Origin: Escherichia phage ph0021
Sequence record: OP557970.1
Length of the DNA stretch: 64,000 nt
Direction: 5' to 3' (one strand)
Part shown: piece after piece, positions 1-64,000 of the stretch
Layout of the letters: each line of letters begins with the position of its first letter
How positions within the stretch are numbered: position 1 is the first letter of the stretch
Translations under genes and position numbers: made by a program
The notes under the pieces: generated by a model
What the model saw: the letters and a program-made list of their open reading frames with translations, nothing else
Databases searched by the model: none
Told to the model about the DNA's origin: nothing

Positions 1-630
1 TCAACTGTAGGTGGATCTGTCATTTGGCATCAAGGAAATTTTCCATTGAATTCAGCCGGTGACGATGTACTCTACAAATCATTTAAAATATATTCAGAAT
101 ATAATAAACCACAGGCAGCTGATAACGATTTCGTTTCTAAAGCTAATGGTGGTACTTACACCGGTCCAATTACTATTAATTACGGGGTAAATAGTTATCT
201 TCAATTAAGTAATAATGAAACCCCCATTCGAATTCGTTCTGGTGGCGGTACCGGTAATACTCTTGTAGTTGGCGGCTCTTCCGGTGGTATTAGTTTTAGA
301 CCTGCAGGTAGTGAAATCACTACTGGACAAATTACCATTACGCCAGAAGGTTTGACAACATTTACCAGGGCTGTAACGGCTCCATCGGTAACTGTTACAT
401 CTACTCCTTCCGCAGCATCTGATGTTACTCGTAAAGATTATGTTGATGGAGCAATAAATACTGTTACAGCAAATGCAAACTCTAGGGTATTACGCTCTGG
501 AGACACTATGACAGGAAATTTAACTGCGCCAAACCTTTTTTCACAGAATCCTGCATCTCAACCTTCACACGTTCCACGATTTGACCAAATCGTAATGAAG
601 GATTCTGTTCAAGATTTCGGCTATTATTAA
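1..630 (+). CDS. 36: long tail fibre protein gp36, 5'-truncated at window edge
   Basis: Frame open from position 1 to stop at 630; sits immediately upstream of gp37 as in T4; first in-frame start in window is TTG at 46. Confidence 0.65.
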
Positions 631-638
631 GAGGACTT

Positions 639-3605
639 ATGGCTACTTTAAAACAAATACAATTTAAAAGAAGCAAAACTGCAGGTCAACGTCCTGCTGC
701 TTCAGTATTAGCCGAAGGTGAATTGGCTATAAACTTAAAAGATAAAACAATTTTCACAAAAGATGACTCAGGTAGTGTTATAGAATTAGGTTTAAAATAT
801 GGAGGAACAATTGATGGTTCTTTAACTGTTAATGGAAACATAATTGGAAATTTAACAGGTAACGCTGCAACTGCAACGAAATTAAAAACAGCACGAAAAA
901 TTAATGGTATATCCTTTGATGGGTCAAAAGATATCACGCTAACTCCATCTGACATAAATGTCAATAGCACAACGTTTATAAAAAATAACGGCGAATTACC
1001 TGTTGATGCTAATTTAGATGAGTATGGGCCTGTTGAAGAATATCTTGGAGTTTGGTCGAAAGCAACTTCAACCAACGCTCAACCAGCAAATAAATTTCCA
1101 GAAGAAAATGCTGTAGGTGTTCTAGAAGTATTTGTGGCCGGTCAATTTGCTGGTACTCAGAGATATACAACTAGATACGGAAATGTTTATATTCGTTCCT
1201 TGACTGCTACATGGAACGGAGTAAATGGTCCGTGGAGTGTGTGGCGAAATATTCAATCCGGTACTCGTCCACTGTCAACAACAATTGATCTTAATGATCT
1301 AGGAGGCGCTGAACACCTTGGTTTGTGGCGAAATAGTTCAAATTCCATTGCTACCTTTGACAGAAATTTCCCAGAAGAGGGGTCGTCAGCTCAAGGTCTT
1401 TTGGAAGTATCTGAAGGTGGAAACTATTCTCGTACACAAAGATATACAACCAGATTTGGAGTTGTTTATACTCGCTGTCTTACTGCTGCATGGGATGCAT
1501 CTGCGCCTAAATGGGGACCGTGGCAACAAGTCGGTAATGTCACACCGGCGACTTTCTATGATGGAGATCTGAATGATTTTAAAACTCCTGGGTTATATAA
1601 TATTTTAGGCACTGATGCCGTTATTAACTGTCCTACAGGTGAAGGTTTGCCGACTGTTATTGTTGGTTTGCTGGAAGTTAAACAGCGTGCTTCTGGCGGT
1701 GCTATTTTCCAAAAATTTACTACTGCCGGAACAGGTGCAACTACTCGCGATCGTATTTTTGAGCGTGCATATACTGGTGGTGCGTGGGGTGCATGGAACG
1801 AAGTATATACATCTTATTCTCTGCCAATTACTTTGGGTATGGGTGGTATTAAAGCTCAATTAGCGGAGTTAGATTGGCAAACCTTTGATTTTGTCCCTGG
1901 TAGTATGTTTAGTGTTCCTTTGAACAAAATAAAGAATATGCCCGCAAATATGGATTGGGGCACGATTGATGGAAACCTGGTTATGTTTTCCGTTGGTCCT
2001 AGCGAACACACTAGCACAGGACGTACTGTTCAGATTTGGCGTGGTACTGTATCCCAGACAAACTACCGTTATTTTGTCGTTCGTGTATTCGGTAATTCAG
2101 GAAATAGAACTTGCACAGTTCGTCGTGTTGTTCTTGAAGACGGATCACATACTTGGACTGCTAAACAAGATTTTAATGGCGCAGTTAACTTTAACTCTAC
2201 TGTTAACCTTAATAACACTACCACATTTAAAACAGAAGTTAAATTTCGCTCATTGAATGCATTCCGTATGTATGGCGGAAAATTTGGTACATTTTTACGT
2301 AATGATGGAGAGAGTCTTTATATTCTTTCCACCGACGAAGATGATCAAGATGGAAACTTTAATACAAATAGACCTTTCCGTTATGAATTAAGAACTGGTG
2401 ATGTTACTTTAGGTGGTATTAGTGGTGCTAACGTTTTAAAATTAAAACGTGATTCTCTCACCGCATTTTTTGGTGGTGATATTAACATGAAAGGCTTGAT
2501 GACTTTTGACGCCGGACGTTTAGGATCACGAGATTATTTTAAATTTAACCATTGGGGTGATAGTAATAATGCGCGTGATAACATTATTCAGTTAGAAGAC
2601 AGCAAAGGCGCTCATTTTTCCACTGAACGTACTTTAGCGACTGGTGCAATTAAGACTAAATTTTTTGGTGAAATTGAATCCGATGGTAAATTGGTTATTA
2701 AACGTCCGGGTGATTCTATTGTATTATCAGCACCTGCTAATAATTCTTTGCATATTCGCGGTGATATAGACGGGACTGGTAACTGGTATATTGGTAAAGG
2801 TGGTACTGATAATGGATTAGCGTTCTATAGTTATGCTACTAATGCTGGTGTATACATTACAAACGCAGGAGATATCTCGCTAAGTCCAAAGGGTGCCGAA
2901 ATGGCTCAGGTCAATAACGTTCGATTATATGTTCATGGTGAACGTTGGACCGCTAGTCAACCAGGTGATTGGGGCAGTCAGTGGCAAGTGGAAGCGCCAA
3001 TATTCGTCGATCATGGTTATGTTGGATCAGATAGCTATTATCCAATTATTAAAGGAAGAAGTGTAGTCACCAATCAAGGGTTTGTAACTGCCGTCGATCT
3101 TGGTATTCGTCGTGTCAATAACAATTGGGGACAAGCAATTATTCGTGTTGGATCTGCGGAGGCATCGCCAGCGGCTGGACACCCTAACGCGGTATTTGAA
3201 TTTCATTACGACGGTACTTTCTATTCTCCTGGTAATGGTAACTTTAACGATGTGTATATTCGTTCCGATGGTCGTCTTAAGATTAATAAAAAAGAGCTAG
3301 AAAACGGAGCACTTGAAAAAGTATGCCGACTGAAAGTTTATATTTACGATAAGGTTAAGTCTATTAAAGACCGTAGTGTTATTAAACGCGAAGTTGGTAT
3401 TATTGCTCAGGATCTTGAAAAAGAATTACCGGAAGCTGTGTCTAAAGTTGAAGTTGATGGATCTGATGTTCTGACAATTTCTAACTCCGCTGTGAATGCT
3501 CTTTTAATTAAGGCTATCCAAGAAATGAGCGAAGAAATTAAAGAATTAAAAACGCCTTTCTTCACTAAAATTGCTCGCAAAATTAGTAAATATTTTAAAT
3601 TCTAA
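639..3605 (+). CDS. 37: long tail fibre distal subunit gp37
   Basis: 988 aa ORF with SD, followed by gene 38 and holin t; internal triplicated repeat; C-terminal helical tail. Confidence 0.85.
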
Positions 3606-3611
3606 CAACAA

Positions 3612-3625
3612 GGGGCAACGCCCCC
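3612..3625 (+). terminator. GC hairpin (GGGGC-AAC-GCCCC) after gene 37
   Basis: Perfect 5 bp GC stem directly after gp37 stop, followed by CTTTGG; weak T-run. Confidence 0.35.
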
Positions 3626-3639
3626 TTTGGAGATAAATT

Positions 3640-4440
3640 ATGGCAGTAGTTGGTGTTCCTGGTTGGATTGGTAGTTCATCCGTAAATGAAACAGGACAAC
3701 GATGGATGAGTCAAGCGGCTGGTCAATTAAGATTGGGTGTTCCTTGCTGGATGAGTCAATTTGCAGGTCGCTCACGAGAAATTATTCATACACTTGGAGC
3801 AGACCATAACTTCAATGGTCAATGGTTCCGAGATAGATGTTTTGAGGCCGGTAGTGCACCTATAGTGTTTAATATTACAGGTGATTTAGTATCATATTCT
3901 AAAGATGTTCCTTTATTCTTCATGTACGGGGATACGCCTAATGAATATGTTGTTCTTAATATTCATGGTGGTGTTCATATGTGGGGTCGTGGTGGTAATG
4001 GTGGATACACTCACTCAGGAGGCGACGGTAACGGTACACAAGGCGGTCATGTTATTCAAAATGATATCGGCGGACGGCTTCGTATTTGGAACTACGGTGT
4101 TATAGCTGCTGGCGGTGGCGGTGGCGGTGGTATTGCATATCGTCCACACTCAGGGGCAAACTGGCAAGATATCGGTGGCGGTGGTGGTCGACCTTTCGGT
4201 GGCGCTGGCGGTGGCGGTTATTCCGGTGGTGCTGCTTCGTATGAAGGTCCGGGTGGTGGTTATGACTATGGTAACGCACACTCCGGCGCTGGTGGTAATG
4301 CTGGTGCTGCTGGTCAGAATGCATGGTCTGACGGCGGTAAAGTTCTTAAAGTTGGTGTTGGTGGTGCGTCTGGTCATGCAGTGTTTGGATCTTCTCCAAC
4401 TTGGGGTGTTGTTGGAACAATTTACGGACCAAGAGTATAA
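3640..4440 (+). CDS. 38: tail fibre adhesin gp38, T2-type (glycine-rich motifs)
   Basis: 266 aa, conserved N-terminus then several poly-Gly tracts (GGGGGGG, GGGGG) separated by variable segments; located between 37 and t. Confidence 0.8.
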
Positions 4441-4470
4441 TGTGAATAAATACCCTTAAAAGGAGGGTCT

Positions 4471-5127
4471 ATGGCAGCACCTAGAATATCATTTTCGCCC
4501 TCTGATATTCTATTTGGTGTTCTAGATCGCTTGTTCAAAGATAATGCTACCGGGAAAGTTCTTGCTTCCCGGGTAGCTGTCGTAATTCTTTTGTTTATAA
4601 TGGCGATTGTATGGTATAGGGGAGATAGTTTCTTTGAGTACTATAAGCAATCAAAGTATGAAACATACAGTGAAATTATTGAAAAGGAAAGAAATGCACG
4701 CTTTGAATCTGTCGCCCTGGAACAACTCCAGATAGTTCATATATCATCTGAGGCAGACTTTAGTGCGGTGTATTCTTTCCGCCCTAAAAACTTAAACTAT
4801 TTTGTTGATATTATAGCATATGAAGGAAGATTACCTTCAACAATAACTGAAAAATCACTTGGAGGATATCCTGTTGATAAAACTATGGATGAATATACAG
4901 TTCATTTAAATGGACGTCATTATTATTCCAACTCAAAATTTGCTTTTTTACCAACTAAAAAGCCTACTCCCGAAATAAACTACATGTACAGTTGTCCATA
5001 TTTTAATTTGGATAATATCTATGCTGGAACGATAACCATGTACTGGTATAGAAATGATCATATAAGTAATGACCGCCTTGAATCAATATGTGCTCAGGCG
5101 GCCAGAATATTAGGAAGGGCTAAATAA
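4471..5127 (+). CDS. t: holin t
   Basis: 218 aa, N-terminal TM segment, sequence matches T4 holin as remembered (MAAPRISFSPSDILFGVLDRLF...); strong SD AAGGAGG. Confidence 0.9.
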   Translation: MAAPRISFSPSDILFGVLDRLFKDNATGKVLASRVAVVILLFIMAIVWYRGDSFFEYYKQSKYETYSEIIEKERNARFESVALEQLQIVHISSEADFSAVYSFRPKNLNYFVDIIAYEGRLPSTITEKSLGGYPVDKTMDEYTVHLNGRHYYSNSKFAFLPTKKPTPEINYMYSCPYFNLDNIYAGTITMYWYRNDHISNDRLESICAQAARILGRAK

Positions 5128-5400
5128 TTATTTGTTCGTATACATCTCTAGATATCGATATACACCCTCAAAACCCTCGTTGAATTCGTCGATGAGGGTT
5201 TTCTTATCTTCTTGAGTTAATTCAGAAACAATTTTACGGAATGAATTCTGATTTAACTTTCTACCTTCATGCGTTACTCCAATCTCATTCAGAAATGCAA
5301 TAAAATTAGCACGATTCTCAACAATATCTTCTCTGGAAAATTTAATCAAAATAGACGCAACAGTAATAATTTCACGAACTGTATCAATATTTTTATTCAT
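5128..5400 (-). CDS. asiA: anti-sigma70 factor AsiA
   Basis: 90 aa, sequence matches remembered T4 AsiA (MNKNIDTVREIITVASILIKF...); convergent with t. Confidence 0.9.
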   Translation of the reverse strand: MNKNIDTVREIITVASILIKFSREDIVENRANFIAFLNEIGVTHEGRKLNQNSFRKIVSELTQEDKKTLIDEFNEGFEGVYRYLEMYTNK

Positions 5401-5412
5401 TAACTATACCAC

Positions 5413-5565
5413 TCAATTAGTTGACTTTGTTATAATATCATCAGACGTTTGTTTTGTAAACTGGTCTGTGTTATTTTCTTCAAAAATTTTTTCTACGAAT
5501 TCCTTGAACGACTCACGTTCCTGAGCTACATTATGCTCGATTACCATTTCAAGATTATGACTCAT
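5413..5565 (-). CDS. small hypothetical protein (~50 aa) between arn and asiA
   Basis: ATG overlaps arn stop (ATGA coupling); acidic protein; below ORF-track size cutoff, read by hand. Confidence 0.4.
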   Translation of the reverse strand: MSHNLEMVIEHNVAQERESFKEFVEKIFEENNTDQFTKQTSDDIITKSTN

Positions 5566-5840
5566 TCGAAATAATCTTCAATTTCGTAATCATGGACGTA
5601 AATCATTATAGTTTTTAATACATCATCAATACTTTTTCCTGGAGCTGGAATTACGTAAAAATATCCTGCTTTTGAGAGGTCTTTATAAGTTCCAACCAAG
5701 AAATCATTATTCTCGAGATGTAATTCTTCAACTAATTCATTAACAATTGAATGGTATAAATTTGGTAGAAACTTATATAGCTTTTCTAGAATATCAATTT
5801 TGATTGTATATTGAACCACAGATTGAGAATCAATAATCAT
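5562..5840 (-). CDS. arn: anti-restriction (McrBC inhibitor) protein Arn
   Basis: 92 aa acidic protein at T4 arn position next to asiA; length matches. Confidence 0.65.
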   Translation of the reverse strand: MIIDSQSVVQYTIKIDILEKLYKFLPNLYHSIVNELVEELHLENNDFLVGTYKDLSKAGYFYVIPAPGKSIDDVLKTIMIYVHDYEIEDYFE

Positions 5841-5923
5841 AGACCTTCCCCTTATGTTTCTGTTTGCGATTAGATTCTTTAAACGCTTTCTTCTTATCCT
5901 TATGAACAGAAGCTTTATTAAAA

Positions 5924-6142
5924 TTATGTTTTGCGACTAAATTGTTCATAGTGCTGAATTACCTCTCTCAAACATTTGCATGTGAATGAAAACTTTTTAG
6001 CTACACCACATTCAAATATGTGTTCTCTTAAATCACGTGTATCAGTATATCCCATCTCAACAATAAAATGCCGTATTAGATTTTTATCTTTATCATTGAG
6101 AGAATTAAAATAATCGGATTTTGAATTAATTTCCCTGGCCAA
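5924..6142 (-). CDS. hypothetical protein (arn.1 position)
   Basis: 72 aa ORF in minus-strand early operon. Confidence 0.5.
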   Translation of the reverse strand: MAREINSKSDYFNSLNDKDKNLIRHFIVEMGYTDTRDLREHIFECGVAKKFSFTCKCLREVIQHYEQFSRKT

Positions 6143-6422
6143 ATTGAATCACCTTCAGTTGACGTTTTAATTCTTTTATCATCTCTTCGTTCATCGCAAT
6201 ATAAAGATCGCGTAAAGCAGGTTTTAACATTCCATTTACTGGAGAACTAAATGGACATACATAATCTTTTCCTACGAGCTTTTTGGTGAATTCCATATCA
6301 CAGAACTGAAATGCCGGTTCATTGGCATAAATTCCCCAATTAGTTGACATCATTTTATTGGCATATTCCAACGCCTGGATTTGATTCTTAATTCCATCAA
6401 TTTGAAACTTTTTAATATTCAT
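6126..6422 (-). CDS. hypothetical protein (arn.2 position)
   Basis: 98 aa ORF, start overlaps upstream gene stop. Confidence 0.5.
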   Translation of the reverse strand: MNIKKFQIDGIKNQIQALEYANKMMSTNWGIYANEPAFQFCDMEFTKKLVGKDYVCPFSSPVNGMLKPALRDLYIAMNEEMIKELKRQLKVIQFGQGN

Positions 6423-6883
6423 TAGTAAAGGTCCTCAGAGTAAAGTTCTTTTTCACTACCACCGTGTTCAATACGTACTTGTCCGGCGTAAGTTGCAATA
6501 ATCATTGCTTCTTCACGTGTCCAGTAATTGCTATACTGATCAATAAACCCTTGGTCATCATCACAAACTTGCTGAGTAACTAATTGGGGTTTAACTACAT
6601 CTAAAACTTCTGCCATATCTTTAGAATAATGACGAGCACCTGGAATAACAAGAGTTCGTCCATCTTTTAATTTAAAACGGTTGGCGGCACAAACAATTCG
6701 TCGTTGATACTTTTGGTTTTCATCCCAGTATGCGGTCTGCCAACAGATTTCAGGAACTTCTTTCAGAATATCTTCTTCTGTGCATTTATAACCATGTGCT
6801 TTAAATTTTTCAACAAGACTTTCTGGAGTTTCACGAGATAAAGGAACATTCAGCATTTTTAAACGATTAATAAATGGGTTCAT
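6422..6883 (-). CDS. hypothetical protein (arn.3 position)
   Basis: 153 aa ORF, tightly packed in operon. Confidence 0.55.
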
Positions 6884-7209
6884 TTAAACCATCCTTTAAT
6901 ACGCTGCCACAGAGTTTTCTGTTGAGCTTTGTTAACACCAATTGAGCGAATAACTGGTTGAGATTCCTGGAATTCTTTATAATCAGCAAGGTAAATTTCG
7001 TAAGCCGATTGAACAAAGGTACTAATCGCTGCCATGAAGTTCTTGCGAATTCCCATAGAGGCTTCAGAACCACCACGGATGATTAAATATTTACCAGTCT
7101 TAATCTTTACGATAGTTCCAAGATAAGCTCCATGGTACCAGATGTCCCACCCCTCTTGAGTGGGTTCTGCACAACGACGAAGTTCATTAACAATTTCTAA
7201 CTTGTTCAT
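6880..7209 (-). CDS. hypothetical protein (arn.4 position)
   Basis: 109 aa ORF, 4-nt overlap with downstream gene. Confidence 0.55.
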
Positions 7210-7219
7210 TATTTATTCC

Positions 7220-7855
7220 TCACAGTTCAGATGCTACGGTGATTACCGCTTCAATGTTTTCTGCCGAGCGTTTAATGTCAAGATACACATTACCGTTTTT
7301 AGCGATTTTACATGACATTCCGATATCAATAAATTTCTGAATATGATGTTCCATCATTTTGTATCCAAAAATTCGCATATTTCCATTATTGTTAATTTCA
7401 AAATTACGAATTCCGTGAGTGCGTTTTTCTAAAATAGCGAGATAGTTACTACGATAAGTTTCAACCTTTTTAAGAACAAATCCATTTTCATCTAAAAGTT
7501 TTAGCATAAGGTCTTTATCTTCTTCCATATCGGAAGTAATCTCACGAGCTTTACGAGTTGCTCGTTTTTTCAGTAGTTCAGGAGCATTTTCCTGTGCATA
7601 TAAAGTTGCTGCATTTGAAATAATATCCTGAGCTTCTCCTGTAATGATTAATCCATCACCAGATTTCTCTACCAGACCTTTTTTAATCAATACCCCAATA
7701 TTACTATTAACTACTGCATTACCTAAATCTGGATGCACCTCACGAACTTCTGCGGCTGTAATGAAATCTTTCTTAGCAATGGTAATTAAAATCGCAGCAG
7801 TTTTTTCATTCAGAACATCGTTAGAAGCTTTGATGATGTAAGTTACTTTAGACAT
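7220..7855 (-). CDS. motA: middle-transcription activator MotA
   Basis: 211 aa, sequence and length match remembered T4 MotA. Confidence 0.9.
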   Translation of the reverse strand: MSKVTYIIKASNDVLNEKTAAILITIAKKDFITAAEVREVHPDLGNAVVNSNIGVLIKKGLVEKSGDGLIITGEAQDIISNAATLYAQENAPELLKKRATRKAREITSDMEEDKDLMLKLLDENGFVLKKVETYRSNYLAILEKRTHGIRNFEINNNGNMRIFGYKMMEHHIQKFIDIGMSCKIAKNGNVYLDIKRSAENIEAVITVASEL

Positions 7856-7891
7856 TTTAATCTCCGTTTCAGTTCATTTATTTGATAGGTC

Positions 7892-7920
7892 TATAGTATC
7901 ATGTTTAAAGCAGAAGTAAA
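7892..7920 (-). promoter_or_regulatory. promoter upstream of motA (GTTTAC -35, TACTAT -10; spacer contains TGCTTTA MotA-box-like motif)
   Basis: Minus strand reads GTTTAC-17nt-TACTAT then leader with GGAG before the motA ATG. Confidence 0.5.
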
Positions 7921-7960
7921 CACTTTTTTGCACTCTTTTTCAAGAGCTCTAATAAAGTAC

Positions 7961-8188
7961 TTACTTAATGTTCAGATTACGAACTTCGATTTCGTCTTCA
8001 TGGGCAAAATCAAACTGTTTGAATTCTGTGTCACCTTTAAATTTAAAAATCATTGTGAAGAAAGTCAGAACACCAGGTTTTTCTTCACGAACTCCACAGA
8101 TATCATATTCAATACCATCTACAACCAGTTTGTTAGCAGTCAGAGCATTTTTAGCTTTAACGATTTCGTTTTCGATTTTAAATTTCAT
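7961..8188 (-). CDS. hypothetical protein (motA.1 position)
   Basis: 75 aa ORF between motA and 52. Confidence 0.5.
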   Translation of the reverse strand: MKFKIENEIVKAKNALTANKLVVDGIEYDICGVREEKPGVLTFFTMIFKFKGDTEFKQFDFAHEDEIEVRNLNIK

Positions 8189-8237
8189 TTTTTGTATCTC
8201 CGGGTTGTTTGTTTCAGTTCATTTATTTGATAGTTGT

Positions 8238-8268
8238 ATAGTACCACAGTATGCTTTGGTTGTAAACC
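8238..8268 (-). promoter_or_regulatory. T4 early-type promoter
   Basis: Minus strand GTTTAC-18nt-TACTAT with AT-rich upstream element; member of repeated promoter family. Confidence 0.6.
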
Positions 8269-8298
8269 GTTTTGTGAAAAAATTTTTGAAATAAAAAA

Positions 8299-8318
8299 GG
8301 GAGAGCCTCGGCTCTCCC
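8299..8318 (-). terminator. intrinsic terminator hairpin
   Basis: GGGAGAGC-CTCG-GCTCTCCC perfect 8 bp stem; minus-strand U-run follows. Confidence 0.55.
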
Positions 8319-8323
8319 TAAAA

Positions 8324-8473
8324 TTACTGCATGACTGTGATAACTGTCATGATAACACGTTGAATTCCGAACGCAAGAAGACCTCCTGCTACGGCAGGAA
8401 CAACACCTAAACCCGCCAGTAAAATGCCACCAGATACTAATGCAGCGCTTGTAATACCTATGAATGGACTCAT
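8324..8473 (-). CDS. small hydrophobic protein (49 aa)
   Basis: ATG overlaps gp52 stop (ATGA); Gly/Ala/Leu-rich, likely membrane peptide; read by hand. Confidence 0.45.
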   Translation of the reverse strand: MSPFIGITSAALVSGGILLAGLGVVPAVAGGLLAFGIQRVIMTVITVMQ

Positions 8474-9798
8474 TTGATTTCCTCTAAATCTTTGGTGTAT
8501 TCTGTAACTACATCAGTAGTTTTCCAATATTCGTTTTCTTCTTTTTTAGCTTTAGCTTCTTCAGCAAGTTTCTTTGCTTCGTCGGAAGTCATATGAAAAA
8601 TATTCATTCCGACTAGTTTATCAACATAAGAAGAATACATCTCAATTTTAGAAAGTTCTTCAGTCAGTTCTTTGCGAGTTTTACCCTGTACAACGATTTC
8701 ACCTGAAATTACTTTCTTAATGAAATGTGCCTTGGCAAAAGCTAAACGAAAAGCTGACTCAGTTTCTTTAATTTTATTATCAATTCGTTTTTGGACATAA
8801 GTTTTACGAACTTCAACGAAGTCTTTGATTAAATCAACTACGTTATCGTAAACTTGTAGTTTTCCTTTCTCATTAATAACCGTAATATTCTGAGAACGAC
8901 GCTCAATCAACCCGAAGTCTTTCATAATTTTTGCATGGCGTTCTTCTTCATTATCGCTCAAAGAGTATTCTTTTCGGAATTTAACTTTGAATCCAAAACC
9001 ATGCTCACCACAAGCATCATCCCATGTAATGAAGCCTTTATCTTCAAGTGGGTCTAAGATTTTACTCACATAAATTTCACGATCATACTTATACGGAATC
9101 TCAGTGATATGCATTTGAGTTCGTGAAGTAAACTTATATGTTCCACGAATTTCATATTGCCCATCAATTTCAACGACTTCACCACGAAATTCTGGGAATT
9201 CTACCTTCGGTTTAGTTACTTTCTTTCCTTGAAGAGCTTGTAATACAGCTTTCTTGACAGAAGAAACACTATGAGGAAGAATGTAAGTTGCATAACCAGT
9301 TGCAATACCGGAAACGCCATTAAGAAGAACAGTAGGAATAATAGGCAAATAGAAAGCAGGCGGAATGTGTTCTTTATCTTGATGTACCGGAGCATATTCA
9401 GTATCTTTATATACGTTATAGAAATTTTTACTTACACGAGCAAAAATATAACGACTTGCTGCTGCCTTTTGGACAGTACGAGAACCAAAGTTTCCTTGAC
9501 CGTCTAACAGAGGAAAGTTATTATTCCAAGTGTTAGCCATCAAAGCACCTGCGTCTTGCGCAGAGTTTTCACCATGATGATATCCAAGGTCCGCTACACC
9601 GCCTGCGATAGAAGCGAGTTTGTGAAACTTATCTTTATTTCCTCGTGCCAAATCAAGAGCTCGAGCAATAACAAATCGTTGAACTGGCTTAAATCCGTCA
9701 ATCATATTTGGAATGGCACGATTTTCAACCGTGTACATAGCATAAGCCAATGCTTCATTATCAATGATACTTTTTAAATCGCGATTATTCAGTTGCAT
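8470..9798 (-). CDS. 52: DNA topoisomerase II medium subunit gp52 (GyrA-like)
   Basis: 442 aa, GyrA N-terminal-domain-like sequence, length matches T4 gp52. Confidence 0.9.
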   Translation of the reverse strand: MQLNNRDLKSIIDNEALAYAMYTVENRAIPNMIDGFKPVQRFVIARALDLARGNKDKFHKLASIAGGVADLGYHHGENSAQDAGALMANTWNNNFPLLDGQGNFGSRTVQKAAASRYIFARVSKNFYNVYKDTEYAPVHQDKEHIPPAFYLPIIPTVLLNGVSGIATGYATYILPHSVSSVKKAVLQALQGKKVTKPKVEFPEFRGEVVEIDGQYEIRGTYKFTSRTQMHITEIPYKYDREIYVSKILDPLEDKGFITWDDACGEHGFGFKVKFRKEYSLSDNEEERHAKIMKDFGLIERRSQNITVINEKGKLQVYDNVVDLIKDFVEVRKTYVQKRIDNKIKETESAFRLAFAKAHFIKKVISGEIVVQGKTRKELTEELSKIEMYSSYVDKLVGMNIFHMTSDEAKKLAEEAKAKKEENEYWKTTDVVTEYTKDLEEIK

Positions 9799-9805
9799 AA
9801 ATTTA

Positions 9806-9943
9806 CCATACTAGTGAATGTAGTGCCATAATAACATCAGAAATGAAAAGCACGACTTGAATTAATCCGAACATTACTCCATAATATAGTGCTACCAATA
9901 AAGTAGCAAGGGCTAATGAATAGCCCAAGATTTTCTTAATCAT
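9806..9943 (-). CDS. small hydrophobic protein (45 aa, 52.1 position)
   Basis: ATG overlaps ac stop; single predicted TM; read by hand. Confidence 0.4.
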
Positions 9944-10093
9944 TAGTAGATAACAACACAAATGTTAAATATGCACACATACCCTGGGCTAAAGCTTGTG
10001 AAAACACACTGCTAGCATCGATACAGATAGTTAAAACACATGCTACTATCCAACAAATAAATGAAATAACTCCTAATAATTTTGCGATATTCA
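9935..10093 (-). CDS. ac: small membrane protein, probable Ac (acriflavine sensitivity)
   Basis: 52 aa hydrophobic ORF between stp and 52 as in T4; read by hand. Confidence 0.5.
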
Positions 10094-10101
10094 TATTTTC
10101 C

Positions 10102-10182
10102 TCACTGGCGTCCGAAGACGCCTTTAGTTTTAAGATTATTACGATAGAACTGCATCACATGTTCGTTATGGAAATTACTCAT
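10102..10182 (-). CDS. stp: Stp peptide (activator of host PrrC anticodon nuclease / restriction inhibitor)
   Basis: 26 aa ORF translating to [26 protein letters not shown], matching remembered T4 Stp; ATG overlaps ndd stop. Confidence 0.75.
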
Positions 10183-10640
10183 TAATATGCCTGCAAAACG
10201 AATTTAAAATTATCAGCCAACATACGGTTCATTTCTTCAAGTGTTTGATACTCAGAATGATGATTACGAGTAAACGCTAAAGCTAACTGTCCTTTTCCAA
10301 ATCCCGTCGTCAGAGGTTTCATCTTAGAAGCAGGCAGATAAAATACTGCGTATGGAACATTGTTATTTGCAATAGTACGTGCAAGCTGAGACCGACGTTG
10401 ACGAATATGACTTAGAACTGCACTGAATCCTTGCTTAGAACGCTGATTACCTACATAAAATCGTGCAGACACGCATGGATTACTAAATGGACGACCATCT
10501 AATTTACTCACTAAAAAGTAAAATCCAGGTTTAGATAAAAAGTCTTTATGCGGAGTTCCCAAAAACCATTCACCGTTCTTGATTGTACCAATAACGGTAG
10601 CGCCAGCATTATTCAGATCAGTAGCAGTCATATATTTCAT
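10182..10640 (-). CDS. ndd: nucleoid disruption protein Ndd
   Basis: Track ORF is N-extended; real start at the ATG giving [13 protein letters not shown]... with SD GAGG; about 152 aa. Confidence 0.8.
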
Positions 10641-10700
10641 ATTAATTTCCTCTAAATTATTTTCTACTCCAAGGCCGCATGAATACACGCGGCCATTAAA

Positions 10701-10916
10701 TTAATCGTCGCAGTCGACGCTCAATTCCCAAAACTCTTCTACGGTATAAGTTTCAGTATCATTTTCAATACAGAAACGTTCATTACTATTATTTGCTAAA
10801 GTAGCGTTAACTGTCATTTTCTCGCTGGTGCTCTTAAGAGGTGAAATACGAATTAACTGATCACCACTATCCAAGCAAAAAATTTCACCAACTTTTACAT
10901 CTTTAAAGATTTTCAT
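10701..10916 (-). CDS. hypothetical protein (ndd.1 position)
   Basis: 71 aa ORF. Confidence 0.5.
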   Translation of the reverse strand: MKIFKDVKVGEIFCLDSGDQLIRISPLKSTSEKMTVNATLANNSNERFCIENDTETYTVEEFWELSVDCDD

Positions 10917-11031
10917 AATTCACCTCAAGGAGTATAAAATCCAAATGCAGTTGTTGACCATCCCATCCAATATGGAAAATTTGCGCCAATGTAAAACATA
11001 AGAATATAAAACCAACCACTCAGCAAATTCA

Positions 11032-11250
11032 TCATTTTACACCATTCCAAATTGTTTCAACCACGGATTTTAAACCATTTTGATGAATATCCATTCCGAC
11101 TACCGTCATCAAATAAATTCCAACTACAACTGAACCTAAGGCAAAAATCAGCATGAAAATGAATAAAGCCGGAAAAATATTATCGAAAAACCATTCAATA
11201 AATGTAAAAGCACTGCGTTTACGCTTCATATTTTCCTCACATAAATCCAA
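11032..11250 (-). CDS. hypothetical small membrane protein
   Basis: 72 aa, two hydrophobic segments. Confidence 0.45.
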   Translation of the reverse strand: MDLCEENMKRKRSAFTFIEWFFDNIFPALFIFMLIFALGSVVVGIYLMTVVGMDIHQNGLKSVVETIWNGVK

Positions 11251-11350
11251 AGTAAACGTTTAATACATCAATCATTAAAACGATTGGGAATATACTCAAA
11301 ACTATTAGTATTATAACTACATTCCATATAGCTTTAACAATCTTTTTCAT
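11237..11350 (-). CDS. hypothetical small membrane protein (37 aa)
   Basis: Track ORF is N-extended across the promoter; real start at the ATG after GGAGG leader (MKKIVKAIWNVVIIL...). Confidence 0.4.
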   Translation of the reverse strand: MKKIVKAIWNVVIILIVLSIFPIVLMIDVLNVYFGFM

Positions 11351-11377
11351 TTTCTGTTCCTCCGTAGTTGATAGGGT

Positions 11378-11408
11378 AATAGTACCACGGAAGAACAGTC
11401 TTGTAAAC
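11378..11408 (-). promoter_or_regulatory. T4 early-type promoter
   Basis: GTTTAC-18nt-TACTAT, conserved leader CAACTACGGAGG. Confidence 0.65.
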
Positions 11409-11593
11409 AACTTTTTTAAAAATATTCGTAATAAATGTGAATACCAATCACTACTGCCGAAACTTGTGCAACCCACCATGCACACGCAATAAGTACAGAA
11501 TTCAAAATTTTCATAATAACCTCATCACAAAAGTAAATGTTAAACAAATTACTGGAATACTAATTAACCAAACAAAACACCAACATAATGAAC

Positions 11594-11857
11594 TCATAGT
11601 TCAATCTCAACGATTTCCAAGTGTTTTTGTTTTATTGCCTTTTTAACACAATCATGGACTAAATATGACCATGAATCATTATATTCTCCATTAACTAATC
11701 GTTGGAGATCTTCACGTGATGATAAGTAAGGTTGATCTGATTCCCATTTTGATAAAAATACTGCAGTAAAAATATCTCCTTCATCTGTAGTTGAAGTCGT
11801 AAATGCAATAAATTCACCGGTAATTTTATGTTTAGCGTAATAAAATTTAAATTTCAT
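11594..11857 (-). CDS. hypothetical protein (88 aa)
   Basis: Real start MKFKFYYAKHK after GGAGG leader; track ORF N-extended into promoter. Confidence 0.5.
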   Translation of the reverse strand: MKFKFYYAKHKITGEFIAFTTSTTDEGDIFTAVFLSKWESDQPYLSSREDLQRLVNGEYNDSWSYLVHDCVKKAIKQKHLEIVEIEL

Positions 11858-11884
11858 TTTTACTCCTCCGTAGCTGATAGTTGT

Positions 11885-11914
11885 ATAGTACCACGGTCCT
11901 TGTGGTATGTAAAC
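11885..11914 (-). promoter_or_regulatory. T4 early-type promoter
   Basis: GTTTAC-18nt-TACTAT, AT-rich UP region, conserved leader. Confidence 0.65.
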
Positions 11915-11931
11915 TGTTTTGTGAAAATTTT

Positions 11932-12489
11932 TTAAATGGAAAGATACCATCCATTGTAGTTGCTTTTTCTTACAACCTTACGAAGGTCTTCTCTGTCACC
12001 GATGAACTTCGGAGTGTACTGGATGACACCTGGATGAATTTCTTTAGTGTTGAATATAATTATACAGTCAGCGACTTGATGATTTAGAATGGGCCCTAGA
12101 TTTATTCCAGAACCGTATGGATACTCTCCGCTGCATCCTGTTGTTACAGAAATCCAACGTGAGCCAGTTTGATGTGTCTTAACTTCTACACGAAGCCCAC
12201 AGTATTTTGGATGTGCTAAAACATCCCACGCGTATGTATATGGATCATCGACATCTTCTTGACCTTTATTAACATACCCGCTTAGCCAATCTGCTACAAA
12301 AAACTCTGCGTATACAGCAATACGACATCTTTCAATAACTTCTGCTTTATCCTGGTTCGGGTTTTGTTTTAAAGAGTATCTTGCAGTATCAGCAATTTTG
12401 ACCTTCATTTCACTAGTCAAGTCACTGTTCGATAGGGTAAATGTCGGAATCTGAAATAGTCTCTGTAAACCCGGATTCGTTTTCTGCAT
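11932..12489 (-). CDS. denB: endonuclease IV DenB
   Basis: 185 aa ORF at T4 denB position between rIIB and ndd; length matches. Confidence 0.65.
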   Translation of the reverse strand: MQKTNPGLQRLFQIPTFTLSNSDLTSEMKVKIADTARYSLKQNPNQDKAEVIERCRIAVYAEFFVADWLSGYVNKGQEDVDDPYTYAWDVLAHPKYCGLRVEVKTHQTGSRWISVTTGCSGEYPYGSGINLGPILNHQVADCIIIFNTKEIHPGVIQYTPKFIGDREDLRKVVRKSNYNGWYLSI

Positions 12490-12751
12490 TTAGACTTTCC
12501 TTTTTACCACTGAGATAAGCGTTATATACTTTAAGAGTGCCGTAATAAATTCGGTCATTTTCATCTAAAGACTCGCGGTCAAGTTCATCAAGCTCCTTTT
12601 TATCCATGACTATAACATCATTACAGTAAAGAAACCCAAGTTTTTCGTGACCAAACTCAAATTTATTACAGTACACAATATTAGCGTGATGATTTCCGTG
12701 CAGTTTAATCTCTTTTATGTCGGAATCACCGATATTCATACAATAAATCAT
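12422..12751 (-). CDS. hypothetical protein
   Basis: 109 aa ORF preceded by hairpin and SD AAGGAAAAATT. Confidence 0.5.
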   Translation of the reverse strand: MIYCMNIGDSDIKEIKLHGNHHANIVYCNKFEFGHEKLGFLYCNDVIVMDKKELDELDRESLDENDRIYYGTLKVYNAYLSGKKESLNAENESGFTETISDSDIYPIEQ

Positions 12752-12771
12752 AATTTTTCCTTAAAACAAAA

Positions 12772-12783
12772 GGGCCGAAGCCC
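12772..12783 (-). terminator. GGGC-CGAA-GCCC hairpin (UUCG loop on minus-strand RNA)
   Basis: Perfect stem flanked by A/T runs; intergenic. Confidence 0.45.
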
Positions 12784-12789
12784 TTTATT

Positions 12790-12984
12790 TTACTTGAATT
12801 GTGCAATTCTTTTCTCTAGACATTCAGCATAAGATTTCATTGAGATGAACTGTGAAAGTAGCAGTTCTTGCTCAACTACACTAACTGTTAGAAACTTTGC
12901 GCTTTCTAAAAATTTACTCAGTGCATTAATTTTGAGCATTAATTGATCGTATTCTTCTTTTACTCGTGCTTGATAACCTAACAT
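12790..12984 (-). CDS. hypothetical protein
   Basis: 64 aa ORF between rIIB and denB. Confidence 0.5.
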   Translation of the reverse strand: MLGYQARVKEEYDQLMLKINALSKFLESAKFLTVSVVEQELLLSQFISMKSYAECLEKRIAQFK

Positions 12985-13000
12985 AATTTTCCTTAGTTAA

Positions 13001-13012
13001 GGGCCGAAGCCC
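13001..13012 (-). terminator. GGGC-CGAA-GCCC hairpin
   Basis: Identical hairpin core just downstream of rIIB stop. Confidence 0.45.
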
Positions 13013-13951
13013 TTATTTAAATTGTTCAGTAACGTCTTCAACTACTTCGTATTGGCAGGTACGCATTTTAGCGTCGTTATAATCAATCGGAATTGATACC
13101 ACATCGCGAGGATGCACTTTAACTTTTACGACTCGGCTGGTTGAACTGCCAAAGTGACGAATATAAGATTTAGAACACACATGCAGACCACGAGAACAAG
13201 TTTGTGTATCATCGTCATTCACACGAGTACGTGGCATTTTAACTACTTTACCCGGACTGTTATCAAAGGTATTTGAGTGACAGTCAAAGTAATTGCTGCG
13301 AACTACTTTCCAAGCATAGAAGTAGCCATCTTCTGTAATTTCAATATCGTTTGCTACCAAGAAATCAAAGAGTCGAGATACCGCTTTTTGGCTTGGGTTT
13401 TCCAGCAGATTTTCCAAGAACGGAAAATAAAATTCAAAGTTTTCGCCTTTTTCCATCGAGTCAAGAATACGATCAACCAAACCAGACCGCAATTCAATAT
13501 TTTGATAGAACAAGCTTCCACCTTCAATTCGAACATCGCCGGAAATATATTTTTCAACAGCGCGACGAACATTAATTTTTTGTGCTGCTTCTTCCAGCTT
13601 ATCCGCTACAAGCAGATTAAGAATTTCCTGGAAGTTTGAATGAGTATTAGGAGTTGCGTTATAAGTTACACCGTCAACAGTAATTGAAATGAATTTTTTA
13701 GATGCATTCCAAATAATGTCAGATTTAGCAACTGGAGCAATAACTGCATCGCTATTAACTTTAACTGTAATATCACCACTAATAGTAACTTTAGAGCGTT
13801 CTGCTTCTTCAGCATTTTTCAAAACACGACGGATTGTGTCAACCGATACACCTTGCCAATCAGCCAATTCCTGCTGGGTGTAATTACCACTTGAATACAG
13901 TTTAACAATTTCAGCTTGTTCGTTTTTGGTCAGGCATTTAATATTGTACAT
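13013..13951 (-). CDS. rIIB: rIIB protein
   Basis: 312 aa, length and position match T4 rIIB directly downstream of rIIA. Confidence 0.9.
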   Translation of the reverse strand: MYNIKCLTKNEQAEIVKLYSSGNYTQQELADWQGVSVDTIRRVLKNAEEAERSKVTISGDITVKVNSDAVIAPVAKSDIIWNASKKFISITVDGVTYNATPNTHSNFQEILNLLVADKLEEAAQKINVRRAVEKYISGDVRIEGGSLFYQNIELRSGLVDRILDSMEKGENFEFYFPFLENLLENPSQKAVSRLFDFLVANDIEITEDGYFYAWKVVRSNYFDCHSNTFDNSPGKVVKMPRTRVNDDDTQTCSRGLHVCSKSYIRHFGSSTSRVVKVKVHPRDVVSIPIDYNDAKMRTCQYEVVEDVTEQFK

Positions 13952-13962
13952 AATTTTCCTTA

Positions 13963-16140
13963 TTAGGCCGCAAGGGCCTTCATAGTTTTAGCGATTTGAG
14001 AAACTTCATCATCACTTAAAGAGTTGCGATAACCGATGAAGTCGGAAACAATACGGAATTTCTTGGTAAACTCAGCAACCATTTTATCACTGTTTTTTGA
14101 AGCATTATTTGACAATACATCAAAAAGATTAGTTACTGTCCAGATGTCATGACCAATGGTATCTTTTCCACCATTAAAATATACACCGCGCAATGAACTA
14201 ACTATATTAGCGAGTCGTGTATATTCTTCAGAAACTTCATCTGTACTGAAGTACTTCATCATAAAATCTAACTCAGGATACTTGATAATTTTATCAATAT
14301 ATCGTTGAGCTGAACTTGAATAACCTACGTACTTATCATAATCTACATCATCAAAAGCATCTACATATAAATCACGCAAAGCTTCAAAAATACACTGGCA
14401 CTGACCGAGTTCTTTTACCTTTTTCTGTAAAAGCGGACGAATAACATAAAATTCATTAATGCCAATAAGATTAGCCATACGAATCAAAATATTCATAGAT
14501 GGATGACAAAGAGATGTAGTACCATCCATAGAGAAAATATCAGAACGATGCATATACGCTACATAACCAGTAATTTCATCTGCTTCTGATGTGAGCGTAA
14601 ATAATTCCTCTTTTTCCCAGCGCCCGTCTTTAATTTCAAACTTAAATGCTGTAGCAGCTTTAGGACGAGGAGCTTTACTTTTAACTACCTTTGGAATATA
14701 GCTTTTAACTAAAGCTTCGATTTCTGACAAATAATGAATGTTAACTTCATCACTTTCAAACATCGCCATAATATCAGGGAGTAAATCAATCTGCGATTCT
14801 ACTTCTGGGTTAATAAACAGAAGGCGTTCGTTATGATGAATATTCAAAGTGTTATTAAATTCACTATCATCTAACGCTCGTGCTAATCCACGAACAATAT
14901 TAACACGATTTTTAATATTATCAATAACGATATTAATTTTTGTTGTATTAATACCAAACAGACGATAACTTGATGCAACGGCTGAAGTTTCATGACTTTG
15001 CTTAATGCGTTTCAGTCGAGGGTCAAGATTTACTTCATACACAACTCCTGCATTGCATAACTTACTATCAGGTTCAAACATGCTTTGCATCTTTTTATAT
15101 GACAGATTTTTAGTCGTGAATTTAACTGAATTACTAATCATATAATCTCGAGCAGAATACCCCATCTTCATCAATTCACGATATGTGTGACGAGGAGATG
15201 TGGATTCTTTAAATCGTTTTACATCTTCATTAAATGCTTTCTCACTGAGTTCTTTAACTCGTTCAATAATATTTTTACGAGTACGATCATCCAGTGAAAG
15301 AGCCTCGCGAGATGGAGCAATATCAAGTGAACCCATTGGAAACTTAATGTAATTCACTTCATTGCGAATGCTTAGCCAGTTACGGTCTCTAATAACACCA
15401 TCGATAGGATAAACAATACCGCCATAGATAGCATATAATCCACCACGATCAGGCCAGTATCTTTCTGGATTTACACCGTAATAGTCATCAAAATCCGGAA
15501 AATAATCAATTTCGCGGTCAAGACCATTAATGATAGCCAAATCTTTGAATGGTCGCATGATATAAGAAACTTCATAAGCAAAGTTTCTAAAGTCTTTTTC
15601 TTCAACTGGAACTACGATTTCAATACCAGTTTTATCATCTGGACCCATTTCTTTTACGAATGTAGGTTTAATCTGTGGACCATCACCATCCATGTAAGCT
15701 ACATAACCACGAATTTCGCCTTTATGATATGAAGTAATACTAAATGTATCAGTATAACTAAACGGAGATTTAGAACCTAAACCAAATCCACCAATGAAAT
15801 CGTTAGATTCAGCCTTAGATGAACTAAAGTATGAATTATACAACCCAGGAGAATTATCATCACCCTGAATATCAAAATCGCTCATACCTGGACCAAAATC
15901 ACGACAAACAAATCGCGGATCTAATCGTCCTGGAACTTGAATGATAAATTTTTCAGGATTTCCATTGAGAGCATGGGCATCAATCATATTGGTAATCAAT
16001 TCACGGACTACTGCGCGAATCTTGTTTGTATACAAATCAGATGACAGAATTTTAAATACTTTAGGAGATGCTGTGATGCTAAATGCTTTTGATTTAGAAC
16101 CATTGCCAAGAATTGTTTCTTTTTCAGTGGTGATAATCAT
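13963..16140 (-). CDS. rIIA: rIIA protein
   Basis: 725 aa, length matches T4 rIIA; N-terminal GHKL-ATPase-like region. Confidence 0.9.
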
Positions 16141-16150
16141 AATTTCCTCA

Positions 16151-16354
16151 TTAATTCATATTGCGTTTAATAACTTCAGCGACTTCTAGTAGTTCATCTT
16201 TAGTTGCAGTGTCAGATTGAATTTTATCTCTAATATCCTTAAAGCGGTTTTTAAACTCTTCAGCTTCTCCCATATCGAAAAAGCGTTGAATGATTCTATA
16301 TTCTCGATGAACTGCTTTATCAAAAAGTTCTAAATTTACTTTATATGATTTCAT
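16151..16354 (-). CDS. hypothetical protein (rIIA.1 position)
   Basis: 67 aa ORF between 39 and rIIA. Confidence 0.5.
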
Positions 16355-16379
16355 TTCAATATCCTCATTTGCCCAATTA

Positions 16380-16409
16380 ATTATACCACATCCTTGTGGT
16401 AAAGTAAAC
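16380..16409 (-). promoter_or_regulatory. T4 early-type promoter (GTTTAC / TATAAT)
   Basis: GTTTAC-18nt-TATAAT; spacer holds palindrome CCACAAGGATGTGG; overlaps 3' end of gene 39. Confidence 0.65.
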
Positions 16410-18229
16410 TACTGGCTCATCCATTCTTTACGAAGGTCAGCATTATCTCCCATGAGCATTTCAAAAAGCTCTTTCCAATTCTCAGGAAGTTTAACAACAT
16501 CATATACTGGGTTTTGAATCATCTCACGATATTCAGATTTTTCCAAAGAGCCAAGTCCTTTAATATAACGGATGCTATGTTTAGGTAGAGCATCTTTGGC
16601 ACTCTCATATTCAGCGACTGTATAAAACCATTCTTGTTTTTTACCAATTTGAGCGATGATTACAGGAGTTTTGACAAAACGAATTCGTCCTTGCTCAAAC
16701 AATTCTGGCCAATTACTAAAAAATCCGAGCAAAGAAGGATAAATGCTTCCTAGACCATCATGGTCGGCATCAGTCATAATAGCAATATTATGATAATTTA
16801 AGTTTTCAGCCTTTTCACCGAGAACTAATCCAGTGATTGCGCAAATATCAAATAGTTCTTTGTTTTTAAGCATATCTGCATAAGACATACCCCAACTGTT
16901 GAGAACTTTACCGCGCAATGGATAACCACCGTGAAGTTCTTTATCACGAACATCAATAAGATATCCGATAGCCGAATCACCCTCAGTTAAGAATAGTGTA
17001 GTGTCAGCATCTTTACCGCAAAGATTCGCTTTAATATGTTTATGAACCTTAGCTTTAGAAGCCTTTTTAGCTGCTTTAGTTTCTGCTGCTTTTTCTGCTG
17101 CCAATTTACGGGCCAAGGCAGCTTCAATAATCGGCATTAAAATTGCTTCATTATTTAGAATAGCGCGTGAAATCTTTTTAGCATCAAGTTGAATATGACT
17201 ACGAATTTCGCCAAATGGAGAAGTCAAACGCTCTTTAGTTTGAGAATCAAATCGCATGTTTTTCATATCACGGACAAACATAACGATAGTCAAACATTCT
17301 TTGACACGTGCTTTAGTCACATCAATTTTGAACTTACGTTTGATTTGCGGAATAAGGTCTTCACAAATATCATCCATAACACAGTCAATGTGATGGCCAC
17401 CATTCTTAGTGTGAATGTTATTGACGTATGTTAATTGACGAAAACCATCCGGTGAACGACCAACCGCAATAGAACAATTTTCTTGTTCTTGAACAATAGC
17501 ATGCTCATCATATTGGCGTGCATATTTCTTAAAATTGCCCTGAACCTTTTTACCATTAAAGGTAAATTGAATATCAGGATAAACTACTGCAAGTGTCTGG
17601 AGACGATCTAGTGTAATGTCAAGATAAACTTGAGATAGCTCATTAGTTTCAAATGACATAAAATCAGGAATGAAAGTAACACGTGTTCCTTTCCATTTTC
17701 CAGGAATATCTTCCCATGATTTATTTTCCATACCATTTGAACAACGAACTACAATATTATTTTGACCGTCGCCAGTTTCACCAACAAACATCACAGAAAA
17801 AATGTTTGTCAAACTAGAACCAACACCGTTCATACCGCCAGTGACGCGTTCTTTATCATCACCGAAGTTACCACCTGCTTTTGGAATAGTCCATGCAGCA
17901 ACAGGACCAGGAATTTCTTCACCGGTAGGTGTTTTGACCATCGCTTGTGGAATACCACGACCGTTATCTTCAACTGTTACTTGATTGTTTTTAATAGTAA
18001 CATTAATTTTATTCGCGAATTTAAACTTAGTACGAATACCTTCATCTACTGAGTTATCGATAATTTCATCAATAAGCTTAACAAGACCAGGTACATACTG
18101 AACACTTTCCCATTTACCAAACAGAAAGCGCTCATGCATTTCATTAGCAGAAGAGCCAATGTACATGCCACTACGCTTTTTGATATGTTCAATATCGCTC
18201 AGAATTTTAATTTCATTCTTAATCATCAC
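16409..18229 (-). CDS. 39: DNA topoisomerase II large subunit gp39 (GyrB-like), unsplit form
   Basis: 606 aa continuous ORF with GyrB ATPase/Toprim sequence; no gene 60 interruption. Confidence 0.9.
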   Translation of the reverse strand: MMIKNEIKILSDIEHIKKRSGMYIGSSANEMHERFLFGKWESVQYVPGLVKLIDEIIDNSVDEGIRTKFKFANKINVTIKNNQVTVEDNGRGIPQAMVKTPTGEEIPGPVAAWTIPKAGGNFGDDKERVTGGMNGVGSSLTNIFSVMFVGETGDGQNNIVVRCSNGMENKSWEDIPGKWKGTRVTFIPDFMSFETNELSQVYLDITLDRLQTLAVVYPDIQFTFNGKKVQGNFKKYARQYDEHAIVQEQENCSIAVGRSPDGFRQLTYVNNIHTKNGGHHIDCVMDDICEDLIPQIKRKFKIDVTKARVKECLTIVMFVRDMKNMRFDSQTKERLTSPFGEIRSHIQLDAKKISRAILNNEAILMPIIEAALARKLAAEKAAETKAAKKASKAKVHKHIKANLCGKDADTTLFLTEGDSAIGYLIDVRDKELHGGYPLRGKVLNSWGMSYADMLKNKELFDICAITGLVLGEKAENLNYHNIAIMTDADHDGLGSIYPSLLGFFSNWPELFEQGRIRFVKTPVIIAQIGKKQEWFYTVAEYESAKDALPKHSIRYIKGLGSLEKSEYREMIQNPVYDVVKLPENWKELFEMLMGDNADLRKEWMSQ

Positions 18230-18253
18230 TTATCCTCGTTTGGTTTCGGGAAT

Positions 18254-18283
18254 ATTATACTCCGGTAATCATAAAGCTAAAGG
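18254..18283 (-). promoter_or_regulatory. candidate middle-type promoter upstream of gene 39 (AGCTTTA box, 12 nt, TATAAT)
   Basis: Minus strand TTTAGCTTTATGATTACCGGAGTATAAT directly after terminator hairpin. Confidence 0.4.
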
Positions 18284-18294
18284 CCCGAAGGCCT
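18281..18294 (-). terminator. AGGCC-CGAA-GGCCT hairpin
   Basis: Perfect 5 bp stem immediately after stop of upstream ORF. Confidence 0.5.
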
Positions 18295-18295
18295 T

Positions 18296-18556
18296 TTATT
18301 TAAAACGAATAGTTGAATCCTTAAAGAACAGTCCAGAACATACTGTTCCTTCTACTTTCTGCCCAGTAGGTCCAATAGCACGAAATCCAGTATGTTGGAA
18401 ATCATTTTCAGAGCAACCGAACCAGTTATATCCAGTGATTTCAATATTAGTAAAACCGCTTGAAGACAAAACTTTGGTTGCATTATCAGCATCAGTACAT
18501 CCTACTAAAGACACTACTAATACTAATGCTGCAATAGAACGATTAATATATTTCAT
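18296..18556 (-). CDS. putative lipoprotein (39.1 position)
   Basis: 86 aa, signal peptide with lipobox LVGC. Confidence 0.55.
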   Translation of the reverse strand: MKYINRSIAALVLVVSLVGCTDADNATKVLSSSGFTNIEITGYNWFGCSENDFQHTGFRAIGPTGQKVEGTVCSGLFFKDSTIRFK

Positions 18557-18559
18557 AAT

Positions 18560-18736
18560 TACCCTTTAAGCAAGTCGTAAAATCCGCCATTCACATGCTT
18601 AGGAGCGGAAACTAACCGAATAGCAATCCGATGACAATCAGGACATACATCAGTATCCCTTTCAGAAATTTTCTTGATTTTTTCATATTCATGTCCGCAA
18701 TCTTCGGATTGGCATTTATAATCATACATTGGCATA
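18560..18736 (-). CDS. small zinc-ribbon protein (58 aa)
   Basis: CxxC...CxxC pattern (MPMYDYKCQSEDCGHEYE...CPDCH); read by hand. Confidence 0.45.
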
Positions 18737-18737
18737 A

Positions 18738-19157
18738 TTATTCCTTAAAGTGTGCTTTCAACATCTGATACAAGGACCATGCTTGTTCATTATTTTCAAT
18801 AATAACTTTCATGATCGGGAATTCTGTGAAATCTTCTATTTGTTCTTGCTCTTCCTGCTCTTGTTCTTCAGCTGCCTGATATGGATTTTCCACTTCATTA
18901 AAGAACTCAGCTTCGCTCGTTGAAAGCCAAATAAAATCTTCATCCAAAATATCTTTACCGGAGGATAACGCCAATCTTCCAGTAGATGTCACAATTTTAG
19001 TAGGACGACCAAGATGGTCAATATCTATAACTTTAAAAGGTTCCATACCTAAACGCCGCGCATAGATTCCGTTATCAGTATGGTCTTTAATAAAATTTTC
19101 TTGAGCTTGTTTATTTTTAAATTGATACCATTTATTAACTTCGAATTTAATAGCCAT
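18738..19157 (-). CDS. hypothetical protein (goF position)
   Basis: 139 aa, acidic EQEQEEQEQ tract. Confidence 0.5.
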
Positions 19158-19375
19158 TAATAAATTTCCTTCCAGTAAGTTGTGCCATCTTCAGTAATTT
19201 CACGAAATACACCGTAAATTGGTTGTTTATCCCCAACCTTTTCATACACATAAACCGAAGTCAAGTGAGTAAACTTAGCAGTGTGTTCCTTTTGAACTAC
19301 TACCAAATCTGGATCGAATAATACATCTTCAAATTCATCATTAGTGCAATTCTGAACAATTTTACGTTTCATCAT
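19157..19375 (-). CDS. hypothetical protein (cef position)
   Basis: 72 aa ORF. Confidence 0.5.
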
Positions 19376-19473
19376 AATTTCCTCATTAATTGAACATTGG
19401 AGCGATGCGTTTCAGAAGAGTATCAGCGCACCTTTAACGAATTATCCATTTTATTCTTCAAGTTGTTTTCTGT

Positions 19474-19516
19474 ATCAGTAGTTGATATTGATATAGTACC
19501 ATAATCAACTACTGAT
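19474..19516 (-). promoter_or_regulatory. promoter-like -10/leader element flanked by 13 bp perfect inverted repeat
   Basis: ATCAGTAGTTGAT ... ATCAACTACTGAT arms around TACTAT; no GTTTAC -35. Confidence 0.4.
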
Positions 19517-19546
19517 GTATATAGTTTTATGAAAAAATTTTAAACT

Positions 19547-20038
19547 TTATGCATAGCGAGCTTTGCTGTAGTGTTTAATCCAACTTTCAGGAATGACTTT
19601 GTATGTTCCTAAAAATACCGCGTTGTATAACTTAACGCCATCTTCTACCCATTGATCAGTAATGTATGCACACATAGCGCGAGTACGCTGAGGAAGTGGT
19701 TGTCCACCTTCGGTAAATTCAAACTCATAAGGAGCAATGAACTTGATAGCTTGACCAAGTTTCCACTTAAAGTCTACACCTACATGCGAAGTATCAATCG
19801 TTTCAATTCCTTTAGCAGGAACAGCTTTCAAAAACGCAGGCTCAAGAAATTTCCATCGAACATAACCAAACTGGGGCTTAGACATTCCATCTTTAGCAAT
19901 GATACGTACTTTTACTTCAGAATCTTCATCTTTAACACCGTGTTTAAGCTGAATGCTTACAACTTCGACCAATTTTCCTGCTGCTTTAGAACGGGATTTA
20001 TCAGATACACGAGCAATTTCACCGATATTAATATTCAT
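19547..20038 (-). CDS. MotB-like protein
   Basis: 163 aa at T4 motB position; paralog of adjacent 182 aa ORF. Confidence 0.5.
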   Translation of the reverse strand: MNINIGEIARVSDKSRSKAAGKLVEVVSIQLKHGVKDEDSEVKVRIIAKDGMSKPQFGYVRWKFLEPAFLKAVPAKGIETIDTSHVGVDFKWKLGQAIKFIAPYEFEFTEGGQPLPQRTRAMCAYITDQWVEDGVKLYNAVFLGTYKVIPESWIKHYSKARYA

Positions 20039-20082
20039 AATTATCTCTCACTTGTTAAAAAGATTTTATACTCCACAGGACC

Positions 20083-20112
20083 ATTATACTCTGGTCCCAA
20101 GAGTTTGTAAAC
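20083..20112 (-). promoter_or_regulatory. T4 early-type promoter (GTTTAC / TATAAT)
   Basis: GTTTAC-18nt-TATAAT upstream of motB-like gene. Confidence 0.65.
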
Positions 20113-20660
20113 TAGCTTACACGAACATTAATCACTGCGCTACGAGGAACTACAGAGTATTCTCCAGCATGAACTACGTTCAGAAGTTCAACACCATCTT
20201 CAATCCACTGGTCTGTTACCCAACCACAGATAGGATTATCAAAAGGACGACGGATAGACACAGCAGCACACAACAAGTCTGTAGGGTCTTGTTCTTCAAC
20301 TTCTTGGAACAGGATGAACTCATCTTCATAAACCAGGTTTTTCTTTATTTTGTTATTATCTAACCGGCGACCGTGGATGACGTAAGATTTGTCAAACCAC
20401 TCACTTTTGGCAAATTCTTCAACAATAAATTCGCCTTCGCCAAAAACATCAGTCAGAGTTTTATGACCAGAAATCAAGGCATTAGTTTTAATTTTAGGTT
20501 CAACCAGTTTGTAGGTTTTGCCGATTTCAATAGCGGTAGTCATAGTAGTTTCCTTAATTTCCAGTGGTTTAACAGGGCATACATAAGTGCTTACAACATC
20601 AAAATCAATCAGTTTAGCTACTGGATTTGGTGTGTATTCAGGATTATAATTAAATTTCAT
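20112..20660 (-). CDS. hypothetical protein, paralog of MotB-like protein
   Basis: 182 aa; C-terminal VTDQWIEDGVELLNVVHAGEYSVVP aligns with ITDQWVEDGVKLYNAVFLGTYKVIP in neighbour. Confidence 0.55.
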   Translation of the reverse strand: MKFNYNPEYTPNPVAKLIDFDVVSTYVCPVKPLEIKETTMTTAIEIGKTYKLVEPKIKTNALISGHKTLTDVFGEGEFIVEEFAKSEWFDKSYVIHGRRLDNNKIKKNLVYEDEFILFQEVEEQDPTDLLCAAVSIRRPFDNPICGWVTDQWIEDGVELLNVVHAGEYSVVPRSAVINVRVS

Positions 20661-20662
20661 AA

Positions 20663-21163
20663 TTATCTCATTTCAATAAAATCTACGAGTTCAGCATGGG
20701 ATTTACGGAACATTACTTGATGTCCACCAATGATAACTTCATCTTCAGGAACTTCATATACAGCGAGATAAAATCCTTTAGAAGCTAATTCTTCACGCTC
20801 TTCTCGTGTGAACCATCTCATCATATCATATTCACTAGCGAAAGCAAAATGATAAAGACCTATAAACCATCCGGGAATATGATATTCTACTCCAACATAA
20901 TCTTTCTTGAACTTAGTATTAATTACTATATTAGCGTTTTTAACTAATAGTTTATCTTCGTGCGGTAAAGGAATTCTTTTATTATTATCGCTATGATGCA
21001 TAAAATTAGGTCTGTCATAACCTACGTGTAATAGCCACTCTTCGCTCCATGAATCTATTATACTCCTGTACGGCGTTATTTGAACACAAAGATTTCGACG
21101 TATTGTTATAGCATCTTCATAATCAAGAATACTAAACGATGATTCAACACGATAAATTTTCAT
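20663..21163 (-). CDS. hypothetical protein
   Basis: 166 aa ORF. Confidence 0.55.
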   Translation of the reverse strand: MKIYRVESSFSILDYEDAITIRRNLCVQITPYRSIIDSWSEEWLLHVGYDRPNFMHHSDNNKRIPLPHEDKLLVKNANIVINTKFKKDYVGVEYHIPGWFIGLYHFAFASEYDMMRWFTREEREELASKGFYLAVYEVPEDEVIIGGHQVMFRKSHAELVDFIEMR

Positions 21164-21191
21164 TTTATTATCCTCGGTTAGCTATGGTGTT

Positions 21192-21221
21192 ATAATACCA
21201 TAACTAACCGAGGAAGTAAAC
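21192..21221 (-). promoter_or_regulatory. T4 early-type promoter (GTTTAC / TATTAT) inside long palindrome
   Basis: GTTTAC-18nt-TATTAT; flanked by inverted repeat TCCTCGGTTAG/CTAACCGAGGA. Confidence 0.6.
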
Positions 21222-21227
21222 AACTTT

Positions 21228-21911
21228 TTATCGTTTAGTTGGAAGAGATAGAGGATCGCATTCTTCCTCTGATGGAGCGTCTTCAAGACCCATAGCATAC
21301 CGCAAAGCATACTTCATCATCAGGATGTCTTTCGCACAGTCATGAATGGAATCATGTGCAACAAATCCATCCAAGGTTCCTTTTGGAAGAGGACATGTGG
21401 TCATATCACGAACGAGTAGAAGTGCTTCAATTCTGGTACGAATATCACGCTGATTCCAGAATTTACATGGTTCTAACTTAAATGTGTCAAGTTCATTCTC
21501 AGAAACGCCATTAAAACGTTGAATATCGCGAATGAGATCGACTAAAATTGGAAAATCAAACGACATTCCACGGCACCAGCCTTGAGATTTCCAAGGATCG
21601 ATATTATGCGCATTGATGTAATCATTAAATTTTGCAATACCGTCAATAGTGCTTACATCTTCATCGGATGGTGCAATATTTTTTCTAGCTTCAGGGGATT
21701 GATTCTTCCACCATTCGATAGTGCTTTTAGTAAAAAGACGATGTCCTTTTTGGCTTTTTAAATCAAATTTGATTTTAATGCCGCGTGAAACTAATTCATC
21801 AAATGTTTCAACTACTTCTGGGTTAGGGTCAAAAGCAATTACAGCTAAATCAATAACAGCTGCTTTTTCACCGCTTCCCATTGTTTCAAAATCTATAATA
21901 AAATCAAACAT
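21228..21911 (-). CDS. dexA: exonuclease A DexA
   Basis: 227 aa, DEDD exonuclease-like N-terminus (FDFETMG), matches T4 DexA length and order. Confidence 0.85.
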   Translation of the reverse strand: MFDFIIDFETMGSGEKAAVIDLAVIAFDPNPEVVETFDELVSRGIKIKFDLKSQKGHRLFTKSTIEWWKNQSPEARKNIAPSDEDVSTIDGIAKFNDYINAHNIDPWKSQGWCRGMSFDFPILVDLIRDIQRFNGVSENELDTFKLEPCKFWNQRDIRTRIEALLLVRDMTTCPLPKGTLDGFVAHDSIHDCAKDILMMKYALRYAMGLEDAPSEEECDPLSLPTKR

Positions 21912-22186
21912 TAAATTTTCCTCGCTAAATCACGAATTTGGCCTACAGTATAATCTTGAATATAAACTATATTAATAGGTTCATCAATAAATTTTGCCAT
22001 AGATTCAATATCTTTTTGTATTTCTTCAAGACTGTATATTATCTTTAAAGCTTTTTCGCGAATAGTAACATTATCAGGTCCTGGATTTTCCTCAATGACA
22101 GCTTTGACATTTGTCATAAGAGATTTAAACTGATGCAAACTTAATTCAATCATTAATAATCGCCTTATAAAGATGGCTAATTTCAC
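21911..22186 (-). CDS. hypothetical protein, member of small tandem paralog set
   Basis: 91 aa; shares LEEIxxDL...DYxxGxI pattern with next ORF. Confidence 0.5.
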   Translation of the reverse strand: MKLAIFIRRLLMIELSLHQFKSLMTNVKAVIEENPGPDNVTIREKALKIIYSLEEIQKDIESMAKFIDEPINIVYIQDYTVGQIRDLARKI

Positions 22187-22406
22187 CTAAAACATAATCA
22201 CTGATTGTAACAGTTTTTACTTCACCACAAAAGAATTCTAACGCAATCAAATCTCGTTCAATTTCTTCCAATTGAAGCATTAACTTGCCTGATTCAGTTT
22301 TCACATTTTTGCGATTTTTGCTATAAGCTATTTCATAAATTTCGCTTATTTTATCTTGAAGAAGATAAAACTGATCTTTAGTTATTTCCACGAATAGCTT
22401 CCTCAA
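22146..22406 (-). CDS. hypothetical protein, member of small tandem paralog set
   Basis: 86 aa. Confidence 0.5.
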   Translation of the reverse strand: MRKLFVEITKDQFYLLQDKISEIYEIAYSKNRKNVKTESGKLMLQLEEIERDLIALEFFCGEVKTVTISDYVLGEISHLYKAIIND

Positions 22407-22638
22407 ATTTAATCAATAATTTACAGACGCTTTCATCTAATGTAATTACCGTATCTGTATTACTATGATATGATTGTTTTTCAATTCGTTTAATTGCTAA
22501 TATAGTATCACTTATAAGATAAAGCTTATGAAGCAGCTCAGCTCCTGTTACCATAACATTAAGATTATCTTGCTTATTAGTATGCTTCCTTATACCATCT
22601 ATTAAACGATTTAAATATTTTGAATTGATGTTAATCAT
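22378..22638 (-). CDS. hypothetical protein (dda.1 position)
   Basis: 86 aa. Confidence 0.5.
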   Translation of the reverse strand: MININSKYLNRLIDGIRKHTNKQDNLNVMVTGAELLHKLYLISDTILAIKRIEKQSYHSNTDTVITLDESVCKLLIKFEEAIRGNN

Positions 22639-22644
22639 ATATCC

Positions 22645-23964
22645 TCACACATAAAATACGTCATAACGACCACGGGTAACACCAACATAAAGAAGTTGTT
22701 GAGCCAATTCAGCATCTGCATAATGAATACAAGGCGTATAGATGAAAGCACGATCTACAGACATACCCTGAGCTTTATGGAATGTTGATGCAGGAAGTGC
22801 TTTCACTTTACTAAACTGTGATTTAGCATCCCAAAAATCACTCCACGGAGCTTTTCCGCCTTTATTCCAGTTCTTATAAGTTTCTGCCGTTTTACCTAAA
22901 AATAGGTTAAACTTATATAGCTCTTCATCAGATGAAATTATTTTAATCTTTTCGCGATAATATTCATCATCGCCGTAAGTTTCTACTGTTAAATCCCAAT
23001 GACGAATTAAGTATTCTCCAGGAACACCACGAGCTTTAACAAATGTTGATGTATATTCTGCTTCTATAATACGAACTAATTGTCCATTATTAAAAATAAT
23101 TTCTGACACAGGCTTTCCATCAATTTTATATGTTTTAATTAATGGTTCCTGCATTACAATAATTTCACCGACAATAAAATCTTTATCAGTTTCAAAAATC
23201 TTTTTACGAATAATGCTATTTAACTTGTCAACAGATTTATTCGTAAATGCCATTACGCGATTTTCAAACAAATCATCTAGAGATTTGACGATTGAAAAAT
23301 AATTTACCATAAAATCGCGTAAAGCGGTATCACCAGTAAATCCACGTACTCCATGCCCGTCAACAATTTTATCATAAATCCACTTACCGTTACGAACGTC
23401 AGTAGCTACATCAATAATAGGAGCATTACTGCGTTTAACTTCAGTGAGTTCACACTGATAAAAATCTTTATGTGTAAAGAATGGACTGATATAAGCAGTG
23501 TTTTCTCCTGGGTCAACAGGTCTAATTTGCTTATTATCACCTATTCCAATTATAGTACACCACGGCGGGATAGTTGAAAGCAGAATTTTAAATAGCTTTC
23601 TATCATACATTGACACTTCGTCACAGATTAATACCCTGCATTTAGCTAAATCTGGTACTTCCTTCTGTTCAAAAAGAACATTTTCTTCATATGTTACTGG
23701 GTTAATTTTAAGAATACTATGAATAGTACTCGCTTCTTTTCCTGATAGTTTTGAAAGAATCTTTTTAGCTGCATGAGTAGGAGCTGCTAAAATAATACCA
23801 GTTTCACCTGTAGATATTAGGGCTTCAATAATAAACTTAGTAAGAGTAGTCTTACCGGTACCAGCAGGTCCATTAATAGTTACATGATGTTTCTTTTCTT
23901 TAATAGCCTTCATAACGATGTTAAAGGCATTTTTCTGGCCTTCGGTCAAATCATCAAATGTCAT
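22645..23964 (-). CDS. dda: DNA helicase Dda (SF1B)
   Basis: 439 aa, Walker A GPAGTGKT, matches remembered T4 Dda. Confidence 0.9.
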   Translation of the reverse strand: MTFDDLTEGQKNAFNIVMKAIKEKKHHVTINGPAGTGKTTLTKFIIEALISTGETGIILAAPTHAAKKILSKLSGKEASTIHSILKINPVTYEENVLFEQKEVPDLAKCRVLICDEVSMYDRKLFKILLSTIPPWCTIIGIGDNKQIRPVDPGENTAYISPFFTHKDFYQCELTEVKRSNAPIIDVATDVRNGKWIYDKIVDGHGVRGFTGDTALRDFMVNYFSIVKSLDDLFENRVMAFTNKSVDKLNSIIRKKIFETDKDFIVGEIIVMQEPLIKTYKIDGKPVSEIIFNNGQLVRIIEAEYTSTFVKARGVPGEYLIRHWDLTVETYGDDEYYREKIKIISSDEELYKFNLFLGKTAETYKNWNKGGKAPWSDFWDAKSQFSKVKALPASTFHKAQGMSVDRAFIYTPCIHYADAELAQQLLYVGVTRGRYDVFYV

Positions 23965-24272
23965 CGTAAATTCCCTGCAATTGGTATACTAACAATACGC
24001 CCAGTATCTAAAATTCGCTGATATAATCTTTGTGTGTCTACGTCAGGCTTAACATGTTTAACTTCTATTTTATTAAACCAAAACTTGCGTGGAGTCTCAA
24101 CTAATCTTGGAATTCCCTTACCTAAAGCTAATCGATACTGCTCTTTAAGAGTAGTAAATACTTTATCAGCAATATTCCATTCAAAAAATACAGCAGGACG
24201 ATGTTCATCAAGCGGAACTGGCGCCGTAAATCCGTCTTTGTCTCGGTAAACTATCGCATATACATAAACCAT
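23961..24272 (-). CDS. hypothetical protein
   Basis: 103 aa, overlaps dda start by 4 nt. Confidence 0.5.
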   Translation of the reverse strand: MVYVYAIVYRDKDGFTAPVPLDEHRPAVFFEWNIADKVFTTLKEQYRLALGKGIPRLVETPRKFWFNKIEVKHVKPDVDTQRLYQRILDTGRIVSIPIAGNLR

Positions 24273-24273
24273 A

Positions 24274-25020
24274 TTATCCTCGGATAAGTTTAAAAATTGA
24301 ACAATTTAGCGGATATCCTCTTTTCAGTTTAAGTTTATCAATAAAAGACAAATTTTGATACCGCTCTACACCTTGAATAATTTTATCACACATATCATAT
24401 TGCATTTCTGCTTCTGACAGCTTTTTCACAATTTTCCAATCCGAGCCTTTAAGAAGAACGTTCAATTTAACAACTTCAGCGCCTTCTGCTATACGAGAAC
24501 CATCAATACGAGCTTTAAGTGCTATAATCGTTAGCTTAACGTCAGAAGTTTGTTTTGATTTAGAAAGCTGAGAAATGTGCTCAATTCGGTTTTCACGTTT
24601 TTTCTGTATAGCTTTAATTTGATTATAAGTCTTTTTGATTTTAGCCCATTTCTTTTCATCTAAATTTAGTTTATGAACTTTTTTCGCAGATGAACGACCA
24701 ATTCGCAAAGCAAATAAATCACGCTTTTCAATCAACTCTTCTAAAGTATAATCAGAACGAAATGTATTATACTTTTTCTTTACTGCAATAACATTCCCTT
24801 TAATGTATCCAACGTTATTATCAAAACGTTCTAATGATAATTTCTCTCCTTCAATACGATTATCAAAAGGTTCTCCCGAGTAAGCACAAACTTTCTGATC
24901 TAAAATGTTCTTAATGTAATTGAAGTCTAAGTTAAAATCTTTAGAACGTCTTTTTGCAGATGCCTGAGTATGCTCTAGACGACGTTTAATTTTACGAATT
25001 TGGTTATTAGACAGCTTCAT
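24274..25020 (-). CDS. hypothetical protein at srd position; has HNH-like SLERFDNNVGYIKGNV motif
   Basis: 248 aa, basic/Lys-rich; motif resembles phage HNH endonuclease signature. Confidence 0.55.
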   Translation of the reverse strand: MKLSNNQIRKIKRRLEHTQASAKRRSKDFNLDFNYIKNILDQKVCAYSGEPFDNRIEGEKLSLERFDNNVGYIKGNVIAVKKKYNTFRSDYTLEELIEKRDLFALRIGRSSAKKVHKLNLDEKKWAKIKKTYNQIKAIQKKRENRIEHISQLSKSKQTSDVKLTIIALKARIDGSRIAEGAEVVKLNVLLKGSDWKIVKKLSEAEMQYDMCDKIIQGVERYQNLSFIDKLKLKRGYPLNCSIFKLIRG

Positions 25021-25056
25021 ATTTTTCTCACATCTTACGGACGGTTAACTACTTAT

Positions 25057-25086
25057 ACTATAACATTTTTACCTTAACTTGTAAAC
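25057..25086 (-). promoter_or_regulatory. T4 early-type promoter
   Basis: GTTTAC-18nt-TATAGT upstream of 248 aa ORF. Confidence 0.55.
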
Positions 25087-25143
25087 AACTTTATGTAAAA
25101 ATGCTTTAAAACTTTCATGGTATAATGAATCTAAGTCCTTCCA

Positions 25144-25746
25144 TTATAGATTAAATCCTTCAAAGTCAAGAGTATAGATAGTGTATGTTGAATACTTTTT
25201 ATACTCATATCTATCTGCAATTCTAAATACACTTCCAGCCGGTATCATTACTTCTTGTTCATCTGAAACTAATTCCATATTACGATAACGATGACTATCC
25301 GGAAACTTAAAGTTTGGATTGTATTCTTTACAGCGTAGAGCTTTTATAGCATACTCCTGGAAATTGAATACCATAGGAGCTTTGAATTCAAAAATAACCT
25401 GTGTGTTATACTCTAAACCGGAAGCAAAATGTAGAGCTATATTTTTATCATATGAAGCTGATACGACTTTATCAAATGTAATAATATCAATTCCTTGATT
25501 TAATACTTGCTTAGTCTCAGCTGGAACACCTCTCCAAAGAGGTTTATCGTTTGGAACCAAACGAGATTTGATTATTTCATTTAACCAAGTATGGTCATCT
25601 GGCTTATTAGTAATACAATGAATTAAAAGTTCAATTTCAGATAAATTAAACCCTTCAGAAAGTAATTCTTCACGAATAGAAGCACGCACCGATGCATCCA
25701 TTGATTTTATTTTAAAATCTTTTAGTTGCATTACTGAGTATTTCAT
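25144..25746 (-). CDS. modA: ADP-ribosyltransferase ModA
   Basis: 200 aa; R (LWRGV), S-x-S, E-x-E (EQEVMIP) ART motifs; length matches T4 ModA. Confidence 0.7.
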   Translation of the reverse strand: MKYSVMQLKDFKIKSMDASVRASIREELLSEGFNLSEIELLIHCITNKPDDHTWLNEIIKSRLVPNDKPLWRGVPAETKQVLNQGIDIITFDKVVSASYDKNIALHFASGLEYNTQVIFEFKAPMVFNFQEYAIKALRCKEYNPNFKFPDSHRYRNMELVSDEQEVMIPAGSVFRIADRYEYKKYSTYTIYTLDFEGFNL

Positions 25747-26366
25747 TCAACTACCTCAATATCATAAACTTTAAATATTCCAAACGAATCGTGTAATTTT
25801 TCTTTTGAAATAGAAGTTATTTTATACTTTCCAATTGGAATCATCCATTCTTGTTCACGCACAATCATCATTAAGTTATCAGTACGCTCTGAATCTAATC
25901 CATCAGTATCTTCATACGTGTACTTAAACTCAGTATTAGGAGAAGAAAGTATAATATCGCTGATATGGTCAGAATAATTAAAAGCTTTATCAGTTTTTAA
26001 GCGAAATATTATTTCAGTGAAATACTCAACATAAGAAAAACCGCATGCTGTGTGCAAACTAGTAGTAAATGAATCTACCCTGTTCGTTGAAAACACTTCT
26101 CCAACTTGTAAATCTTTAATAAGTTCTTCTGTTGATTTTGATATACCACGATATAACTGATATGGTGATTTAGTTAAATGCTTTTTAATGATTTTATTCA
26201 ACTGCTGATGAAGAGATTCATTCTTTTTGGCTTCCATACATTGCCAAAGAATTGACTGTTCAAAGTCAGTAAATTTTTCACAGACCTTTTTATACATATC
26301 ATATTGAAAATCAACGCTTTCAGCTTTTATAGATAACTGTTCAACATCTGCAAGATTAATAATCAT
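25743..26366 (-). CDS. modB: ADP-ribosyltransferase ModB
   Basis: 207 aa; LYRGIS, EQEWMIP motifs; paralog of ModA. Confidence 0.7.
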   Translation of the reverse strand: MIINLADVEQLSIKAESVDFQYDMYKKVCEKFTDFEQSILWQCMEAKKNESLHQQLNKIIKKHLTKSPYQLYRGISKSTEELIKDLQVGEVFSTNRVDSFTTSLHTACGFSYVEYFTEIIFRLKTDKAFNYSDHISDIILSSPNTEFKYTYEDTDGLDSERTDNLMMIVREQEWMIPIGKYKITSISKEKLHDSFGIFKVYDIEVVE

Positions 26367-26392
26367 GATAGCCTCCGTATACTTCAGAAGCT

Positions 26393-26421
26393 ATCATATC
26401 ACCGTTAGAAAGGAAAGTAAA
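26393..26421 (-). promoter_or_regulatory. T4 early-type promoter
   Basis: GTTTAC-18nt-TATGAT, leader with GGAGG before modB ATG. Confidence 0.6.
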
Positions 26422-26433
26422 CAACTTTTTGAA

Positions 26434-26616
26434 TTATTTTGCCCAGGGAGCCCAGGGCGGAGGGTCAAGATGGTATGAAGCTAGTTCTTCTAGAAGAGCA
26501 TCTGGGGCTTCAATTCCATAATTCTGTAATACTATACGGTATTCTTTCTTATAATCACTAGAATCATTCTGGTTATTCGTAGAATGATTATCTTCTAACA
26601 TCTCAAATAAATCCAT
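26434..26616 (-). CDS. hypothetical protein
   Basis: 60 aa ORF. Confidence 0.45.
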   Translation of the reverse strand: MDLFEMLEDNHSTNNQNDSSDYKKEYRIVLQNYGIEAPDALLEELASYHLDPPPWAPWAK

Positions 26617-26624
26617 ATTAATTC

Positions 26625-27095
26625 CTAGCGATAAAAACCAAATTGACGATTAGCTTCAATAATCTTTCTTTCTTCTTCGGACATTCTCCAGCGTAGTCCA
26701 ACATCAAAATGGGCCCAGACCATCTTAACAAATGCATTTATGTCTTTAATATCTTCAATGATGAATGTTTTACTTTTAAAAGGCTGACTCGCTAATTTAA
26801 CTTTATCATCTTCAAACAGGTCAAAAAGACCATATTCATGAGCTCTTTTATAGCCTTTAATAGTTAAAGCTTCAGAAGAAGAAAACGGTGAATCAGTATT
26901 CTGCAAAATATCTTCAGTATGCTTTATAATTAGAATAATATTTTCTGGATATTTTCTTTCTTTTATATCTTTAATTAAAAAATCCGGATTTTCTGCTAAA
27001 GGAATAATTAATGAGCATTTTTTATCAAGTGTATTTACTGATTTACCTTCTTTAGACATAAATTCTATTGAATAATGTTTTGCTACTTCAATCAT
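26625..27095 (-). CDS. hypothetical protein
   Basis: 156 aa ORF. Confidence 0.5.
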
Positions 27096-27253
27096 GTGAT
27101 TTCCTTTTGCCTACTAATGGACCATCGGGAATTTTGTTTTCCTGGATATATTTCTCATTTTCTTCCATCATTTTACTGCCAATTTTAAGAAGCAAATTCA
27201 GTGCTTCATTTGCTTTTGCTTTAGCCTCTTCCAATGTCATATCTTTGTTCATG
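27095..27253 (-). CDS. small hypothetical protein (~52 aa)
   Basis: Read by hand; ATG overlaps upstream stop; helical Lys/Glu-rich. Confidence 0.35.
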
Positions 27254-27452
27254 ATTTATCACCATAGATGTCTCTCATCAATTTAAGCGCTGAGCGTTCT
27301 AATTTCTTTTCTTTCTCAGCACTAATCATTGATTTCATCCATTCTTCCGATTCGTTCTGCATTTCTTTATTTGCTTGTTCAACCCAACCATCATCAATGT
27401 ACATTGAGTTTGGTCTACTAAACCATTCAAGTATTTTCTTCAGAACTTTCAT
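27249..27452 (-). CDS. hypothetical protein
   Basis: 67 aa. Confidence 0.45.
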
Positions 27453-27912
27453 TTGTTTTACCTAAAACGACAGTAGGAGCATCGTCAAATTCATGAATTT
27501 TTAGCAAATTTGGATGTAAACTATTCCATACAGAAGAAATAAAATATGATAAAGCGTCTTCACTCGCAATTATAAATTTATTTCCTTTATCTATTTTCCA
27601 ACTATATACTGAATCGTATGAATAAAATGATAAAGGTTTATCATTATATTGTTCTGCGCTAACATTAATGTATTCGGATTTAGTAAATGCTTCAATTGCT
27701 CTAAACGGAATATTTGGCACAGTTTCAATAATACCAATCTTTTTAAGTTTTATTTCAGCATCTTCTGGAACTGGCATTGAAACGAAATTTTCTACGAGAT
27801 ACATTGGGTCACAATAACCCTTATCAATCATTACAGCTACAGTAATTGGAACATCTTTAGCAAATGACATACTATTACTGCTAATATACATTTCAAACAA
27901 AATTGCTTCCAT
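27427..27912 (-). CDS. hypothetical protein
   Basis: Track ORF N-extended; probable start MEAILFEMY (161 aa). Confidence 0.5.
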
Positions 27913-27920
27913 AATTTTCC

Positions 27921-28262
27921 TCAATCGCAAGATGTAGATGAACAACTAGAATCGCAAGAACTTCCACATGAATCGCCTGCCCATACATGAACAGGAACAT
28001 TAGTATCATATGAATCAGAACTAGACTGTGTATTCTGTGTGTTAGATGATGTAGTAGGTGTTGACCAGCGCCAAGGATTTTTATAATATTCTTGGGCTTC
28101 TTCATAAGTCATAGTAACTGCTTCTACTGTTCCATCTCCCATATAAACATACTCAACTGCAGTTAAAGGAAGGTAGTCATTTGAAATAGGAACTACACCT
28201 TCCCCAGGAGTCGTAGAGAAAAAATCCGTAAAGAAACTTTTAAACCAATTAAAGATAAACAT
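27921..28262 (-). CDS. hypothetical protein with Cys/Ser-rich C-terminal tail
   Basis: 113 aa ending [18 protein letters not shown]. Confidence 0.5.
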
Positions 28263-28468
28263 TACAAAAAGCCTCTCTTGAATTCGACTTGCTTTTCACC
28301 ATAATCATATCGAATCTCTGCATTAAATTCGACAGAACCATCTGCGTACATCATAAATGAATGCACAATAACTTCTGTAGACCATGGCTGTAATTCATAT
28401 TTCTTCATTACATGTCGTGAAATGATAATATCTAAATCTTCATTCGGTTTAATCCAACGATTTAACAT
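28262..28468 (-). CDS. hypothetical protein
   Basis: 68 aa. Confidence 0.45.
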   Translation of the reverse strand: MLNRWIKPNEDLDIIISRHVMKKYELQPWSTEVIVHSFMMYADGSVEFNAEIRYDYGEKQVEFKRGFL

Positions 28469-28539
28469 AGTGCTCTCCTCTATAAGATAATTCTATTATA
28501 CCATACTCATTTTGATATGTAAACCATTTAAATGAAAAA

Positions 28540-28557
28540 GGACTCCCGAAGGAGTCC
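28540..28557 (-). terminator. intrinsic terminator after soc
   Basis: GGACTCC-CGAA-GGAGTCC 7 bp stem, U-run follows on minus strand. Confidence 0.55.
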
Positions 28558-28563
28558 TTGAAT

Positions 28564-28807
28564 TTATTCACCAGTTACTTTCCACAAATCTTCATTTGCA
28601 GCAATCCATTCAGTACGTTGATTTTCTTCATATACTGTAGAATATGCTGCTTTTTCTGAAGGGAACGTCTGGTAATGAGCACCAGAAATTTTGTGAACAT
28701 CAGAATAAAGAGGGAAAGCTACAGAAATTTCTTTACCCTGAATTGTTACCACCATCAACTGCTTGGTCAAATGTTTTAATATTAACATAACCGCGAGTAC
28801 TAGCCAT
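28564..28807 (-). pseudogene. soc: small outer capsid protein Soc, reading frame disrupted
   Basis: ATG after SD gives MASTRGYVNIKTFDQAVDGGNNSG then stop; conserved GKEISVAFPLY...WKVTGE continues in another frame. Confidence 0.6.
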
Positions 28808-28823
28808 GTAATTCTCCTTTTAT

Positions 28824-29033
28824 TTAAATTACATGATTATTTATAATAAATTCTCGCGGAACGTTAAAATACCCGATTTTAGTTAATATAACAACATCAC
28901 CGTTAATAATTACCGGAGAATAATCTTCTGGAGCATTAAATTTCCAATGGGCTCTAATATTATATCCATCAGAACCAAATGCTCGAGTAGCCGGTCTCCC
29001 GGCTTTTTGCCACGCGTAGAAATCAAATTTCAT
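28824..29033 (-). CDS. hypothetical protein
   Basis: 69 aa ORF between 56 and soc. Confidence 0.45.
   Translation of the reverse strand: MKFDFYAWQKAGRPATRAFGSDGYNIRAHWKFNAPEDYSPVIINGDVVILTKIGYFNVPREFIINNHVI
28838..28845 (-). promoter_or_regulatory. late promoter TATAAATA
   Basis: Exact TATAAATA on minus strand about 30 nt upstream of soc ATG. Confidence 0.6.
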
Positions 29034-29224
29034 TTTGAATGCTCTATAATTAATTTTAAAGCTTCTTCACTGACAAAAATTTCGTCAGGACCTTCTATAA
29101 CTTCAACCGTACGAAGTTGATTAGTTAAGAGCTCACATACGAGCTCCTTGTTATAATCTTTAAATAGTTGGTCAATACGTTTCTTATGGGCTTTCTTAAG
29201 CTGACGCTTATTTAAACGAGCCAT
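29030..29224 (-). CDS. hypothetical protein
   Basis: 64 aa, basic. Confidence 0.45.
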   Translation of the reverse strand: MARLNKRQLKKAHKKRIDQLFKDYNKELVCELLTNQLRTVEVIEGPDEIFVSEEALKLIIEHSK

Positions 29225-29742
29225 TAATAACCTCGGTCTTGACGGGCGAAATTTTCGGCATTTTTCAGATAATAAAGTTTAAAGATTTCTTCTGCTGTAA
29301 GACCAAGACCCTGGAACATATTCAGAACGAAATGAAGAATATCAATCATTTCAAATTTAATTTCTAACTGGTCTTGTGGAGACAAATCAGTAATCAGAGT
29401 TTCACGACGTTCACCATGCTGCGACTTCCAAGGTTTCCATACAGCAGATGCGTCTTTTTCACCATTACTCATACCACCAAGAGAAGTCAGAAGTTCACGG
29501 AATTCATCATCAATATAATCTTTCTGATTGCGTAGCCAATCAACAACTTCACCGGCAGTAGCCAAGTCATCAGGATGACGATTATATTCAGGTTTATCTT
29601 TAGCTAAACGAACCTGTAAAGATTTCTGCATGTCAAGCATTACCTGTAGCGGGTCTTTTTCATCACCGAGAATATCCCAATACTCATTTTGAGCTTTATC
29701 AGCGCCTTCGATCAGTTGACTACATTCGTTGAAATGTGGCAT
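29224..29742 (-). CDS. 56: dCTPase/dUTPase gp56 (MazG-like)
   Basis: 172 aa, matches T4 gp56 length and order. Confidence 0.85.
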   Translation of the reverse strand: MPHFNECSQLIEGADKAQNEYWDILGDEKDPLQVMLDMQKSLQVRLAKDKPEYNRHPDDLATAGEVVDWLRNQKDYIDDEFRELLTSLGGMSNGEKDASAVWKPWKSQHGERRETLITDLSPQDQLEIKFEMIDILHFVLNMFQGLGLTAEEIFKLYYLKNAENFARQDRGY

Positions 29743-29743
29743 G

Positions 29744-30394
29744 TTATTTTTCCTTTCTTATGAAGTTTTCTATCATATGTCTATAGCAGATATTAGGATA
29801 ACCTGCCTTGACAGCTATTTTATTAAATTTTGTGCGCTTAGGTCTATTATTATAAACCCATAATTCATAAAGCGCATCATAACTATTCCATATTTCTCCT
29901 CGCCTAGGATTTGGTAAACCATATCGAGGTGAATTTTTACCGCTAAATCTTCCTTTTCGGGCTTTACTCATATTAGCCTTGGCTTCATCGGATATAATTT
30001 TACCTTTATGAGCTAGACGCATTTTGGCTTTAGTTTCTTCTGGGGTCTTTTTGCCTTTAATCCATGACGGCTTGCCATATCTAGGATTATTTTCACCCGA
30101 GAAAAGAACAGAGTTTTGGATTTTAAGGGTTTCTATTAATCTACTTGTTAATTTAACACCTTTATTATATCGCATTAAATTTACAGCATAATGCAATCCT
30201 CTCACATCTGGATATATTTTAGTTAATAATCTATGAGCTATAAAATGCTCACGCGCAGTTAACTCAACAAGATTGTTTTTGTCATCTGCTCCTCCTATAC
30301 ATCTAGGAATTATATGATGACGTTCTTTATATCCGCCAAGATGCCGGCATTTAGCTTTTGTAATTAAAGCCGAGTAAATTTTTTGGTAATTCAC
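29744..30394 (-). CDS. HNH homing endonuclease with NUMOD3-like repeats
   Basis: 216 aa; HHIIPRCIGG...NLVELTAREHFIAH HNH motif; two GxNxPRYG / KxKMxxAxKG repeats; GTG start after SD AAAGGA. Confidence 0.75.
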   Translation of the reverse strand: MNYQKIYSALITKAKCRHLGGYKERHHIIPRCIGGADDKNNLVELTAREHFIAHRLLTKIYPDVRGLHYAVNLMRYNKGVKLTSRLIETLKIQNSVLFSGENNPRYGKPSWIKGKKTPEETKAKMRLAHKGKIISDEAKANMSKARKGRFSGKNSPRYGLPNPRRGEIWNSYDALYELWVYNNRPKRTKFNKIAVKAGYPNICYRHMIENFIRKEK

Positions 30395-30464
30395 ATATAT
30401 CCTTTCAATTCATGGGTTAGTAGATTAATTATACAATAAATATATAAAGCAATAAGGAGGACAT

Positions 30465-30665
30465 ATGGTACAAAAATTAATGGCACTTGTTGATGCCATA
30501 AAAGGTAATAAAAAACGTATAGCTTTTACTATTTCTGCTATGGTAGGAATTTTACTCTGGAACTTTATTTTATCACCCATTGCAATTGCACATGGTATTA
30601 ATATTCCAGTAGTTACTCTTGATACATTCGTAGATTTAGCATTTGCTTTAGTTGGGTTAATTTAA
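30465..30665 (+). CDS. small hydrophobic protein (66 aa), opposite strand to surrounding operon
   Basis: ATG with strong SD AAGGAGG 6 nt upstream; two hydrophobic segments; stop abuts gene 61 stop. Confidence 0.45.
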   Translation: MVQKLMALVDAIKGNKKRIAFTISAMVGILLWNFILSPIAIAHGINIPVVTLDTFVDLAFALVGLI

Positions 30666-31690
30666 ATCTTAGCATATTTAGATAACCGCATTTTAGCCAT
30701 CAACCCCTGTGCAATATTATTTTTCATATATTCCATAATTTGTTCAGGGGTTGCACCTTCCTTTCTAATCATATCATTAACATCTTTTGATTTCCAGGGA
30801 GATTTATCCCAAAACATAACTCTTTCTCCTGCATCAACTAATTTAGTCATTCGCTTGATAGTGTCAGGATGACGAGGTTCATTATCTAAAACCCACACTC
30901 GTCTATCTTTAAATGGAACAACTTCTAGGTCTAATTGACCACCCGTAATAGCTATACCATTTTCAATAAAAAGCGAATCTATAGGTCCTTCTAGAACATA
31001 TACATCACCATCTTTAACTCGTTCGACTCCATATATTTTTGTTGCCTCAGGATAAGCTTTAATGGTGATATATTTTTGAGGAGCATCTTTCTTTAATGCA
31101 CGTCCTTGAAAAGACTCAGCTTTTCCATTAGCATTATAAATTGGAATAACAAGACGAGGCTCAGGTATTTCCTTTTTATATGTTCCCGGTGCTATGCTAT
31201 TAACTAATTTAGGCCATTCGGTTGTAAACCAAAGATATTTCCATTTATCCTTTGGAATACAACGAGCTTTTACATATTTTATAATTGGATGGTCTTCCGC
31301 CAGTTTATCTAATCTAACACATGACGGAAGAGATTTAATTATTTTCTTCTCAGGTTGTTTAGGAAGTTCTTTAGGTTTTTCTACTGGACGACTTTTACCT
31401 TTTTCTTTTCTTATTTCAAAGATATACTCACGATATAAATCAGGTTCAAACTCCTTTAAATATATTCCGATTGGTGCATGATAGTTACAGTTATAACAAT
31501 GAATATTTCCTTCATTATTATCGCCATAATACCATCCACGGGCTTTATTTTGGTCGGTTTTTGAATCTCCACAAACAGGGCATCTAAACCGCAATTTAAA
31601 AGTTGAACTATTATTTACTTGTGTGAATTTAGGTAAATGAGCTAATGCACGGTATGCAAACTCATTATCAATCCAAGGTATTGATGACAT
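30662..31690 (-). CDS. 61: DNA primase gp61
   Basis: 342 aa, zinc-ribbon CPVCG...CYNC and Toprim region; length matches T4 gp61. Confidence 0.9.
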   Translation of the reverse strand: MSSIPWIDNEFAYRALAHLPKFTQVNNSSTFKLRFRCPVCGDSKTDQNKARGWYYGDNNEGNIHCYNCNYHAPIGIYLKEFEPDLYREYIFEIRKEKGKSRPVEKPKELPKQPEKKIIKSLPSCVRLDKLAEDHPIIKYVKARCIPKDKWKYLWFTTEWPKLVNSIAPGTYKKEIPEPRLVIPIYNANGKAESFQGRALKKDAPQKYITIKAYPEATKIYGVERVKDGDVYVLEGPIDSLFIENGIAITGGQLDLEVVPFKDRRVWVLDNEPRHPDTIKRMTKLVDAGERVMFWDKSPWKSKDVNDMIRKEGATPEQIMEYMKNNIAQGLMAKMRLSKYAKI

Positions 31691-31692
31691 TT

Positions 31693-31857
31693 TTACTCTT
31701 CTTTTTCTTTAGATTCCTCTTTTTTCTTTTTAGGAATCTGTTCAGGACCTTTATTTACTACAGCGCCTGACGTTGTTCCAGTAGAGATATTTTCAGGATT
31801 ACCACCTGAATCTCCAGCTACCATATCTTCTTTAATAAATTCTTTATATGTTTTCAT
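31693..31857 (-). CDS. small hypothetical protein (61.1 position)
   Basis: About 54 aa, Lys/Glu-rich C-terminus; read by hand. Confidence 0.4.
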   Translation of the reverse strand: MKTYKEFIKEDMVAGDSGGNPENISTGTTSGAVVNKGPEQIPKKKKEESKEKEE

Positions 31858-31858
31858 A

Positions 31859-32215
31859 TTAACCTCTATTCATAAAAGCATTAAAAATTTGGTCATCAAT
31901 AGATGGTGCAGTAATATTTTCTGCATCATTTAGCAAATCATTAATTTCATCAGATAGCATAACACATGTACCTTTATTTCCTGTAATTGTTACTGCGCAA
32001 TTACGAACGTTTTCTTTATTAAATTTTAGGTTAATATTTTCGTAGTGAAAATCCTTTAATGCTGAATATATTTTTAAAATAAAATTGTCTTTTACTACAA
32101 TAAACCCAACCTCACTATTAAAACGTGGTTCATGGAAACTGTAATAAACCTTTTCATCTATAAAATCGTATGAAATTTTTTCCATTTTTAAATATGAAAA
32201 TTCAGAACTATACAT
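31859..32215 (-). CDS. hypothetical protein (61.2 position)
   Basis: 118 aa ORF. Confidence 0.55.
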   Translation of the reverse strand: MYSSEFSYLKMEKISYDFIDEKVYYSFHEPRFNSEVGFIVVKDNFILKIYSALKDFHYENINLKFNKENVRNCAVTITGNKGTCVMLSDEINDLLNDAENITAPSIDDQIFNAFMNRG

Positions 32216-32227
32216 ATTAACCTCTAA

Positions 32228-32521
32228 TTACTCACCTACCACTTCAGCGATAATATTTTTATTATTAAAGTTTTTATCGCAATACAGAACATAATTATAC
32301 TGCATTACACCACCAGACTTAAGCTGTTTTTGCACTTCGGCTTTCATTTCAGGACGATCACGCTCAACGATATTCATAATATCCGCTTCAATTTGAGTTT
32401 CAACTTCAGTCTGATCCGCAGTCATAGACCATTCACACAAATCTTTATCATATCCTGCCATAGCAGGCTGAGCAGCACAAGAAGCCAAAGCAAAAATTGT
32501 AGCAAAGATAAATTTTTTCAT
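32228..32521 (-). CDS. sp: periplasmic protein Spackle (superinfection exclusion)
   Basis: 97 aa with cleavable signal peptide MKKFIFATIFALASCAAQPAMA; position between 61 and 41. Confidence 0.6.
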   Translation of the reverse strand: MKKFIFATIFALASCAAQPAMAGYDKDLCEWSMTADQTEVETQIEADIMNIVERDRPEMKAEVQKQLKSGGVMQYNYVLYCDKNFNNKNIIAEVVGE

Positions 32522-32581
32522 GATAATCTCCTCAGTAGTTTATGTTTATATAGTATCTCAATTTCCAATAAAAGTAAACAG

Positions 32582-32881
32582 TTATTTTAAAACTTCTGCG
32601 TAATCACATGTTACAAACTGTTTCTCTAGCTTAACGATCTTACGAAAATACCTTTTACACTGACGAATCTGCCTCTTCGTAGGGCGAACAGCAAACTTAA
32701 TAAATTCCACTCGACCAAATGGAGGGTTTTCTTCTGCTGGAATATCTAACACCAATTCCCACGTATCTGCAATAAGTGCTTTGAATTGCGTATTTTTCCT
32801 GACGTTATACGGAGTAGGTTTAAATAAAACAATATGCATATTATCCTCGGCAATCCACTTCACACACTTTCTTGTCATCAA
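32582..32881 (-). CDS. hypothetical protein (61.4 position)
   Basis: 99 aa, basic. Confidence 0.5.
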   Translation of the reverse strand: MMTRKCVKWIAEDNMHIVLFKPTPYNVRKNTQFKALIADTWELVLDIPAEENPPFGRVEFIKFAVRPTKRQIRQCKRYFRKIVKLEKQFVTCDYAEVLK

Positions 32882-33023
32882 TGAAAGCTTTAACTAATGC
32901 TTTATTAACTTCAGCATATTGAGTAGTAGCCCATTGAACGTCATCTTTCATCATTGTGATTTCTTTAGTAAACATGCTTTCATTCTTAAACCACCCCATA
33001 AAAACTACCTTTACCAATTCCAT
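32841..33023 (-). CDS. dmd: Dmd, inhibitor of host RnlA/LsoA RNase toxins
   Basis: 60 aa ORF immediately downstream of gene 41; length and position match T4 dmd. Confidence 0.6.
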   Translation of the reverse strand: MELVKVVFMGWFKNESMFTKEITMMKDDVQWATTQYAEVNKALVKAFIDDKKVCEVDCRG

Positions 33024-33081
33024 AACAATCTCCTCATTTAACCAACAAGACTACTATACCATAGTCTTGTCAGCTTGTAAA

Positions 33082-34509
33082 CTAAAATTTTAATTCATTT
33101 GCCAAAGCATCTAACTGAGCTCGTGTGGATTCATTTCTTTGATAACGATTCTGCTCAGCCTGAATCTGTTGTGAACCTGCTACTTCGTTCACTTCAGTTG
33201 GAGTAGAATCTTGTTCAATTTCTACCCATTTCTGATTTCCCTTTTGAACACCCATCAAAAACTTATTCCATTTGTTCTTATCACCATATCGTGATTTGAT
33301 TTGCTTAATGAGTTGTTGTTCAGCAGCTGCTAGCTCCTCGGTTTCAATGACCGCAAGCATAAAATCGGCTGTTGCTGGAAGACCAGCAGATTCTGCAATA
33401 TCGCTCATGTTAACATCAGAAGAATCCCAAGCTTGTTTACCAACCTGTGCTGCAGTCCAAAGAACAGTTTCGGTTTCAACAGCCAGAGCACGCAATTCCT
33501 CTGCAATAGCTTTAACAGTTGTGTAACTATTTTCTGAATAAACTCTAATGCGGCAAGATTTACAAATACCTAGATAGTCGACAATAATGATTGTTGGAAC
33601 AAAATTCTTCTTGAGCTTTAATTCATTTAAAAGTGATCGAAATGTATTAGCGTCTGCTCCACCAGTAGGATATTGCTTAACGATTAAACGACCGAGAGTA
33701 GATTTCTCACGCCATTTTTCCATTTTTCCTTTATACTCAGTGTAAGAAATATGTCCATCATCAATGTCATCAAGAGAAACATCAAGCATATTAGCATCAA
33801 TACGCTTAGCACAGACTTCTTCTGCCATTTCCATGGAAATATAAAGAACATTATGTCCGAGCTGTAAATAATCTGCCGCTAATGAACACAATCCTAATGA
33901 TTTACCAACGTTAACGCCAGCCATTAAAACGTTCAGTGTTCCAGTTTCAGCTCCGCCTTTCGTAATTTTGTTTAGAATTCTGAGTTTAAATGGAACCTTA
34001 CGAGCTTTATTCATATAAGATAGCCAACGTGCTTCATAGTCATCCATCCAATCATGGCCAACGTAGCTATCAAATGAAATTGATAATGCTTGGCGCATGA
34101 TGTCAGGAATAGCACCTACATCTGGCATTTTCTTATTTCGTTTTTCTGGAGGAAGCTCAGCATTGGTTTGAATTTCGATTATTTTAGACGTAGCATTAAA
34201 CATCGCCCTTTGCTGAACATATTTTTCTGTTTCTTTTATTAACCAACTGTGGTCTTCTGGAGAATCAGCTAGTTTTGAAATAAGTGTTTTTACACCAGAA
34301 TATTCTGTTTCAGTAAATGAACTATTTTCTAATGCAACATTTAACGCATTAATAGATGGAACGCTATGGTACTCATTAACATGAGATTTAATTAATTTGA
34401 ATGTATTTTTAGCTGGACCACTTTCAAAATATTCTGAATCCATATATGGCCAAACTTTTGAAAAATAAGCTTGATCAAATATGAGATGAGAAAGAATAAT
34501 TTCTACCAC
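33082..34509 (-). CDS. 41: replicative DNA helicase gp41 (DnaB-like)
   Basis: 475 aa, Walker A GVNVGKS, matches T4 gp41 length. Confidence 0.9.
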   Translation of the reverse strand: MVEIILSHLIFDQAYFSKVWPYMDSEYFESGPAKNTFKLIKSHVNEYHSVPSINALNVALENSSFTETEYSGVKTLISKLADSPEDHSWLIKETEKYVQQRAMFNATSKIIEIQTNAELPPEKRNKKMPDVGAIPDIMRQALSISFDSYVGHDWMDDYEARWLSYMNKARKVPFKLRILNKITKGGAETGTLNVLMAGVNVGKSLGLCSLAADYLQLGHNVLYISMEMAEEVCAKRIDANMLDVSLDDIDDGHISYTEYKGKMEKWREKSTLGRLIVKQYPTGGADANTFRSLLNELKLKKNFVPTIIIVDYLGICKSCRIRVYSENSYTTVKAIAEELRALAVETETVLWTAAQVGKQAWDSSDVNMSDIAESAGLPATADFMLAVIETEELAAAEQQLIKQIKSRYGDKNKWNKFLMGVQKGNQKWVEIEQDSTPTEVNEVAGSQQIQAEQNRYQRNESTRAQLDALANELKF

Positions 34510-34518
34510 ACTTACTCC

Positions 34519-34881
34519 TTAAAAGAATTTAAATTTTTTCTTTGACCTTTTATTAAATGCATCTTGTAGTTGCATTGTAATACATTTTTCTACATGAGGA
34601 GCTAACTCAGCTTTTCTTTCTTGGTCAAGAACAGCAAAGTCCATTACAACCTTTCCATCAACCCAATCCAGTTTAGTTACATACACTATATGTGTAGAGC
34701 CATCTTCTAGTTTAATGACAATCTCCTGGATAACATTTTCCATAGCAGATTTAATTATCTTAAGAGACTTATTAAAAAGACGTTCTTTTCTTTCTTCTTC
34801 CCCCTCCGAAGAGGGGGATTCATCGATAATTTCTAGATCTAAATCTAAATCATCTTTATTCATTAAATTCTTCCATATCAC
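34519..34881 (-). CDS. 40: head vertex assembly protein gp40
   Basis: 120 aa ORF between uvsX and 41 as in T4. Confidence 0.55.
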   Translation of the reverse strand: MIWKNLMNKDDLDLDLEIIDESPSSEGEEERKERLFNKSLKIIKSAMENVIQEIVIKLEDGSTHIVYVTKLDWVDGKVVMDFAVLDQERKAELAPHVEKCITMQLQDAFNKRSKKKFKFF

Positions 34882-36037
34882 TTAACTGCTCGAGGTCAGT
34901 TTCTAAATCAGCAGCTGATTTACTTTTACTTTCTGGAGATTTAAATTTTTCAACCTTTGAGTTAATCAATTCATCAACTTCAGCTTCAACAATTTCATTA
35001 CTATCAATAGCACCTAACTGATAAGCACGTTTAATAGCATCTCGGAATGGTTGATGCTTAAATAAAGGACCCCAGAATGTAGTGCAGTTGGTATCTTTTG
35101 CACGCCAAGATTTTTCTTCGCGAATCATCTCGCCGGTTTCTTCGTCAAGAAATTCACGAGCATACCAACCATTTTTAGGTTTTACTACAAATCCTAATTC
35201 TAGAGCCATATCTAACAATCCAGAATAAGGATCGATACCACCGTCAAATTTAACATCAATAAAGAATTTACTTTTTTCTTTAACGGTACGAGATTTTTCT
35301 ACATTTAGAACAAATTGATACCCCTGAAGATCAGAACCATCTTTAATCTGACGTTTACCGATAATGAATACGGTATCAGCCGAATACATTACGCCTGTAC
35401 CACCTGTCATCACGGTTTTACTAAACATTTCAATTGTTTCAATTGTATGGTTAACCGCAACACATGGAATATTTTTAATGCTAAAATAAGGAGTAACAAT
35501 ACGGAATAATGACTTCAGTGATTTAGCACGAGTCATATCTGCCACAGATTTTTCATTCAAGGCATCTTCCGTTTCTTTCTTAGAAGCCATATTACCGATT
35601 GAGTCGATGAATACAATAACCTTTTCACCACGCTCAATAGCTTCAAGCTGATTCACCATATCAATTTTCAGCTGTTCAACTGACTGAATTGGCGTATGAA
35701 TTACTCGTTCCGGGTCAACTCCCATGGATCGCAAATAAGCTGGAGTAATACCAAATTCACTATCATAGAATAGACAAACCGCGTCAGGATATTTGTTCAA
35801 ATATGCCGCAACCATAGTCAAAGACATATTTGATTTAAAGTGTTTAGAAGGCCCTGCGAAAATAGTTAAACCAGACTGCATACCGCCATCAATCGCGCCA
35901 GAAATAGCAATATTAAGCATTGGGATTTTTGTACGGATTACATCCTTTTCATTAAAGAATTTAGATGTAGTCAGTTCAGCAGTCATTTTAGAAGTGGAAG
36001 CTTTAATCAAACGGGATTTTAAATCTGCAATAGACAT
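34856..36037 (-). CDS. uvsX: recombinase UvsX (RecA-like)
   Basis: 393 aa, Walker A GPSKHFKS, matches remembered T4 UvsX. Confidence 0.9.
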   Translation of the reverse strand: MSIADLKSRLIKASTSKMTAELTTSKFFNEKDVIRTKIPMLNIAISGAIDGGMQSGLTIFAGPSKHFKSNMSLTMVAAYLNKYPDAVCLFYDSEFGITPAYLRSMGVDPERVIHTPIQSVEQLKIDMVNQLEAIERGEKVIVFIDSIGNMASKKETEDALNEKSVADMTRAKSLKSLFRIVTPYFSIKNIPCVAVNHTIETIEMFSKTVMTGGTGVMYSADTVFIIGKRQIKDGSDLQGYQFVLNVEKSRTVKEKSKFFIDVKFDGGIDPYSGLLDMALELGFVVKPKNGWYAREFLDEETGEMIREEKSWRAKDTNCTTFWGPLFKHQPFRDAIKRAYQLGAIDSNEIVEAEVDELINSKVEKFKSPESKSKSAADLETDLEQLSDMEEFNE

Positions 36038-36090
36038 TCATTTTTTCCATAGGCATCATTATATTTTCCTCACTGGTTAAAGATAGAGTA

Positions 36091-36120
36091 ATTATAACAC
36101 AATAAATTTAGGCATTAATC
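36091..36120 (-). promoter_or_regulatory. candidate middle promoter for uvsX (TGCCTAA box, 11 nt, TATAAT)
   Basis: Minus strand AATGCCTAAATTTATTGTGTTATAAT in the intergenic region. Confidence 0.35.
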
Positions 36121-36963
36121 AACTGCTATCGGATGAATAGCATTAAACTTATGAAATGCTTCTGATTTTTCTTTACGTGAAACACACATGCGAAGAACCT
36201 TTAGTGGTTCATCTTCTTCACCCAACGATTTTCGTTTTTCAATATTAGAAGTTTTCCAACGAGCTTGTTCTGGAAACTCTCTATTGATTTGCTCAAGCGC
36301 TCTATTATGTTTAGAATTACTACGAATTGAACTGCACCCGCCAGGAGCTTGTGCTTTTCCAGATACAACCAGATATTTGAACAAGGCCAAATGCGGATAA
36401 CCTTGATTAATTAAATTGAGAAATGCATACATATCTTCGCATAAATCAATTTTTCCATACCCAATTTGTTCTGTCGTAAGTTTTCCGAGGTCATACCATG
36501 TATTCGTGAATCCATATGAATTTTCACGATAATTACCCCAAGATGAAGTAATTTTAAAAATTGGTAAACGAGCATGGCCATGATAATATCCGCAATCCAT
36601 GGCATCCTCAACATATTGAATCAATTCATAGAACTGTTCACGAGTTAATTGATTGACTTTATCTACACAACGACGATCATCTCTTTTTCGCATTGAACTC
36701 ATACGAATAGTAGTATCATCGTCAATCATCCAAATTCGTTGACCTGCATACATATCAGTAATTGCTTTACGAGTTCCAGAAATTCCATTTACATCATCAG
36801 GAATAGTTATAATTTTAGCTTTAGACCCATAGGCATCATAATAAGCTTTTTCTTCGTGTTCACGTACTACAATATGTGGTTCATAATCAGTCGGAAACAT
36901 ATCAAGGGCAGAAACTGCCCCTACACGTTGATAGCTTGGAATTACGAATTGAATCATTTCCAC
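36115..36963 (-). CDS. DNA glycosyltransferase at T4 beta-gt position, probably beta-alpha-glucosyltransferase type
   Basis: 282 aa (not the 351 aa T4 beta-gt), DxD motif WMIDDDTTI. Confidence 0.55.
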   Translation of the reverse strand: MEMIQFVIPSYQRVGAVSALDMFPTDYEPHIVVREHEEKAYYDAYGSKAKIITIPDDVNGISGTRKAITDMYAGQRIWMIDDDTTIRMSSMRKRDDRRCVDKVNQLTREQFYELIQYVEDAMDCGYYHGHARLPIFKITSSWGNYRENSYGFTNTWYDLGKLTTEQIGYGKIDLCEDMYAFLNLINQGYPHLALFKYLVVSGKAQAPGGCSSIRSNSKHNRALEQINREFPEQARWKTSNIEKRKSLGEEDEPLKVLRMCVSRKEKSEAFHKFNAIHPIAVD

Positions 36964-37694
36964 TCACCTTTATAGTCTTTTTTCACAATATGAGTTTCGC
37001 CAGTATTCCACCAATGATCAACCAAGTAAAAATGACGAGAATATACATGAAGACTTCCAACATTCCATATAATAGAACCTGCTTTATACTGACGAGTTGA
37101 ATCGCCGGCATTCAAATCAGATACTAATTTATCTAATACGTATTTTTGCCATGCATAATCATTACGGAATCCGAAGACCACGTCATTTGAGCGCATGCTT
37201 ACTACTGCATTGACTTTCTTATCACGAATCAGGTACTGTACTGTATTAGTACACATGAAATCTGACATACCATCTTTATTGTAGTCAAATTGCATGGATG
37301 GACGAGTATAAATCATGATACCACGTCGAGAATCAGGATTTTGACCAAGTTCAGCTAAACACATATCATACTGGGCATAGTTATCTTCTGACCAAATAGC
37401 CCAACCATAATTCGAGTTAATTTCGCCTTTAGAAGATGCTACCTGCTGCCAAATCTTTGGTGTTTCGCCTGGAATATCTTTAACAAACAAGCTCTTAGAT
37501 TTATACCATTCAAGTTCACGCTGAATGTATTCATCATTAAGAGCGCCAAAAATAAACGGTTCATCTGCTACAAATGATGCGCCAATAATTTCAATAGTTT
37601 TAACACCGGTTTTATCAACTACGAAATCTTTTTCTTTTAATGCAAGCCCCAAATGAAGACGGATTTCTTCAACTGTCATAGAGTCACTAATCAT
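36954..37694 (-). CDS. 42: dCMP hydroxymethylase gp42
   Basis: 246 aa, thymidylate-synthase-like fold, matches T4 gp42. Confidence 0.9.
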   Translation of the reverse strand: MISDSMTVEEIRLHLGLALKEKDFVVDKTGVKTIEIIGASFVADEPFIFGALNDEYIQRELEWYKSKSLFVKDIPGETPKIWQQVASSKGEINSNYGWAIWSEDNYAQYDMCLAELGQNPDSRRGIMIYTRPSMQFDYNKDGMSDFMCTNTVQYLIRDKKVNAVVSMRSNDVVFGFRNDYAWQKYVLDKLVSDLNAGDSTRQYKAGSIIWNVGSLHVYSRHFYLVDHWWNTGETHIVKKDYKGEWK

Positions 37695-37704
37695 TTAAAC
37701 CTCA

Positions 37705-37851
37705 ATTGATACATTCATATTTAACTTGTAACAGTAATAAGCTCCAACCTAAAATAATAGTTGGAATCATAAGAGGAACCGTTACACTATAGTATATACT
37801 TATTATAATCATCAAGATTAAAAGCAACACTGCTATAATTTTGCTTTTCAT
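37705..37851 (-). CDS. small membrane protein (~48 aa)
   Basis: ATG overlaps imm stop; strongly hydrophobic; read by hand. Confidence 0.4.
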
Positions 37852-38099
37852 TCCTTCTCTCTGATGATAATTACTTGATTTGGTTGTGCAGACTTTTTAG
37901 TTTCACCAGCAATTGACCAAATAAATGTAATAAACCAACCAATAATTGACCAGTTAAACAGTAAAGATGTGAAAAAGATTCCTACTGTCGATTTTGACCC
38001 ACGCATCAAGGCAATAAACCATGGAAGCATGTATATAATAATAGCCAACACACCTGAAACTAAAACCATAAAAATTGAACCTGCTACTAAAGTTTCCAT
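37848..38099 (-). CDS. imm: superinfection immunity protein Imm
   Basis: 83 aa, two TM segments, position downstream of 43 region. Confidence 0.7.
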   Translation of the reverse strand: METLVAGSIFMVLVSGVLAIIIYMLPWFIALMRGSKSTVGIFFTSLLFNWSIIGWFITFIWSIAGETKKSAQPNQVIIIREKE

Positions 38100-38106
38100 G
38101 TTTTCC

Positions 38107-38487
38107 TCACTTAGTCAAATTTTTTACACATGAATTATAAGAATTCACTACATACTCCATCGGAGCATTTTTACCGGTACGCCATTGGTAATTATTAGCC
38201 CAATTTGCCCAAAGCTCGGCGCAGTAGTTTTCAATTTTTTCTTCGCGTGTAATTACATCCGAATTACGATATGCTTGAGCAGATTCATCTGGACGAATAG
38301 CTTCGTCAAAATTTGCCTGCATTTGTTCTACTGTTTGCTTTGGAGCTTCTTTATAACACTTGACATTAGGATTATAAAATTTGCTTGAACAGTTTACAAT
38401 TTTTCCTACATCAGACTGATTTACTACCGGTCCTTGAGCTACACAACCAGTAAGACCTAATGCAATAACCAAAATAGCGATTTTCAT
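38107..38487 (-). CDS. putative lipoprotein
   Basis: 126 aa, signal peptide plus lipobox LTGC. Confidence 0.55.
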   Translation of the reverse strand: MKIAILVIALGLTGCVAQGPVVNQSDVGKIVNCSSKFYNPNVKCYKEAPKQTVEQMQANFDEAIRPDESAQAYRNSDVITREEKIENYCAELWANWANNYQWRTGKNAPMEYVVNSYNSCVKNLTK

Positions 38488-38497
38488 AATAATTTCC

Positions 38498-38746
38498 TCA
38501 AATGCAAGTAGTAATTACTCCAGTAGTGCTTATGCAGATATTACCCATTTGCACACCTAAAGACCCATTTGTATTCACATGAAGATTATCATCAATTTTA
38601 ACTGATATTTTACCATTAGTGTGAATAACGGTGCTAGATTCAATCACAGGTTGGGTATCATTTTCAACACTAACAAATGGAACTGCTGCTAATGCAACTA
38701 AACAAACTGCTAAGCATCCCATAACAATTTTCATTTTATTCTCCAA
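38498..38746 (-). CDS. small secreted protein
   Basis: 82 aa with N-terminal signal peptide. Confidence 0.5.
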   Translation of the reverse strand: MENKMKIVMGCLAVCLVALAAVPFVSVENDTQPVIESSTVIHTNGKISVKIDDNLHVNTNGSLGVQMGNICISTTGVITTCI

Positions 38747-38771
38747 ATCTGTATCAGTAGTTGATAGTTGT

Positions 38772-38801
38772 ATAGTACCATAGAAGAACAGTCTTGTAAA
38801 C
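38772..38801 (-). promoter_or_regulatory. T4 early-type promoter
   Basis: GTTTAC-18nt-TACTAT, UP element AAAAAATTTCACAAAA. Confidence 0.65.
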
Positions 38802-38887
38802 AGTTTTGTGAAATTTTTTAGGGAATTCTAAAGGTCCAGAATCATCTGTTTTTCATAAGTATAGATTTATATTACTTGTATGAAAAA

Positions 38888-38903
38888 GGGACCCGGAGGT
38901 CCC
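38888..38903 (-). terminator. intrinsic terminator after gene 43
   Basis: GGGACC-CGGA-GGTCCC stem, U-run on minus strand. Confidence 0.55.
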
Positions 38904-38918
38904 CCTAGATTTATTCTA

Positions 38919-41615
38919 TCAGCCAAACAGGAAGTCTAACGAAGCTTTTTCTTCATAATCCATACCAGCCGATTCACACATACCCGCAAGCGGTTTAACA
39001 AACGATTTTTGGAACAAAGTTGAGTAGTCAATCCAAGACAGTACGTCAGAACGAATTTCTTTTGGAAGTTCTGTGCCCGACGGCCAAGCAATGCACTTAT
39101 CACCAAATGGATTTCCTTCACGCAATGGAAGAACCATTACTTTATTTCCATCCAAAATTGGAGCTACACCTAAACCGCTAACAGCTCGACGATAAGTTAG
39201 CACACCACGAATATGGAACGGACATTTAAATCCTGGCCAACCTTTATCATCATATTTCGCTATATCGTTCGCAGTTTTTACTTCAGCAATAACTTTATAG
39301 TCAAGTTGACGATATTCTTTCTCAAAGTTCTTATAATACTCTTGAACAGACTCTTCGCCTTCTTGAAGAATACGACGAATACTTTCTTCGAGAGCTTCTT
39401 GGACCGCTTTAGGCGTTGAACTTTGCTGAGTTTCCATACCCATGATTTTTAGATGCGGTTCAGCAAATCGCTTATCTTCCATATCATAAACGTTCAGAGC
39501 ATAACGCTTTTTCGCTTTCCAAAATCCACCAACGCCCTTTGAACCAAGTGGAGGGCAAGAAATAGCTTCACGGTCCATATGCATCAGATGCTCGCGGTTA
39601 TTCATATAATCACATAACTCACGATATGCAACATCAATCATAGGTTCCATCTTTTTCTTACCAAACTGATTCATGAATTCAACTAAATCGTTCTGCTCTT
39701 TGAATCGGTCAAGACCAACTTTTTCAATAACTTTATCTACACAAACATATACCGAATCAGTATCACCTGCTGCAATGAAATCTTCTCCATTAGTTCCGCA
39801 CACTTTATTCAGATACTCATTAATTTTACGAGCAATCCACTGAATACCAACTTGGCCGAAAATTGTGATAGCAGTAGCATTTCGCAAATCATAGTAACGG
39901 AAATGAATATTACCAAGAGCACCATAAAGACTGTTAATAAGAATTTTACGGTTCAGTTGATTTGTGTTAGCAAGTGTAGCTGCTTTTTCACATTCTTCAA
40001 TCAGACTATTGAGAACGGATTCGGTGTAATTCGATAGTTCATTTAAGAAATCATCACTGAACTTAACATATCGTTCAACTTCAGGTTTAGTTGAACAAGA
40101 CCCTGCGCCTTTCATAATAATCTTTTTAATAGCTTCGGCATTCATTTCTTCAGCGAACATTTTCTTTTTCCAATCTTTACGCTGGAAAAATACTTTAGCA
40201 ATTTCCTTTGGAATGATACCTTCTTGATGCTTATCGTACATCCATCCATTCGGAGAACAAGAATATTCTTCACTTGGCTTAGGAGCTGTTCCTGCGATAT
40301 ATTCATGAATTGGATGAACTTTAAACTGACCACGAATAGTCTCAGGACTAATGTTAACCTGACGAATAATGCTCGGATACAGAGACGTCAAGTCAAAACT
40401 CATAATATATCGACGAGCAATTGGTTTAGGTTCAAATACAAATGCACCCGGAAAACTTTGTTTAACGTGCGAACCTTGTTGAGGAATAACCTTATGTTCA
40501 CCTTTCAATGAGTTAAAAATAATAGCATCCCAAGTTTTAATAGGACTCATTACACCAGAAAAAGGCATTTTAGCGTAATAAGACATACTTAAAACTAGAT
40601 CGATAAACCCGCGAATTTTATCAATTGCTTGAACTGATTCTACGTCAATGATGTTATAACTAATGTATCGCTGATGATTAGTCTCACGAAGTTTATTAAT
40701 AGGACCGTCGTATGGTAATTTACCTTTTTTGGTTTCATGCTGAGCAACTGATTCCAAAGAGAATGACGGCAAATTAGTAAAAGCGAATTTCTTATACAAA
40801 TCTAAATAATCAAGAATAGATACGCCATCAATAGAATAAATTTCTTTGCTACCGTACATATTTTGGATAAGTTTAGATTTTACTCGACCGATTGGAGAGA
40901 AGCGTTTCATACTACGTTCACCGAGAACTATTTTAACGCGGTTCATGATATACGGAACGTCAAATCCCTCAATATTCCAACCAGTAAAAATAGCAGGTCG
41001 TTTCTGTTCCCAGAGATTGATATATTCCATGAGCATATCACGCTCATTATCGAATGGCATATAAATTACTCGGTCAAGAATTTCTTGAGGAACTTCATCA
41101 CCACCTTCACAGTCAAGCTTAGCAGATAACTTTGCATCCCATTTTGATACTGAACCATACATTGAATTCAAAAGGTCGAAAACATAAAAACGATCATCAA
41201 TTGAATCGTAATGAGTGATAGCATCAATTTCATATTCAGCTTTCATTGGGTCAGGAAATTTATCACCAGTAACCTCAATGTCACAGTTAGCTACACGAAC
41301 AAATTTTCGGTCATAAACAATTTCTGAACCGTATGTATCACTGATATAAGCAAGTTTAAAATCGTTCATACCGAGAGCTTCGAGACCGATGTCTTCCATT
41401 CGTTTCATCCAATCTCGAGCATCTTTCATTGATGGAAATTTTTGAGGAGCGCAGTTTTTACCATAGATGTCTTTGTACTTTGACTCTTCCTTACAATGCC
41501 TAAACATAGTTGGAAGATATTCTACTTCACGAGTACGTTCCTTTCCGTTTTCATCAATATAACGTTCAACAATGTTATTTCCGACTGTTTCAATAGAGAT
41601 ATAAAATTCTTTCAT
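38919..41615 (-). CDS. 43: DNA polymerase gp43 (family B)
   Basis: 898 aa, exonuclease and polymerase motifs (YGDTDS), length matches T4 gp43. Confidence 0.95.
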   Translation of the reverse strand: MKEFYISIETVGNNIVERYIDENGKERTREVEYLPTMFRHCKEESKYKDIYGKNCAPQKFPSMKDARDWMKRMEDIGLEALGMNDFKLAYISDTYGSEIVYDRKFVRVANCDIEVTGDKFPDPMKAEYEIDAITHYDSIDDRFYVFDLLNSMYGSVSKWDAKLSAKLDCEGGDEVPQEILDRVIYMPFDNERDMLMEYINLWEQKRPAIFTGWNIEGFDVPYIMNRVKIVLGERSMKRFSPIGRVKSKLIQNMYGSKEIYSIDGVSILDYLDLYKKFAFTNLPSFSLESVAQHETKKGKLPYDGPINKLRETNHQRYISYNIIDVESVQAIDKIRGFIDLVLSMSYYAKMPFSGVMSPIKTWDAIIFNSLKGEHKVIPQQGSHVKQSFPGAFVFEPKPIARRYIMSFDLTSLYPSIIRQVNISPETIRGQFKVHPIHEYIAGTAPKPSEEYSCSPNGWMYDKHQEGIIPKEIAKVFFQRKDWKKKMFAEEMNAEAIKKIIMKGAGSCSTKPEVERYVKFSDDFLNELSNYTESVLNSLIEECEKAATLANTNQLNRKILINSLYGALGNIHFRYYDLRNATAITIFGQVGIQWIARKINEYLNKVCGTNGEDFIAAGDTDSVYVCVDKVIEKVGLDRFKEQNDLVEFMNQFGKKKMEPMIDVAYRELCDYMNNREHLMHMDREAISCPPLGSKGVGGFWKAKKRYALNVYDMEDKRFAEPHLKIMGMETQQSSTPKAVQEALEESIRRILQEGEESVQEYYKNFEKEYRQLDYKVIAEVKTANDIAKYDDKGWPGFKCPFHIRGVLTYRRAVSGLGVAPILDGNKVMVLPLREGNPFGDKCIAWPSGTELPKEIRSDVLSWIDYSTLFQKSFVKPLAGMCESAGMDYEEKASLDFLFG

Positions 41616-41675
41616 AGATATTCCTTAGTTTATAGCCCGAGTTATTAGGCTCTTGATATATTATACTCCAATTAA

Positions 41676-41689
41676 GGGGCCGAAGCCCC
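41676..41689 (-). terminator. GGGGC-CGAA-GCCCC hairpin
   Basis: Perfect stem between regA stop and gene 43; TATAAT follows on minus strand. Confidence 0.4.
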
Positions 41690-41693
41690 TTGC

Positions 41694-42062
41694 TTAATTA
41701 CCAATCGTATATTTAGGAACGAGTTTCCATTCATGTTTTTGTTTAAAAGAAATAACTCGGAAGTTATTAGTTAAATCTTTCATAAAAGTTCTTTGACCAG
41801 GAACGATTTCAATCAGTCCCCAATCTTCTAACAGCCATGCAATCGAATCACGACGAACTTCATCTTCTTCTGTCATTTCAACCTGGCGACCATCCATACG
41901 AAGCATTTCTTTAAAATGAACGATATAATATAGTCCTTTTTTCTGAAGAATATGACAGGACTGATACAGAACTTTATCTTTATTATTAGCAATTCCCATA
42001 CGAGTCAAAGTTTCTTTTACTTTCAGAAAATCTTCAGGTTTTTTAAGAGTAATTTCAATCAT
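41694..42062 (-). CDS. regA: translational repressor RegA
   Basis: 122 aa, matches T4 RegA length and position. Confidence 0.85.
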   Translation of the reverse strand: MIEITLKKPEDFLKVKETLTRMGIANNKDKVLYQSCHILQKKGLYYIVHFKEMLRMDGRQVEMTEEDEVRRDSIAWLLEDWGLIEIVPGQRTFMKDLTNNFRVISFKQKHEWKLVPKYTIGN

Positions 42063-42063
42063 T

Positions 42064-42627
42064 TTACCATTCCAATGCTAGTTTTTTGAGTTGTTTCTGT
42101 TCTTTTACGTTCTTAGTCACTTCTTTCAAAAAATCATCCGTGACTAATCCTTTAAGTTCTTTTAATACTAAAGGAAGTTTTCCATTTTTAGTAAGAATTG
42201 ATTTATAGTTAATTGCATCATTTGTATTAACTTGATACCGCTTAGCAAGTAACTTAATAATCAATACTTCAGTGGAATCTTCAACTAGTTTTGCCCATTT
42301 ACCATATCTTTTACCACGAGGAACTGCAGCCATTAGATAATTAAAATGGGCTTCATCGCTTAAACCTGATCCAATTAAATTCATAGCATATACAGCTGGC
42401 ATGCACTCTGGAAATTGTGATAATGCATTTTCAACCATGAATTTTGAATAATCTTTTTGAGCAATAGAGCATTTAGTTTTATTATTAATAGCTCCAATTA
42501 TTTCAAAAAACTCATTTTCAGCTTTTTCTTTAAAAGAATCAGCAGCGGATTGGACAGCTGTCCAATCTTTTGAATACCAAGCAACTTGATGCTCGTTTAA
42601 TTGAATATCATCTTCAAATAAGCTCAT
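42064..42627 (-). CDS. 62: clamp loader small subunit gp62
   Basis: Real start MSLFEDDIQ (187 aa); track ORF N-extended. Confidence 0.85.
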
Positions 42628-42628
42628 A

Positions 42629-43588
42629 TCACTTCCACTGCATTTCACATGCTAACTGAATGAAAAGATAAGCTAAATGCAATTCAGTATTAGCTGCAAT
42701 ACCATGATACTGATTATTTTCGCCGACAATTTCGTACATACGAATAATACTCTGTGGAGTTACACGTGAATAGATTTCTTCGGCAAGTTTACCCACGAAC
42801 CACGAATAATCGGCTGCATATTTTGGTGCTAAAGCTCTGAGTTGTTTAACATCTTTATTTTTGAGAGACTCAAGAACATCATCAATAGCACCACGATCGT
42901 TAGTAACCAGTGATAAAATACCAGCATCCAAAACACCTTTAGATGAATAACTATCGAGCTCGCCAATAGTTTTACGAAAATCAGGAAAATTCTTTTTAAC
43001 CAAAGCTGCTACAACTTTCATATCAGCTATAGCAATACCTTCATGTTTACAGATTTCAGTCAATCGACGAATCATCTGCTTCATCATTTCAATTTTATCT
43101 TCATCGGTCGGTTGACCGAATGTGATAACTCGACAGCGTGACTGAAGTGGTTTAATAATACCATCAATATTGTTAGCAGTAATAATAATACTACAGTTTG
43201 AACTATAAGCTTCCATAAAGGAACGAAGATGTCGCTGAGACTCTGCTAATCCTGAACGGTCAAATTCATCAATAACGATTACTTTTTGACGACCATCAAA
43301 TGAAGCTGCGCTAGCAAAATTAGTCAAAGGACCACGAACGAAATCAATTTTACAATCTGATCCATTCACAAACATCATATCAGCATTTACATCATGGCAC
43401 AATGCTTTTGCTACAGTTGTTTTACCTGTTCCTGGAGAAGGAGAATGAAGAATAATATGTGGAATCTTACCTTTACTTGTAATAGATTTAAAGGTTTCTT
43501 TATCAAAGGCGGGAAGAATACATTCATCGATAGTAGATGGACGATATTTCTGTTCAAGAATGTGTTCTTTTTCATTTACGGTAATCAT
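42629..43588 (-). CDS. 44: clamp loader large subunit gp44 (AAA+)
   Basis: Real start MITVNEKEH (319 aa); Walker A GTGKTT. Confidence 0.85.
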
Positions 43589-43623
43589 AATTTCCTCATT
43601 CAAGTTTTAGTGTAAATTATAAA

Positions 43624-43635
43624 GGGCCGAAGCCC
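43624..43635 (-). terminator. GGGC-CGAA-GCCC hairpin between 45 and 44
   Basis: Hairpin followed by TTTATAAT on minus strand. Confidence 0.4.
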
Positions 43636-43639
43636 TCTA

Positions 43640-44329
43640 TTAAAAATCGTGGGTAGAATCAGCTTCAAGAGCTACTACATAATTCGCGTGTTCACCTTCA
43701 AATTTAGCAGCACCTTGTTTACCTTTTGCCCAGAGCAGAAGTTTATAATTTCCTGGTTGCATTTTCATATTTGCCATATTGATAATGAAATTAAATGTAT
43801 TTTCACCATCATAATCACCAAGAGTCAAAGAATATTTAACACGGGTCAGAGCAGAATCTTCTACTTTATTAAAACCGTTAATTACGATTTTACCTTCTTT
43901 TACCGTGATAGCAATTGTATCAATCTGCAGACCACGAGATACACGCAACAGCTGTTGAAGGTCTTCAGCTTTAATTTCAGTAACAACAGATGCTACTGGG
44001 AATGGAATTGGTTTATTAGGAGCAACTACTGTACTCGGATCGGCTGCTGGCCAAAAAATTGTTGAACGGGCATCAGCAATTTTAATATTTCCATCTTCTG
44101 ACTGGGAAATTTCTGCATCATCATCATTAACTAAAGACAGAATACCGAGAAAACCATTCAAATCGTAAATTGCTACATCAAAATCAATAGTGTCAGAAAT
44201 ATTTGCTTCCGCATAAGTTGTACCATTAACTGCACGAGTCATAATAAATTGACCGGATTTAAGCATAATACCAGAGTTAATAGTAGCGAAATTTTTAAGC
44301 AGAGCAGTAGTATCTTTAGACAGTTTCAT
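43640..44329 (-). CDS. 45: sliding clamp gp45
   Basis: 229 aa, matches remembered T4 gp45. Confidence 0.9.
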   Translation of the reverse strand: MKLSKDTTALLKNFATINSGIMLKSGQFIMTRAVNGTTYAEANISDTIDFDVAIYDLNGFLGILSLVNDDDAEISQSEDGNIKIADARSTIFWPAADPSTVVAPNKPIPFPVASVVTEIKAEDLQQLLRVSRGLQIDTIAITVKEGKIVINGFNKVEDSALTRVKYSLTLGDYDGENTFNFIINMANMKMQPGNYKLLLWAKGKQGAAKFEGEHANYVVALEADSTHDF

Positions 44330-44384
44330 GTAATTTCCTTCAATTCAAATGAGATTTAATTTTATAACTAATTTAATAAAGCAA

Positions 44385-44774
44385 TTAACGATTAAAATCA
44401 GCAGCAATTGTTTCCGCAACAATTTGAGCAGCAACAATTAGACGTTCATCTGCATTACCACAATAATCATCTTCAAGGCGTTCGCCACATGAAGTCATAA
44501 TAAATTTAGCACCAGCATTTAGAGATTCTGTCGTATGTTTGCGCATTAGTTCAATCCATTTATTACTTACTTCACGATCGATAGCTTCATAATATGCATG
44601 ACGAGCAGGTGCAGATTTAATTTTGTTCTGAATAACTTCCATTGCGTTATCAGAAAGAGACAAAACCCATGCGCGACGAATTTTATTTTGGTTTTGCGGA
44701 TTTGAGTCAGAACGCACGTGTTTTGGCTGAATATCTTTTACATCAACAGTATAATTCACAGTAATTTTAGTCAT
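44385..44774 (-). CDS. rpbA: RNA polymerase binding protein RpbA
   Basis: 129 aa, length and position match T4 rpbA. Confidence 0.7.
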
Positions 44775-44783
44775 AATACACCT

Positions 44784-44972
44784 TTAGTCATAATAATCAG
44801 TAACAGTCCAAGCTTCATTTCTATTGGACATTATTTTTGTATATTCTGCTTTAAATGCATTCCTAAGCATAGATTCAGTAACTATATGCTCTTCATTAGA
44901 AAAATTATTTCTCAGAATATATCGTTTTATTTCAGGAATAGTTAATAGATGCTGTCCAGTTGAATATTCCAT
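44784..44972 (-). CDS. hypothetical protein (45.2 position)
   Basis: 62 aa. Confidence 0.45.
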   Translation of the reverse strand: MEYSTGQHLLTIPEIKRYILRNNFSNEEHIVTESMLRNAFKAEYTKIMSNRNEAWTVTDYYD

Positions 44973-45027
44973 GTTTTTCCTCCATAGAGATTATACTCTA
45001 ATAAATTAAAGCATAATCTCTTATAAA

Positions 45028-46710
45028 TTAAACCATTACAGTAAATCGACCAACTTTCTTCATTTGAAGATGCTGACCGTATGCTTGCGGGTCATGGTCT
45101 CTATGCGAAATAACAAAAACATTAGTATTTTTTAAACTATCTAAAATAGTTGAAATAGCTTTTACACCTTCAACGTCGGTCGCTGAATCAAAAACTTCAT
45201 CAAGAATTAGTGTGTTTATTTTAACGCCTGAAACTTTTTCAGCAATATCACGCCAAGTAAATAAAAGAGCAATATCAATTCGCGCTTTTTCACCTTGACT
45301 GAATGAAGCATAACTAAAATCTTCACGACCACGTGATTTAATTGTCTCATTAAATTCTTCATCTAATGTAAACACATAATCCGCTTCCATTATTTTAAGA
45401 TAATGGTTAATCTGCTTATTAAATAATGGAATGTACTTTTTAATAATAGCACCTTTAATACCAGAATCTTTGAGCATATCAGTCAAAATTCCTCGGTGGT
45501 ATTTTTCCATTACTAAATTAGTTTTTGTCTTAACAATTTTATCAAGTTCTTCTTGAAGCAGTGCTATTTCATCAGCATGGTCAATAAACTCAGAAGATGC
45601 TTTTTCTATAGCCGCTTTAACCTTTTTAGCTTTATCTACTGCTGCGATCAGAGATTGCTTTTTATTGCGAATATCATTTGCCAACGACTGCTGGGTTTTA
45701 ATATTATCTCGGTATTCATCAACAAGAACTTTTAAATTATCACGATGTGTTGAAAGCTGTTCAAATGAATGCGTACATTCAGAAATTTTATCTTTAATTT
45801 TAGAAACAACTTTATCACCTGAACTTAATTGTGACAAGCAGGTTGGGCATAATCCACCTTCGTGATACATATTAATGACTTTATTATACGAGTCAATTTT
45901 TGATTTAATTAAAACTGCTTCTTGACCGATTTTATTAAATGCATCAGTCGGGTCTTCATCTAAAACAATATTAACTAATCTTTCATTAGCTTCTTCTATT
46001 TCCGATTTTAGCGTTCTAGCTTCTTTTGCCAAATCATCATACATATTTTGAAGACGAGTAAGGTTGTCACCCGTTAATTTTTTCTGGCGTTCAACGTTAT
46101 CATTATATATTTTAATTTGTTGGATAATACTATCTTTTTTAACATCAAGCACTTGGTTTTGTGAATTTAATTCACGTATTAGTGCTTTATTAAGCTTATC
46201 CATTTCAGCTAATGTTCCTACCTCAAGCAGGTCTTCCACAAGCTTTCTTCGCGCAGGGGTCGACAAACCCATGAAAGGGGTATACCCTGCTGTACCAAGG
46301 ACAACAATCTGCTTGAAACTGGCATATGACATTCCGATAAGCTGTTCAAATTCTGCTTGGAAATCTTTACTGCTGGCAGATTCATTAAGACGTGCACCGT
46401 TAACGGTGATTTCGAAAACGTTTGGTTTTTGTCCTCTTTTGATATAGTACTTTTTCTCATCATATTCCATCCACAGTTCAACTAAAAGTTCTTTCTTATT
46501 TGTGCTGTTTATTAATTGACCTTTCTTTACATCACGAAATGGCTTGCCAAAAAGCCCAAATGTGATGGCTTCTAACATAGTAGACTTACCACCGCCATTT
46601 CGTCCAGTAATAAGAGTTTTTTGAACCTTATCTAATTGAATGTCAATAGGATTTCCACCTACTGACATTATATTTTGATACCTAACTCGGTTTAGTTTAA
46701 AATTCTTCAC
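45028..46710 (-). CDS. 46: recombination endonuclease subunit gp46 (Rad50/SbcC-like)
   Basis: 560 aa, Walker A GRNGGGKST, coiled-coil middle, signature and Walker B at C-terminus. Confidence 0.9.
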   Translation of the reverse strand: MKNFKLNRVRYQNIMSVGGNPIDIQLDKVQKTLITGRNGGGKSTMLEAITFGLFGKPFRDVKKGQLINSTNKKELLVELWMEYDEKKYYIKRGQKPNVFEITVNGARLNESASSKDFQAEFEQLIGMSYASFKQIVVLGTAGYTPFMGLSTPARRKLVEDLLEVGTLAEMDKLNKALIRELNSQNQVLDVKKDSIIQQIKIYNDNVERQKKLTGDNLTRLQNMYDDLAKEARTLKSEIEEANERLVNIVLDEDPTDAFNKIGQEAVLIKSKIDSYNKVINMYHEGGLCPTCLSQLSSGDKVVSKIKDKISECTHSFEQLSTHRDNLKVLVDEYRDNIKTQQSLANDIRNKKQSLIAAVDKAKKVKAAIEKASSEFIDHADEIALLQEELDKIVKTKTNLVMEKYHRGILTDMLKDSGIKGAIIKKYIPLFNKQINHYLKIMEADYVFTLDEEFNETIKSRGREDFSYASFSQGEKARIDIALLFTWRDIAEKVSGVKINTLILDEVFDSATDVEGVKAISTILDSLKNTNVFVISHRDHDPQAYGQHLQMKKVGRFTVMV

Positions 46711-46970
46711 AAAAGATTCCTTTTAATGTATCTTTTAGACCATTCTATCATATCATCATAATCTAAAAAGTATTCATCAAATTCAGCCATGCAAACAACA
46801 CCTTGTGCTGCTTTTGATGTGATATAAATTATTCCAACATATCTAGAATCTTCTTCGGTATAATCAATATTTGCTATGAATTCATCATTAATGTCAAATG
46901 TCGAAAACTTCACAGTATGCATCCTTAATACAAGATACAGCCATATCTTGTAATGATTTAGGTGTGTCAT
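46707..46970 (-). CDS. hypothetical protein (46.1 position)
   Basis: 87 aa. Confidence 0.45.
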   Translation of the reverse strand: MTHLNHYKIWLYLVLRMHTVKFSTFDINDEFIANIDYTEEDSRYVGIIYITSKAAQGVVCMAEFDEYFLDYDDMIEWSKRYIKRNLL

Positions 46971-47157
46971 TATCTAAAATGTTAAAGTTAAAAGATACGG
47001 CCCAATCAGTGCAGACCGTTACCTTTTTAATACAATTATCTTCAACCTCTAACGGTTCAAACCAATATTCAATAATTTCTTTATGCCCAATATCATCTTT
47101 TACTTCGCATTCAAAATGCTGACTCATCATAACATTTTTAAATTCATCAAAAGTCAT
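46894..47157 (-). CDS. hypothetical protein (46.2 position), start uncertain
   Basis: 87 aa ORF overlapping previous in another frame. Confidence 0.4.
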   Translation of the reverse strand: MTFDEFKNVMMSQHFECEVKDDIGHKEIIEYWFEPLEVEDNCIKKVTVCTDWAVSFNFNILDNDTPKSLQDMAVSCIKDAYCEVFDI

Positions 47158-48173
47158 TGTGTTGCCTCTACATATAACTGATTTGCATATTGAATAAGTG
47201 CTTCGCGATCAGAATCAGTGATGTCTGGAATTGCATTAATGTATTCTTCCATCAATGTCTGAAGAGATTGAACTTCAACTTCTTCACTATCATCTGACTC
47301 GACAGAGTTATCAATCTTTGACACAACTCGTAATGAATGCACAACTTTTTCTAGTTCAGATTCGAACTTCGTCAGATTTTTGTCTACCTCAGTTACTATA
47401 ACACGTACTGATAGATTTGTAAAATCTTTATAGTCAATTTTTCCCTTAAATGGGTATTGAATTCGACGATGCCAGGTAGTATTGTTTGGAATAAATTCCA
47501 TTCGTTCTGTTTCTGTATCAAACATCCAGAACCCACGAGGGTCATTCTCGTCACCTGCAGTTAGTGTCCATGGTGTCCCAATATATCTGACGTTAGCAGC
47601 CTCAGAGATAGTATGGAAGTGACCAGACCACACTTCTTTATAAGTCTTAAGGAAATCAGGTTCAAGACCGTGAGATTTCATTCCTTTATAAAAATAAAAT
47701 CCGTTCAGTTCCCAGTGACCAATACAAAAAGAAGCAGATGAAGTTTTGATGTGCTCAAGAATTTCACCAGTATTTTCTTCACACATCCAAGGAATTAAAT
47801 CAATTAAACATCCGTCAAAATCTACCGTAGTAGGCTTATCATATACTTTAACATTAGGATATTTAGCCAAAAGCTCAGTAGAGGCATTTGGATGCATTAC
47901 ATTTTTGTAGTGGAGATCGTGATTTCCTACAATAGTATGTAATGTGATTCCAGCAACATCAAGCATTTGAACTATTTCACGGGCAAACTCCATAGTTTTA
48001 TGTGTGATTGCTTTTCGCACATCAAAAATATCGCCGTATTGAATCCATACAGTAATTCCATTTTTCTTAGAATATTCTATTGCTTGTTTAATTCCATCAA
48101 TTTGAATACCGCGAATCCACTCATCATCAGCTTTAACGCCTAAATGCCAATCACCTAAATTTAAAATTTTCAT
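47154..48173 (-). CDS. 47: recombination endonuclease subunit gp47 (Mre11/SbcD-like)
   Basis: 339 aa, phosphoesterase motifs GDWHLG, GNHD. Confidence 0.9.
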   Translation of the reverse strand: MKILNLGDWHLGVKADDEWIRGIQIDGIKQAIEYSKKNGITVWIQYGDIFDVRKAITHKTMEFAREIVQMLDVAGITLHTIVGNHDLHYKNVMHPNASTELLAKYPNVKVYDKPTTVDFDGCLIDLIPWMCEENTGEILEHIKTSSASFCIGHWELNGFYFYKGMKSHGLEPDFLKTYKEVWSGHFHTISEAANVRYIGTPWTLTAGDENDPRGFWMFDTETERMEFIPNNTTWHRRIQYPFKGKIDYKDFTNLSVRVIVTEVDKNLTKFESELEKVVHSLRVVSKIDNSVESDDSEEVEVQSLQTLMEEYINAIPDITDSDREALIQYANQLYVEATQ

Positions 48174-48308
48174 ATATCAAGAACCGTCATTGAAATGCAA
48201 AATAAAATTATTGAAATAAATCCATCTGGAGTGCTAAAGAACCCAATCCAACATGCTCTAGTGAATAGATAAAATGCAAGAAAAAGTATCACATATCCAA
48301 GAAATATC
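48174..48308 (-). CDS. small membrane protein (~44 aa)
   Basis: Hydrophobic ORF read by hand; ATG adjacent to TATAAT. Confidence 0.35.
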
Positions 48309-48335
48309 ATTATATCAAACTCCGTATAAAGCTAA
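48309..48335 (-). promoter_or_regulatory. candidate middle-type promoter (AGCTTTA box, 12 nt, TATAAT)
   Basis: Minus strand TTTAGCTTTATACGGAGTTTGATATAAT right after hairpin; same architecture as element at 18254-18294. Confidence 0.35.
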
Positions 48336-48336
48336 A

Positions 48337-48348
48337 GGGCCGAAGCCC
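48337..48348 (-). terminator. GGGC-CGAA-GCCC hairpin after a-gt
   Basis: Perfect stem immediately after a-gt stop. Confidence 0.5.
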
Positions 48349-48349
48349 T

Positions 48350-49552
48350 TTATTTTGTAATAATGTCAAACTGCTCTTTAAAGCAGAAGCTTGAATCTTG
48401 GTGCTGATACAAAAATTCATAAGCTTTTTCGCGTTCACGGTCATAAAGAGCTCGGTCAGATGACAGTTCTTTAATACGTTCAAATGTTGATTCCATGTCA
48501 TTTTCATCAAACCAAACAATACCGCTATCATGAGAAATTAATGGAGTGTTATCAACACGGAATTTTAAATTTTCGCCAGTAGATTTCCAAAATACCGGAA
48601 TTGTTCCACATGCACCAAGCTCGAGATGAGTATATTCTAAAGAACGTTGTAGATATTTTTTATCCAACTTACTCAACTGATAACCAAAACCGGATTTACT
48701 CATACGTTCAAGCATTTCGCTATTTACATAACGGTCAAGAATTTGCGTTGGCAAATTAGAAGCAATTTTAATTTGGTCTACTTGATGAAGACGATAATAC
48801 TCGTATGGAATTCCTTTTTCTTTAATAGGAATGAACGCTGGAGAACGTTCCAGACCTTCCATAATAGTACTTAGTCCTGCAGGTTTAAGATGTTTTTCGT
48901 GAAAATCAAACATCTGGTAAAAACCTTTCCATGTAGTCGTACGACCAATCCAACGGTTGATATTCATGTTAATTTCAGAAACATCTTTCCAGTAGGTTGA
49001 TCGAACCTTTGCAATATCCATCGGAGGCTGAAAGTTATATACTGTCGGTGCTTCTTCAATATCATCAAACAGAGAAACTGTTTCAGGATACCATTCTTTC
49101 ATCAGAACTTTATTAAAATCGCCATTATCAGAATGGCTAAAAATAACATCAGCTCGACGAACAGTTTCTTCTAATCCCAAATTTCGACGCAAAGAAAGAG
49201 AAGAATGGTCATGTTGATAAACTACAACACGAACAGAAGGTTTAATGTTATCAATAATTTTTTTATAGTTATTAATAGTGTCTTCTTCAACCGAAGTAGC
49301 AGGAACTGAATTAATAATTAGAATATCACAATCATTTACCAGCTTAAGTGTTTTATCATATTCTTTTGCCAATAAAACCGGAATTGAAAATGATTTATAA
49401 TCATGCGCGCAATTACGAGTAAATGATTTATCTTTAGCATAAACCAAAGTTACTTCATGACCATTTTTAATAAACCAATCACGTTGCTCGAGTGAGAATT
49501 TTGTTACACCACAACCTTCAAGACCTCGAGCCATAAAAATACATACTTTCAT
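48350..49552 (-). CDS. agt: DNA alpha-glucosyltransferase
   Basis: 400 aa, length and position after gene 47 match T4 a-gt. Confidence 0.8.
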   Translation of the reverse strand: MKVCIFMARGLEGCGVTKFSLEQRDWFIKNGHEVTLVYAKDKSFTRNCAHDYKSFSIPVLLAKEYDKTLKLVNDCDILIINSVPATSVEEDTINNYKKIIDNIKPSVRVVVYQHDHSSLSLRRNLGLEETVRRADVIFSHSDNGDFNKVLMKEWYPETVSLFDDIEEAPTVYNFQPPMDIAKVRSTYWKDVSEINMNINRWIGRTTTWKGFYQMFDFHEKHLKPAGLSTIMEGLERSPAFIPIKEKGIPYEYYRLHQVDQIKIASNLPTQILDRYVNSEMLERMSKSGFGYQLSKLDKKYLQRSLEYTHLELGACGTIPVFWKSTGENLKFRVDNTPLISHDSGIVWFDENDMESTFERIKELSSDRALYDREREKAYEFLYQHQDSSFCFKEQFDIITK

Positions 49553-49605
49553 TTAATATCCTCTTTGTTTTGGTTTATTTTACCAAAAATTTATAAAGCA
49601 ATATA

Positions 49606-49619
49606 GGAGCCGAAGCTCC
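49606..49619 (-). terminator. GGAGC-CGAA-GCTCC hairpin
   Basis: Perfect 5 bp stem upstream of a-gt. Confidence 0.45.
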
Positions 49620-49621
49620 TA

Positions 49622-49792
49622 TCCGCATAATACACCATACAAAGGCTCATTAGAGCTTCTAAATTTTATGCGCTTATATGTTATAGTTCCTTCTGCTTTA
49701 GCTTTATCATTAGACTCTTTAAAGAGTCTCATCATTTCCTCTTTAGAGGAACGAATTTTATTATAATCTATTTCAGAAGTCTGGGTGTTCAT
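49622..49792 (-). CDS. small hypothetical protein (~56 aa)
   Basis: Read by hand, ATG close to upstream stop. Confidence 0.35.
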
Positions 49793-49795
49793 CTT

Positions 49796-50002
49796 TCATA
49801 ACTGCCACCATTTTTTGACTTGATAAGAATCAACCCACACTTTCATATTAGGGTCTGCTCTTACAATAGGAGGATTAACTTCTTTAATTGAACTATCATG
49901 GTATTCTTTTTCAGAAATTTTCACACAAAGATGACCATTCAAAGATTCAGTAAATCCTGCATTAATTTTAAGACGCTTGAATTTTACGTGTGTAAGCATC
50001 AA
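49796..50002 (-). CDS. hypothetical protein
   Basis: 68 aa. Confidence 0.45.
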   Translation of the reverse strand: MMLTHVKFKRLKINAGFTESLNGHLCVKISEKEYHDSSIKEVNPPIVRADPNMKVWVDSYQVKKWWQL

Positions 50003-50285
50003 TCATATCCTCAATTTGCGATCTAGTAGTCTTCCAAAGAATACTGATGAGTTCATCGTTATATGGCTGTTTTAGAATATCCCGACTTTTCTTGATAGCA
50101 TATTCGTATTGAGCAAAATTATTGTTTTCAGCTGCAATCTGAGCGTGCTTATAAAGACGATTCAGTTCGCGTTTGTTTTTAGACAATAACTTATTTGCTT
50201 TTCTTTCTGCTTCAAGACGGTTCTTTTCTTCAATAGAAGAAATAAGCTTTTCCACTTCATCATTAATTTCGGGTTTATCAGTCAT
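49968..50285 (-). CDS. hypothetical protein
   Basis: 105 aa, helical. Confidence 0.5.
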   Translation of the reverse strand: MTDKPEINDEVEKLISSIEEKNRLEAERKANKLLSKNKRELNRLYKHAQIAAENNNFAQYEYAIKKSRDILKQPYNDELISILWKTTRSQIEDMIDAYTRKIQAS

Positions 50286-50286
50286 A

Positions 50287-50532
50287 TTATTTCTCTAATA
50301 TAAAATAAAAATCATCATCTGTTAAATGATACCGATAGTTTAATTCTACACCATTAGATTTAAAAGCGGTATCATACGGATTTTCTGGATCAATATCAAT
50401 GTCAAGAGCTAAAACTTCCCTGAGATACATTTTAAGTAAATAGGGAATAGCTTCAACTTCAGGTATTTCTTCCAAGAATCCGGAGAGGTTAATCGTTAGC
50501 CTCATATAAAAAATCCAAACTAGGAGAATCAT
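50287..50532 (-). CDS. hypothetical protein
   Basis: 81 aa. Confidence 0.45.
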
Positions 50533-51046
50533 CTACAACACTTTTCTTTTCAGCCCCCGGTGTTCTATAGGTTGATTCTTCGTAATGCGTCATTTTATCG
50601 TAGATGTCTTGAATAAAAGTTTCATCTACTAACGCAACCATATCGTCGTCACGACTGTCATAGACATTGTGAACGAAGTAACTATATTTCTTTGCAACTT
50701 CCTTACGTTCTTTTTTAATACGTTGGACGAATGCATTAAAACAAGCTTGAGTTATATATGCATGTGGGTTTTTATATTTCGTTTCATCAAAATTATGAAG
50801 CCCCTTAATAGAAGCTTCTATACCATCTGCAATCATTTCTTGTTTCCAAGACTGGGTGTATCCTGAAAAGTTGAAACGTTTAGATAAGCCTTCTGCAATA
50901 AGCATAATGGCTAATCCGATAGTATCATTCTGACGAACTACTTTATTTGGGTCTTTATTATTTGCTAATTCTGTTTTCCAATCAATAATAGCTTGTAAAA
51001 GCTCTTTATTGTTTACGTAATTATATTTAGGCTTAGTTTCTGACAT
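50489..51046 (-). CDS. 55: late sigma factor gp55
   Basis: Real start [11 protein letters not shown] (185 aa), matches remembered T4 gp55. Confidence 0.85.
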
Positions 51047-51124
51047 TTTCACCTCTTAGCTCAATTCATAGATCTATTATATCATAATATTTGAAGATCT
51101 ATCTTAAAGCATAGAGGATATCAG

Positions 51125-51394
51125 TTATCTAAGTAAACAGTATGCTTGGAACACTTTCTCCATCATCTTTTTAAATTCATGAATATCTATATAATGACTA
51201 GTTAGATCAGCATGATATAAAAAGTCTAAAAACTTTTCATGTGTACTAACATATTCACTTTCATTTAATTCAGAAACATGGCTTTCCCAATATCCAACAC
51301 CAGTCTTATTTGGGAAAAATGAAATTTTCATGTATTGGTCAACATAGAAAATGCCATAATTTTCAATAGTAATAGAAATATTAATAAATTTCAT
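51125..51394 (-). CDS. hypothetical protein
   Basis: 89 aa. Confidence 0.45.
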   Translation of the reverse strand: MKFINISITIENYGIFYVDQYMKISFFPNKTGVGYWESHVSELNESEYVSTHEKFLDFLYHADLTSHYIDIHEFKKMMEKVFQAYCLLR

Positions 51395-51606
51395 ACATTC
51401 ATCAACTTAGCCGCTTCAAGAGCTGCATCTAGTGAATCAAATTGATCAACATATTCAATCAATTCGCCGTAATTGGCATATAACCACCATTGGCTAAATT
51501 CATACTCAAGGATGAATCCGTTTCCTTCAATTTGAGTTAAACCAATGCCATTTGTATTTACTTCATACCCAGCAAGACGCAAATCGTTAATAAGAGCTTC
51601 GTTCAT
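51391..51606 (-). CDS. hypothetical protein
   Basis: 71 aa. Confidence 0.45.
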   Translation of the reverse strand: MNEALINDLRLAGYEVNTNGIGLTQIEGNGFILEYEFSQWWLYANYGELIEYVDQFDSLDAALEAAKLMNV

Positions 51607-51608
51607 AA

Positions 51609-51935
51609 TTATACCTTAGTAATTTTCAGGTCTGCAAATTTTTTCTTGCGTTGATTTTTCATGCGACGAATAGTTTTATCGGAAATTTCATGCTTTTGAT
51701 AAGCTTTAGATTCTACACCAAAAGCTTTAACATCAAATTCTGACAAGATATATTGAACCAACAATTCACGGATAGTATTACGTCCAATCTTCTGATCATT
51801 CTGTTTCATCATTTGATGAAGCTCTTTTTCCCATTTATCCAAAATTTGAGGAGTTACAATATCGCCTTTTTCTAACAAAGAAACTACTTTATCATATGCG
51901 TAAGAATTGATGGCGTTTTTAATTTGAATAGTCAT
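51609..51935 (-). CDS. hypothetical protein
   Basis: 108 aa, basic C-terminus. Confidence 0.5.
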   Translation of the reverse strand: MTIQIKNAINSYAYDKVVSLLEKGDIVTPQILDKWEKELHQMMKQNDQKIGRNTIRELLVQYILSEFDVKAFGVESKAYQKHEISDKTIRRMKNQRKKKFADLKITKV

Positions 51936-51975
51936 ACATTATCCTCAATTGCATTAAAATTTTATTATCCAAAAA

Positions 51976-51987
51976 GGGCCGAAGCCC
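51976..51987 (-). terminator. GGGC-CGAA-GCCC hairpin
   Basis: Perfect stem flanked by A-run and T-rich sequence. Confidence 0.45.
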
Positions 51988-52188
51988 TTAGCTAAACCGT
52001 TTGGCACCCTTCCAGCCTTCGTACATCATTGCAACTGATAATGACAAAGCTCCTTCGCATGCTGCATACTTATTATTCCAGAACCAATTTAGAAAAACTT
52101 CATCCTCAATACCATTGTGTTTCATGTTCTGGAAAAATTTGGCGCGTTCTTCAGCAATTCGCTGCGATAATTTAGATTCAGGATTCAT
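51988..52188 (-). CDS. hypothetical protein
   Basis: 66 aa. Confidence 0.45.
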   Translation of the reverse strand: MNPESKLSQRIAEERAKFFQNMKHNGIEDEVFLNWFWNNKYAACEGALSLSVAMMYEGWKGAKRFS

Positions 52189-52320
52189 TTAAATTTTCCA
52201 GTTACCATTTTCATCAATAAATTTAATCCAGTCATTTACTGACCACTTGGTCGTATCGCCCTTTGGAGCAACATTTAAAGTATATAATCCCTGTTTAAAA
52301 AGCATGCGTTTGATATTCAT
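52189..52320 (-). CDS. small hypothetical protein (43 aa)
   Basis: Internal ATG with SD GAGGAAAAT; track ORF N-extended. Confidence 0.4.
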   Translation of the reverse strand: MNIKRMLFKQGLYTLNVAPKGDTTKWSVNDWIKFIDENGNWKI

Positions 52321-52327
52321 ATTTTCC

Positions 52328-52621
52328 TCAGCTATAACGATAACACTCGTTTGATTTACGCTTAGCAACTCGTTGAGAAGTATTGTAATCAAAATCATCG
52401 TCAATGTAAACTGATTTTTTCAACTTTCTTACTTCACCACGTAATTGGCGATTTAACTCATCTTTAACTTCTGAATCAATGCCTTTCATTCTACGCCATT
52501 TATCTGAGCGAAAAATGTTTTCAACCATATCTTTATGACTTACACCATCAGGAGCTTTACGCTTTCCGAAATAGTCATAATCACGAACTTTCAAGTCTTT
52601 ACGACGATACGTTTTACCCAT
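52328..52621 (-). CDS. hypothetical protein
   Basis: Probable start MGKTYRRKDL (97 aa), basic. Confidence 0.45.
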   Translation of the reverse strand: MGKTYRRKDLKVRDYDYFGKRKAPDGVSHKDMVENIFRSDKWRRMKGIDSEVKDELNRQLRGEVRKLKKSVYIDDDFDYNTSQRVAKRKSNECYRYS

Positions 52622-52796
52622 GGAGTTTAATTTCCTTAGCAACTGAACTAAATACAGCACGATCACAAATCATCTGTTTATTTAACTTAAGTATAAGATA
52701 ATAAACTTCAAAACCGTTTACATAAGTAACACGAACAACATTACCGTTAATAAGATAATATTGTCCCTTTTTAATTTCTTTATCAACCACAACCAT
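52614..52796 (-). CDS. hypothetical protein
   Basis: 60 aa, first gene after promoter. Confidence 0.45.
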   Translation of the reverse strand: MVVVDKEIKKGQYYLINGNVVRVTYVNGFEVYYLILKLNKQMICDRAVFSSVAKEIKLHG

Positions 52797-52826
52797 ATCA
52801 AATCCTCAAAGGCAATTCATGTGTTA

Positions 52827-52856
52827 ATAATACCACAGTTTGAACTTCTTGTAAAC
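52827..52856 (-). promoter_or_regulatory. T4 early-type promoter (GTTTAC / TATTAT)
   Basis: GTTTAC-18nt-TATTAT. Confidence 0.6.
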
Positions 52857-52937
52857 AACTTTGTGAAAATTATTTTAGGGAATGATAAGAAAGGAACGAT
52901 AGCTTAGAATGGTAATATACAGAATGTGAGAAAGAAA

Positions 52938-52950
52938 GGCCCAGAGGGCC
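52938..52950 (-). terminator. GGCCC-AGA-GGGCC hairpin
   Basis: GC stem just downstream of nrdH stop. Confidence 0.45.
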
Positions 52951-52954
52951 CGTC

Positions 52955-53278
52955 TTAGTCTTCTATGATATCTCTATCATATCCAAGTGAAATGAGAGTT
53001 TCTTTGAAGTGTTTAATGTTCTTTTGTCTAGAATCATTAATGAAAATGACTGGATAACGAATGTTAAGAGATGTGAATCCAGCGCGTTTAGCAAGAGATA
53101 CAATCAGCGGACGATCATACTCAATCTTACCGTTATTTGTAAGAACTTTATAGAAAGTAAAAGGAGCATTGAGCTCCTTTAGAAGTTTTGTAACTGATTG
53201 ACATCCAGGACAACGACCTACTTCATCTGGAATTCCATAGACTTCAATCTTATTCTTTAAGTTCGAGTTTTGTTCCAC
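52955..53278 (-). CDS. nrdH: glutaredoxin-like NrdH
   Basis: CPGC redox motif (GRCPGCQ); start uncertain (possible GTG); track ORF N-extended. Confidence 0.55.
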   Translation of the reverse strand: MEQNSNLKNKIEVYGIPDEVGRCPGCQSVTKLLKELNAPFTFYKVLTNNGKIEYDRPLIVSLAKRAGFTSLNIRYPVIFINDSRQKNIKHFKETLISLGYDRDIIED

Positions 53279-53561
53279 GAGAAATAATTCCTTGGTAAGC
53301 CCAATAAGGAGGATTAACAGAATCCTCACCAGAGTTTTCTTCAGGAAAATAAACCTGGATAACAAATCCAGACTCATCAAAGGTAAAATAAACCGTAGGC
53401 AGTTCACCTAACAAATCGGCACGAGCGTTGATTTCTTCGAGGTCTTGTTCACGTCCAGCCCAAAAACTAGGATTTAGATTACATTCGTAAAAATAATAGT
53501 CATTACCGAACATATCAAACCCATTCCAACTCTCTACCACGTACCGCTCAAAACTAATCAT
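53250..53561 (-). CDS. hypothetical protein
   Basis: 103 aa, acidic. Confidence 0.45.
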   Translation of the reverse strand: MISFERYVVESWNGFDMFGNDYYFYECNLNPSFWAGREQDLEEINARADLLGELPTVYFTFDESGFVIQVYFPEENSGEDSVNPPYWAYQGIISRGTKLELKE

Positions 53562-53563
53562 AA

Positions 53564-53779
53564 TTAAGCCTTTTTATCAAGAACAGAATTCAGTTTGTTA
53601 GTAATTTTATCCAGACGCTCATTGAACTCATTAGAAGATAAGCCCTTTTCTGGAGAAATTAAACTAATAACGAAAAATATAGCAATAAAAGGAATAAGGA
53701 AAATAGCTCCAACTGCCATAAACAGAAAGAATGTTACAGTTGTAAGAAAATCAGCTAAACCTTTACGAAATTTATACAT
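53564..53779 (-). CDS. hypothetical membrane protein
   Basis: 71 aa, one TM segment. Confidence 0.45.
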   Translation of the reverse strand: MYKFRKGLADFLTTVTFFLFMAVGAIFLIPFIAIFFVISLISPEKGLSSNEFNERLDKITNKLNSVLDKKA

Positions 53780-53894
53780 ATTTTACCCTTAATTGATTAA
53801 CCAAGCATTGATAAGCACTAAACTATATTGCGAATAAAATTCTGGACCAAAATGAAAAATCATATCATTTATAGTATCCATAATGTAATTCAAT

Positions 53895-54365
53895 TTAATC
53901 ATGTGTCCACACCCCATCGGTATTTGACCAAAGTCGCTGATTATCTGATCCTCGCCACAGCTTTTTGGTCGGAAGATTTTTCTCATACTTCCCATCAATA
54001 ATAACATCAACATATTTAAGCATTTCTAGTTGTTTAATATCTTCAAACTTATATCCTGTCCACAACCAAATGCTTTTATTGGGATAAAGATTTTTTACTG
54101 TTTGAACCACAGAGTGAATCACATCTCTGTTATCAGGATAAAGAGGGTCACCCCCAGTTATAGTTAATCCTTCTATATAATCATTATTCAAACATTCAAT
54201 TAATTGTTCTAGTGTTTCACCAGTGAATGGAATACCATTTCTAGCATTCCATGTTGATTTATTATAACACCCTTCACATTTATGCAAACAACCTGTAACG
54301 AAAAGAACGGTCCTGCAGCCAGGACCATTAACAAAATCGCAAGGATAAAATCTATCATAATTCAT
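53895..54365 (-). CDS. nrdG: anaerobic ribonucleotide reductase activating protein NrdG
   Basis: 156 aa, radical-SAM CxxxCxxC (CLHKCEGC). Confidence 0.85.
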   Translation of the reverse strand: MNYDRFYPCDFVNGPGCRTVLFVTGCLHKCEGCYNKSTWNARNGIPFTGETLEQLIECLNNDYIEGLTITGGDPLYPDNRDVIHSVVQTVKNLYPNKSIWLWTGYKFEDIKQLEMLKYVDVIIDGKYEKNLPTKKLWRGSDNQRLWSNTDGVWTHD

Positions 54366-56179
54366 TGGTGCTTAACCCTATGCATGATTTCTTTATTTTT
54401 GCCGAGATTAAATCCGCGTTCGTTCGGATTTCCCAAATAACCACATGTTCTTCTTATGGTGTTCATCTTTTTAGGATCAGTTTCTCCACAAATAGAACAA
54501 ACAAATCCGTTTTCAGTAGGAGTCATTTCATGGGTACTTCCGCATGTAAAACACTTATCTACTGGCATATTAACACCAAAATAATCTAAATGCTGTGCAG
54601 CATAATCCCAGACAGCCTCAAGACCTTTTAGGTTATTTTTCATATCAGGAAGTTCAACATAAGAAATGTGACCACCTGTCGCAATGAAATGATATGGGGC
54701 TTCGCGAGAAATCTTTTCAAACGGAGTAATATTTTCTTCTACTGAAACATGGAAACTGTTAGTGTACCATCCTTTATCGGTAACATCTTTTACACTTCCA
54801 TATTTCTCAGTATCAAGTTTACAGAAGCGATAACAAAGGTTTTCAGCAGGAGTCGAATACAAACTAAAAGCAAACCCAGTTCTTTCAGCCCATTGTTTAA
54901 GACGAGCATTCATTTTAGTTAAAATTTCCTGTCCAATATCACGACCGACAAGAATATTCAATTCGTGAATACCAATGTATCCTAAGGACACTGAACTTCT
55001 ACCGTTTTTAAATAACTCAATTATATCATCATCAGGTTTAAGACGAACCCCAAATGCACCTTCTTGGTAAAGAATAGGAGCAACAGTCGCTTTAACTCCT
55101 TTTAAGGAACTAATTCTACACATCAAAGCTTCAAAACATAAATCCATTCGCTCATTGAACAATTCAGTAAATTTCTGTTCATTGAACTGTGTTCCAATAT
55201 AAGAATCCAACGCAATACGAGGAAGATTCAGTGTTACAACACCAAGATTATTACGTCCATCAAGAATTTCATTACCGGTTGAATCTTTCCACGCGCTCAA
55301 GAAACTGCGACAACCCATTGGAGAAACAGGAATAGATGAGCCGGTGATAGCTTTATTGTTCTTAGCTGAAATAATATCAGGATACATCCTTTTGCTTGCA
55401 CACTCTAGAGCAAGCTGCTTAATATCATAGTTCGGATCGTCTTTATAAAGATTAACACCTTCTTCAACGAACATAACAAGCTTAGGGAAAATAGGAGTTA
55501 TCCCATCACGACCAAGACCTTTAATACGATTTTTCAGAATTGCTTTCTGAATCATTCGTTCAGTCCAGTCAGTTCCCGTACCAAATGTAATTGTTACAAA
55601 AGGTGTTTGTCCATTTGAACTAAAGAGAGTATTTACTTCATATTCATAAGCTTGGAATGCATCGTATACGTCTTTTTCTGTTTTAGATTGGGCATAATTC
55701 AATGCATCGGCGATTTGCCATTTTTCTGCATCCTCAATATGTTTTGCATAGGTGCGTTTAACATAAGGAGAAAGTACTTTATCTACATTAGCAAAAGTCG
55801 TTCCGCCATATTGATGGGAAGCAACTTGCGCAGTAATTTGTGCCATAATTGCAGTAGCAACTCCAATTGATTTAGGAGTTTCAATCTGTGCATTACCTAG
55901 CTTAAATCCGTTTTCAAGCATTCCTTTTAAATCTACTAAACAGCAATTAGTAAATGGAAGAGCAGGGGAATAATCAATATCGTGGAAATGGATAATTCCG
56001 CTTTCATGTGCTTTCATAATAAAAGACGGGACCATATTTTTGGCAATGTGTTTAGACACAATACCAGCCATAAGGTCCCGTTGAGTTGGAAAAACACGAG
56101 AATCTTTATTAGCATTCTCGTTTAAAAGGTCTTTATTAGTTTTATGAATCAATCCTTCAATTTCTTTTTCAATTGTCAT
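54362..56179 (-). CDS. nrdD: anaerobic ribonucleoside-triphosphate reductase NrdD, uninterrupted
   Basis: 605 aa continuous ORF, C-terminal glycyl-radical region. Confidence 0.9.
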   Translation of the reverse strand: MTIEKEIEGLIHKTNKDLLNENANKDSRVFPTQRDLMAGIVSKHIAKNMVPSFIMKAHESGIIHFHDIDYSPALPFTNCCLVDLKGMLENGFKLGNAQIETPKSIGVATAIMAQITAQVASHQYGGTTFANVDKVLSPYVKRTYAKHIEDAEKWQIADALNYAQSKTEKDVYDAFQAYEYEVNTLFSSNGQTPFVTITFGTGTDWTERMIQKAILKNRIKGLGRDGITPIFPKLVMFVEEGVNLYKDDPNYDIKQLALECASKRMYPDIISAKNNKAITGSSIPVSPMGCRSFLSAWKDSTGNEILDGRNNLGVVTLNLPRIALDSYIGTQFNEQKFTELFNERMDLCFEALMCRISSLKGVKATVAPILYQEGAFGVRLKPDDDIIELFKNGRSSVSLGYIGIHELNILVGRDIGQEILTKMNARLKQWAERTGFAFSLYSTPAENLCYRFCKLDTEKYGSVKDVTDKGWYTNSFHVSVEENITPFEKISREAPYHFIATGGHISYVELPDMKNNLKGLEAVWDYAAQHLDYFGVNMPVDKCFTCGSTHEMTPTENGFVCSICGETDPKKMNTIRRTCGYLGNPNERGFNLGKNKEIMHRVKHQ

Positions 56180-56649
56180 TTTAAACTCTTTCTAAGCTGC
56201 TTCTTGAATGAAGCTATTAATTGTGTTTTGGTGTCAGATTCATTATATTCAAATCCTCTTTGAAGCATCTCAGCCATCATTTCCTCTTTTCCTAAACGAG
56301 AAAATTCCTTTGATTTATCTCCAACGAAGTTAGGGTGAATATTATTTTGGGTGTAATCGGATTTTAAATAAGTAAGTAAATTTTCTAACCATTCAAGATA
56401 ATCAACCCCTTGTCCCTTTAAGCCAGAACGATTAAATTTATGCTTCATTTGGCCTTCTGCGGCATTACAGAGATTACAAAGCAATCCACGTACCTTTCCT
56501 GCTTTTGGTCCATTTAATTCATGGTCATGATCAAGATGATTAGCTTGAACATCAGGATTTAGTTCTCGTTGGCAAATTAAGCATTTACCGTTTTGCGCAT
56601 CATAAAATTTCTGTTTTTCTTCTTTATATAATTTGCCAGTCAATAACAT
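56176..56649 (-). CDS. 49: endonuclease VII gp49 (Holliday junction resolvase)
   Basis: 157 aa, zinc-binding Cys cluster and H-N-H-like core, matches T4 gp49. Confidence 0.85.
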   Translation of the reverse strand: MLLTGKLYKEEKQKFYDAQNGKCLICQRELNPDVQANHLDHDHELNGPKAGKVRGLLCNLCNAAEGQMKHKFNRSGLKGQGVDYLEWLENLLTYLKSDYTQNNIHPNFVGDKSKEFSRLGKEEMMAEMLQRGFEYNESDTKTQLIASFKKQLRKSLK

Positions 56650-56691
56650 AATAAAACCCTTACCTTAAATAGATAAGGGTATTTATTATTT

Positions 56692-57177
56692 TTAAGTATT
56701 GTAAAACATTTGATTCAATCGCTTATATTGCCGAATCTTTTGGTCAGAAAAAGAAATTTGGGTTTCAAGCCATTCAATATATTCTGCCGCAGCTTGCATC
56801 AAATTTCCTTCATAGCCATCGTTATTTTCTTGTGCAGCTAATTTAGCTAATGCGTATGGAATACGTTCACCTTGAAAATCGGCTTTAGGCTTCTGAACAA
56901 CTTGATTAGTTCTCTCTACAACTTCTTCAATTTCACCATTTTCTACTGATTCAGTATTCCACAAGCACCAATACGTAGTTGGCTTATCGTAGATGTTAAT
57001 AATCTTTCCATCAGAAAGTTCAATTTCAATAATTCCAGTATCAGGTTCTATATCATCTTCACATTCTTTTGCAAGTTCACGAACTTTAAAGACAGTACCT
57101 GCACTAAGTTCCGGCCAGTAATTACATAGCTCTTTATCAGCACGATTAATTCTAAACCACTTATCTACTGTAATCAT
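56692..57177 (-). CDS. pin: protease inhibitor Pin
   Basis: Probable start MITVDKWF giving 161 aa; position after gene 49. Confidence 0.5.
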   Translation of the reverse strand: MITVDKWFRINRADKELCNYWPELSAGTVFKVRELAKECEDDIEPDTGIIEIELSDGKIINIYDKPTTYWCLWNTESVENGEIEEVVERTNQVVQKPKADFQGERIPYALAKLAAQENNDGYEGNLMQAAAEYIEWLETQISFSDQKIRQYKRLNQMFYNT

Positions 57178-57472
57178 GTCCCATCTCCATATCAATTAAG
57201 TCATTTATTGTAGGTTCATTATATACTGTTTCTTCATCAGTGTAAACCGGTTCTTCCGGCTCTGGCTCTACAGTTTCCCATCTAGCCGCCCACCAAGGTT
57301 TAACCCCGAAGCTTATTAAGTTCTTCATAATCAATCCAGGATTCTAATCCTGATGGCAAATCAGATTCAATTTCCCAAAGAAGTTCTTCAATTTTCTGAA
57401 GACGATCTAGTTCTTCGGCTGGAATAGTAACCATTGACGGAGTTCTTGATACACTAATATCGTAAATCATAT

Positions 57473-57688
57473 TTACCCCAATTTAACCATACAATCGCCG
57501 TATTTCCACTTAGAAATAGACTTTTCACCATTAGAATAATAAACTTCGAGTTTAGCACGATTATTTTTAATTTGAATAACCTTGGCTGTCATCAAAGTTC
57601 CATACCCATAATAAACTGCAACTTCATCACCTACATATACCGCGCTTCCGCGGTAATCATGAATATAGTCAGTTCCTTCGAGCATCAT
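57473..57688 (-). CDS. hypothetical protein
   Basis: 71 aa. Confidence 0.45.
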   Translation of the reverse strand: MMLEGTDYIHDYRGSAVYVGDEVAVYYGYGTLMTAKVIQIKNNRAKLEVYYSNGEKSISKWKYGDCMVKLG

Positions 57689-57948
57689 TTAAAATATTCT
57701 CGCAGTTGGTCAAATCCACCAATATGACTTCCATCAGGAGCAAATACCTGGGGCATTGTCAAGCCGATTTGAGTATCACGACCTAGTTTAGTCAGAAGCT
57801 CAGCGATTTTCTCATCATCAAAAACACCTTTTTCCGGCATAATGTTGATAAATTCAAACGGCTGTTTCTTCACGGTCAAAAGACGTTTTGCATTATCACA
57901 ATACACACATTTATGGATGTTGCTATCATAACCATATACTTTAAACAT
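57685..57948 (-). CDS. nrdC: thioredoxin/glutaredoxin NrdC
   Basis: 87 aa with CVYC active site, matches remembered T4 NrdC. Confidence 0.8.
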   Translation of the reverse strand: MFKVYGYDSNIHKCVYCDNAKRLLTVKKQPFEFINIMPEKGVFDDEKIAELLTKLGRDTQIGLTMPQVFAPDGSHIGGFDQLREYFK

Positions 57949-57949
57949 A

Positions 57950-58192
57950 TTATTCCTTAATTCCTAGTACTTGTTTAAAAGTCTCGTCGTAATCAAGACT
58001 TTGGCCCGTTTGTTCTTTATGTTTGTATATAATATCACTTACTTCTGATAGCATATTTTTATATGAACGAGTTAAAGCAGATTTAAGCACGCTGTATCTA
58101 TCAGGAAATTTACCATGTTCATTATAATAAGCTATTGCTAATTCACGGACTGCCTTTTCAGCAGCCTCCATATATTCTTTACGCTTGGTCAT
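57950..58192 (-). CDS. hypothetical protein
   Basis: 80 aa. Confidence 0.45.
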
Positions 58193-58194
58193 TT

Positions 58195-58584
58195 TTAATC
58201 CAAAATATTATTAGGCATTGGTTGAACACCCACAAGTTCTTTAAAGAACTCAGTAGAGTCAGGCAATTTAACCATTTCCGGAGCATGCTTACTGAATTTA
58301 TGTTTACATTGACGGCATTTATATTCAAGCTCTGGTTTACGCCAGTTAATCAATTGAACTTGTTCAGTACCGCATTCAGGGCAATTAGGAACGTTTTTAG
58401 AAGCTCTTTCACGCCGTTCAACCATAGCCATAATAGCATCCCATGCTGGAGGTTTAAAATCTAAATCGTCGCAGCCGTGAATCTTTCCACGCATTTCCAA
58501 ATCGTCTTCTTCACCAGCCATAATAATTTTAATTAGACTGGAATTACTTGAAGCTGCAATGTCTTCTAATAAACGCTTTTTCAT
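58195..58584 (-). CDS. hypothetical zinc-ribbon protein
   Basis: 129 aa, CPECG...CRQCKH. Confidence 0.5.
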
Positions 58585-59507
58585 TTCAATACCTCAATAG
58601 CATTACGTAAACCATTTGCTTTGGCGGTTAAAGCCTTAAGAACTTTAGTATGCTCTTCAATTTGTTTTTCAACTTCAATCAAACGGGCATTGAGATATTC
58701 ACGTTCTTCTTTCATAGTATCATTCCCATGATTGGGTTTTGGTGCAGATTTAAATTCACTAGGGTCCTTTAACTTAATAACAAATTTAGTTTCAAACAGT
58801 GAAAGACCATAATTCGTATTATCATCAAATGATTTAACTACATCCATATTAGATAATAACTCATGCAAATTATAAGACAAAGAACTAATAGTTTCATTGT
58901 GTTTATTAGCTTCGCGTGGTTTCATATACGGAAGATTTTTATATATCTCATGCGGAGCACAAATGATAATTGACAAATCAAATTGTCCATTCTGGGACGA
59001 TGGAGTGAATTTAGCCGTAACCCAGTCTTTTACATTCACATTAATAGTACGATTATCACCATGACAAAACAGTCTACGAGAATGCTTAAAAAGCATATTC
59101 ACGTTATTATTGAATTCGTGTGAAAATTCACTGGCAAATTTTTCTTTACTATCTTTAGAAAACCATTCTTCTAAATAAGTTCTTTTCACGTCATTAATAA
59201 TATTAAATGTAACAACATTAGCATTTGATACATTAGTCTCAATGTAGCTTGGATACATAAATTTTTTAACATTATTAACAGCTATCACAGAAGATAGTAA
59301 TCGGGAACGTTTGAACCACTCGAGCAAAGAACCAAGAGAATGTGAATACGCATTTTGTGTATCTTTACAAATATGGTTTTCCCATCCAATATAGTCTAAA
59401 AAATCACGAAGAATATTATTGATTACTGCTCTGTGTCCTATCTGATAATTACGATGTTTAGTAATAAGACTGTCAAAATAATCAATATAATGTTTACGAG
59501 TTTTCAT
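58581..59507 (-). CDS. hypothetical protein with C-terminal coiled coil
   Basis: 308 aa; C-terminal about 40 aa helical heptad-like segment. Confidence 0.55.
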   Translation of the reverse strand: MKTRKHYIDYFDSLITKHRNYQIGHRAVINNILRDFLDYIGWENHICKDTQNAYSHSLGSLLEWFKRSRLLSSVIAVNNVKKFMYPSYIETNVSNANVVTFNIINDVKRTYLEEWFSKDSKEKFASEFSHEFNNNVNMLFKHSRRLFCHGDNRTINVNVKDWVTAKFTPSSQNGQFDLSIIICAPHEIYKNLPYMKPREANKHNETISSLSYNLHELLSNMDVVKSFDDNTNYGLSLFETKFVIKLKDPSEFKSAPKPNHGNDTMKEEREYLNARLIEVEKQIEEHTKVLKALTAKANGLRNAIEVLK

Positions 59508-59559
59508 GTTCTTCTCACTTGGTTAATGATTTATACTCCGAGCCATCCTTGGCTTTAAA

Positions 59560-60561
59560 TTACTTAATTAACTGTAAAGCTTGTTCCAAACGATCAAGGC
59601 GATTAACAGATTCTTCCCAAATCCTTTTAGCCTTCTCATATTCTTTCTGTGCTTTATTAGAAATTTCTAGAACTTCTTTATAAGCTTTTTCCAATGCAAT
59701 AACTTCTGGACGAATTTCTACCGGTTCAGGCGAATCATCAAGACATTCCATTAGTTCCTCAAGAGTAGTTTCTTCTTTAGGAGTATTCACAATTTCTTCG
59801 CATTTTTGTTGGTAAATTTCTTTATCAGTTAGTGAATAAGCACATTTCACTTCACGAAGACTAATTACAATTTTATATCCTTCCCAACCACCAATATTTT
59901 TGAAAGGATATGTATGAATACTTTTTACAGTTTCCATACAATCCAAAGCCGTCTCTAATTGATGAGTTATAGTGCTAGCAATTGAGAAAAATTTATTAAT
60001 ATTCTTTTGGTTAGCTTCTGGTGTAAAAAATTCGTAATTCACAAAAATAGCTACTTTATTTTTATCAAGCTCATATTCTTTTACGATAATCATATCAGAA
60101 GCCAAAGGATGAATTTGACGATAATCGCCATAACATAATTTAGAAGCTGATTTTAGAATTTGTCCTTTAAAAAGTCTGAAATTACTAATCCAACGACGAG
60201 TAAAAATATTCTTAGGGTCTTCTTTGATATTAAGATGATAAGAATTAACATCACCGAACCAATTGTATCCTATTACATCTTTGGTTCGTTTAATTTCTTT
60301 CCCAAAATTACCAAGAATATCCCGATTAACTAAATATGAAAGAAGACGAGACCCTTTAAAGATTATCTTAATATCATCTTTATCTACACGGCTAGAAATT
60401 TCACGAACTTCATGAATAAATTTACTGGAAGAAACAATACTTGCATCAATACTGCTGAGCCATTGATTGATAATAGAAAGAACAGCGTTCTGACTAGACA
60501 TGGGTTTAACTTTATCATCAATAACCCTATTGAATGATTTGATATATTCGTTGCGAGTCAT
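59560..60561 (-). CDS. hypothetical protein with C-terminal coiled coil
   Basis: Real start MTRNEYIKSF after SD GAGGAG (333 aa); track ORF N-extended. Confidence 0.55.
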   Translation of the reverse strand: MTRNEYIKSFNRVIDDKVKPMSSQNAVLSIINQWLSSIDASIVSSSKFIHEVREISSRVDKDDIKIIFKGSRLLSYLVNRDILGNFGKEIKRTKDVIGYNWFGDVNSYHLNIKEDPKNIFTRRWISNFRLFKGQILKSASKLCYGDYRQIHPLASDMIIVKEYELDKNKVAIFVNYEFFTPEANQKNINKFFSIASTITHQLETALDCMETVKSIHTYPFKNIGGWEGYKIVISLREVKCAYSLTDKEIYQQKCEEIVNTPKEETTLEELMECLDDSPEPVEIRPEVIALEKAYKEVLEISNKAQKEYEKAKRIWEESVNRLDRLEQALQLIK

Positions 60562-60589
60562 ATTAATCTCCTCAGTAGAAAGTAAGAAC

Positions 60590-60619
60590 ATTATACCACA
60601 TCCTTGTGGCAAAGTAAAC
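60590..60619 (-). promoter_or_regulatory. T4 early-type promoter (GTTTAC / TATAAT)
   Basis: GTTTAC-18nt-TATAAT with palindromic spacer CCACAAGGATGTGG. Confidence 0.65.
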
Positions 60620-61638
60620 TAGTTTAGTGCATTTAGTGCGCTGTTCAGTTTAGAACGTTGCTTTGTCAGATTTTGAACCCTTGACTGAGCTTGTTCTAAC
60701 ACCTTTTCAGCTTCTAGCACTTCATTGGTCGCTTTAACGAGTTCATCATCTACTGTCTTAAGAGACTTCTCAATCGCATCCGCGTGCCATTTTTCAACAG
60801 GTTTAAGACTCGGATTTTCAGTAGGAAGAAAATTCACTTTATTAAATTTCCATGCATCTTTATTACCTGAGCTATACATCCAAAATTTAGGATCGTTTGA
60901 TGAGCAATTAGATAAATTTAAGTTATCTTGCACTTCCTGCTTTTTCTCTTGCGGGACTTCATCCTTTCTCAAAAAATCGTATTTAAATGAAACGATCATA
61001 TCAAGTTCATACGTTGTTGTGTCTAATTTAAATCGTTCAAAACGAGGTAAAATCTTAGATTGAACAGCGGCAACAACATCCATATACTTAAATGCTTCTG
61101 TCAACTGTGATTTAAGGCATTCACAAATTGAAAGAGAATTTTTTGTATTAGGTTTAAAGCTAATTCGTGCAGTTCTATTATTTTCTTTTAATGGTCTTAC
61201 TTCCATCTGAAGAGTATAACCATCGAATTTCAGGTTCTTTAAGTTAATGTCAGAACCTTTTAATCGACTAGCCGTCGACAAAATTTGCTTTAATTGTTTA
61301 CGGAATAGAGCAATAAATCTCCATTCAATACGATAATGATTTGGATTAAAAAATCCTGTTGATAAATCAACCTTACTCTGACCAACGCCTTGAACAAATA
61401 GAGGATTTTTATAATCAATAGTTTTACAGAAATCGGTGAGCTGCTCACGAGCAGTCATTTGTGTAATATATCCCGCTTTACTAAAATGACGTAACCATTC
61501 ACTGCTATTCATATACTTAAAGTGAATGGAACTATTAACTCTATCAGGGTCTAAATTATTTTGGCACAAAAATGTCATAACATCACGAGTATAGCTGGCA
61601 TTACGAACCATATCTTCAATTTGAGAACGAGTTTTCAT
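60619..61638 (-). CDS. hypothetical protein with C-terminal coiled coil
   Basis: 339 aa. Confidence 0.55.
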   Translation of the reverse strand: MKTRSQIEDMVRNASYTRDVMTFLCQNNLDPDRVNSSIHFKYMNSSEWLRHFSKAGYITQMTAREQLTDFCKTIDYKNPLFVQGVGQSKVDLSTGFFNPNHYRIEWRFIALFRKQLKQILSTASRLKGSDINLKNLKFDGYTLQMEVRPLKENNRTARISFKPNTKNSLSICECLKSQLTEAFKYMDVVAAVQSKILPRFERFKLDTTTYELDMIVSFKYDFLRKDEVPQEKKQEVQDNLNLSNCSSNDPKFWMYSSGNKDAWKFNKVNFLPTENPSLKPVEKWHADAIEKSLKTVDDELVKATNEVLEAEKVLEQAQSRVQNLTKQRSKLNSALNALN

Positions 61639-61646
61639 GGTGTTCC

Positions 61647-62558
61647 TTAAGATTTAAGTAAATCAACGATTTTAATTAATTTTTCACGCTCAGATTTAGC
61701 TTTACTACTCAATCCAGATAGTCTGAAAATTTCATCATCATATTGTTGAATAGAAATATTCAGCTCTTCAATCTGTTTATTAAAATAATCAATTTGTTCA
61801 GAATGTTTTTCGTTACTACGAACTGGTACAGGTTTTGTAGGCAATTTAGTTGAACTGGATTCATCCGGGCGATAAATTAAAATACAATTTGAACCAATCG
61901 GGCATTTAGCACCAGACACATATTCTAGTGTTCCAGCTTCTTTTAAAACTTCAAAAGCTAAACAGAGATGATGACCCATATTGACATAATCTGTAGAGTG
62001 AGCTCTGATATAATAATCATCTCCACGAGTACTAAATTTAAAGCATTTAAGGTCTTCTGTATTATTAGTTTTAAAAATCATTTGTTTATCTAGACCTTTA
62101 GCTAATCGAGCACCTAATGCTAATAATCGTCGTTGATTTTCCCATAAATCCGCAATCATTTGATCGAATGACAATTTCGGCATTAGTCGACCATAAAGGT
62201 CATATCCTTTATTATAATTGCGAAGAATTTCACTCGCGTTAATACGAGACAACGCTCCAATTTTATTAAGGGCTTTCATGATGCGATTAGATAAACTCAT
62301 TCCAGACCCGTTTGTTCGCTGTAAATGTTTTTCTAATCCAAATCCAATATCAACTTTAAATTTATCTAAAATTTTGGCATGAACATCTCTGTCAATAACA
62401 TTCAAATCCAAAGTTGGGTTAAATCTATGAAAAAATTTATCTGGCTCTCCACGACGAAGTACAGTCCATTCATTCATCATTTTTTTATTAACTAAAGATT
62501 TAATTACTGCATTGACATTATTAATTACTACTGACATATTTTCCTCACTCAATTTCAA
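61647..62558 (-). CDS. hypothetical protein with C-terminal coiled coil
   Basis: 303 aa. Confidence 0.55.
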   Translation of the reverse strand: MKLSEENMSVVINNVNAVIKSLVNKKMMNEWTVLRRGEPDKFFHRFNPTLDLNVIDRDVHAKILDKFKVDIGFGLEKHLQRTNGSGMSLSNRIMKALNKIGALSRINASEILRNYNKGYDLYGRLMPKLSFDQMIADLWENQRRLLALGARLAKGLDKQMIFKTNNTEDLKCFKFSTRGDDYYIRAHSTDYVNMGHHLCLAFEVLKEAGTLEYVSGAKCPIGSNCILIYRPDESSSTKLPTKPVPVRSNEKHSEQIDYFNKQIEELNISIQQYDDEIFRLSGLSSKAKSEREKLIKIVDLLKS

Positions 62559-62952
62559 TTTTACTAAATACGCAGAATATAATGGAAAAGACTATATAAG
62601 CACCACACACAGATTGAACTAATACCATTCCAAAGAACCAAACAATATTATCAAACCTTGTCTGTTTTACGTCGAAAGGACGTAAACTTACAGTAATATT
62701 ATCACCTTTTTCTATTGAAGAATACATCTCCGGTGAAATATATTCGCTAAATCTATAACCGTCTTTGAGTTCATATACAGCAATAAACGATAAACTAGAC
62801 CCCTTTCCTTGAGTTCCTGTAAGGGTATTAACTACAGTAACATCATAATCTTTATAATGCATATAATCATTAATAGCATAATAACCATATGCAACTACTA
62901 CGCATAAACAGCATATCAATAAATTCAATCTTTTAATTATCAACTGTTTCAT
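62545..62952 (-). CDS. hypothetical membrane protein
   Basis: 135 aa, hydrophobic segments at both ends. Confidence 0.5.
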   Translation of the reverse strand: MKQLIIKRLNLLICCLCVVVAYGYYAINDYMHYKDYDVTVVNTLTGTQGKGSSLSFIAVYELKDGYRFSEYISPEMYSSIEKGDNITVSLRPFDVKQTRFDNIVWFFGMVLVQSVCGAYIVFSIIFCVFSKIEIE

Positions 62953-62974
62953 AATAATCTCAATTAAAAGGGCT

Positions 62975-63005
62975 TAGAACCATTATACCATCCTTGGTAT
63001 AAAGC
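62975..63005 (-). promoter_or_regulatory. candidate extended -10 promoter (TGGTATAAT)
   Basis: TATAAT with upstream TG and palindromic TATACCAAGGATGGTATA; no GTTTAC. Confidence 0.4.
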
Positions 63006-63007
63006 GG

Positions 63008-63535
63008 TTATGCGAGTACCGTCTTTAACCGTTCTTCAAACTTCCGAAGAGTATTCTGGCGTTCAGCTCTTTGCTTTTTGTAAGTTTCAATACGCTCTGA
63101 AATGAGAGTGTATCGTTCATTTACTGATTCTTTCATAAAATCAGGAATTTCACGAGAAGCTTTAATCTCATCAAATTTATCAATAACAGCTTGCTCTTCA
63201 GCAATTAAGTTATCATACATCAAAATATCTTTCTTGATGAACTCAATATCTTCTTGAGTTACACGAGATAATTTAGATGCTTTATCCTTTTTGTACTGTT
63301 CGTTAGTATCACGAGACCAGTGTAATGTACGATTTTTATTCGTATTCTTATAAATTTCTACAATACCAATCTCATCAATAATAACGATCCAATTCCAACG
63401 GGATTTGTAAATTTGTCCTCCATCAACCGTGATTTCACCTCCGATTGAGATGTCATTAAAGAACTTGCTTTGTGCTTCAGATTTAAATTTACCATCGTTG
63501 TAATTTACCAGGTTGAAAATATCTTTAGCGTTCAT
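63008..63535 (-). CDS. hypothetical protein
   Basis: 175 aa, helical C-terminus. Confidence 0.5.
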   Translation of the reverse strand: MNAKDIFNLVNYNDGKFKSEAQSKFFNDISIGGEITVDGGQIYKSRWNWIVIIDEIGIVEIYKNTNKNRTLHWSRDTNEQYKKDKASKLSRVTQEDIEFIKKDILMYDNLIAEEQAVIDKFDEIKASREIPDFMKESVNERYTLISERIETYKKQRAERQNTLRKFEERLKTVLA

Positions 63536-63563
63536 TTTGTGTTCCTCCGTAGTTGATAGTTGT

Positions 63564-63593
63564 ATAGTACCACAGAGGAACAGTCTTGTAAAC
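63564..63593 (-). promoter_or_regulatory. T4 early-type promoter
   Basis: GTTTAC-18nt-TACTAT, leader CAACTACGGAGG. Confidence 0.65.
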
Positions 63594-63595
63594 CA

Positions 63596-63910
63596 CTAAA
63601 AGAAACTTCTTTCACAATTTTTTCCACTGAACCAAGCGCTCACTGCTTTCTTAGTCTCAGGAGCGGTGTTATCCATAAACCATTCAAAGGCAGCCTTTTT
63701 ATGATTCTGGAGGGCTTCTCGGGCTTTAATCTGCTCACGGTCTATTAACACTAACATATGAGCCTTTCTTGTCACCAAGGGCTTCTTATGATTCTTGGAG
63801 TATTCCCAGTCATTTGTCCAACGCATTGTCGTTGCGAACTGATGAACCGCGTCTTTAATTTTAGTTTCGTAAATTTCACGAGCCTTTGAGTATAACATCA
63901 CTACCTCCAT
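63596..63910 (-). CDS. hypothetical protein
   Basis: 104 aa, basic. Confidence 0.5.
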   Translation of the reverse strand: MEVVMLYSKAREIYETKIKDAVHQFATTMRWTNDWEYSKNHKKPLVTRKAHMLVLIDREQIKAREALQNHKKAAFEWFMDNTAPETKKAVSAWFSGKNCERSFF

Positions 63911-64000
63911 TCACCAATTTAATTCTAGTCATCTTTTTGATGGCAGTCCATATAATCTATTTCTGAACCGCCTTTTTGTCTTAGAAGACCTCTTATGAAT

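Follow-up and report, generated by a model that had tools for sequence, protein, structure and literature searches.

A probable promoter-embedded RNA hairpin that may hide the motB.2 ribosome site on read-through transcripts, and related hairpins at other early promoters of a T4-like phage

The position of a promoter inside an RNA structure is known to govern the translation of several genes of phage T4. In the case of e, soc, 49 and I-TevI, the long early and middle transcripts sequester the ribosome site, and the proteins are translated from late-promoter transcripts that start inside the structure (PMC3014915). The closest described systems in terms of anatomy are the promoter-early stem-loops (PeSLs) of phages RB49 and phi1, which have polyG/polyC stems and to which terminator/attenuator and recombination roles have been assigned (Arbiol et al. 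2010, PMC2839356). PeSLs were subsequently extended to PST/T4 and nt-1/KVP40, the PST/T4 stem-loops being placed 'just upstream of' the promoter (Comeau et al. 2014, PMC4122927). Analogous, AT-richer PeSL-like elements have also been reported at the internal-protein loci of T-even phages. Pairing of the stem with a Shine-Dalgarno sequence is absent from both PeSL papers, and the word 'translation' is absent from the main text of PMC2839356. An early-promoter form of the translational gate found no description in the literature that we searched, the T4 genome review lying outside that search.

We have analysed a palindrome that runs through an early promoter within a 64,000-nt stretch of phage DNA (the window), which also contains the known gene 49 hairpin at about 56650-56691. 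As in e, soc, 49 and I-TevI, the site is predicted to form a stable helix over the Shine-Dalgarno sequence and/or the AUG in transcripts derived from upstream, and its promoter lies within the DNA that codes for the structure, so that its own transcripts, from the predicted start site, would lack the 5′ strand. Unlike these genes, which have a late promoter (TATAAATA) and late-only translation, the internal promoter here is of the early, sigma-70 type (GTTTAC-N18-TATTAT); that of gene 55 is a middle promoter. Because its internal promoter is of the early type, the site is a variant of the mechanism that stands outside the late-gene set. The likeness to PeSLs concerns both position and order of elements: the site is intergenic, after a stop codon; AT-rich DNA precedes its strong early promoter, which is of the sigma-70 type, and the stem-loop, located between -35 and -10 or over the -10, is followed by a Shine-Dalgarno sequence and a start codon. 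The window also shares with PeSL-bearing genomes promoter cores common to several loci and mosaic promoters. In contrast to the RB49/phi1 elements, the hairpins of the window are AT-richer, lack U tracts and have unique arms. Finally, like T4 intrinsic terminators, they are intergenic coding-strand hairpins next to promoters, but the intrinsic terminators present in the window (GGGCUUCGGCCC plus a U tract) have short GC stems with a UUCG tetraloop and lie upstream of the promoter, whereas the promoter-spanning hairpins have neither the short GC stem, nor the UUCG tetraloop, nor the U tract. Mechanism and anatomy both have published precedents, and no new kind of element is involved.

The window comes from a T4-like phage (Tequatrovirus) whose early genes lie on the minus strand, and the palindromes must for this reason be read as minus strand. 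A 4-kb stretch around the flagged site showed 100% identity to the record 'Pseudomonas phage PsgM02F' and 91-97% identity to hundreds of Escherichia/Shigella Tequatrovirus genomes, T4 among them. According to the annotated T4 and PsgM02F regions, the minus-strand order of early genes is dda, dexA.2, dexA.1, dexA, motB.2, motB.1, motB and cef. A motif scan of the window (GTTTAC, N18 and a TATAAT-like -10, mostly with TGG before the -10) identified about 21 T4-early-type promoters on the minus strand, nearly all of them in short intergenic gaps; in most, the spacer ends in (T/C)(G/A)TGG. T4 early promoters are shut off within minutes of infection. The mechanism of this shut-off is still unexplained (PMC2988021).

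The original prediction, made from the letters alone, had described a palindrome at 21171-21213 enclosing a promoter core; the palindrome is present and its true extent is 21171-21214. On the minus strand, the -35 element GTTTAC (21216-21221) of the early promoter before motB.2, recognized by direct reading and by promoter scans, is followed after 1 base by the 5′ arm UCCUCGGUUAGUUAUGGU (21197-21214), which starts with the anti-Shine-Dalgarno stretch UCCUC, fills the promoter spacer and ends at the first base of the -10. The -10 element itself, TATTAT (21192-21197, with TGG before it), occupies the top of the 5′ arm and the loop. After the 8-nt loop AUUAUAAC (21189-21196) comes the 3′ arm ACCAUAGCUAACCGAGGA (21171-21188), whose last 5 bases, GAGGA (21171-21175), are the Shine-Dalgarno sequence of motB.2; the AUG (21163-21161) lies 7 nt beyond. 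The complete minus-strand order is hence GTTTAC-U-UCCUCGGUUAGUUAUGGU-AUUAUAAC-ACCAUAGCUAACCGAGGA-UAAUAAA-AUG, the two arms being supported by both sequence and folding. At the DNA level 21171-21214 consists of perfect 11-bp outer arms and a 6-bp inner palindrome, and its minus-strand RNA gives an unbroken 18-bp helix whose sole imperfection is a U.G pair. Annotation comparison identified the flanking genes as dexA on the upstream side (21228-21911, minus strand), from which crossing transcripts would enter the hairpin, and on the downstream side a motB.2 homologue of 166 aa (20663-21163, minus strand; no match in Pfam), the gene with the putatively gated ribosome site. The promoter may correspond to T4 early promoter P8.1, which PMC2988021 mentions, but this is a lead only. 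The overlap of the 3′ arm with the Shine-Dalgarno sequence of motB.2 is likely to be the key to the function of the palindrome.

RNA structure prediction, compared with 200 dinucleotide shuffles, gave -37.1 kcal/mol (z = -10.3) for the 86-nt region containing the flagged site, and about -31 kcal/mol for its 18-bp helix. Less extreme but still marked z-scores were obtained at other promoters (-4.7 at 19474, -4.1 at 33082 and -3.1 at 20112), and the further long promoter hairpins at 63540-63582, 11354-11398, 26358-26403, 33040-33075 and 20077-20098 were likewise beyond chance. Structures of -17 kcal/mol or lower were present at 7 of the 21 early promoters, compared to 2.5% of random 65-mers of the minus strand. 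When the spacer-plus-(-10) of each promoter was paired with the downstream 42 nt of every promoter, the native spacer and its own downstream region paired far better than the permuted combinations (p = 2e-4), the signal arising from the promoters at 63593, 33082, 21221, 20112, 19522 and 11408 and, more weakly, 11914. The promoter-spanning hairpins start 10-45 nt past the upstream stop codon and their loops are large (8-17 nt). The long palindromes are thus real and non-random, and they are a property of about one third of the early promoters, not of the promoter class.

Three of the other hairpins also reach a ribosome site. The one at 63540-63582 (minus strand) follows the design of the flagged site, with the 5′ arm UGUUCCUCUGUGGU in the spacer, the -10 in the loop and a 3′ arm, ACUACGGAGGAACA, that holds the Shine-Dalgarno sequence of a 175-aa ORF. 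Its paralogue at 11354-11398 (minus strand; CUGUUCUUCCGUGGU / ACUACGGAGGAACAG) has the same design, and the differences between the 5′ arms of the two are C-G to U.G exchanges only. At the modB promoter (26358-26403, minus strand), the 5′ arm lies over the -10 TATGAT and the start-site region and the 3′ arm spans both the Shine-Dalgarno sequence GGAGG and the AUG; T4 also has this hairpin, in which a single G-to-A change turns a G.U into an A-U pair and the pairing is kept. A Pfam search returned no match for any of the four putatively gated proteins.

The remaining strong hairpins leave the ribosome site outside. In the motB-cef gap, the predicted 13-bp arms at 19474-19516 (minus strand) are present and perfect: a TATACA-17-TACTAT promoter has the 5′ arm AUCAGUAGUUGAU within its spacer, and the 3′ arm AUCAACUACUGAU occupies roughly +1 to +13, clear of any Shine-Dalgarno sequence. 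This hairpin is invariant among the sampled Tequatroviruses and consequently carries no co-variation information. A hairpin of 15 pairs, 4 of them G.U, extends across the -10 of the promoter before dmd (33040-33075, minus strand), with the Shine-Dalgarno sequence outside the helix; the comparison covered Tequatrovirus, as dmd comes after another ORF without a gap in other genera, and revealed one relative with two one-sided transitions, both still paired through G.U. The third, GGGACCA/UGGUCCU, was found by folding and comparison around the -10 of the motB promoter (20077-20098, minus strand), and Dhakavirus-type relatives carry GAGAGCCAU/AUGGCUCUC at its position. Since the ribosome site is outside the helix in these 3 of 7 strong hairpins, sequestration cannot be the sole role, and at 19474, 33040 and 20077 protection of the 3′ end of the upstream mRNA, or attenuation, is more likely.

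We then compared the motB.2 promoter with its orthologues from IMG/VR (11 loci, the same 11 being recovered by a protein-alignment scan) and from GenBank phages. Tequatroviruses other than the window phage carry UCCUCGGU(U)AGUUGUGGU / ACCAUAGCUACUGAGGA at this promoter, Dhakavirus-type genomes UUCUCCUCAUG / CAUGAGGAGAA, one Mosigvirus UUCUCCUCUGGUU / AACCAGAGGAGAA and one Karamvirus AUCUCCGUUUGG / CCAAACGGAGAU. In all four groups the anti-Shine-Dalgarno stretch begins 0 or 1 base after GTTTAC and the Shine-Dalgarno sequence lies in the 3′ arm, and the stem beyond it differs on both sides: GGUUAG/CUAACC, AUG/CAU, UGGUU/AACCA and GUUUGG/CCAAAC. One Kanagawavirus has a layout resembling that of modB: its 5′ arm includes the -10, and its 3′ arm the Shine-Dalgarno sequence together with the AUG. 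A plain MAFFT alignment from promoter to AUG put the Shine-Dalgarno sequences out of register and was unusable for consensus folding. We thus aligned the arms only, with constant linkers; here both-sided changes occurred at 9 of 13 pairs and 92% of cells were paired, a percentage that is inflated because the register was taken from the predicted helix of each sequence. The score of this alignment was reached by 0 of 500 shuffles, and slid registers gave 0-1 both-sided pairs. Unlike the paired percentage, the diversity of complementary arms is not favoured by the choice of register. Overall, sequence comparison indicates that pairing at the motB.2 promoter has been kept, with co-varying arms, in at least five genera. 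The original prediction had named conservation of symmetry in orthologous promoters as its test; strict DNA symmetry is not conserved, and it is the pairing that persists, co-varying across genera.

Our preferred reading, to which we assign a probability of roughly 0.6, is that the flagged palindrome encodes a hairpin around its own promoter, by which read-through transcripts conceal the ribosome site of motB.2. What we infer in this proposal is the position of the transcription start sites, which we set about 7 nt past the -10, that read-through RNA is made, and that translation responds to the hairpin. Because the promoter is inside the hairpin, two kinds of mRNA would arise. A transcript from the embedded promoter would start in the loop or the 3′ arm, lack the 5′ arm and form no hairpin, and one from an upstream promoter would contain both arms and fold. 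At motB.2, read-through would come from an early promoter (25086) and from two middle promoters, Pdda.1 and Pdex.2, the ribosome site of the read-through mRNA would be held in the 18-bp helix, and good translation would be expected only from the mRNA of the gene's own early promoter. Early-promoter shut-off would then limit MotB.2 synthesis to the immediate-early period. The same gate might operate at 63540-63582, at 11354-11398 and at 26358-26403 (modB), where the AUG would be covered too.

The computed cost of opening the ribosome site was higher on read-through than on proximal RNA at each of these promoters: 20.1 vs 10.8 kcal/mol at 21221, 20.3 vs 3.9 at 63593, 18.8 vs 1.2 at 11408 and 14.8 vs 2.9 at 26422. 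The residual 10.8 kcal/mol at 21221 is due to an alternative pairing of the Shine-Dalgarno sequence with codons 15-17 in the proximal motB.2 leader (-12.3 kcal/mol; z = -1.95, not significant), which makes the predicted contrast at the flagged site (9 kcal/mol) smaller than that at 63593 or 11408. As for the supply of read-through RNA, the window carries copies of the T4 middle promoter regions Pdex.2 (23283-23342, minus strand, 60/60 identical) and Pdda.1 (24363-24422, minus strand, 59/60 identical), for which the T4 start sites were taken from Table 1 of PMC2988021. The exact TGCTT middle-promoter pattern does not occur on the minus strand between 21300 and 25000; the boxes of the T4 middle promoters in this interval deviate from it, and we placed these promoters by comparing the window directly with T4. 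A scan for minus-strand terminator-like sites returned none on the way from the early promoter at 25086 to that of motB.2 (21221). Given the conserved Pdex.2 and Pdda.1 and the lack of a terminator-like site in between, middle-period read-through into the hairpin is expected, although Rho-dependent termination could reduce it. Membership of a toxic 'MotB family' was considered as a reason for the gate and dropped, as MotB.2 and MotB are without BLASTP similarity.

The symmetry had initially been ascribed to a protein binding site, a cruciform or an RNA-hairpin switch. A signal acting as DNA, be it the operator of a dimeric protein from phage or host (e.g. an early-promoter shut-off factor) or a polymerase-blocking cruciform, would suit the location of the symmetry: a protein bound, or a cruciform extruded, over the spacer and -10 would stand in the way of the polymerase; the shut-off of T4 early promoters is still in need of an explanation (PMC2988021), and the 21171 palindrome is nearly perfect as DNA in the window phage. 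However, the long-hairpin arms are unique to each locus, and when they were compared between sites no common half-site consensus emerged, which makes a single sequence-specific binding protein unlikely; besides, only about a third of the early promoters have a long palindrome at all. Moreover, the DNA symmetry of the main palindrome is incomplete in T4 and in most relatives, where one bulge interrupts it, as do 2-4 G.T positions whose pairing is confined to sense RNA. These T4-type motB.2 variants form a complete helix as sense RNA (-21 to -24 kcal/mol, compared to -9 to -20 kcal/mol for the antisense). The 7 strong hairpins of the window contain 18 G.U pairs when read as sense strand and 4 when read as antisense, and 4 of the 7 (those of the promoters at 63593, 33082, 26422 and 11408) fold better as sense RNA by 7 kcal/mol or more, a strand difference that occurs in 7% of random segments and exceeds the mean bias of 1.6 kcal/mol given by the excess of G over C. 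Strand bias and unrelated arms together speak against a shared operator, as well as against cruciforms, in which both strands have to fold, and in favour of selection on the RNA of the transcribed strand. We consequently hold a DNA-level signal to be very improbable. Judging by their sequences, the palindromes most likely reflect, in the DNA, hairpins that form in RNA of the transcribed (minus) strand; of the three initial suggestions, this is the only one that the evidence supports.

Two other readings accept the RNA hairpin but give it a different task. As PeSLs, the hairpins would be terminators or attenuators that insulate small early genes, and the promoter and its stem would form a cassette for recombinational gene shuffling, a role compatible with a hidden ribosome site. 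The anatomy matches; one RB49 stem-loop cut lacZ expression as much as rrnB T1 (PMC2839356), and similar elements are on record for PST/T4 (PMC4122927) and for T-even internal-protein loci. Promoter cores are also common to unrelated contexts, CCACAAGGATGTGGTATAAT being found at two loci of the window and in a third context in other phages, and two promoter families are combined in the mosaic promoter at 38801. On the other hand, a terminator scan of 16000-22000 called none of the promoter-spanning ones and a U tract follows none of them, the flagged stem being followed by UAAUAAAAUG and having an 8-nt loop, and the loops are large throughout, whereas the obvious terminators of the window are the different object described above. 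The long-hairpin arms, too, are unique to each locus, and for PST/T4 the published position of the stem-loops is 'just upstream of' the promoter rather than within it. A pure terminator or recombination role leaves unexplained why the 5′ arm is anti-Shine-Dalgarno in five genera, and we regard it as rather unlikely to be the explanation of the long hairpins. Still less probable, in our view, is a role in RNA stability or processing, in which the hairpin would keep 3′ exonucleases from degrading the message that precedes it (that of dexA, motB or gene 41) or be the target of a double-strand-specific nuclease. The short distance from the upstream stop codon would agree with it, the G.U pairs and the one-sided changes that preserve pairing denote selection at the RNA level, and the hairpins at 19474, 33040 and 20077, being off ribosome sites, need some other role. 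It does not account, though, for the precision with which four of the hairpins overlap a Shine-Dalgarno sequence, or for the position of the promoter between the arms.

The short spacer palindromes behave differently from the long ones. Those predicted at 16386-16399 and 60596-60609 are present: the same mini-palindrome, CCACAAGGATGTGG, lies on the minus strand in the promoter after gene 39, wholly upstream of the predicted start site, and in the spacer of a second promoter. A further one, TATACCAAGGATGGTATA, also exists on the minus strand, but at 62984-63001 rather than at 62980-62997, and it overlaps the -10 of a promoter that, with its GCTTTA box, is more likely a middle one; the assignment of the palindromes to early promoters, right for the strong T4-early-type promoters of the minus strand, probably does not extend to it. 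RNA folding, suggested at the outset as a check, took the long palindromes well beyond shuffles and left the short ones at z = -0.3 to -1.5, not individually significant as structures. It is an evenly balanced question whether the short palindromes (16386, 60596 and 62984) have any structural function. Their 3′ half could simply be promoter consensus, YRTGG being the consensus before the -10 and the spacer ending in (T/C)(G/A)TGG in most early promoters, and the repeat could reflect common descent or core exchange, as the identical 20-mer CCACAAGGATGTGGTATAAT in several contexts of T4-like phages and the folding scores would have it. Against this stands the octamer CAAGGATG, which occurs 4 times on the minus (coding) strand, always in a promoter region, compared to about 1.9 occurrences expected on both strands of the whole window; the fourth copy is the mini-hairpin AGCCAAGGATGGCT (59541-59554, minus strand), just upstream of TATAAAT. 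Its flanks differ and yet remain complementary (CCACA/TGTGG, TATACCA/TGGTATA and AGCCA/TGGCT), with varying flanking triplets, which resembles a hairpin family with a constant AGGA loop. These data suggest either promoter-core exchange, as in the PeSL model, or such a small hairpin family.

Returning to the hidden ribosome site, we propose more tentatively, and with somewhat less than even odds, that T4-type phages use an 'early-only' translational gate, in which an anti-Shine-Dalgarno stretch is placed in the early-promoter spacer right after the -35. A gene under this gate would be silent on the longer delayed-early and middle transcripts that cross it; in its timing the gate would mirror the one that confines e, soc, 49 and I-TevI to late translation. 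The main value of the proposal lies in a testable prediction, namely the early-only translation of motB.2, modB and two small ORFs. If it is true, an anti-Shine-Dalgarno stretch right after the -35 would serve as an annotation rule that marks a gated gene, and the T4-type early-promoter stem-loops that were earlier called terminators or recombination sites would acquire a functional reason. Promoter shut-off alone would then not set the timing: part of the timing of T4 early expression would be set in translation, by the position of a promoter inside an RNA hairpin, which would help to explain the fast stop of some early proteins despite continued transcription.

Promoters enclosed by hairpins also occur among those of the middle class. 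On the minus strand, middle promoters of the MotA-box type are embedded in hairpins ahead of gene 55 (51047-51124) and gene 45.2 (44973-45027). In the gene 55 hairpin the Shine-Dalgarno sequence AGAGG is paired with CCUCU, and the computed cost of opening the ribosome site is 15.3 kcal/mol in the read-through RNA versus 4.5 kcal/mol in the promoter-proximal RNA. Such promoter-spanning hairpins are a separate kind of element from the at least eight near-identical GGGCUUCGGCCC hairpins, with a UUCG tetraloop and a U tract, that lie in many intergenic gaps of the window just upstream of promoters (for example at 51936-51987, 49553-49618, 48311-48349, 43589-43639, 41616-41693, 18227-18295, 12985-13012 and 12752-12789). 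The latter are classical T4 intrinsic terminators.

A smaller, putative structure involves the octamer CAAGGATG, whose recurrence (16389-16396, 59544-59551, 60599-60606 and 62989-62996, minus strand) is restricted to promoter regions of the coding strand. The triplets beside it vary between sites yet stay complementary. Octamer and flanks would form a mini-hairpin whose AGGA loop is constant, located 1-8 nt ahead of a -10 that belongs to the early, the middle or possibly the late type. In the promoter with its GTTTAC (-35 element) at 38801 (38735-38918, minus strand), the spacer belongs to the family of the early promoters 63593 and 11408, while the 5′ leader (AUCAACUACUGAUACAG...GGAGAAUAAAAUG) belongs to that of the motB-cef site at 19474. 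Because spacer and leader come from different families, the arms no longer pair, and this mosaic appears to have arisen by recombination of promoter cores.

In the CDS annotated at 11594-11950, the part from 11857 to 11950 (minus strand) includes an early promoter that is strong and has its GTTTAC at 11914-11909, together with a Shine-Dalgarno sequence, GGAGG, and an ATG in frame at 11857. Translation probably starts 31 codons downstream of the annotated position; alternatively, two isoforms exist. CDS0192 (108 nt, 19397-19504, plus strand), on the opposite strand within the motB-cef gap, overlaps the promoter hairpin there and is probably spurious. The GenBank record that matches the window is named 'Pseudomonas phage PsgM02F', with Pseudomonas coronafaciens as stated host; its sequence is typical of Escherichia/Shigella Tequatrovirus (93-97% identity), and therefore this host assignment looks doubtful.

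The 171-nt motB-cef gap also holds an unannotated mini-ORF of 8 codons, MDNSLKVR (19423-19449, minus strand), that has the 19474 hairpin ∼25 nt upstream of it, is kept among Tequatroviruses and carries its own Shine-Dalgarno sequence, GAAG in the window and GGAG in T4 and most relatives. A second ORF in the gap, of 3 codons, overlaps the Shine-Dalgarno sequence of cef. This arrangement may act as a leader peptide or a coupling device.

Follow-up and report, generated by a model that had tools for sequence, protein, structure and literature searches.

A one-base insertion splits soc between two reading frames in the deposited genome of a T4-like phage

Soc, a protein of 9 kDa, attaches in trimeric form between gp23* hexamers, and about 870 copies of it form a cage around the expanded head. 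Laboratory soc null mutants of T4 were reportedly described by Ishii and Yanagida in 1977. The phage can do without it: growth of null mutants is normal, although the cage of 870 Soc copies is missing from their heads and fewer of them survive pH 10.6 or high temperature (PMC3012670; PMC10580926; PMC9546572). The Soc fold is a beta-tadpole whose tail, a hairpin into which strands 1 and 2 extend, serves for trimerisation; strand 1 contributes both to the three-stranded head sheet and to the hairpin tail, of which it makes up half (PMC7602432). Here we report a soc gene in which this domain is divided between two frames by a single base.

The gene lies in a 64,000-nucleotide stretch of DNA, referred to below as the window, which is 100% identical to GenBank record OR584013.1 (the T4-like "Pseudomonas phage PsgM02F", Tequatrovirus) over 401 nt and over 24.5 kb. 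The soc locus occupies positions 28564-28807 of the minus strand, on which all soc features named below also lie, and measures 244 nt. The original prediction held that a strongly preceded ATG opens a frame that soon meets a stop, while the rest of Soc continues in a different frame, and both parts of it were confirmed. A Shine-Dalgarno sequence, AAGGAG (28814-28819), stands 6 nt 5' of the ATG at 28807 and is invariant in the soc alignment. Translation from this ATG gives MASTRGYVNIKTFDQAVDGGNNSG followed by a stop. This 5' fragment of 24 codons plus TAA (28733-28807) encodes Soc residues 1-20 (MASTRGYVNIKTFDQAVDGG) and then the out-of-frame residues NNSG, and it closes at a premature TAA (28735-28733), which the frameshift has brought into frame (context: UCA GGG UAA A). 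The frame one nucleotide away reads ...TIQGKEISVAFPLYSDVHKISGAHYQTFPSEKAAYSTVYEENQRTEWIAANEDLWKVTGE as far as its own stop at 28566-28564, and contains the 3' part of soc at 28564-28746: 60 codons (TIQGKEISV...WKVTGE) plus TAA, whose DNA is 100% identical to that of the intact soc gene of Escherichia phage JoYop. The codon for Q lies at 28765-28763 and the GGT of GKE at 28737-28735; counting the bases between them yielded 25 nt, the number first reported.

Comparison with the Soc family gave the same division. Positions 1-15 of the Pfam profile PF16855 matched the first frame (19 bits) and positions 17-74 matched the second (139.3 bits, against a cutoff of 27). When one A was deleted, the two matches merged into a continuous match to positions 1-74 scoring 162 bits. 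The locus also matched PHROG 1715 (E = 4e-33) and the Soc chains of the PDB (E = 4e-45). The Soc profile is thus present above its curated threshold, but the single uninterrupted ORF expected of a functional soc gene is not, since codon 24 is followed by a TAA and the domain is shared out between the frames. The frame break affects a recognisable and highly conserved gene and is no chance pattern; the locus belongs to the Soc family but is disrupted, a pseudogene or null allele.

The lesion could be placed at one base. The next-best match to the soc segment after PsgM02F was JoYop (OR769032.1, 99.7%), which has an intact 243-nt soc gene encoding MASTRGYVNIKTFDQAVDGGTIQGKEISV.... The sole difference between the two at soc is GGTGGTACAATT in JoYop against GGTGGTAACAATT in the window, at 28746/28747. 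Here the window has an AA doublet (28746-28747), one A of which is the inserted base, and the intact allele has a single A (GGT GGT ACA ATT); written out, the site reads GGTAACAAT with the additional A and GGTACAAT with a single A. The lesion is therefore a +1 insertion in codon 21, formally a duplication of one A.

Among the soc genes in GenBank, two forms were found. The T4-type, with the variable segment EQKLDGNKKIE, occurs in approximately 178 records, and the T2-type, with DQAVDGGTIQ and one codon shorter, in approximately 71 records, including those of T2, RB27, RB32, RB33, RB51 and RB68. The window carries the T2-type allele. An alternative N-terminus encoded in the shifted frame by close relatives would have counted against a broken gene; what the relatives with DQAVDGGTIQ have is a gene one base shorter and in frame. 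This was the case for all of the T2-type records whose match length was visible (55 records; 39/39 of those listed and 16/16 of those sampled). Of the 249 phage records that matched the segment, PsgM02F alone did so without any difference. As judged from these database records, the frameshift is confined to PsgM02F and shows no conservation. A 30-mer spanning the +A form and the corresponding 30-mer of the intact T2-type were both absent from IMG/VR, which was searched with each 30-mer, and from the JGI metagenomes and GTDB genomes, which were searched with one pattern covering both alleles.

The signals around the gene are intact. A T4-type late promoter motif, TATAAATA (28838-28845), lies 30 nt upstream of the soc ATG and corresponds to the T4 late-promoter consensus. 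No second copy occurs in the 64 kb of the window, where shuffling leads to an expectation of 10.6 +/- 2.9, and the motif seems to be strongly avoided in this region of mostly early and middle genes. After soc comes an intrinsic terminator (28531-28559) with a 9-bp stem, AAGGACTCC-TTCG-GGAGTCCTT, followed by a T-run; the corresponding feature in phage G29 is annotated as a terminator. The location of soc, with its own promoter and terminator, is the one conserved among T-even phages: gene 56 and two small soc-proximal ORFs lie upstream of it and the mrh region lies downstream, and the gene order around it matches that of JoYop, FriedrichMiescher and G29. Its upstream neighbour is a DUF7422 (PHROG 5773) gene.

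Two further features of the neighbourhood were observed. First, an ORF for a 216-aa HNH/NUMOD3 homing endonuclease (29744-30394, minus strand; PHROG 655, E = 1e-59) adjoins gene 56, which encodes dCTPase (29224-29742). JoYop lacks it at that place, which in G29 is taken by a methylase gene; the ORF is a mobile insertion approximately 1 kb from soc. Second, in a global alignment of 3.2 kb, the extra A was the only difference from JoYop within 28491-28898 (408 nt), and the flanks on either side had approximately 5 differences per 100 nt. A 408-nt patch that departs from JoYop by the extra A alone, set inside flanks diverged by approximately 5%, indicates that the soc cassette was recently exchanged by recombination.

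A broken soc, whether by an inactivating indel or by an assembly error, had been proposed from the frames; the comparison supports it, in that the gene is soc and differs by a 1-nt insertion from an otherwise identical intact allele. As for the choice between the two causes, we consider it likely that the insertion is a true mutation of very recent date, carried by all or most of the sequenced stock, which produced a soc-null phage; that the base is present in the phage DNA is what we infer from the deposited consensus. The gene shows no secondary decay, its 60 downstream codons being identical in DNA to those of JoYop, and on this ground the insertion is dated as very recent.

The strongest competing explanation is that the extra A is an artefact of sequencing, assembly or polishing in the deposited consensus, and that the phage itself has an intact T2-type soc. 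We regard this as unlikely, though some observations agree with it: the insertion is found in one record only, and the gene is otherwise identical to the intact allele with all of its signals in place, an absence of decay that fits an artefact equally well. Against it stands the very low indel error of Illumina chemistry. The site is also atypical for an error of Illumina, SPAdes or Pilon, as the change from A to AA makes a dinucleotide and involves no homopolymer run. Moreover, the gene affected is one whose loss is tolerated, and there is no further frame break in about 100 genes of the window. A mixed sample might also have yielded a chimera of the two soc alleles, T2-type and T4-type; this source of the frameshift was rejected, both sides of the extra A being purely T2-type with no T4-type bases.

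The record's own history bears on the artefact from both directions. OR584013.1 was produced from Illumina reads of Nextera libraries with Shovill, which runs SPAdes and then corrects with BWA and Pilon, and its stated mean coverage of 171,636x was subsampled to approximately 250x (PMC10815195); a consensus polished by Pilon at that depth argues against a spurious base. On the other side, the sample that yielded the contig had its viral contigs sorted by genus, and 8% of the reads were unmapped (PMC10815195), which leaves more room for an artefact. Neither frameshifts nor Soc nor virion proteins are mentioned in the source paper (PMC10815195).

Since JoYop is only approximately 95% identical to the window outside soc, indels were audited at the protein level by tblastn, in place of a genome-wide DNA reference. 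Of 117 JoYop ORFs, approximately 105 matched in the window, and soc was the only gene whose frame was broken in the window. The genes for polymerase, helicase, rIIA/B and topoisomerase are of full length. A second frame-split gene that emerged from the audit, at 57457-57688 of the minus strand, proved to have a clean frame of 71 aa in the window, so that it gave no evidence of an indel error there. In JoYop (OR769032.1, 119259-119492) the frame of this gene changes after codon 40, at a run of A4 against A5, the JoYop run being the shorter; this suggests that it is the JoYop record, not the window, that has a frameshift or homopolymer error. The audit also brought out a divergence of another kind in the distal long-tail-fibre gene, gp37 (988 aa; window approximately 640-3600, plus strand; OR584013.1 132883-135849), which matches the 1321-aa gp37 of JoYop at its two ends only. 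Outside the window, hoc (15115-16248 of OR584013.1, 1134 nt) is intact and of the expected length, so that soc is the only head decoration gene affected. The capsid genes gp24 (1284 nt) and gp23 (1566 nt), within 17861-20793 of the same record, are likewise intact and of the expected lengths.

Compared with the original prediction, this analysis pins the lesion to one base. It also moves the balance towards a real mutation, because the genome was sequenced by Illumina and polished with Pilon, the site is not a homopolymer, and no second gene in the window is broken.

If the insertion is real, translation from the normal strong start would end after 24 codons, with 20 native residues followed by NNSG. 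The remaining 60 codons would be out of frame, and no full-length Soc would be made. In terms of the fold, the break falls at the tip of the hairpin between strands 1 and 2, where the variable segment (EQKLDGNKKIE or DQAVDGGTIQ) is located, and the 24-residue product corresponds to strand 1 alone. The heads of the phage very probably lack Soc. The virions would be normal and infectious, with heads decorated by Hoc but devoid of Soc, and would be less resistant to alkaline pH and heat. Both the absence of useful Soc and the stability phenotype are predictions from sequence.

A real insertion might nevertheless be compatible with a shortened Soc that still binds the capsid. In this explanation, an internal start or reinitiation at 28758-28750 would give the 63-aa product annotated in GenBank; we hold it to be improbable. 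It had been suggested earlier that an internal ATG could give a truncated product, and starts in the right frame do exist. A TTG-ATG-GTG cluster (28750-28758) lies in the downstream frame, and the 63-aa CDS of OR584013.1 (107733-107924) begins at its ATG, at 28755. A further ATG (28786-28788) opens a 74-aa ORF (MLILKHLTKQLMVVTIQGKE...). The geometry fits termination-reinitiation, as the starts of the cluster are near the stop of a well-translated short ORF, approximately 20 nt upstream of it, and the product would retain PF16855 positions 17-74. That a useful product results is doubtful, for the ribosome-binding sites are poor and the product would be without beta-strand 1. Neither internal ATG has an adequate Shine-Dalgarno sequence: the cluster is preceded by only AAGCAG, 3 nt away, and the ATG of the 74-aa ORF has none. 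The shortened protein would lose residues 1-17, including the strand GYVNIKTF, which is invariant between the T2-type and T4-type and conserved in RB69 Soc; with it would go the head-sheet strand and half of the trimerisation hairpin (PMC7602432). Neither of the exact 63-aa and 74-aa products has a record elsewhere in public assemblies. Because strand 1 is lost and no adequate Shine-Dalgarno sequence is present, functional rescue by internal initiation or reinitiation is unlikely.

The general case, that the frameshifted gene is not null and that either a +1 slip or termination-reinitiation yields a capsid-binding variant of Soc, would concern a newly arisen and unselected site in a natural isolate, and we find it hard to credit. 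Least probable of all is the slip itself. It would occur at UCA GGG UAA A, where with the stop in the A site the P-site Gly-tRNA would move from GGG to GGU, to give a full-length Soc of 80 aa in which NNS replaces TIQ. A forward move of one nucleotide exactly at the stop does give ...DGGNNSGKEISV... and a protein of normal length, re-pairing from GGG to GGU could take place at two of three positions, and a G-rich P-site codon followed by a stop resembles the core of the prfB site. On the other hand, GGG is preceded by the 9 nt AACAAUUCA, so that 9 nt separate it from the closest G-rich element, GGUGGU, and there is no Shine-Dalgarno-like stimulator at the prfB spacing of approximately 3 nt. 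No unusual RNA structure was found at the shift site (z = -0.38), and the site is unconserved, none of the 249 matching records apart from PsgM02F being identical. Unstimulated slippage would presumably fall far short of the 870 copies that each head takes up.

The preferred reading, a recent null mutation, is an ordinary inactivation of a dispensable gene and raises no new biological question; its main value lies in curation. The CDS in GenBank is a fragment of soc: OR584013.1 labels the 63-aa fragment (28564-28755, minus strand) "virion structural protein", and the disruption of soc is not flagged. A 40-aa CDS in the same record, at 28449-28571 of the minus strand, runs across the soc terminator and is probably spurious. 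If the reading is true, PsgM02F is a naturally Soc-less T4-like phage. This would matter in practice, as the phage has been proposed for biocontrol on coffee leaves, where the robustness of the capsid to heat, pH and desiccation counts, and T4 without Soc is known to tolerate high pH and high temperature far less well. Work on Soc display or complementation would also gain a T2-type lineage that is already soc-minus. As to its host, the reported isolation strain of PsgM02F is Pseudomonas syringae pv. garcae, and its efficiency of plating on E. coli ATCC 25922 is given as 0.11% (PMC10815195); a Pseudomonas host is an unusual claim for a Tequatrovirus.

We compared the locus with four described systems. 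The intact T2-type allele of JoYop shares with the window the promoter, the Shine-Dalgarno sequence, all 80 codons, the terminator and the DQAVDGGTIQ variant; in contrast to JoYop, the window has an extra A after codon 20, which turns an ORF of 80 codons into one of 24 codons and leaves 60 codons out of frame. When repaired, the protein aligns end to end with the structures of T4 Soc and RB69 Soc (5VF3, 7VS5, 9MKB, 3IG9 and 3IGE; E = 4e-45 and 1.6e-17, respectively), whereas the polypeptides encoded here are fragments. The +1 frameshift of prfB (RF2) likewise has a stop in the A site right after a codon that might let the P-site tRNA re-pair one base forward, but the soc site has neither conservation nor a correctly spaced Shine-Dalgarno stimulator, and the likeness is one of resemblance only. 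The laboratory soc nulls of T4 (amber, nonsense and deletion mutants; T4 delta-Soc, PMC10580926) likewise combine an early loss of function with a dispensable decoration gene. The present case differs from them in being a spontaneous +1 frameshift in the T2-type allele of an environmental isolate, known from its sequence alone. The laboratory nulls are viable, but alkali and heat damage their heads, which have no cage of Soc, and the same phenotype would be expected here.

Follow-up and report, generated by a model that had tools for sequence, protein, structure and literature searches.

Between genes 56 and 61 of a T-even phage: a Mob-type homing endonuclease gene, a resident small membrane-protein ORF and a dam-less backbone as probably unrelated features

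The Mob enzymes nick one strand of DNA, and their genes are preferentially inherited (PMC2988022). Many endonuclease genes of phage T4, including several of the seg and mob genes, are promoterless cassettes, and SegF is counted among the active free-standing endonucleases of this phage (PMC2988022). The gene of SegF, a GIY-YIG enzyme, lies beside gene 56, as does the free-standing HNH endonuclease gene described here, but it is found at the 3' end of gene 56, and the SegF nuclease family is unrelated to the HNH protein. Belle et al. reportedly found in 2002 that SegF cleaves gene 56 of T2. At the place where T4 has segF, the window (the whole stretch of 64,000 nucleotides from Escherichia phage ph0021, sequence record OP557970.1, to which all positions below refer) carries small ORFs of the soc.1/soc.2 type.

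We analyzed the interval between genes 56 and 61 of this window. Whole-genome searches were run on OR584013.1 (Pseudomonas phage PsgM02F), a Tequatrovirus that matches the window almost exactly: the window is the reverse complement of positions 72488-136487 of this record, with 1 mismatch in 64 kb. The 56-61 locus is 96-98% identical to that of many phages of E. coli, Shigella and Yersinia. We consider it probable that the T-even backbone of this interval, which is without dam, combines three features that are unrelated to one another, namely, a homing HNH gene, a resident ORF for a probably late membrane protein, and an absence of dam that is independent of both. The coordinates are given in Table 1. 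The 66-aa ORF and gene 61 are convergent, and their stop codons overlap by 4 nt. A search for Rfam families found no match within 29000-31800. The initial annotation had counted the 66-aa ORF as the only convincing plus-strand gene in the minus-strand block; by the GenBank annotation of OR584013.1, this block also contains a second CDS on the opposite strand, of 35 aa, at window positions 19397-19504.

Table 1. Features of the 56-61 locus, with window positions, strand and the basis of each assignment
Feature	Position	Strand	Basis
Gene 56 (dCTPase/dUTPase)	29224-29742	-	ORF list; Pfam dUTPase_2; annotated in OR584013.1 as nucleoside triphosphate pyrophosphohydrolase
First ~33 nt of gene 56, putative co-conversion tract and probable part of the disrupted target site	29710-29742	-	Polymorphism clustering
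HNH homing endonuclease gene, 216 aa, GTG start	29744-30394	-	Pfam, PHROG, PADLOC; GenBank 'homing endonuclease'
New gene-56 RBS inside the last HNH codons (..AGA AAG GAA AAA TAA C ATG)	29749-29757	-	Junction alignments
Right GAAAGGA copy of the 7-bp direct repeat	29751-29757	-	Sequence
Left GAAAGGA copy, the original gene-56 RBS, now serving the HNH gene	30400-30406	-	Leader comparison
Middle-promoter-like element: MotA box TTGCTTTA, 11 nt, TATAAT	30428-30452	-	Motif only
Late-promoter-like motif AATAAATA, 22 nt before the ATG of the 66-aa ORF	30435-30442	+	Motif only
Shine-Dalgarno AAGGAGG of the 66-aa ORF, 4 nt before the ATG	30454-30460	+	Sequence; kept in all relatives
Gene for a 66-aa small membrane protein, convergent with gene 61	30465-30665	+	phrog_2024, conservation
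Terminator-like hairpin and T run, downstream of gene 61, within the 5' part of the 66-aa ORF	30480-30499	-	Folding
Gene 61 (DNA primase)	30662-31690	-	ORF list, Pfam, OR584013.1 annotation

The initial annotation, which was made from the sequence alone, had described the 216-aa protein as an HNH endonuclease with NUMOD3-like repeats, and this description is borne out by Pfam, by PHROG and by the similarity to a MobE-like protein. The Pfam NUMOD3 family matches in two stretches (E 8e-7; 29.3 bits, compared to a cut-off of 20.4), PHROG 655 'homing endonuclease' matches at 1.3e-59 and PADLOC HEase at 3.4e-6; the Pfam HNH match (E 0.0019) falls under the gathering score. The same genome has a MobE-like gene between nrdA and nrdB; its product is 49% identical to the 216-aa protein over 130 aa, and the C-terminal halves of the two proteins are unrelated beyond approximately residue 130. 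Within the common part, the two can be aligned over the block HHIIPRCIGGADDKNNLVELTAREHFIAH, and the first residues of the 216-aa protein, (M)NYQKIY, agree with those of the Mob proteins. The HNH nuclease is N-terminal and the NUMOD3 repeats are C-terminal. The nearest T4 relatives by tblastn are of the MobE type (~45% over 165 aa) and of the MobD type (~35%, full length); a search for solved structures related to the protein by sequence found none. On sequence grounds, we assign the 216-aa protein to the Mob family, as a free-standing HNH endonuclease that carries a DNA-binding module of its own. A search of the literature returned no cleavage, transcript or protein data on this endonuclease or on the 66-aa ORF; we regard the enzyme as an uncharacterised addition to the Mob family, and the site at which its gene is inserted is well defined.

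To define this site, the 56-61 interval of five genomes was aligned and both junctions of the HNH gene were inspected. The HNH gene is a 652-nt insertion whose ends fall precisely at the RBS (..TTGAAAGGA) and at the ATG of gene 56; the corresponding sites are empty in SA21RB, T4, JD18 and other genomes that are otherwise collinear. At the left junction, the old leader and RBS of gene 56 now stand ahead of the GTG start of the HNH gene, and this leader is the same as that before gene 56 in the HNH-less SA21RB and T4. At the right junction, the final HNH codons AGA AAG GAA AAA TAA, together with one C, rebuild an RBS for gene 56, so that the insert is flanked by a 7-bp direct repeat, GAAAGGA. 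The junctions are identical with or without dam.

A MotA box, an 11-nt spacer and TATAAT are found upstream of the HNH gene and gene 56 in the window, and at the same place in T4 and in Jiaodavirus. The element of the window is the counterpart of the T4 promoter P(M)16.53 upstream of gene 56/69, which is annotated in X01416.1 (Macdonald and Mosig). Because this element lies upstream of the insertion, the HNH gene looks like a promoterless cassette on the gene-56 transcript. By motif assignment, the middle promoter of the window would drive the HNH gene and gene 56 together, this conserved gene-56 promoter being the probable source of HNH transcripts.

The comparison between genera suggests that the HNH gene has moved. 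The same gene is present at the same site in the Jiaodavirus Klebsiella phage 15882-6-2 (92.6% identity at the amino acid level), and a Dhakavirus has a homologue at this site with 79% amino acid identity. At the nucleotide level, the HNH gene is 90% identical between the window and the Klebsiella phage, with stretches of 96-100%, compared to 64% for gene 61 and 74% for gene 56; such a difference between the gene and its flanks implies a recent horizontal transfer into the same site. The tract of high identity extends from the RBS of the HNH gene to approximately 34 nt inside gene 56, and the first 34 nt of gene 56 are 100% identical to those of this HNH+ phage; across the 66-aa ORF, the identity is only 28-56%.

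The start of gene 56 differs from the remainder of this gene in the pattern of polymorphism. Among the Tequatrovirus HNH+ genomes compared, nucleotides 1-32 of gene 56 are invariant, whereas the differences in the remaining part of the gene amount to 6-9%. Conversely, in the comparison to the HNH-less SA21RB there are 28 differences in gene 56, 8 of them in nucleotides 1-33 and 20 in the other 486 nt. The tract reads ATG CCA CAT TTC AAC GAA TGT AGT CAA CTG ATC, and the changes in it are mostly synonymous. Intronless homing accompanied by co-conversion would leave such a pattern, the putative target overlapping the RBS, the ATG and the first codons of gene 56. In a mixed infection, the enzyme would nick or cut HNH-less genomes at about -15 to +35 around the start of gene 56; recombinational repair from an HNH+ genome would then copy in the HNH gene and, with it, the initial ~33 nt of gene 56; and the co-converted changes, most of them synonymous, along with the insertion itself, would protect the carrier from its own enzyme. 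It should be noted that the native Jiaodavirus JD18 already has the AAC, AGT and ATC codons in the start of gene 56. Since JD18 shares these codons, the cluster of differences could be a donor junction rather than the target site, that is, it may be the point at which a cassette from a Jiaodavirus-like donor recombined into the genome; the sequence of JD18 hints at a Jiaodavirus origin of the HNH cassette.

Two HNH-less genomes, the Tequatrovirus Kha5h and the Jiaodavirus KPV15, retain the gene-56 allele that is linked to the HNH gene, as well as the TAAC/TAAT spacer derived from the HNH stop codon. The simplest reading of these sequences is that the HNH gene was lost by recombination between the GAAAGGA repeats. 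Alternatively, the allele of Kha5h and KPV15 could be the ancestral one, in which the HNH gene first inserted or arose. For the emptied ('scar') alleles we claim existence only, the counts from short blastn searches being mixed with partial matches from HNH+ and Jiaodavirus genomes.

The HNH gene might instead be a fixed, immobile remnant that is inactive or has been domesticated, for example, as a nuclease acting against competing phages without homing. We regard this as unlikely. The GTG start and the sub-threshold Pfam HNH score are compatible with a remnant, and several T4 mob genes are without demonstrated activity (PMC2988022, Table 1); in addition, the existence of HNH-less genomes with the linked, presumably resistant allele implies that susceptible targets may be few. 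However, the ORF is intact and at least 90% identical in ~55 records, the catalytic block HHIIPR...DDKNNLVELTAREHFIAH is common to the MobE-like protein, and the contrast between the 90% nucleotide identity of the gene across genera and the 64-74% identity of its flanks implies recent spread to the same site. We therefore prefer a homing HNH gene to a remnant.

The second feature, the hydrophobic plus-strand ORF of 66 aa with a strong Shine-Dalgarno sequence, is present as the initial annotation had described it. The AAGGAGG motif reported there was correct, but the spacing of 6 nt to the ATG is that of T4, the window having 4 nt. In T4, the ORF occupies NC_000866 17738-17938 on the + strand and is 95% identical to that of the window; it is unannotated in the T4 reference records NC_000866 and AF158101. 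The ORF falls, over its full length, into phrog_2024 (E 3.9e-31), and it appears in other records, among them those of Kha5h and RB51, as RB32ORF030w, RB69ORF029w or 'Dam.1'; the window ORF is a member of this group without differences. A tblastn search with the window ORF matched 692 records, 685 of them at a coverage of at least 80%, and the Jiaodavirus form as query added 165 more, including Moonvirus and Gelderlandvirus, for a total of ~850. At all loci whose flanking genes were inspected, the ORF is convergent with the primase gene and situated at its 3' end, and in the other records the primase is frequently named beneath the match to the ORF; it adjoins gene 61 in every configuration found. 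The ORF occurs without the HNH gene in SA21RB, T4, Kha5h, Mosigvirus, Gaprivervirus and Jiaodavirus. It is a resident gene of the Tevenvirinae, unrelated to the endonuclease. A whole-library phmmer search found no homologues outside the T-even phages, the matches to three long repetitive proteins being spurious, and a single-protein scan of viral contigs yielded only 2 further loci. No family in Pfam, NCBIfam or PADLOC matched, and a literature search on the ORF and on T4 late promoters near dam and gene 61 returned nothing relevant.

The signals upstream of the ORF are suggestive of late expression. In five genera, the motif NATAAATA precedes the ATG by 12-22 nt, and Jiaodavirus has a second copy at a distance of 33 nt. 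The pattern WATAAATA is observed 6 times in the 64-kb window, compared to 25 +/- 4.8 expected; among the other occurrences, one is at the late promoter annotated in the corresponding locus of SA21RB and in X01416, and two are inside the plus-strand block of late genes. On the basis of this motif, the ORF is most likely expressed late, from the NATAAATA promoter. In T4, the plus-strand late transcript would start approximately 6-8 nt downstream of GATAAATA, near NC_000866 ~17.72 kb. T4 late promoters are of the TATAAATA type, located about 10 bp upstream of the start site and lacking a -35 element. In every genus, the motif departs from TATAAATA at -13, and due to this departure the putative late promoter may be weak. 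An A at -13 is the commonest variant in the listed T4 late promoters (9/50; PMC2988020).

The hydropathy profile and the N-terminal charge of the 66-aa protein fit a membrane protein. The net charge is +4/+5 at the N-terminus and -2 in the C-terminal part, and the AlphaFold model (mean pLDDT 79) has helices at residues 2-12, 16-42 and 52-63. Judging from the model, the product is most likely a single-pass inner-membrane protein, with a predicted topology in which the basic N-terminus is cytoplasmic, a TM helix spans residues ~16-42, and a short acidic amphipathic helix at the C-terminus lies outside. A fold search with the model returned only family members and noise. UniProt labels one member of the family 'Holin', and the protein is predicted to have at least one TM domain (by hydropathy, and helix 16-42), as holins do. 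We rejected the holin assignment: the C-terminus is hydrophobic (..LAFALVGLI), without a hydrophilic charged tail; the ORF neighbours genes for a primase and a dCTPase, with no lysis cassette; and the holin gene of the genome, t, is elsewhere. An envelope- or lysis-related role, late in infection, is a guess held with low confidence. A fuller proposal is that the ORF is a genuine late T4 gene for an inner-membrane protein that acts in lysis timing, exclusion or the envelope, and that its transcript, running antisense into the primase mRNA, helps to shut down gene 61 late in infection; taken together, this combination appears unlikely.

It is also improbable that the frame is incidental, the 200-nt interval consisting of the 3' UTR of gene 61, its terminator and promoter sequences. 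No gene is annotated here in the T4 reference, the protein lacks a Pfam or NCBIfam match, and a minus-strand terminator-like hairpin with a T run, marked as a terminator by other annotators, lies inside the ORF (-8.2 kcal/mol, z -2.5). However, no hairpin was found at the same place in Mosigvirus, Gaprivervirus or Jiaodavirus. Being confined to Tequatrovirus, the hairpin cannot explain the conservation of the interval, whereas the protein is conserved across genera; thus, a function of the interval solely as a terminator of gene 61 was rejected. The reading frame stays open at ~50% amino acid identity across genera, with the Shine-Dalgarno sequence, the ATG and the late-promoter motif kept. 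Between genera, pN is ~0.33 compared to a pS of 0.6-0.8 (dN/dS 0.2-0.4), and within Tequatrovirus dN/dS is 0.14-0.24. The differences are distributed over the three codon positions as ~32/12/38, i.e., second positions change three times less than first and third positions. Gaprivervirus has two tandem paralogues of the ORF, one of which has decayed in TH40. These substitution patterns fit a hydrophobic protein under purifying selection, and we treat the ORF as a conserved hypothetical gene, probably late, that was overlooked by the T4 reference annotation.

The third feature is the absence of dam. The initial annotation had placed the T4 dam gene between genes 56 and 61 and had seen no Dam-like ORF in this interval. 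Both statements hold: the T4 annotation has dam at this location, and tblastn with T4 Dam against the window and the whole PsgM02F genome gave a best E of 1.1, with no methyltransferase annotated in the PsgM02F record. The arrangement of the locus varies among genomes. The order is 56|ORF|61 in SA21RB (neither HNH nor dam), 56|dam|ORF|61 in T4 (dam only), 56|HNH|ORF|61 in the window (HNH only) and 56|HNH|dam|ORF|61 in ELT1; IME537 has 56|HNH|dam|186-aa ORF|ORF|61. The arrangement with HNH only was found in ~30 records at a coverage of at least 80%. All four combinations of HNH and dam thus exist, indicating that the two vary independently.

T4-type dam (at least 90% amino acid identity) is present in 182 phage records, compared to 502 with the 66-aa ORF of the Tequatrovirus type, and no dam was found between genes 56 and 61 in the Mosigvirus, Gaprivervirus and Jiaodavirus loci examined; a Klebsiella phage has a Dam homologue of 60% identity at another locus. 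Since dam is in the minority in these counts and absent from the loci examined in the other genera, the dam-less state is common and probably older. It is the majority state. Therefore, dam is probably an accessory insertion in a part of Tequatrovirus and not content displaced by the endonuclease.

The proposal of the initial annotation that the HNH gene and the 66-aa ORF are one mobile cassette with a passenger, which replaced an ancestral dam, draws on the adjacency of the two genes and on the lack in the window of a gene that T4 has at this locus, but it is refuted by the four-way presence/absence pattern and can be set aside with near certainty: the supposed passenger resides without the HNH gene in the phages listed above, including T4; HNH and dam coexist, with the same junctions, in ELT1 and IME537; SA21RB has neither, and its 45-nt spacer between gene 56 and the ORF is identical to that before the ORF in the window; and the tract of high identity with the Klebsiella phage is limited to the HNH gene plus 34 nt of gene 56, the 66-aa ORF being at 28-56%. 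The same HNH gene together with the 66-aa ORF is found in dozens of genomes of other T-even phages, an occurrence that the initial annotation itself had named as evidence against its proposal.

For annotation, the locus is to be read as an uncharacterised Mob-family endonuclease and a small membrane protein of the conserved hypothetical type, on a backbone that lacks dam, with nothing outside known kinds. Two aspects of this reading matter. First, the T4 reference records lack a gene for which ~850 relatives show conservation, purifying selection and a late-promoter motif upstream. Second, the endonuclease offers a natural series of naive, occupied, and occupied-then-emptied sites across genera with different hosts. 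The insertion is located where translation of an essential gene begins, close beside the mapped oriA promoter; the HNH locus is a convenient case for the study of intronless homing and gene loss.

Among the known systems, the closest are MobE, MobA and MobD of T4, which are likewise free-standing HNH endonucleases; the nuclease domain of the window protein is 45-49% identical to that of the MobE type. As with the T4 Mob genes, the insertion is intergenic, promoterless and on the same strand, beside a gene of nucleotide metabolism, and it is accompanied by presence/absence polymorphism and by apparent co-conversion of the flank. Unlike MobE, the window protein has a different C-terminal DNA-binding region, with NUMOD3 repeats, and, whereas the MobE gene lies between nrdA and nrdB, the window gene is inserted at the RBS/ATG junction of gene 56, a site at which T4 is without an HNH gene of the window type.

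Gene 56 forms a mosaic hot spot with endonuclease sites at both flanks, segF in T4 and the HNH homing endonuclease gene in the window. The gene 56 sequences of the window and T4 are strongly diverged, with dS of about 1.0 and dN of 0.20, and the neighbouring gene 61 (primase) is near-identical between the two phages (dS of 0.107). Through the HNH insertion, 652 bp separate the 5' end of gene 56 from a conserved middle promoter, which we identified by its motif as the counterpart of T4 P(M)16.53. In T4, oriA was mapped within the 5' end of gene 56.

Coordinates of the features discussed (window positions, or positions local to the locus or record named)
Feature	Sequence	Coordinates	Strand	Remark
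Gene 56	window	29224-29742		
Middle promoter	window	30428-30452	-	
CDS, 35 aa	window	19397-19504	+	GenBank annotation; between motB and cef
oriA	T4 record	16763		
Tandem micro-ORF paralogues	VR25 (L011)	1795-2201		Gaprivervirus
Tandem micro-ORF paralogues	TH40 (L012)			Gaprivervirus
dam-upstream ORF	phage IME537 (L002)	2721-3281		
dam-upstream ORF	Klebsiella phage Lion_ER11 (L023)	1635-2207		

The micro-ORF, which encodes a small predicted membrane protein, has two tandem paralogues in Gaprivervirus. The second type of paralogue, ending in GIPS, is broken in TH40; in the Dhakavirus ESCO10 (L018), a paralogue of this type adjoins the primase gene and appears to be frameshifted or shortened. P0035, a 61-aa protein from a Logan assembly, is a copy of the micro-ORF product with its A, T, S, P and H residues replaced in a pattern as though each C were read as T; this copy probably originates from bisulfite-type reads that were assembled like normal DNA. 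Within the minus-strand block, the micro-ORF is not the sole annotated plus-strand ORF because a second CDS on the opposite strand is annotated in GenBank. The late-promoter motif (T/A)ATAAATA is present 6 times in the window when both strands are counted, compared to 25 +/- 4.8 expected from shuffles; the early-gene region appears to avoid it.

The label of record OR584013.1 (phage PsgM02F), to which the window corresponds in reverse complement, gives Pseudomonas coronafaciens as the host and coffee leaves as the source of the phage. This host assignment looks doubtful because the genome is that of a typical Tequatrovirus, 96-98% identical to phages of E. coli, Shigella and Yersinia.

Outside the window, dam is directly preceded by an ORF of 186-190 aa in the phages IME537 and Lion_ER11, at a different locus in each. 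The two encoded proteins are 44% identical (E = 2e-44), with weak matches to the DpnII restriction endonuclease in Pfam (E = 0.0045) and to REase_II in PADLOC (9e-5). The ORF and dam may represent a mobile two-gene module that combines a restriction-enzyme-like protein with Dam; T4 carries dam without the partner ORF.

Follow-up and report, generated by a model that had tools for sequence, protein, structure and literature searches.

The interval between genes 61 and 41 of Escherichia phage ph0021 raises the question of what its five small genes do for the phage, and whether those left without a function are further inhibitors of host toxins, as an earlier note on this DNA proposed in view of the known counter-defense and exclusion hotspot of T-even phages. 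We analyzed this interval within a window of 64,000 nucleotides of the phage sequence. It is very probably an early counter-defense and exclusion island of the Tequatrovirus (T4/T2) type, with roles for a 118-aa protein and for gp61.1 that we infer from sequence. The gene identities are established, and what Dmd, TifA, Spackle and AdfA do is known from the literature. The hotspot idea was right but not new, since Srikant, Guegler & Laub 2022 (eLife) had already presented the interval as an 'anti-TA island' and its other genes as 'attractive anti-toxin candidates' (PMC9391042). As a whole, the locus is a textbook T-even island whose role was published in 2022, and it brings no new biology. The putative role of gp61.1 as a capsid-related mini-protein is apparently a new point.

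Layout of the interval

Five close-packed ORFs on the minus strand are flanked in the window by gene 61 (30662-31690) and gene 41 (33082-34509). The earlier note had counted five small ORFs here, and we confirmed them at 31693-31857, 31859-32215, 32228-32521, 32582-32881 and 32841-33023, all on the minus strand. A GAGG-type ribosome-binding site lies 5-8 nt upstream of each of the five ATGs, and all five ORFs are genuine genes. An early-type sigma-70 promoter (TTTACA-17-TGnTATAGT; 10/12 matches plus the TG) is located before dmd at 33053..33081 on the minus strand, and dmd and tifA would be transcribed from it; in T4, dmd and 61.4 are transcribed from an early promoter upstream of dmd (PMC9391042). 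No intrinsic terminator was found within the interval.

The DNA of the interval is 100% identical to that of PsgM02F and 98% identical to that of T2, its gene order is the T4 order, and about 500 phage genomes carry the region at 95-100% identity. Pairwise dN/dS values, based on small counts, were about 0-0.2 for the genes of the interval. NCBIfam searches with the five proteins and with T4 AdfA matched no model.

Dmd, TifA and Spackle

The dmd gene (61.5; 32841..33023, minus strand) encodes a 60-aa protein that is 100% identical to T4 Dmd, covers Pfam PF17587 end to end (residues 1-60/60, E 1.6e-46) and matches PDB 5hy3_B, 'Antitoxin Dmd' (E 1.8e-37), in agreement with the Dmd-like assignment of the earlier note. 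Considering its full identity to the characterized T4 protein, Dmd of ph0021 is expected to act as an antitoxin that binds and blocks the RNase toxins RnlA and LsoA.

The ORF that had been given as 99 aa and left unassigned is tifA (61.4), and its length had to be revised. The TTG-initiated ORF at 32582-32881 is an over-extension overlapping dmd; the true gene (32582..32839, minus strand) encodes 85 aa from the ATG at 32839, 1 nt past the dmd stop, and is thus immediately downstream of dmd, behind the early promoter. This start was retained because a GAGGA ribosome-binding site precedes the ATG, the PHROG profile match of the 99-aa ORF begins only at residue 15, the annotations of T4, phiD1 and PsgM02F all give tifA 85 aa, and deletion of the tifA ATG abolished function (PMC9391042). 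TifA is identical to T4 gp61.4 at 83 of its 85 residues (98%; differences N37S and V83I) and reaches 74.3 bits against Pfam DUF7279 (PF23945; cut-off 24.5), while a PDB sequence search gave no meaningful match. In T4, the TifA protein, and not an RNA, binds and neutralizes ToxN (PMC9391042), and TifA of ph0021 would likewise bind and block this endoribonuclease.

The third gene, sp (61.3; 32228..32521, minus strand), encodes a 97-aa protein identical to T4 Sp at 96/97 residues (99%) and spanning residues 1-96/96 of Pfam PF25676 (E 1.3e-44), so that its description as Spackle-like holds. Its Sec signal peptide comprises 22 residues (MKKFIFATIFALASCAAQPAMA|G), and the mature chain of Spackle in PDB 7cn6 begins at residue 23; Spackle structures 6x6o, 6xc0, 6xc1 and 7cn6 were all matched in the PDB. 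Once exported to the periplasm, Spackle would bring about superinfection exclusion by blocking the tail lysozyme, gp5, of phages that arrive later.

The 118-aa gene in the 61.2 slot

T4 gene 61.2 is adfA, encoding an anti-DarT factor that binds DarT1, and T2 has been described as 'naturally lacking an adfA homolog' (LeRoux et al. 2022, PMC11257639). The view that T2-type phages simply have no adfA relative is corrected by the 118-aa gene found here (61.2-short; 31859..32215, minus strand), a T2-type short paralogue akin, by sequence comparison, to the C-terminal half of AdfA. Its product is only 34% identical to T4 AdfA over residues 109-208 and ends in the C-terminal DDQIFNAFMNRG motif common to AdfA. 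The AdfA-related proteins have a C-terminal motif, SIDDQIFNAFMNRG, in common; its codons (31862..31903, minus strand) are the same DNA in T4 adfA and include the ribosome-binding site of 61.1.

Analysis of the similarity to AdfA revealed a marginal family membership. The 118-aa protein obtained 32.2 bits against Pfam AdfA (PF23813; cut-off 27), over profile positions 113-211 only and with most of the score arising from the last 14, identical residues; AdfA of T4, AR1 and RB69 covered positions 1-211 with 390-457 bits. Comparison of the short and long forms by hhalign gave 97% probability with the motif included; without the last 14 residues, the pairwise E was 0.006 and the hhalign P 0.0016, the register being unchanged. 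The VR25 orthologue, 45% identical to the 118-aa protein, scored 22.5 bits, below the PF23813 cut-off. A word-index homologue search returned only relatives at least 76% identical to the 118-aa protein, and a PDB sequence search gave no meaningful match. The AlphaFold2 model, built on an alignment of 6 close sequences, was mediocre (pLDDT 64.8, pTM 0.58), and Foldseek comparison of this model with the PDB returned nothing below E 0.37.

The DDQIFNAFMNRG motif is carried by the 208-aa AdfA, by the short form of 118 aa and by a VR25 form of 145 aa; the C-terminal motif SIDDQIFNAFMNRG likewise recurs in RB69 AdfA and in two proteins of VR25. In the slot that follows sp, proteins with this ending occur alone, in tandem or amplified: the gene order is sp-adfA-118aa-61.1 in AR1 and sp-adfA-118aa-(partial)-118aa-61.1 in phiD1. 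Because a true adfA coexists with the 118-aa gene in such phages, the two are paralogues, not alleles; as judged by these comparisons, the 118-aa gene is a short adfA paralogue with marginal membership of the family.

As this paralogue has half the length of AdfA and lacks its key histidine, and as recombination relative to T4 has left sharp boundaries (one at the sp stop, the other at the final 14 codons of the 118-aa gene), the ORF might be a decaying, functionless leftover of recombination inside the adfA tandem array. We consider this very unlikely. The ORF is unbroken in about 290 genomes at ≥90% identity, versions 43-47% identical occur in other genera, and its dN/dS of 0.1-0.2 indicates purifying selection. 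Moreover, it has its own ribosome-binding site, and full-length adfA stands alongside it in AR1 and phiD1.

The histidine at RB69 position 164 (T4 His165) is needed for DarT1 neutralization (PMC11257639); the sequences show R164 in RB69 and H165 in T4, and the corresponding residue of the 118-aa protein is Asn72 (MAFFT) or Cys73 (BLAST). T2, with the short gene alone, withstands DarTG1 through AdfN (PMC11257639). The short form could be a binder of another toxin or of a DarT variant. The slot between sp and 61.1 houses a variable array of DDQIFNAFMNRG-ending proteins, with the 118-aa paralogue alone here, as in T2, and no 208-aa AdfA. This post-spackle family with its common C-terminus suggests a modular toxin-binding scaffold.

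gp61.1, a mini-protein with capsid-like sequences

The last gene, 61.1 (31693..31857, minus strand), encodes a 54-aa protein 96% identical to T4 gp61.1 and matching phrog_1823, with a capsid-targeting-like leader, a gp23-like segment and a Lys/Glu-rich tail. It belongs to a handful of small uncharacterized ORFs that are conserved over the T4 superfamily and has remained a 'conserved hypothetical' for two decades. In the literature searched, it appears solely in a list of conserved ORFs with no function assigned (PMC1524935), and we found no literature report of gp61.1 in heads. Homologues are present in 1432 phage records across the Straboviridae, from Escherichia phages to those of Vibrio, Aeromonas and Acinetobacter, with an almost invariant core.

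This distribution bears on the proposal that the 118-aa protein and gp61.1 are both further proteins that directly inhibit toxins of host toxin-antitoxin or abortive-infection systems, which we regard as a real possibility while leaning against it. The two genes are island neighbors of dmd, tifA and the AdfA slot, their expression would be early with no late promoter nearby, and the island neighbors have been named as candidates (PMC9391042). The tandem duplication of the 118-aa gene in phiD1 also resembles the rise in tifA dosage by amplification when ToxIN is the selecting agent (PMC9391042). However, the breadth of gp61.1 is unlike that of the host-specific 118-aa gene (336 records) or of AdfA (487), both confined to enterobacterial phages, and its sequence matches capsid-assembly elements. 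The earlier proposal thus fits the 54-aa ORF poorly, gp61.1 being unlike a fast-evolving inhibitor.

The first of these elements is the leader, encoded by codons 1-10 (31828..31857, minus strand; MKTYKEFIKE), which ends in I-x-E and was recognized by its likeness to internal proteins. It has 8/10 residues in common with T4 IPII and IPIII (MKTYQEFIAE) and 9/10 with RB69ORF124c, and the first 24 nt of 61.1 are identical to ipIII at 23 positions. The MKTY leader is missing from RB69 gp61.1. An N-terminal capsid-targeting sequence of about 10 residues has been defined, and foreign proteins are packaged once fused to it (PMC8442874). The ip genes have TATAAATA late promoters upstream of them, in keeping with expression at late times, during prohead assembly; near 61.1 this promoter is absent, with none in T4 16000-24000 and the single one of the window at 28838.

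The second element, encoded by codons 4-39 (31741..31848, minus strand), resembles gp23 residues 59-94 in both profile and sequence comparison. The two proteins are 43% identical over 37 residues, and comparison of the gp61.1 profile with the PDB gave gp23 as the sole match (E 1.3e-5); when 1.8 billion proteins were searched, gp23 fell short of E<=0.001. This region of gp23 spans the prohead-protease cleavage site E65|A66 and the N-arm of mature gp23*, the cleavage position and the behavior of the N-arm having been described (PMC9546572). In all gp61.1 homologues, short or long, the gp23-like segment follows a hydrophobic-x-Glu motif, and the long homologue of Pantoea phage Phynn aligns to gp23 over 56 residues. 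The N-terminal domain of the long homologues (130-250 aa) matched no Pfam family, had no counterpart in the window and showed no similarity to the core protein gp68.

We also counted manually the positions at which gp61.1 agrees with its own gp23. T4 gp61.1 matched T4 gp23 at 14/32 positions and Phynn gp23 at 12/32, and the Phynn homologue matched at 18 and 17 of 32; as this difference is negligible and two pairs are too few, we make no claim of co-variation. The 'GDSGG' of gp61.1 was considered as a serine-protease motif and rejected: its Ser is Ala in many homologues, and the protein has only 54 aa.

Together, the leader and the likeness to gp23 59-94 suggest a peptide that is targeted to the head and processed by protease, or a decoy of the capsid protein, and not a toxin inhibitor. 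Tentatively, and with the reservation that we hold it somewhat doubtful, gp61.1 may be an unrecognized component of T4-type head assembly or an early decoy for host capsid sensors. Most likely, it would be recruited to the prohead core via its internal-protein leader, and the gp21 protease would cleave it behind Glu10. Some 44 residues would be left, a peptide that might remain with the DNA and be injected in the manner of IPI*, or might alter gp23 processing or scaffold docking. In its make-up, gp61.1 differs in kind from its neighbors: it is a family-wide conserved mini-protein whose core copies the cleavage site and N-arm of gp23, joined to a charged tail and, in T-even phages, to a leader of the capsid-targeting type. 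The leader and the cleavage-site copy give this protein a directly testable hypothesis.

A narrower explanation, which we think unlikely, takes gp61.1 as an early decoy of the gp23 N-terminus, blunting capsid sensors (possibly EF-Tu-bound; Lit/Gol or Avs7-like) or competing for EF-Tu. The gene is early-expressed within a counter-defense island, and its mimicry of gp23 59-94 abuts the Gol region. However, the likeness of T-even gp61.1 ends at about residue 94 of gp23, before the 29-residue Gol core, which we take to lie at about residues 93-122. Because the similarity stops there, a Lit/Gol decoy was ranked low as the main explanation; a decoy also leaves unexplained why the leader is of the capsid-targeting type and why the hydrophobic-x-Glu motif is conserved. 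As for EF-Tu, gp23 needs about 100 residues from its first quarter to bind it stably (PMC3014915), and Avs7 senses capsid protein together with EF-Tu (PMC13581612), both of which speak for a decoy. The earlier note had held that clear homology to housekeeping functions would speak against a toxin inhibitor, and the resemblance of gp61.1 to capsid-assembly sequences comes near to such homology.

Comparison with known systems

The interval has its position between 41 and 61, its gene order and its early promoter in common with the T4 'anti-TA island' dmd-tifA-sp-adfA-61.1 (PMC9391042), and Dmd, TifA, Sp and gp61.1 of ph0021 are 96-100% identical to their T4 counterparts. The two islands differ in the 61.2 slot, occupied by the 208-aa adfA in T4 and by the 118-aa T2-type gene in ph0021. 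The 118-aa gene occupies the slot after sp, as does AdfA (PF23813), and its product has the same C-terminal SIDDQIFNAFMNRG and is weakly similar to AdfA, in collinear order, along the strand region VG-I-VKDN-I, whereas the N-terminal half of AdfA is wholly missing.

For gp61.1, the counterpart in the capsid is gp23 at residues ~49-101, which comprise the propeptide end, E65|A66 and the N-arm/N-fist. As gp61.1 has no HK97-fold body, it is no capsid protein in its own right but a mimic or fragment, and the database label 'major capsid domain-containing protein' given to its homologues overstates the relationship. Compared with the capsid-targeted internal proteins of T4, gp61.1 would keep only about 44 residues after cleavage, its tail is mixed Lys/Glu and not clearly basic, and its gene has no late promoter and lies in the replication/early region, not at an ip locus. 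In common with them, T4 gp61.1 begins with MKTFKEF, as does IPI, and 22-23 nt of their leader DNA are identical to 61.1. Finally, the I-x-E end of the gp61.1 leader resembles the cleavage site of gp21, whose consensus is reportedly L/I-x-E.

Organization of the interval between the helicase and primase genes

The window is a segment of a Tequatrovirus (T4/T2-like) genome. Over positions 31600-33100, identity is 100% with 'Pseudomonas phage PsgM02F' (OR584013), 99.7% with phage FL08 and 98% with T2, and 509 phage records match in total. Every gene of the interval lies on the minus strand, in the order of the T4 map, the size of the 61.2 gene being the sole exception: gene 41 helicase (33082-34509, 475 aa), dmd (32841-33023, 60 aa), 61.4 or tifA (32582-32839, 85 aa), sp (32228-32521, 97 aa), the 118-aa gene (31859-32215), 61.1 (31693-31857, 54 aa) and gene 61 primase (30662-31690, 342 aa). 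A GAGG-type ribosome-binding site precedes every gene, spacers measure 1-60 nt, and an early-type promoter (TTTACA-17-TGnTATAGT) is located at 33081-33053; a search for intrinsic terminators in the interval found none. Comparison of the window with T4, AR1 and phiD1 gave pairwise dN/dS values of about 0-0.2 for all five small genes, with small counts. The presence of five small ORFs, proposed in an earlier note, was confirmed, but its 99-aa ORF, read from TTG 32881, runs into dmd and over-extends the 85-aa gene, whose real start is ATG 32839 (PMC9391042).

Near-identity to T4, Pfam and PDB matches agreed on the two assignments already made from the sequence. Dmd is 100% identical to T4 Dmd and matches PF17587 and PDB 5hy3 ('Antitoxin Dmd'), while Spackle shares 96 of its 97 residues with T4 Sp and matches PF25676 and PDB 6x6o, 6xc0 and 6xc1; the mature Spackle chain of PDB 7cn6 begins at residue 23, in agreement with a signal peptide. 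The 99-aa ORF, considered to be without assignable function, is in fact gp61.4 (83/85 residues identical to the T4 protein), renamed TifA by Srikant et al. as an inhibitor of ToxN (PMC9391042). In that work, T4 escaped ToxIN through dmd-tifA amplification, and expression of TifA by itself brought back plaquing and relieved part of the ToxN toxicity; its function required translation but tolerated mRNA recoding, and the protein co-immunoprecipitated with ToxN (PMC9391042). The same authors gave 61.2 as adfA (anti-DarT), suggested of this stretch that it 'may be an anti-TA island' and called its other genes 'attractive anti-toxin candidates' (PMC9391042). The idea that the unassigned ORFs counter host toxins was thus right in spirit and already in print: two of the three fall in named anti-toxin families, which partly supersedes that interpretation, and gp61.1 stands apart. 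While the interpretation of the locus is already known, the anatomy of gp61.1 is unreported, and the T2-type 61.2 is clarified here as a short AdfA-related paralogue.

The interval is plastic across the Tevenvirinae. Phage VR25 (L009 78-2433) carries two TifA/DUF7279 paralogues together with 145-aa and 119-aa proteins that both end in DDQIFNAFMKR(G/D), and in RB69 (L012 2818-5970) sp has gained imm and imm.1 as inserted neighbours, with further small ORFs. These paralogue arrays and insertions fit an accessory counter-defence/exclusion island between the conserved genes 41 and 61.

Beyond the primase gene, a 216-aa ORF resembling an HNH and NUMOD3 homing endonuclease (29744-30394, minus strand) occupies, between genes 56 and 61, the place of dam in T4. 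In the whole 64-kb window, no homologue of Dam was found (best tblastn E 0.3), and the DNA of gene 56, next to this ORF, is only 77% identical to T4, versus 97% for gene 61. Taken together, these observations suggest a homing or replacement event. A 66-aa hydrophobic, membrane-like ORF (30465-30665, plus strand) is oriented opposite to every neighbour, with an overlap at the gene 61 stop codon. It is 54% identical to RB69ORF029w, which occupies the corresponding position, and the PsgM02F annotation includes it; its DNA is present in T4 at 97% identity, unannotated.

gp61.1 resembles the gp23 cleavage region and internal-protein leaders

The 54-aa gp61.1 is 96% identical to its T4 counterpart, which Nolan et al. 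2006 listed as a conserved ORF with no known function (PMC1524935); we found no literature on its function. It is the one broadly conserved member of the island and always adjoins the primase gene. By tblastn, it was detected in 1432 phage records, among them those of Klebsiella, Acinetobacter, Aeromonas, Vibrio and Proteus phages, with a nearly invariant core (E-D-M-V-A-G-D-x-G-G...N-I-x-x-G-T-T-x-G...N-K-G-P-E). A search of 1.84 billion representatives with a profile returned 50 clusters. Most of them are proteins of 130-250 aa in which the motif lies towards the C-terminus, in every case after a hydrophobic-x-Glu and ahead of a Lys/Arg-rich tail. At this locus, Pantoea phage Phynn encodes a form of 165 aa, and the 92-aa RB69 protein is an intermediate.

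This core resembles the major capsid protein gp23, the sole PDB match of the profile, with an E value of 0.0085 for the single sequence and 1.3e-5 for the profile (residues 3-39 on gp23 58-94; pairwise, 43% identity over 37 residues); the Phynn form aligns over 56 residues. The stretch spans the site at which the prohead protease gp21 cuts off the first 65 residues of gp23, and the start of the 66-105 segment. Inside the unexpanded head, this segment is disordered and probably touches the scaffolding core; it goes on to make up the N-arm and N-fist (PMC9546572). Some databases call gp61.1 homologues 'major capsid domain-containing protein'; gp23 itself did not appear at E<=0.001 in the search of 1.8 billion proteins.

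The leader MKTYKEFIKE is identical at 8 of 10 positions to the capsid-targeting sequence MKTYQEFIAE of the internal proteins IPII and IPIII, and at 9 of 10 to RB69ORF124c; T4 gp61.1 and IPI have MKTFKEF in common. At the DNA level, 22-23 consecutive nucleotides are identical. In the window and the other loci compared, the leader was found at ip-type genes and 61.1, two looser MKSF... matches in Phynn excepted. The prohead protease makes a single cut in the capsid-targeting sequence, and any protein stays in the head when fused to this sequence (PMC8442874; PMC3012670).

Taken together, the layout would consist of a leader or N-domain, a hydrophobic-x-Glu cleavage site, a mimic of the N-terminus of cleaved gp23 (gp23*) and a charged tail. 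Our preferred reading is a peptide targeted to the prohead core and processed by gp21. Several points count against head targeting: the late promoter TATAAATA, downstream of which ip genes lie, is absent near 61.1 in both the window and T4, RB69 gp61.1 lacks the MKTY leader, the product would be tiny, and we found no literature report of gp61.1 in heads. Alternatively, the likeness to gp23 could make gp61.1 a decoy, produced early, for the host's sensors of capsid protein with EF-Tu (PMC3014915; PMC13581612). A head-targeting or mimic role, including the preferred gp21-processed core peptide, is a tentative and rather doubtful proposal.

The TATAAATA core occurs once in the 64 kb (28838-28845, minus strand) versus 10.6 +/- 2.9 expected from shuffles, a scarcity consistent with an early/middle gene region avoiding late promoters.

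The 118-aa gene is a short AdfA-related paralogue

T4 gp61.2 (AdfA) has 208 residues versus 118 in the window. The DNA is essentially identical to T4 as far as the stop codon of sp, then unalignable, and essentially identical once more from the last 14 codons onward. The 118-aa protein is 34% identical to AdfA residues 109-208, its last 14 residues (SIDDQIFNAFMNRG) being identical. Without this C-terminal motif, the similarity was weak but collinear (BLASTP E 0.006; 18/2000 shuffles at or above the observed score; hhalign P=0.0016). Against Pfam AdfA, the protein scored 32.2 bits (cut-off 27), over profile positions 113-211 only; true AdfAs reached 390-457 bits and a VR25 orthologue (45% identical to the 118-aa protein) just 22.5 bits. 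Family membership is thus marginal. The possibility that the gene is an adfA allele was ruled out, since in AR1 a 210-aa adfA and then the 118-aa gene follow sp in tandem, ahead of 61.1. T4 has the long gene only, and T2 and the window phage the short one only; among phage records, 336 have the short type (about 293 at >=90% identity) and 487 the long type.

DarT1 neutralisation depends on one residue: active alleles have His, and RB69 AdfA, with R164, is inactive (PMC11257639). We confirmed R164 in RB69 and H165 in T4; the position aligns to Asn72 or Cys73 in the 118-aa protein, a putative toxin binder whose specificity would be other than DarT1. T2 has been treated as lacking adfA, and its DarTG1 resistance was shown to come from AdfN (gp30.3) (PMC11257639). 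Structure prediction was mediocre, and a fold search with the model returned no match.

The otherwise unrelated 145-aa VR25 protein also ends in the C-terminal motif, whose last codons contain the ribosome-binding site of the next gene; the motif seems to be a common module of heterogeneous proteins in the 61.2 slot. Near-identical ribosome-binding/start sequences, AGAGGTTAATATG, flank the 118-aa gene on the minus strand, at 32216-32230 before its own ATG and at 31862-31880 before the 61.1 ATG. This short direct repeat could be a substrate for microhomology recombination in cassette loss or gain.

The Yersinia phage phiD1 carries adfA and two identical copies of the 118-aa gene inside a segmental duplication. 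The tandem duplication (L008 2383-3341) comprises 300 nt twice and 161 nt three times, with a 33-aa partial ORF between the two full copies; one copy has an ambiguous base, and an assembly artefact is possible. This natural duplication gives a weak hint of dosage selection, similar to what experiments showed for tifA, and may be regarded as a natural parallel of the experimentally evolved dmd-tifA amplification.

Follow-up and report, generated by a model that had tools for sequence, protein, structure and literature searches.

The open reading frame between uvsX and gene 42 in the window, i.e., the whole 64,000-nucleotide stretch of Escherichia phage ph0021 DNA analysed here, very probably encodes a T2/T6-type beta-glucosyl-HMC-alpha-glucosyltransferase (ba-gt, also named ggt or TAGT), an inverting DxD enzyme of the GT-A fold that belongs to the Pfam TAGT family and would act within the pathway proposed below. 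Published work already covers this gene, from the reaction and fold class of its product to where it occurs, and its assignment is routine annotation. The arrangement in which an alpha-glucosyltransferase gene (a-gt) accompanies ba-gt is the common, majority state in the genus and is not unusual: a 2026 survey found alpha-GT together with TAGT to be common and the alpha plus beta pair of T4 to be rare (6 of 753 genomes), with TAGT paired with alpha-GT or beta-GT in most T-even-type phages (PMC13216743).

Gene boundaries and genomic context

The minus-strand ORF at 36115-36963 spans 282 aa when read from a GTG, and its translation in the ORF listing includes GQRIWMIDDDTTIRM/WMIDDDTTI. It is confirmed as a genuine gene, a chance reading frame being excluded by its full-length conservation in 474 phage records and by the Pfam and PHROG thresholds that it passes. 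The original prediction had described a 282-aa protein with the WMIDDDTTI motif between uvsX and gene 42; locus and motif stand, whereas the length is likely 280 aa. A Shine-Dalgarno-like GGTGAG has the GTG at 36963 as its final triplet, an ATG follows 5 nt after this motif, and the 843-nt, 280-aa version is the one annotated in the OR584013, T2, Solly and Geo records, that is, in every annotated relative inspected. Based on this ribosome-binding-site geometry and on the annotation in relatives, the GTG start was dropped in favor of the ATG, and the transferase most likely has 280 residues, as read from the sequence (Table 1).

Table 1. Coordinates in the window of the transferase gene, its motifs and the genes of its neighbourhood and pathway.
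Feature	Position	Strand	Remarks
uvsX	34856-36037		Pfam T4_UVSX_C and RecA
Beta-glucosyl-HMC-alpha-glucosyltransferase (ba-gt / ggt / TAGT) CDS	36115-36957	-	Probable start at ATG 36957, giving 280 aa; Pfam, PHROG and orthology
D79-D80-D81 codons, DxD motif in WMIDDDTTI	36715-36723	-	Presumed divalent-metal / UDP-sugar diphosphate site
Shine-Dalgarno-like GGTGAG	36963-36968	-	5 nt upstream of the ATG at 36957; read from the sequence
Gene 42, dCMP hydroxymethylase	36954-37694	-	97% identical to T4 gp42; Pfam Thymidylat_synt
Alpha-glucosyltransferase (a-gt), 400 aa	48350-49552	-	Pfam PF11440 AGT, E=2.7e-235, profile positions 1-355 of 355; PHROG 2888
Gene 56-type dCTPase/dUTPase	29224-29742	-	Pfam dUTPase_2, 29.2 bits (cutoff 22.9)

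The transferase gene lies directly downstream of gene 42, the same slot that it occupies in T2 and T6, and its ATG (36957-36955) shares two bases with TGA (36956-36954), the stop codon of gene 42, the two forming ATGA. This overlap implies that ba-gt would be co-transcribed with gene 42 and makes translational coupling possible. A promoter scan around the gene returned 15 promoter-like matches, where shuffled sequences led to an expectation of 9.3 +/- 2.5; none of the 15 was counted as a sign that the gene has its own promoter, and more weight was given to the ATGA overlap.

A hairpin on the minus strand (36903-36923) lies within codons 12-18 of the transferase gene, a short way downstream of gene 42, with a 9-bp G+C-rich element (GGGGCAG-UUU-CUGCCC) and 15 pairs in the minimum free energy fold; together with its surroundings (91 nt) it folds at -25.8 kcal/mol (z=-3.2 vs shuffles). 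The hairpin sequence is identical in T6, and a 'terminator' is annotated under this gene in one relative, fPS-65. Such an element could serve for attenuation or stabilisation of the gene 42/ba-gt transcript.

On the other side, a 77-bp spacer (36038-36114) with a TGTGTTATAAT-like element separates uvsX from the transferase gene. The GIY-YIG homing endonuclease gene segA, which lies between uvsX and b-gt in T4, is absent from this place in the window, as it is in T2 and T6. Farther away are the partners of the enzyme in the hmC pathway. The a-gt gene, which the original prediction had placed in the window with a length of 400 aa, is confirmed by its full-length match to the Pfam AGT model, and the counterpart of the gene 56-type dCTPase/dUTPase in OR584013 is annotated as a nucleoside triphosphate pyrophosphohydrolase. 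The window combines alpha-gt and the hmC pathway with the absence of a T4-type beta-gt.

Over its full length the window corresponds, in reverse complement and bar one base, to OR584013.1 ('Pseudomonas phage PsgM02F', a 165,282-bp T4-like genome) from 72488 to 136487. The sole difference is at window position 38051, a C in the window and a T in OR584013.1, and falls within the ORF of imm (superinfection immunity; 37848-38099, minus strand). The OR584013 record gives Pseudomonas coronafaciens pv. garcae as the host and coffee leaves as the origin of what is a typical Tequatrovirus genome; either this host assignment looks doubtful or the host range would be surprising. After OR584013, the genomes nearest to the window over 25 kb are Escherichia coli Tequatroviruses at about 97% identity, FL08, Solly and teqdroes among them.

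Orthology with ggt of T2 and T6

The 849-nt stretch has full-length megablast matches, at a nucleotide identity of at least 90%, in 474 phage records, many of which annotate it as beta-glucosyl-HMC-alpha-glucosyltransferase. The same name is carried by PHROG 842, which the protein matches with E=9.8e-89, and the OR584013 CDS annotated as this enzyme is 100% identical in nucleotide sequence. In the Pfam search, residues 5-209 align with positions 2-205 of the 205 in PF20691 (TAGT, TET-associated glycosyltransferase) at 38.7 bits, above the gathering cutoff of 27.5 and across the whole model.

Direct comparison places the protein as a full-length ortholog of ggt in both T2 and T6. It is distinct from the T2 enzyme at 4 of 280 residues (R11H, K46R, S60A and P251S, window to T2), from the Solly and KAW1E185 enzymes at 2 (K46R and S60A, window to relatives), and from T6 ggt by 5 substitutions, 256 of the 261 residues annotated in MH550421 being identical (98%). 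K46 and S60 of the window contrast with the R46 and A60 of every close Tequatrovirus allele compared. The homology to the T2/T6 enzyme at the same locus, by which the original prediction was to be checked, is therefore present, with 4 residue differences from T2 and 98% identity to T6. The likeness extends beyond the protein of 280 aa to the slot between uvsX and gene 42, the ATGA overlap and the partner a-gt gene.

Fold and DxD motif

The three aspartates D79, D80 and D81 are all invariant in the homologue alignment (A2), whose most distant members are 32% identical. In the structural model they come directly after the strand formed by residues 74-77, the fourth beta strand, in a block (71-80) with a pLDDT of 87. 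The enzyme had been proposed to be of the DxD type, and both the invariance of the motif and its place at the end of this strand support that view. A metal-binding role for such a motif is general knowledge for GT-A enzymes, and by analogy the DDD of the window's enzyme would presumably hold a divalent metal that binds the diphosphate of UDP.

A search of PDB chain sequences with the protein returned chance matches only (best E=0.89), no structure of the family being detectable by sequence, and the fold assignment therefore rests on a model. The word-indexed protein search gave 11 cluster representatives, and the alignment used for prediction holds 10 sequences, to 32% identity; owing to this shallow alignment the AlphaFold2 model is only moderate (pTM 0.71, mean pLDDT 69). 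Its N-terminal 80 residues are confident, with a block pLDDT of 84-95, while pLDDT drops below 50 at residues 126-150 and in portions of the C-terminal third. The model matches GT-A/GT2 transferases, i.e., it adopts the nucleotide-diphospho-sugar transferase fold, with BcsA (10.2), WrtF (9.9), AvpGT (9.3), GlfT2 (9.1), TarP (8.8) and TarS (8.2) as matches. Identity to GT2-family GT-A enzymes such as the BcsA catalytic domain, TarP/TarS and AvpGT is only 7-17%, and the window's enzyme differs from them in its acceptor, a sugar on double-stranded DNA, and in a C-terminal third that finds no confident structural counterpart among them (pLDDT below 50 in several segments). Our result agrees with a published AF3 analysis, which also gives the GT-A class (PMC13216743).

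Proposed pathway and product

Based on the above data, we propose the following pathway. The action of gp42 and dCTPase would lead to phage DNA built with 5-hydroxymethylcytosine, gp42 making the hmC precursor for the DNA substrate of both glucosyltransferases and dCTPase keeping unmodified dCTP out. Alpha-gt would then use UDP-glucose to attach glucose, through an alpha linkage, to part of the hmC residues, creating the acceptor for the enzyme studied here. The latter would add a second glucose, also from UDP-glucose, in beta-1,6 linkage onto the alpha-glucose, to give alpha-gentiobiosyl-hmC. Formation of a beta product from an alpha-linked UDP-sugar would imply that the enzyme is an inverting one, in keeping with its GT2-like fold.

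The assignment of the second glucose to this enzyme follows from its orthology to the T2, T6 and Solly enzymes, and we infer by analogy that it catalyses the same reaction as these relatives. In close relatives, the enzyme is known to add glucose to alpha-glucosylated hmC, yielding gentiobiosyl-hmC (PMC13216743; PMC13160076). Deletion of the gene from T6 leaves only alpha-glucosyl-hmC, and the mutant is more sensitive to the glycosylase Brig1 and has DNA that is a substrate of BapA (PMC11078745; PMC13160076). Tequatroviruses of the Durham Collection that have alpha-GT and TAGT and are devoid of beta-GT were found by HPLC/MS to contain 5-hmdC, alpha-5-glucosyl-mdC and alpha-5-gentiobiosyl-mdC, with no beta-glucosyl form (PMC13390438). 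By the same analogy, the DNA of the present phage should contain hmC, alpha-glucosyl-hmC and alpha-gentiobiosyl-hmC, and no beta-glucosyl-hmC. The original prediction of alpha-glucose and gentiobiose as in T2/T6 is thereby supported.

Extent of gentiobiosylation

Phages with this gene set differ in the proportion of the two sugars. The DNA of T2, which has the same gene pair, is about 70% alpha-glucosylated and about 5% gentiobiosylated (PMC13160076; PMC11078745), despite an intact ORF. The Durham Collection (Solly, EH2 and others) shares with the window the alpha-GT and TAGT set and the lack of beta-GT; the HPLC/MS profile of Solly shows about one third 5-hmdC and about two thirds alpha-5-gentiobiosyl-mdC, whereas Geo, EL and BGP have a different mono- to di-glucosyl ratio, Geo displaying an intermediate 1:2:2 pattern (PMC13390438). 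The Geo enzyme is intact and has 9 residue differences from that of the window. The T2 values and the intermediate state of the Geo-type phages, together with the stable hairpin in the 5' end of the gene, which could limit expression though T6 has it too, are consistent with a gene that is weakly active as in T2, so that the DNA would be mostly mono-alpha-glucosylated with a few percent gentiobiose. We regard this as unlikely, since the window keeps R11 and P251, which are H and S in T2, R11 being invariant in the family alignment, and since its enzyme is 2 residues from that of Solly, a phage with about two thirds gentiobiosyl-hmC (PMC13390438) and one of the closest genomes over 25 kb (97%). 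The consensus residues that the enzyme has at all invariant family columns and its nearness to the Solly enzyme make a T6/Solly-like pattern, about two-thirds gentiobiosyl, appear more likely than the T2 pattern of about 5%; the underlying comparison of alleles from T2, two T6 records, Solly, KAW1E185 and Geo is suggestive, not decisive.

The substitutions in T2 are of interest in this respect. R11 (codon 11, window 36925-36927) adjoins the IPSY nucleotide-binding loop. The seven T2 records in the collection and SV76 share the same first 143 nt, from which it follows that R11H is common to all T2 records; P251S (codon 251, window 36205-36207) was read in T2 MH751506 only, where the gene is at 4286-5128 of the stretch examined. 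Over this stretch the nearest wild isolates show 99.3% identity, with a single mismatch, and KAW1E185, the isolate that was read, has R11. As a speculation, R11H might be tied to the low (about 5%) gentiobiosylation of T2. A broader proposal, drawn from a handful of compared alleles, is that the allele of this gene largely sets the extent of di-glucosylation, with R11H and P251S making T2 a hypomorph and explaining its about 5% vs the about 72% of T6; we consider this possible but rather doubtful. If it is true, the consensus allele of the window predicts a T6/Solly-like, mostly gentiobiosylated genome.

It is worth noting that alleles departing from the consensus are found in the reference records of T2 and T6, and that the T6 lesions differ between two independent records. 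In T6 MH550421, codon 10 (4951-4953 of the stretch examined; window 36928-36930) is changed from CAG to the amber TAG, which is why the product is annotated with 261 aa from M20. In T6 AP018814, one Asp of the DDD is lost in frame (about 1035-1043 of the stretch, at the DDD codons of the window), giving WMIDDTTI and a protein of 279 aa. The RefSeq record NC_054907 agrees with AP018814 in coordinates and in its 99.3% match, and probably carries the AP018814 allele.

Alternative specificities

PF20691 is a broad family, to which the match of the window's enzyme is modest (38.7 bits), and solitary TAGT homologues occur in 288 of 753 phage genomes (PMC13216743), from which variation in acceptor specificity across the family is deduced. 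For distant TAGT homologues in phages that have neither alpha-GT nor beta-GT, action on the base itself (hmC) or transfer of a sugar other than glucose is suspected. For the present enzyme we hold either to be very improbable: it is 4 residues from that of T2 and 98% identical to that of T6, the product of both being gentiobiosyl-hmC; deletion of the T6 gene leaves alpha-glucosyl-hmC (PMC11078745); and alpha-gt, which makes the required acceptor, is present.

T4 b-gt (PF09198) resembles the window's gene in its map position, in acting on hmC-containing phage DNA and in forming a beta linkage, and both enzymes use UDP-glucose. They differ in fold, GT-B in T4 vs GT-A here (PMC13216743), and in acceptor, which is the hydroxymethyl group of hmC for T4 b-gt and would be the glucose of alpha-glucosyl-hmC for the window's enzyme. 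The claim that the beta-gt slot is filled by a shorter, non-T4 enzyme holds: BLASTP of T4 beta-gt against the transferase gave no similarity (best E=2.2), so that the homology that would contradict it was not found, and a Pfam search of the protein had no match to PF09198 at E<=1. Furthermore, tblastn of T4 beta-gt against the complete 165,282-bp OR584013 genome had a best E of 3.7, which argues that there is no T4-type beta-gt anywhere in that genome. That the gene encodes a divergent or shortened T4-type beta-glucosyltransferase, placing the first glucose in beta linkage straight onto hmC, is suggested by the map position between uvsX and gene 42, as for T4 b-gt, and by the labels 'putative beta-glucosyltransferase' or 'b-gt' in some deposited records, and is refuted by the sequence and fold tests, which show neither similarity to T4 beta-gt nor its GT-B two-domain fold and leave this reading with a next to negligible probability.

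Significance for phage defence

Which host defences are able to attack a T-even phage depends on the kind of sugar that its hmC carries. Brig1 excises alpha-glucosyl-hmC, and gentiobiosylated T6 DNA is not degraded by it in vitro (PMC11078745). The glucosidase BapA is unable to strip gentiobiose (PMC13160076), and enzymes of the GmrSD/BrxU type still cut gentiobiosylated DNA (PMC13216743; PMC13390438). Since the sugar type governs defence in this way, recognizing the alpha-gt plus ba-gt set in the present phage is useful for predicting its host range and restriction sensitivity.
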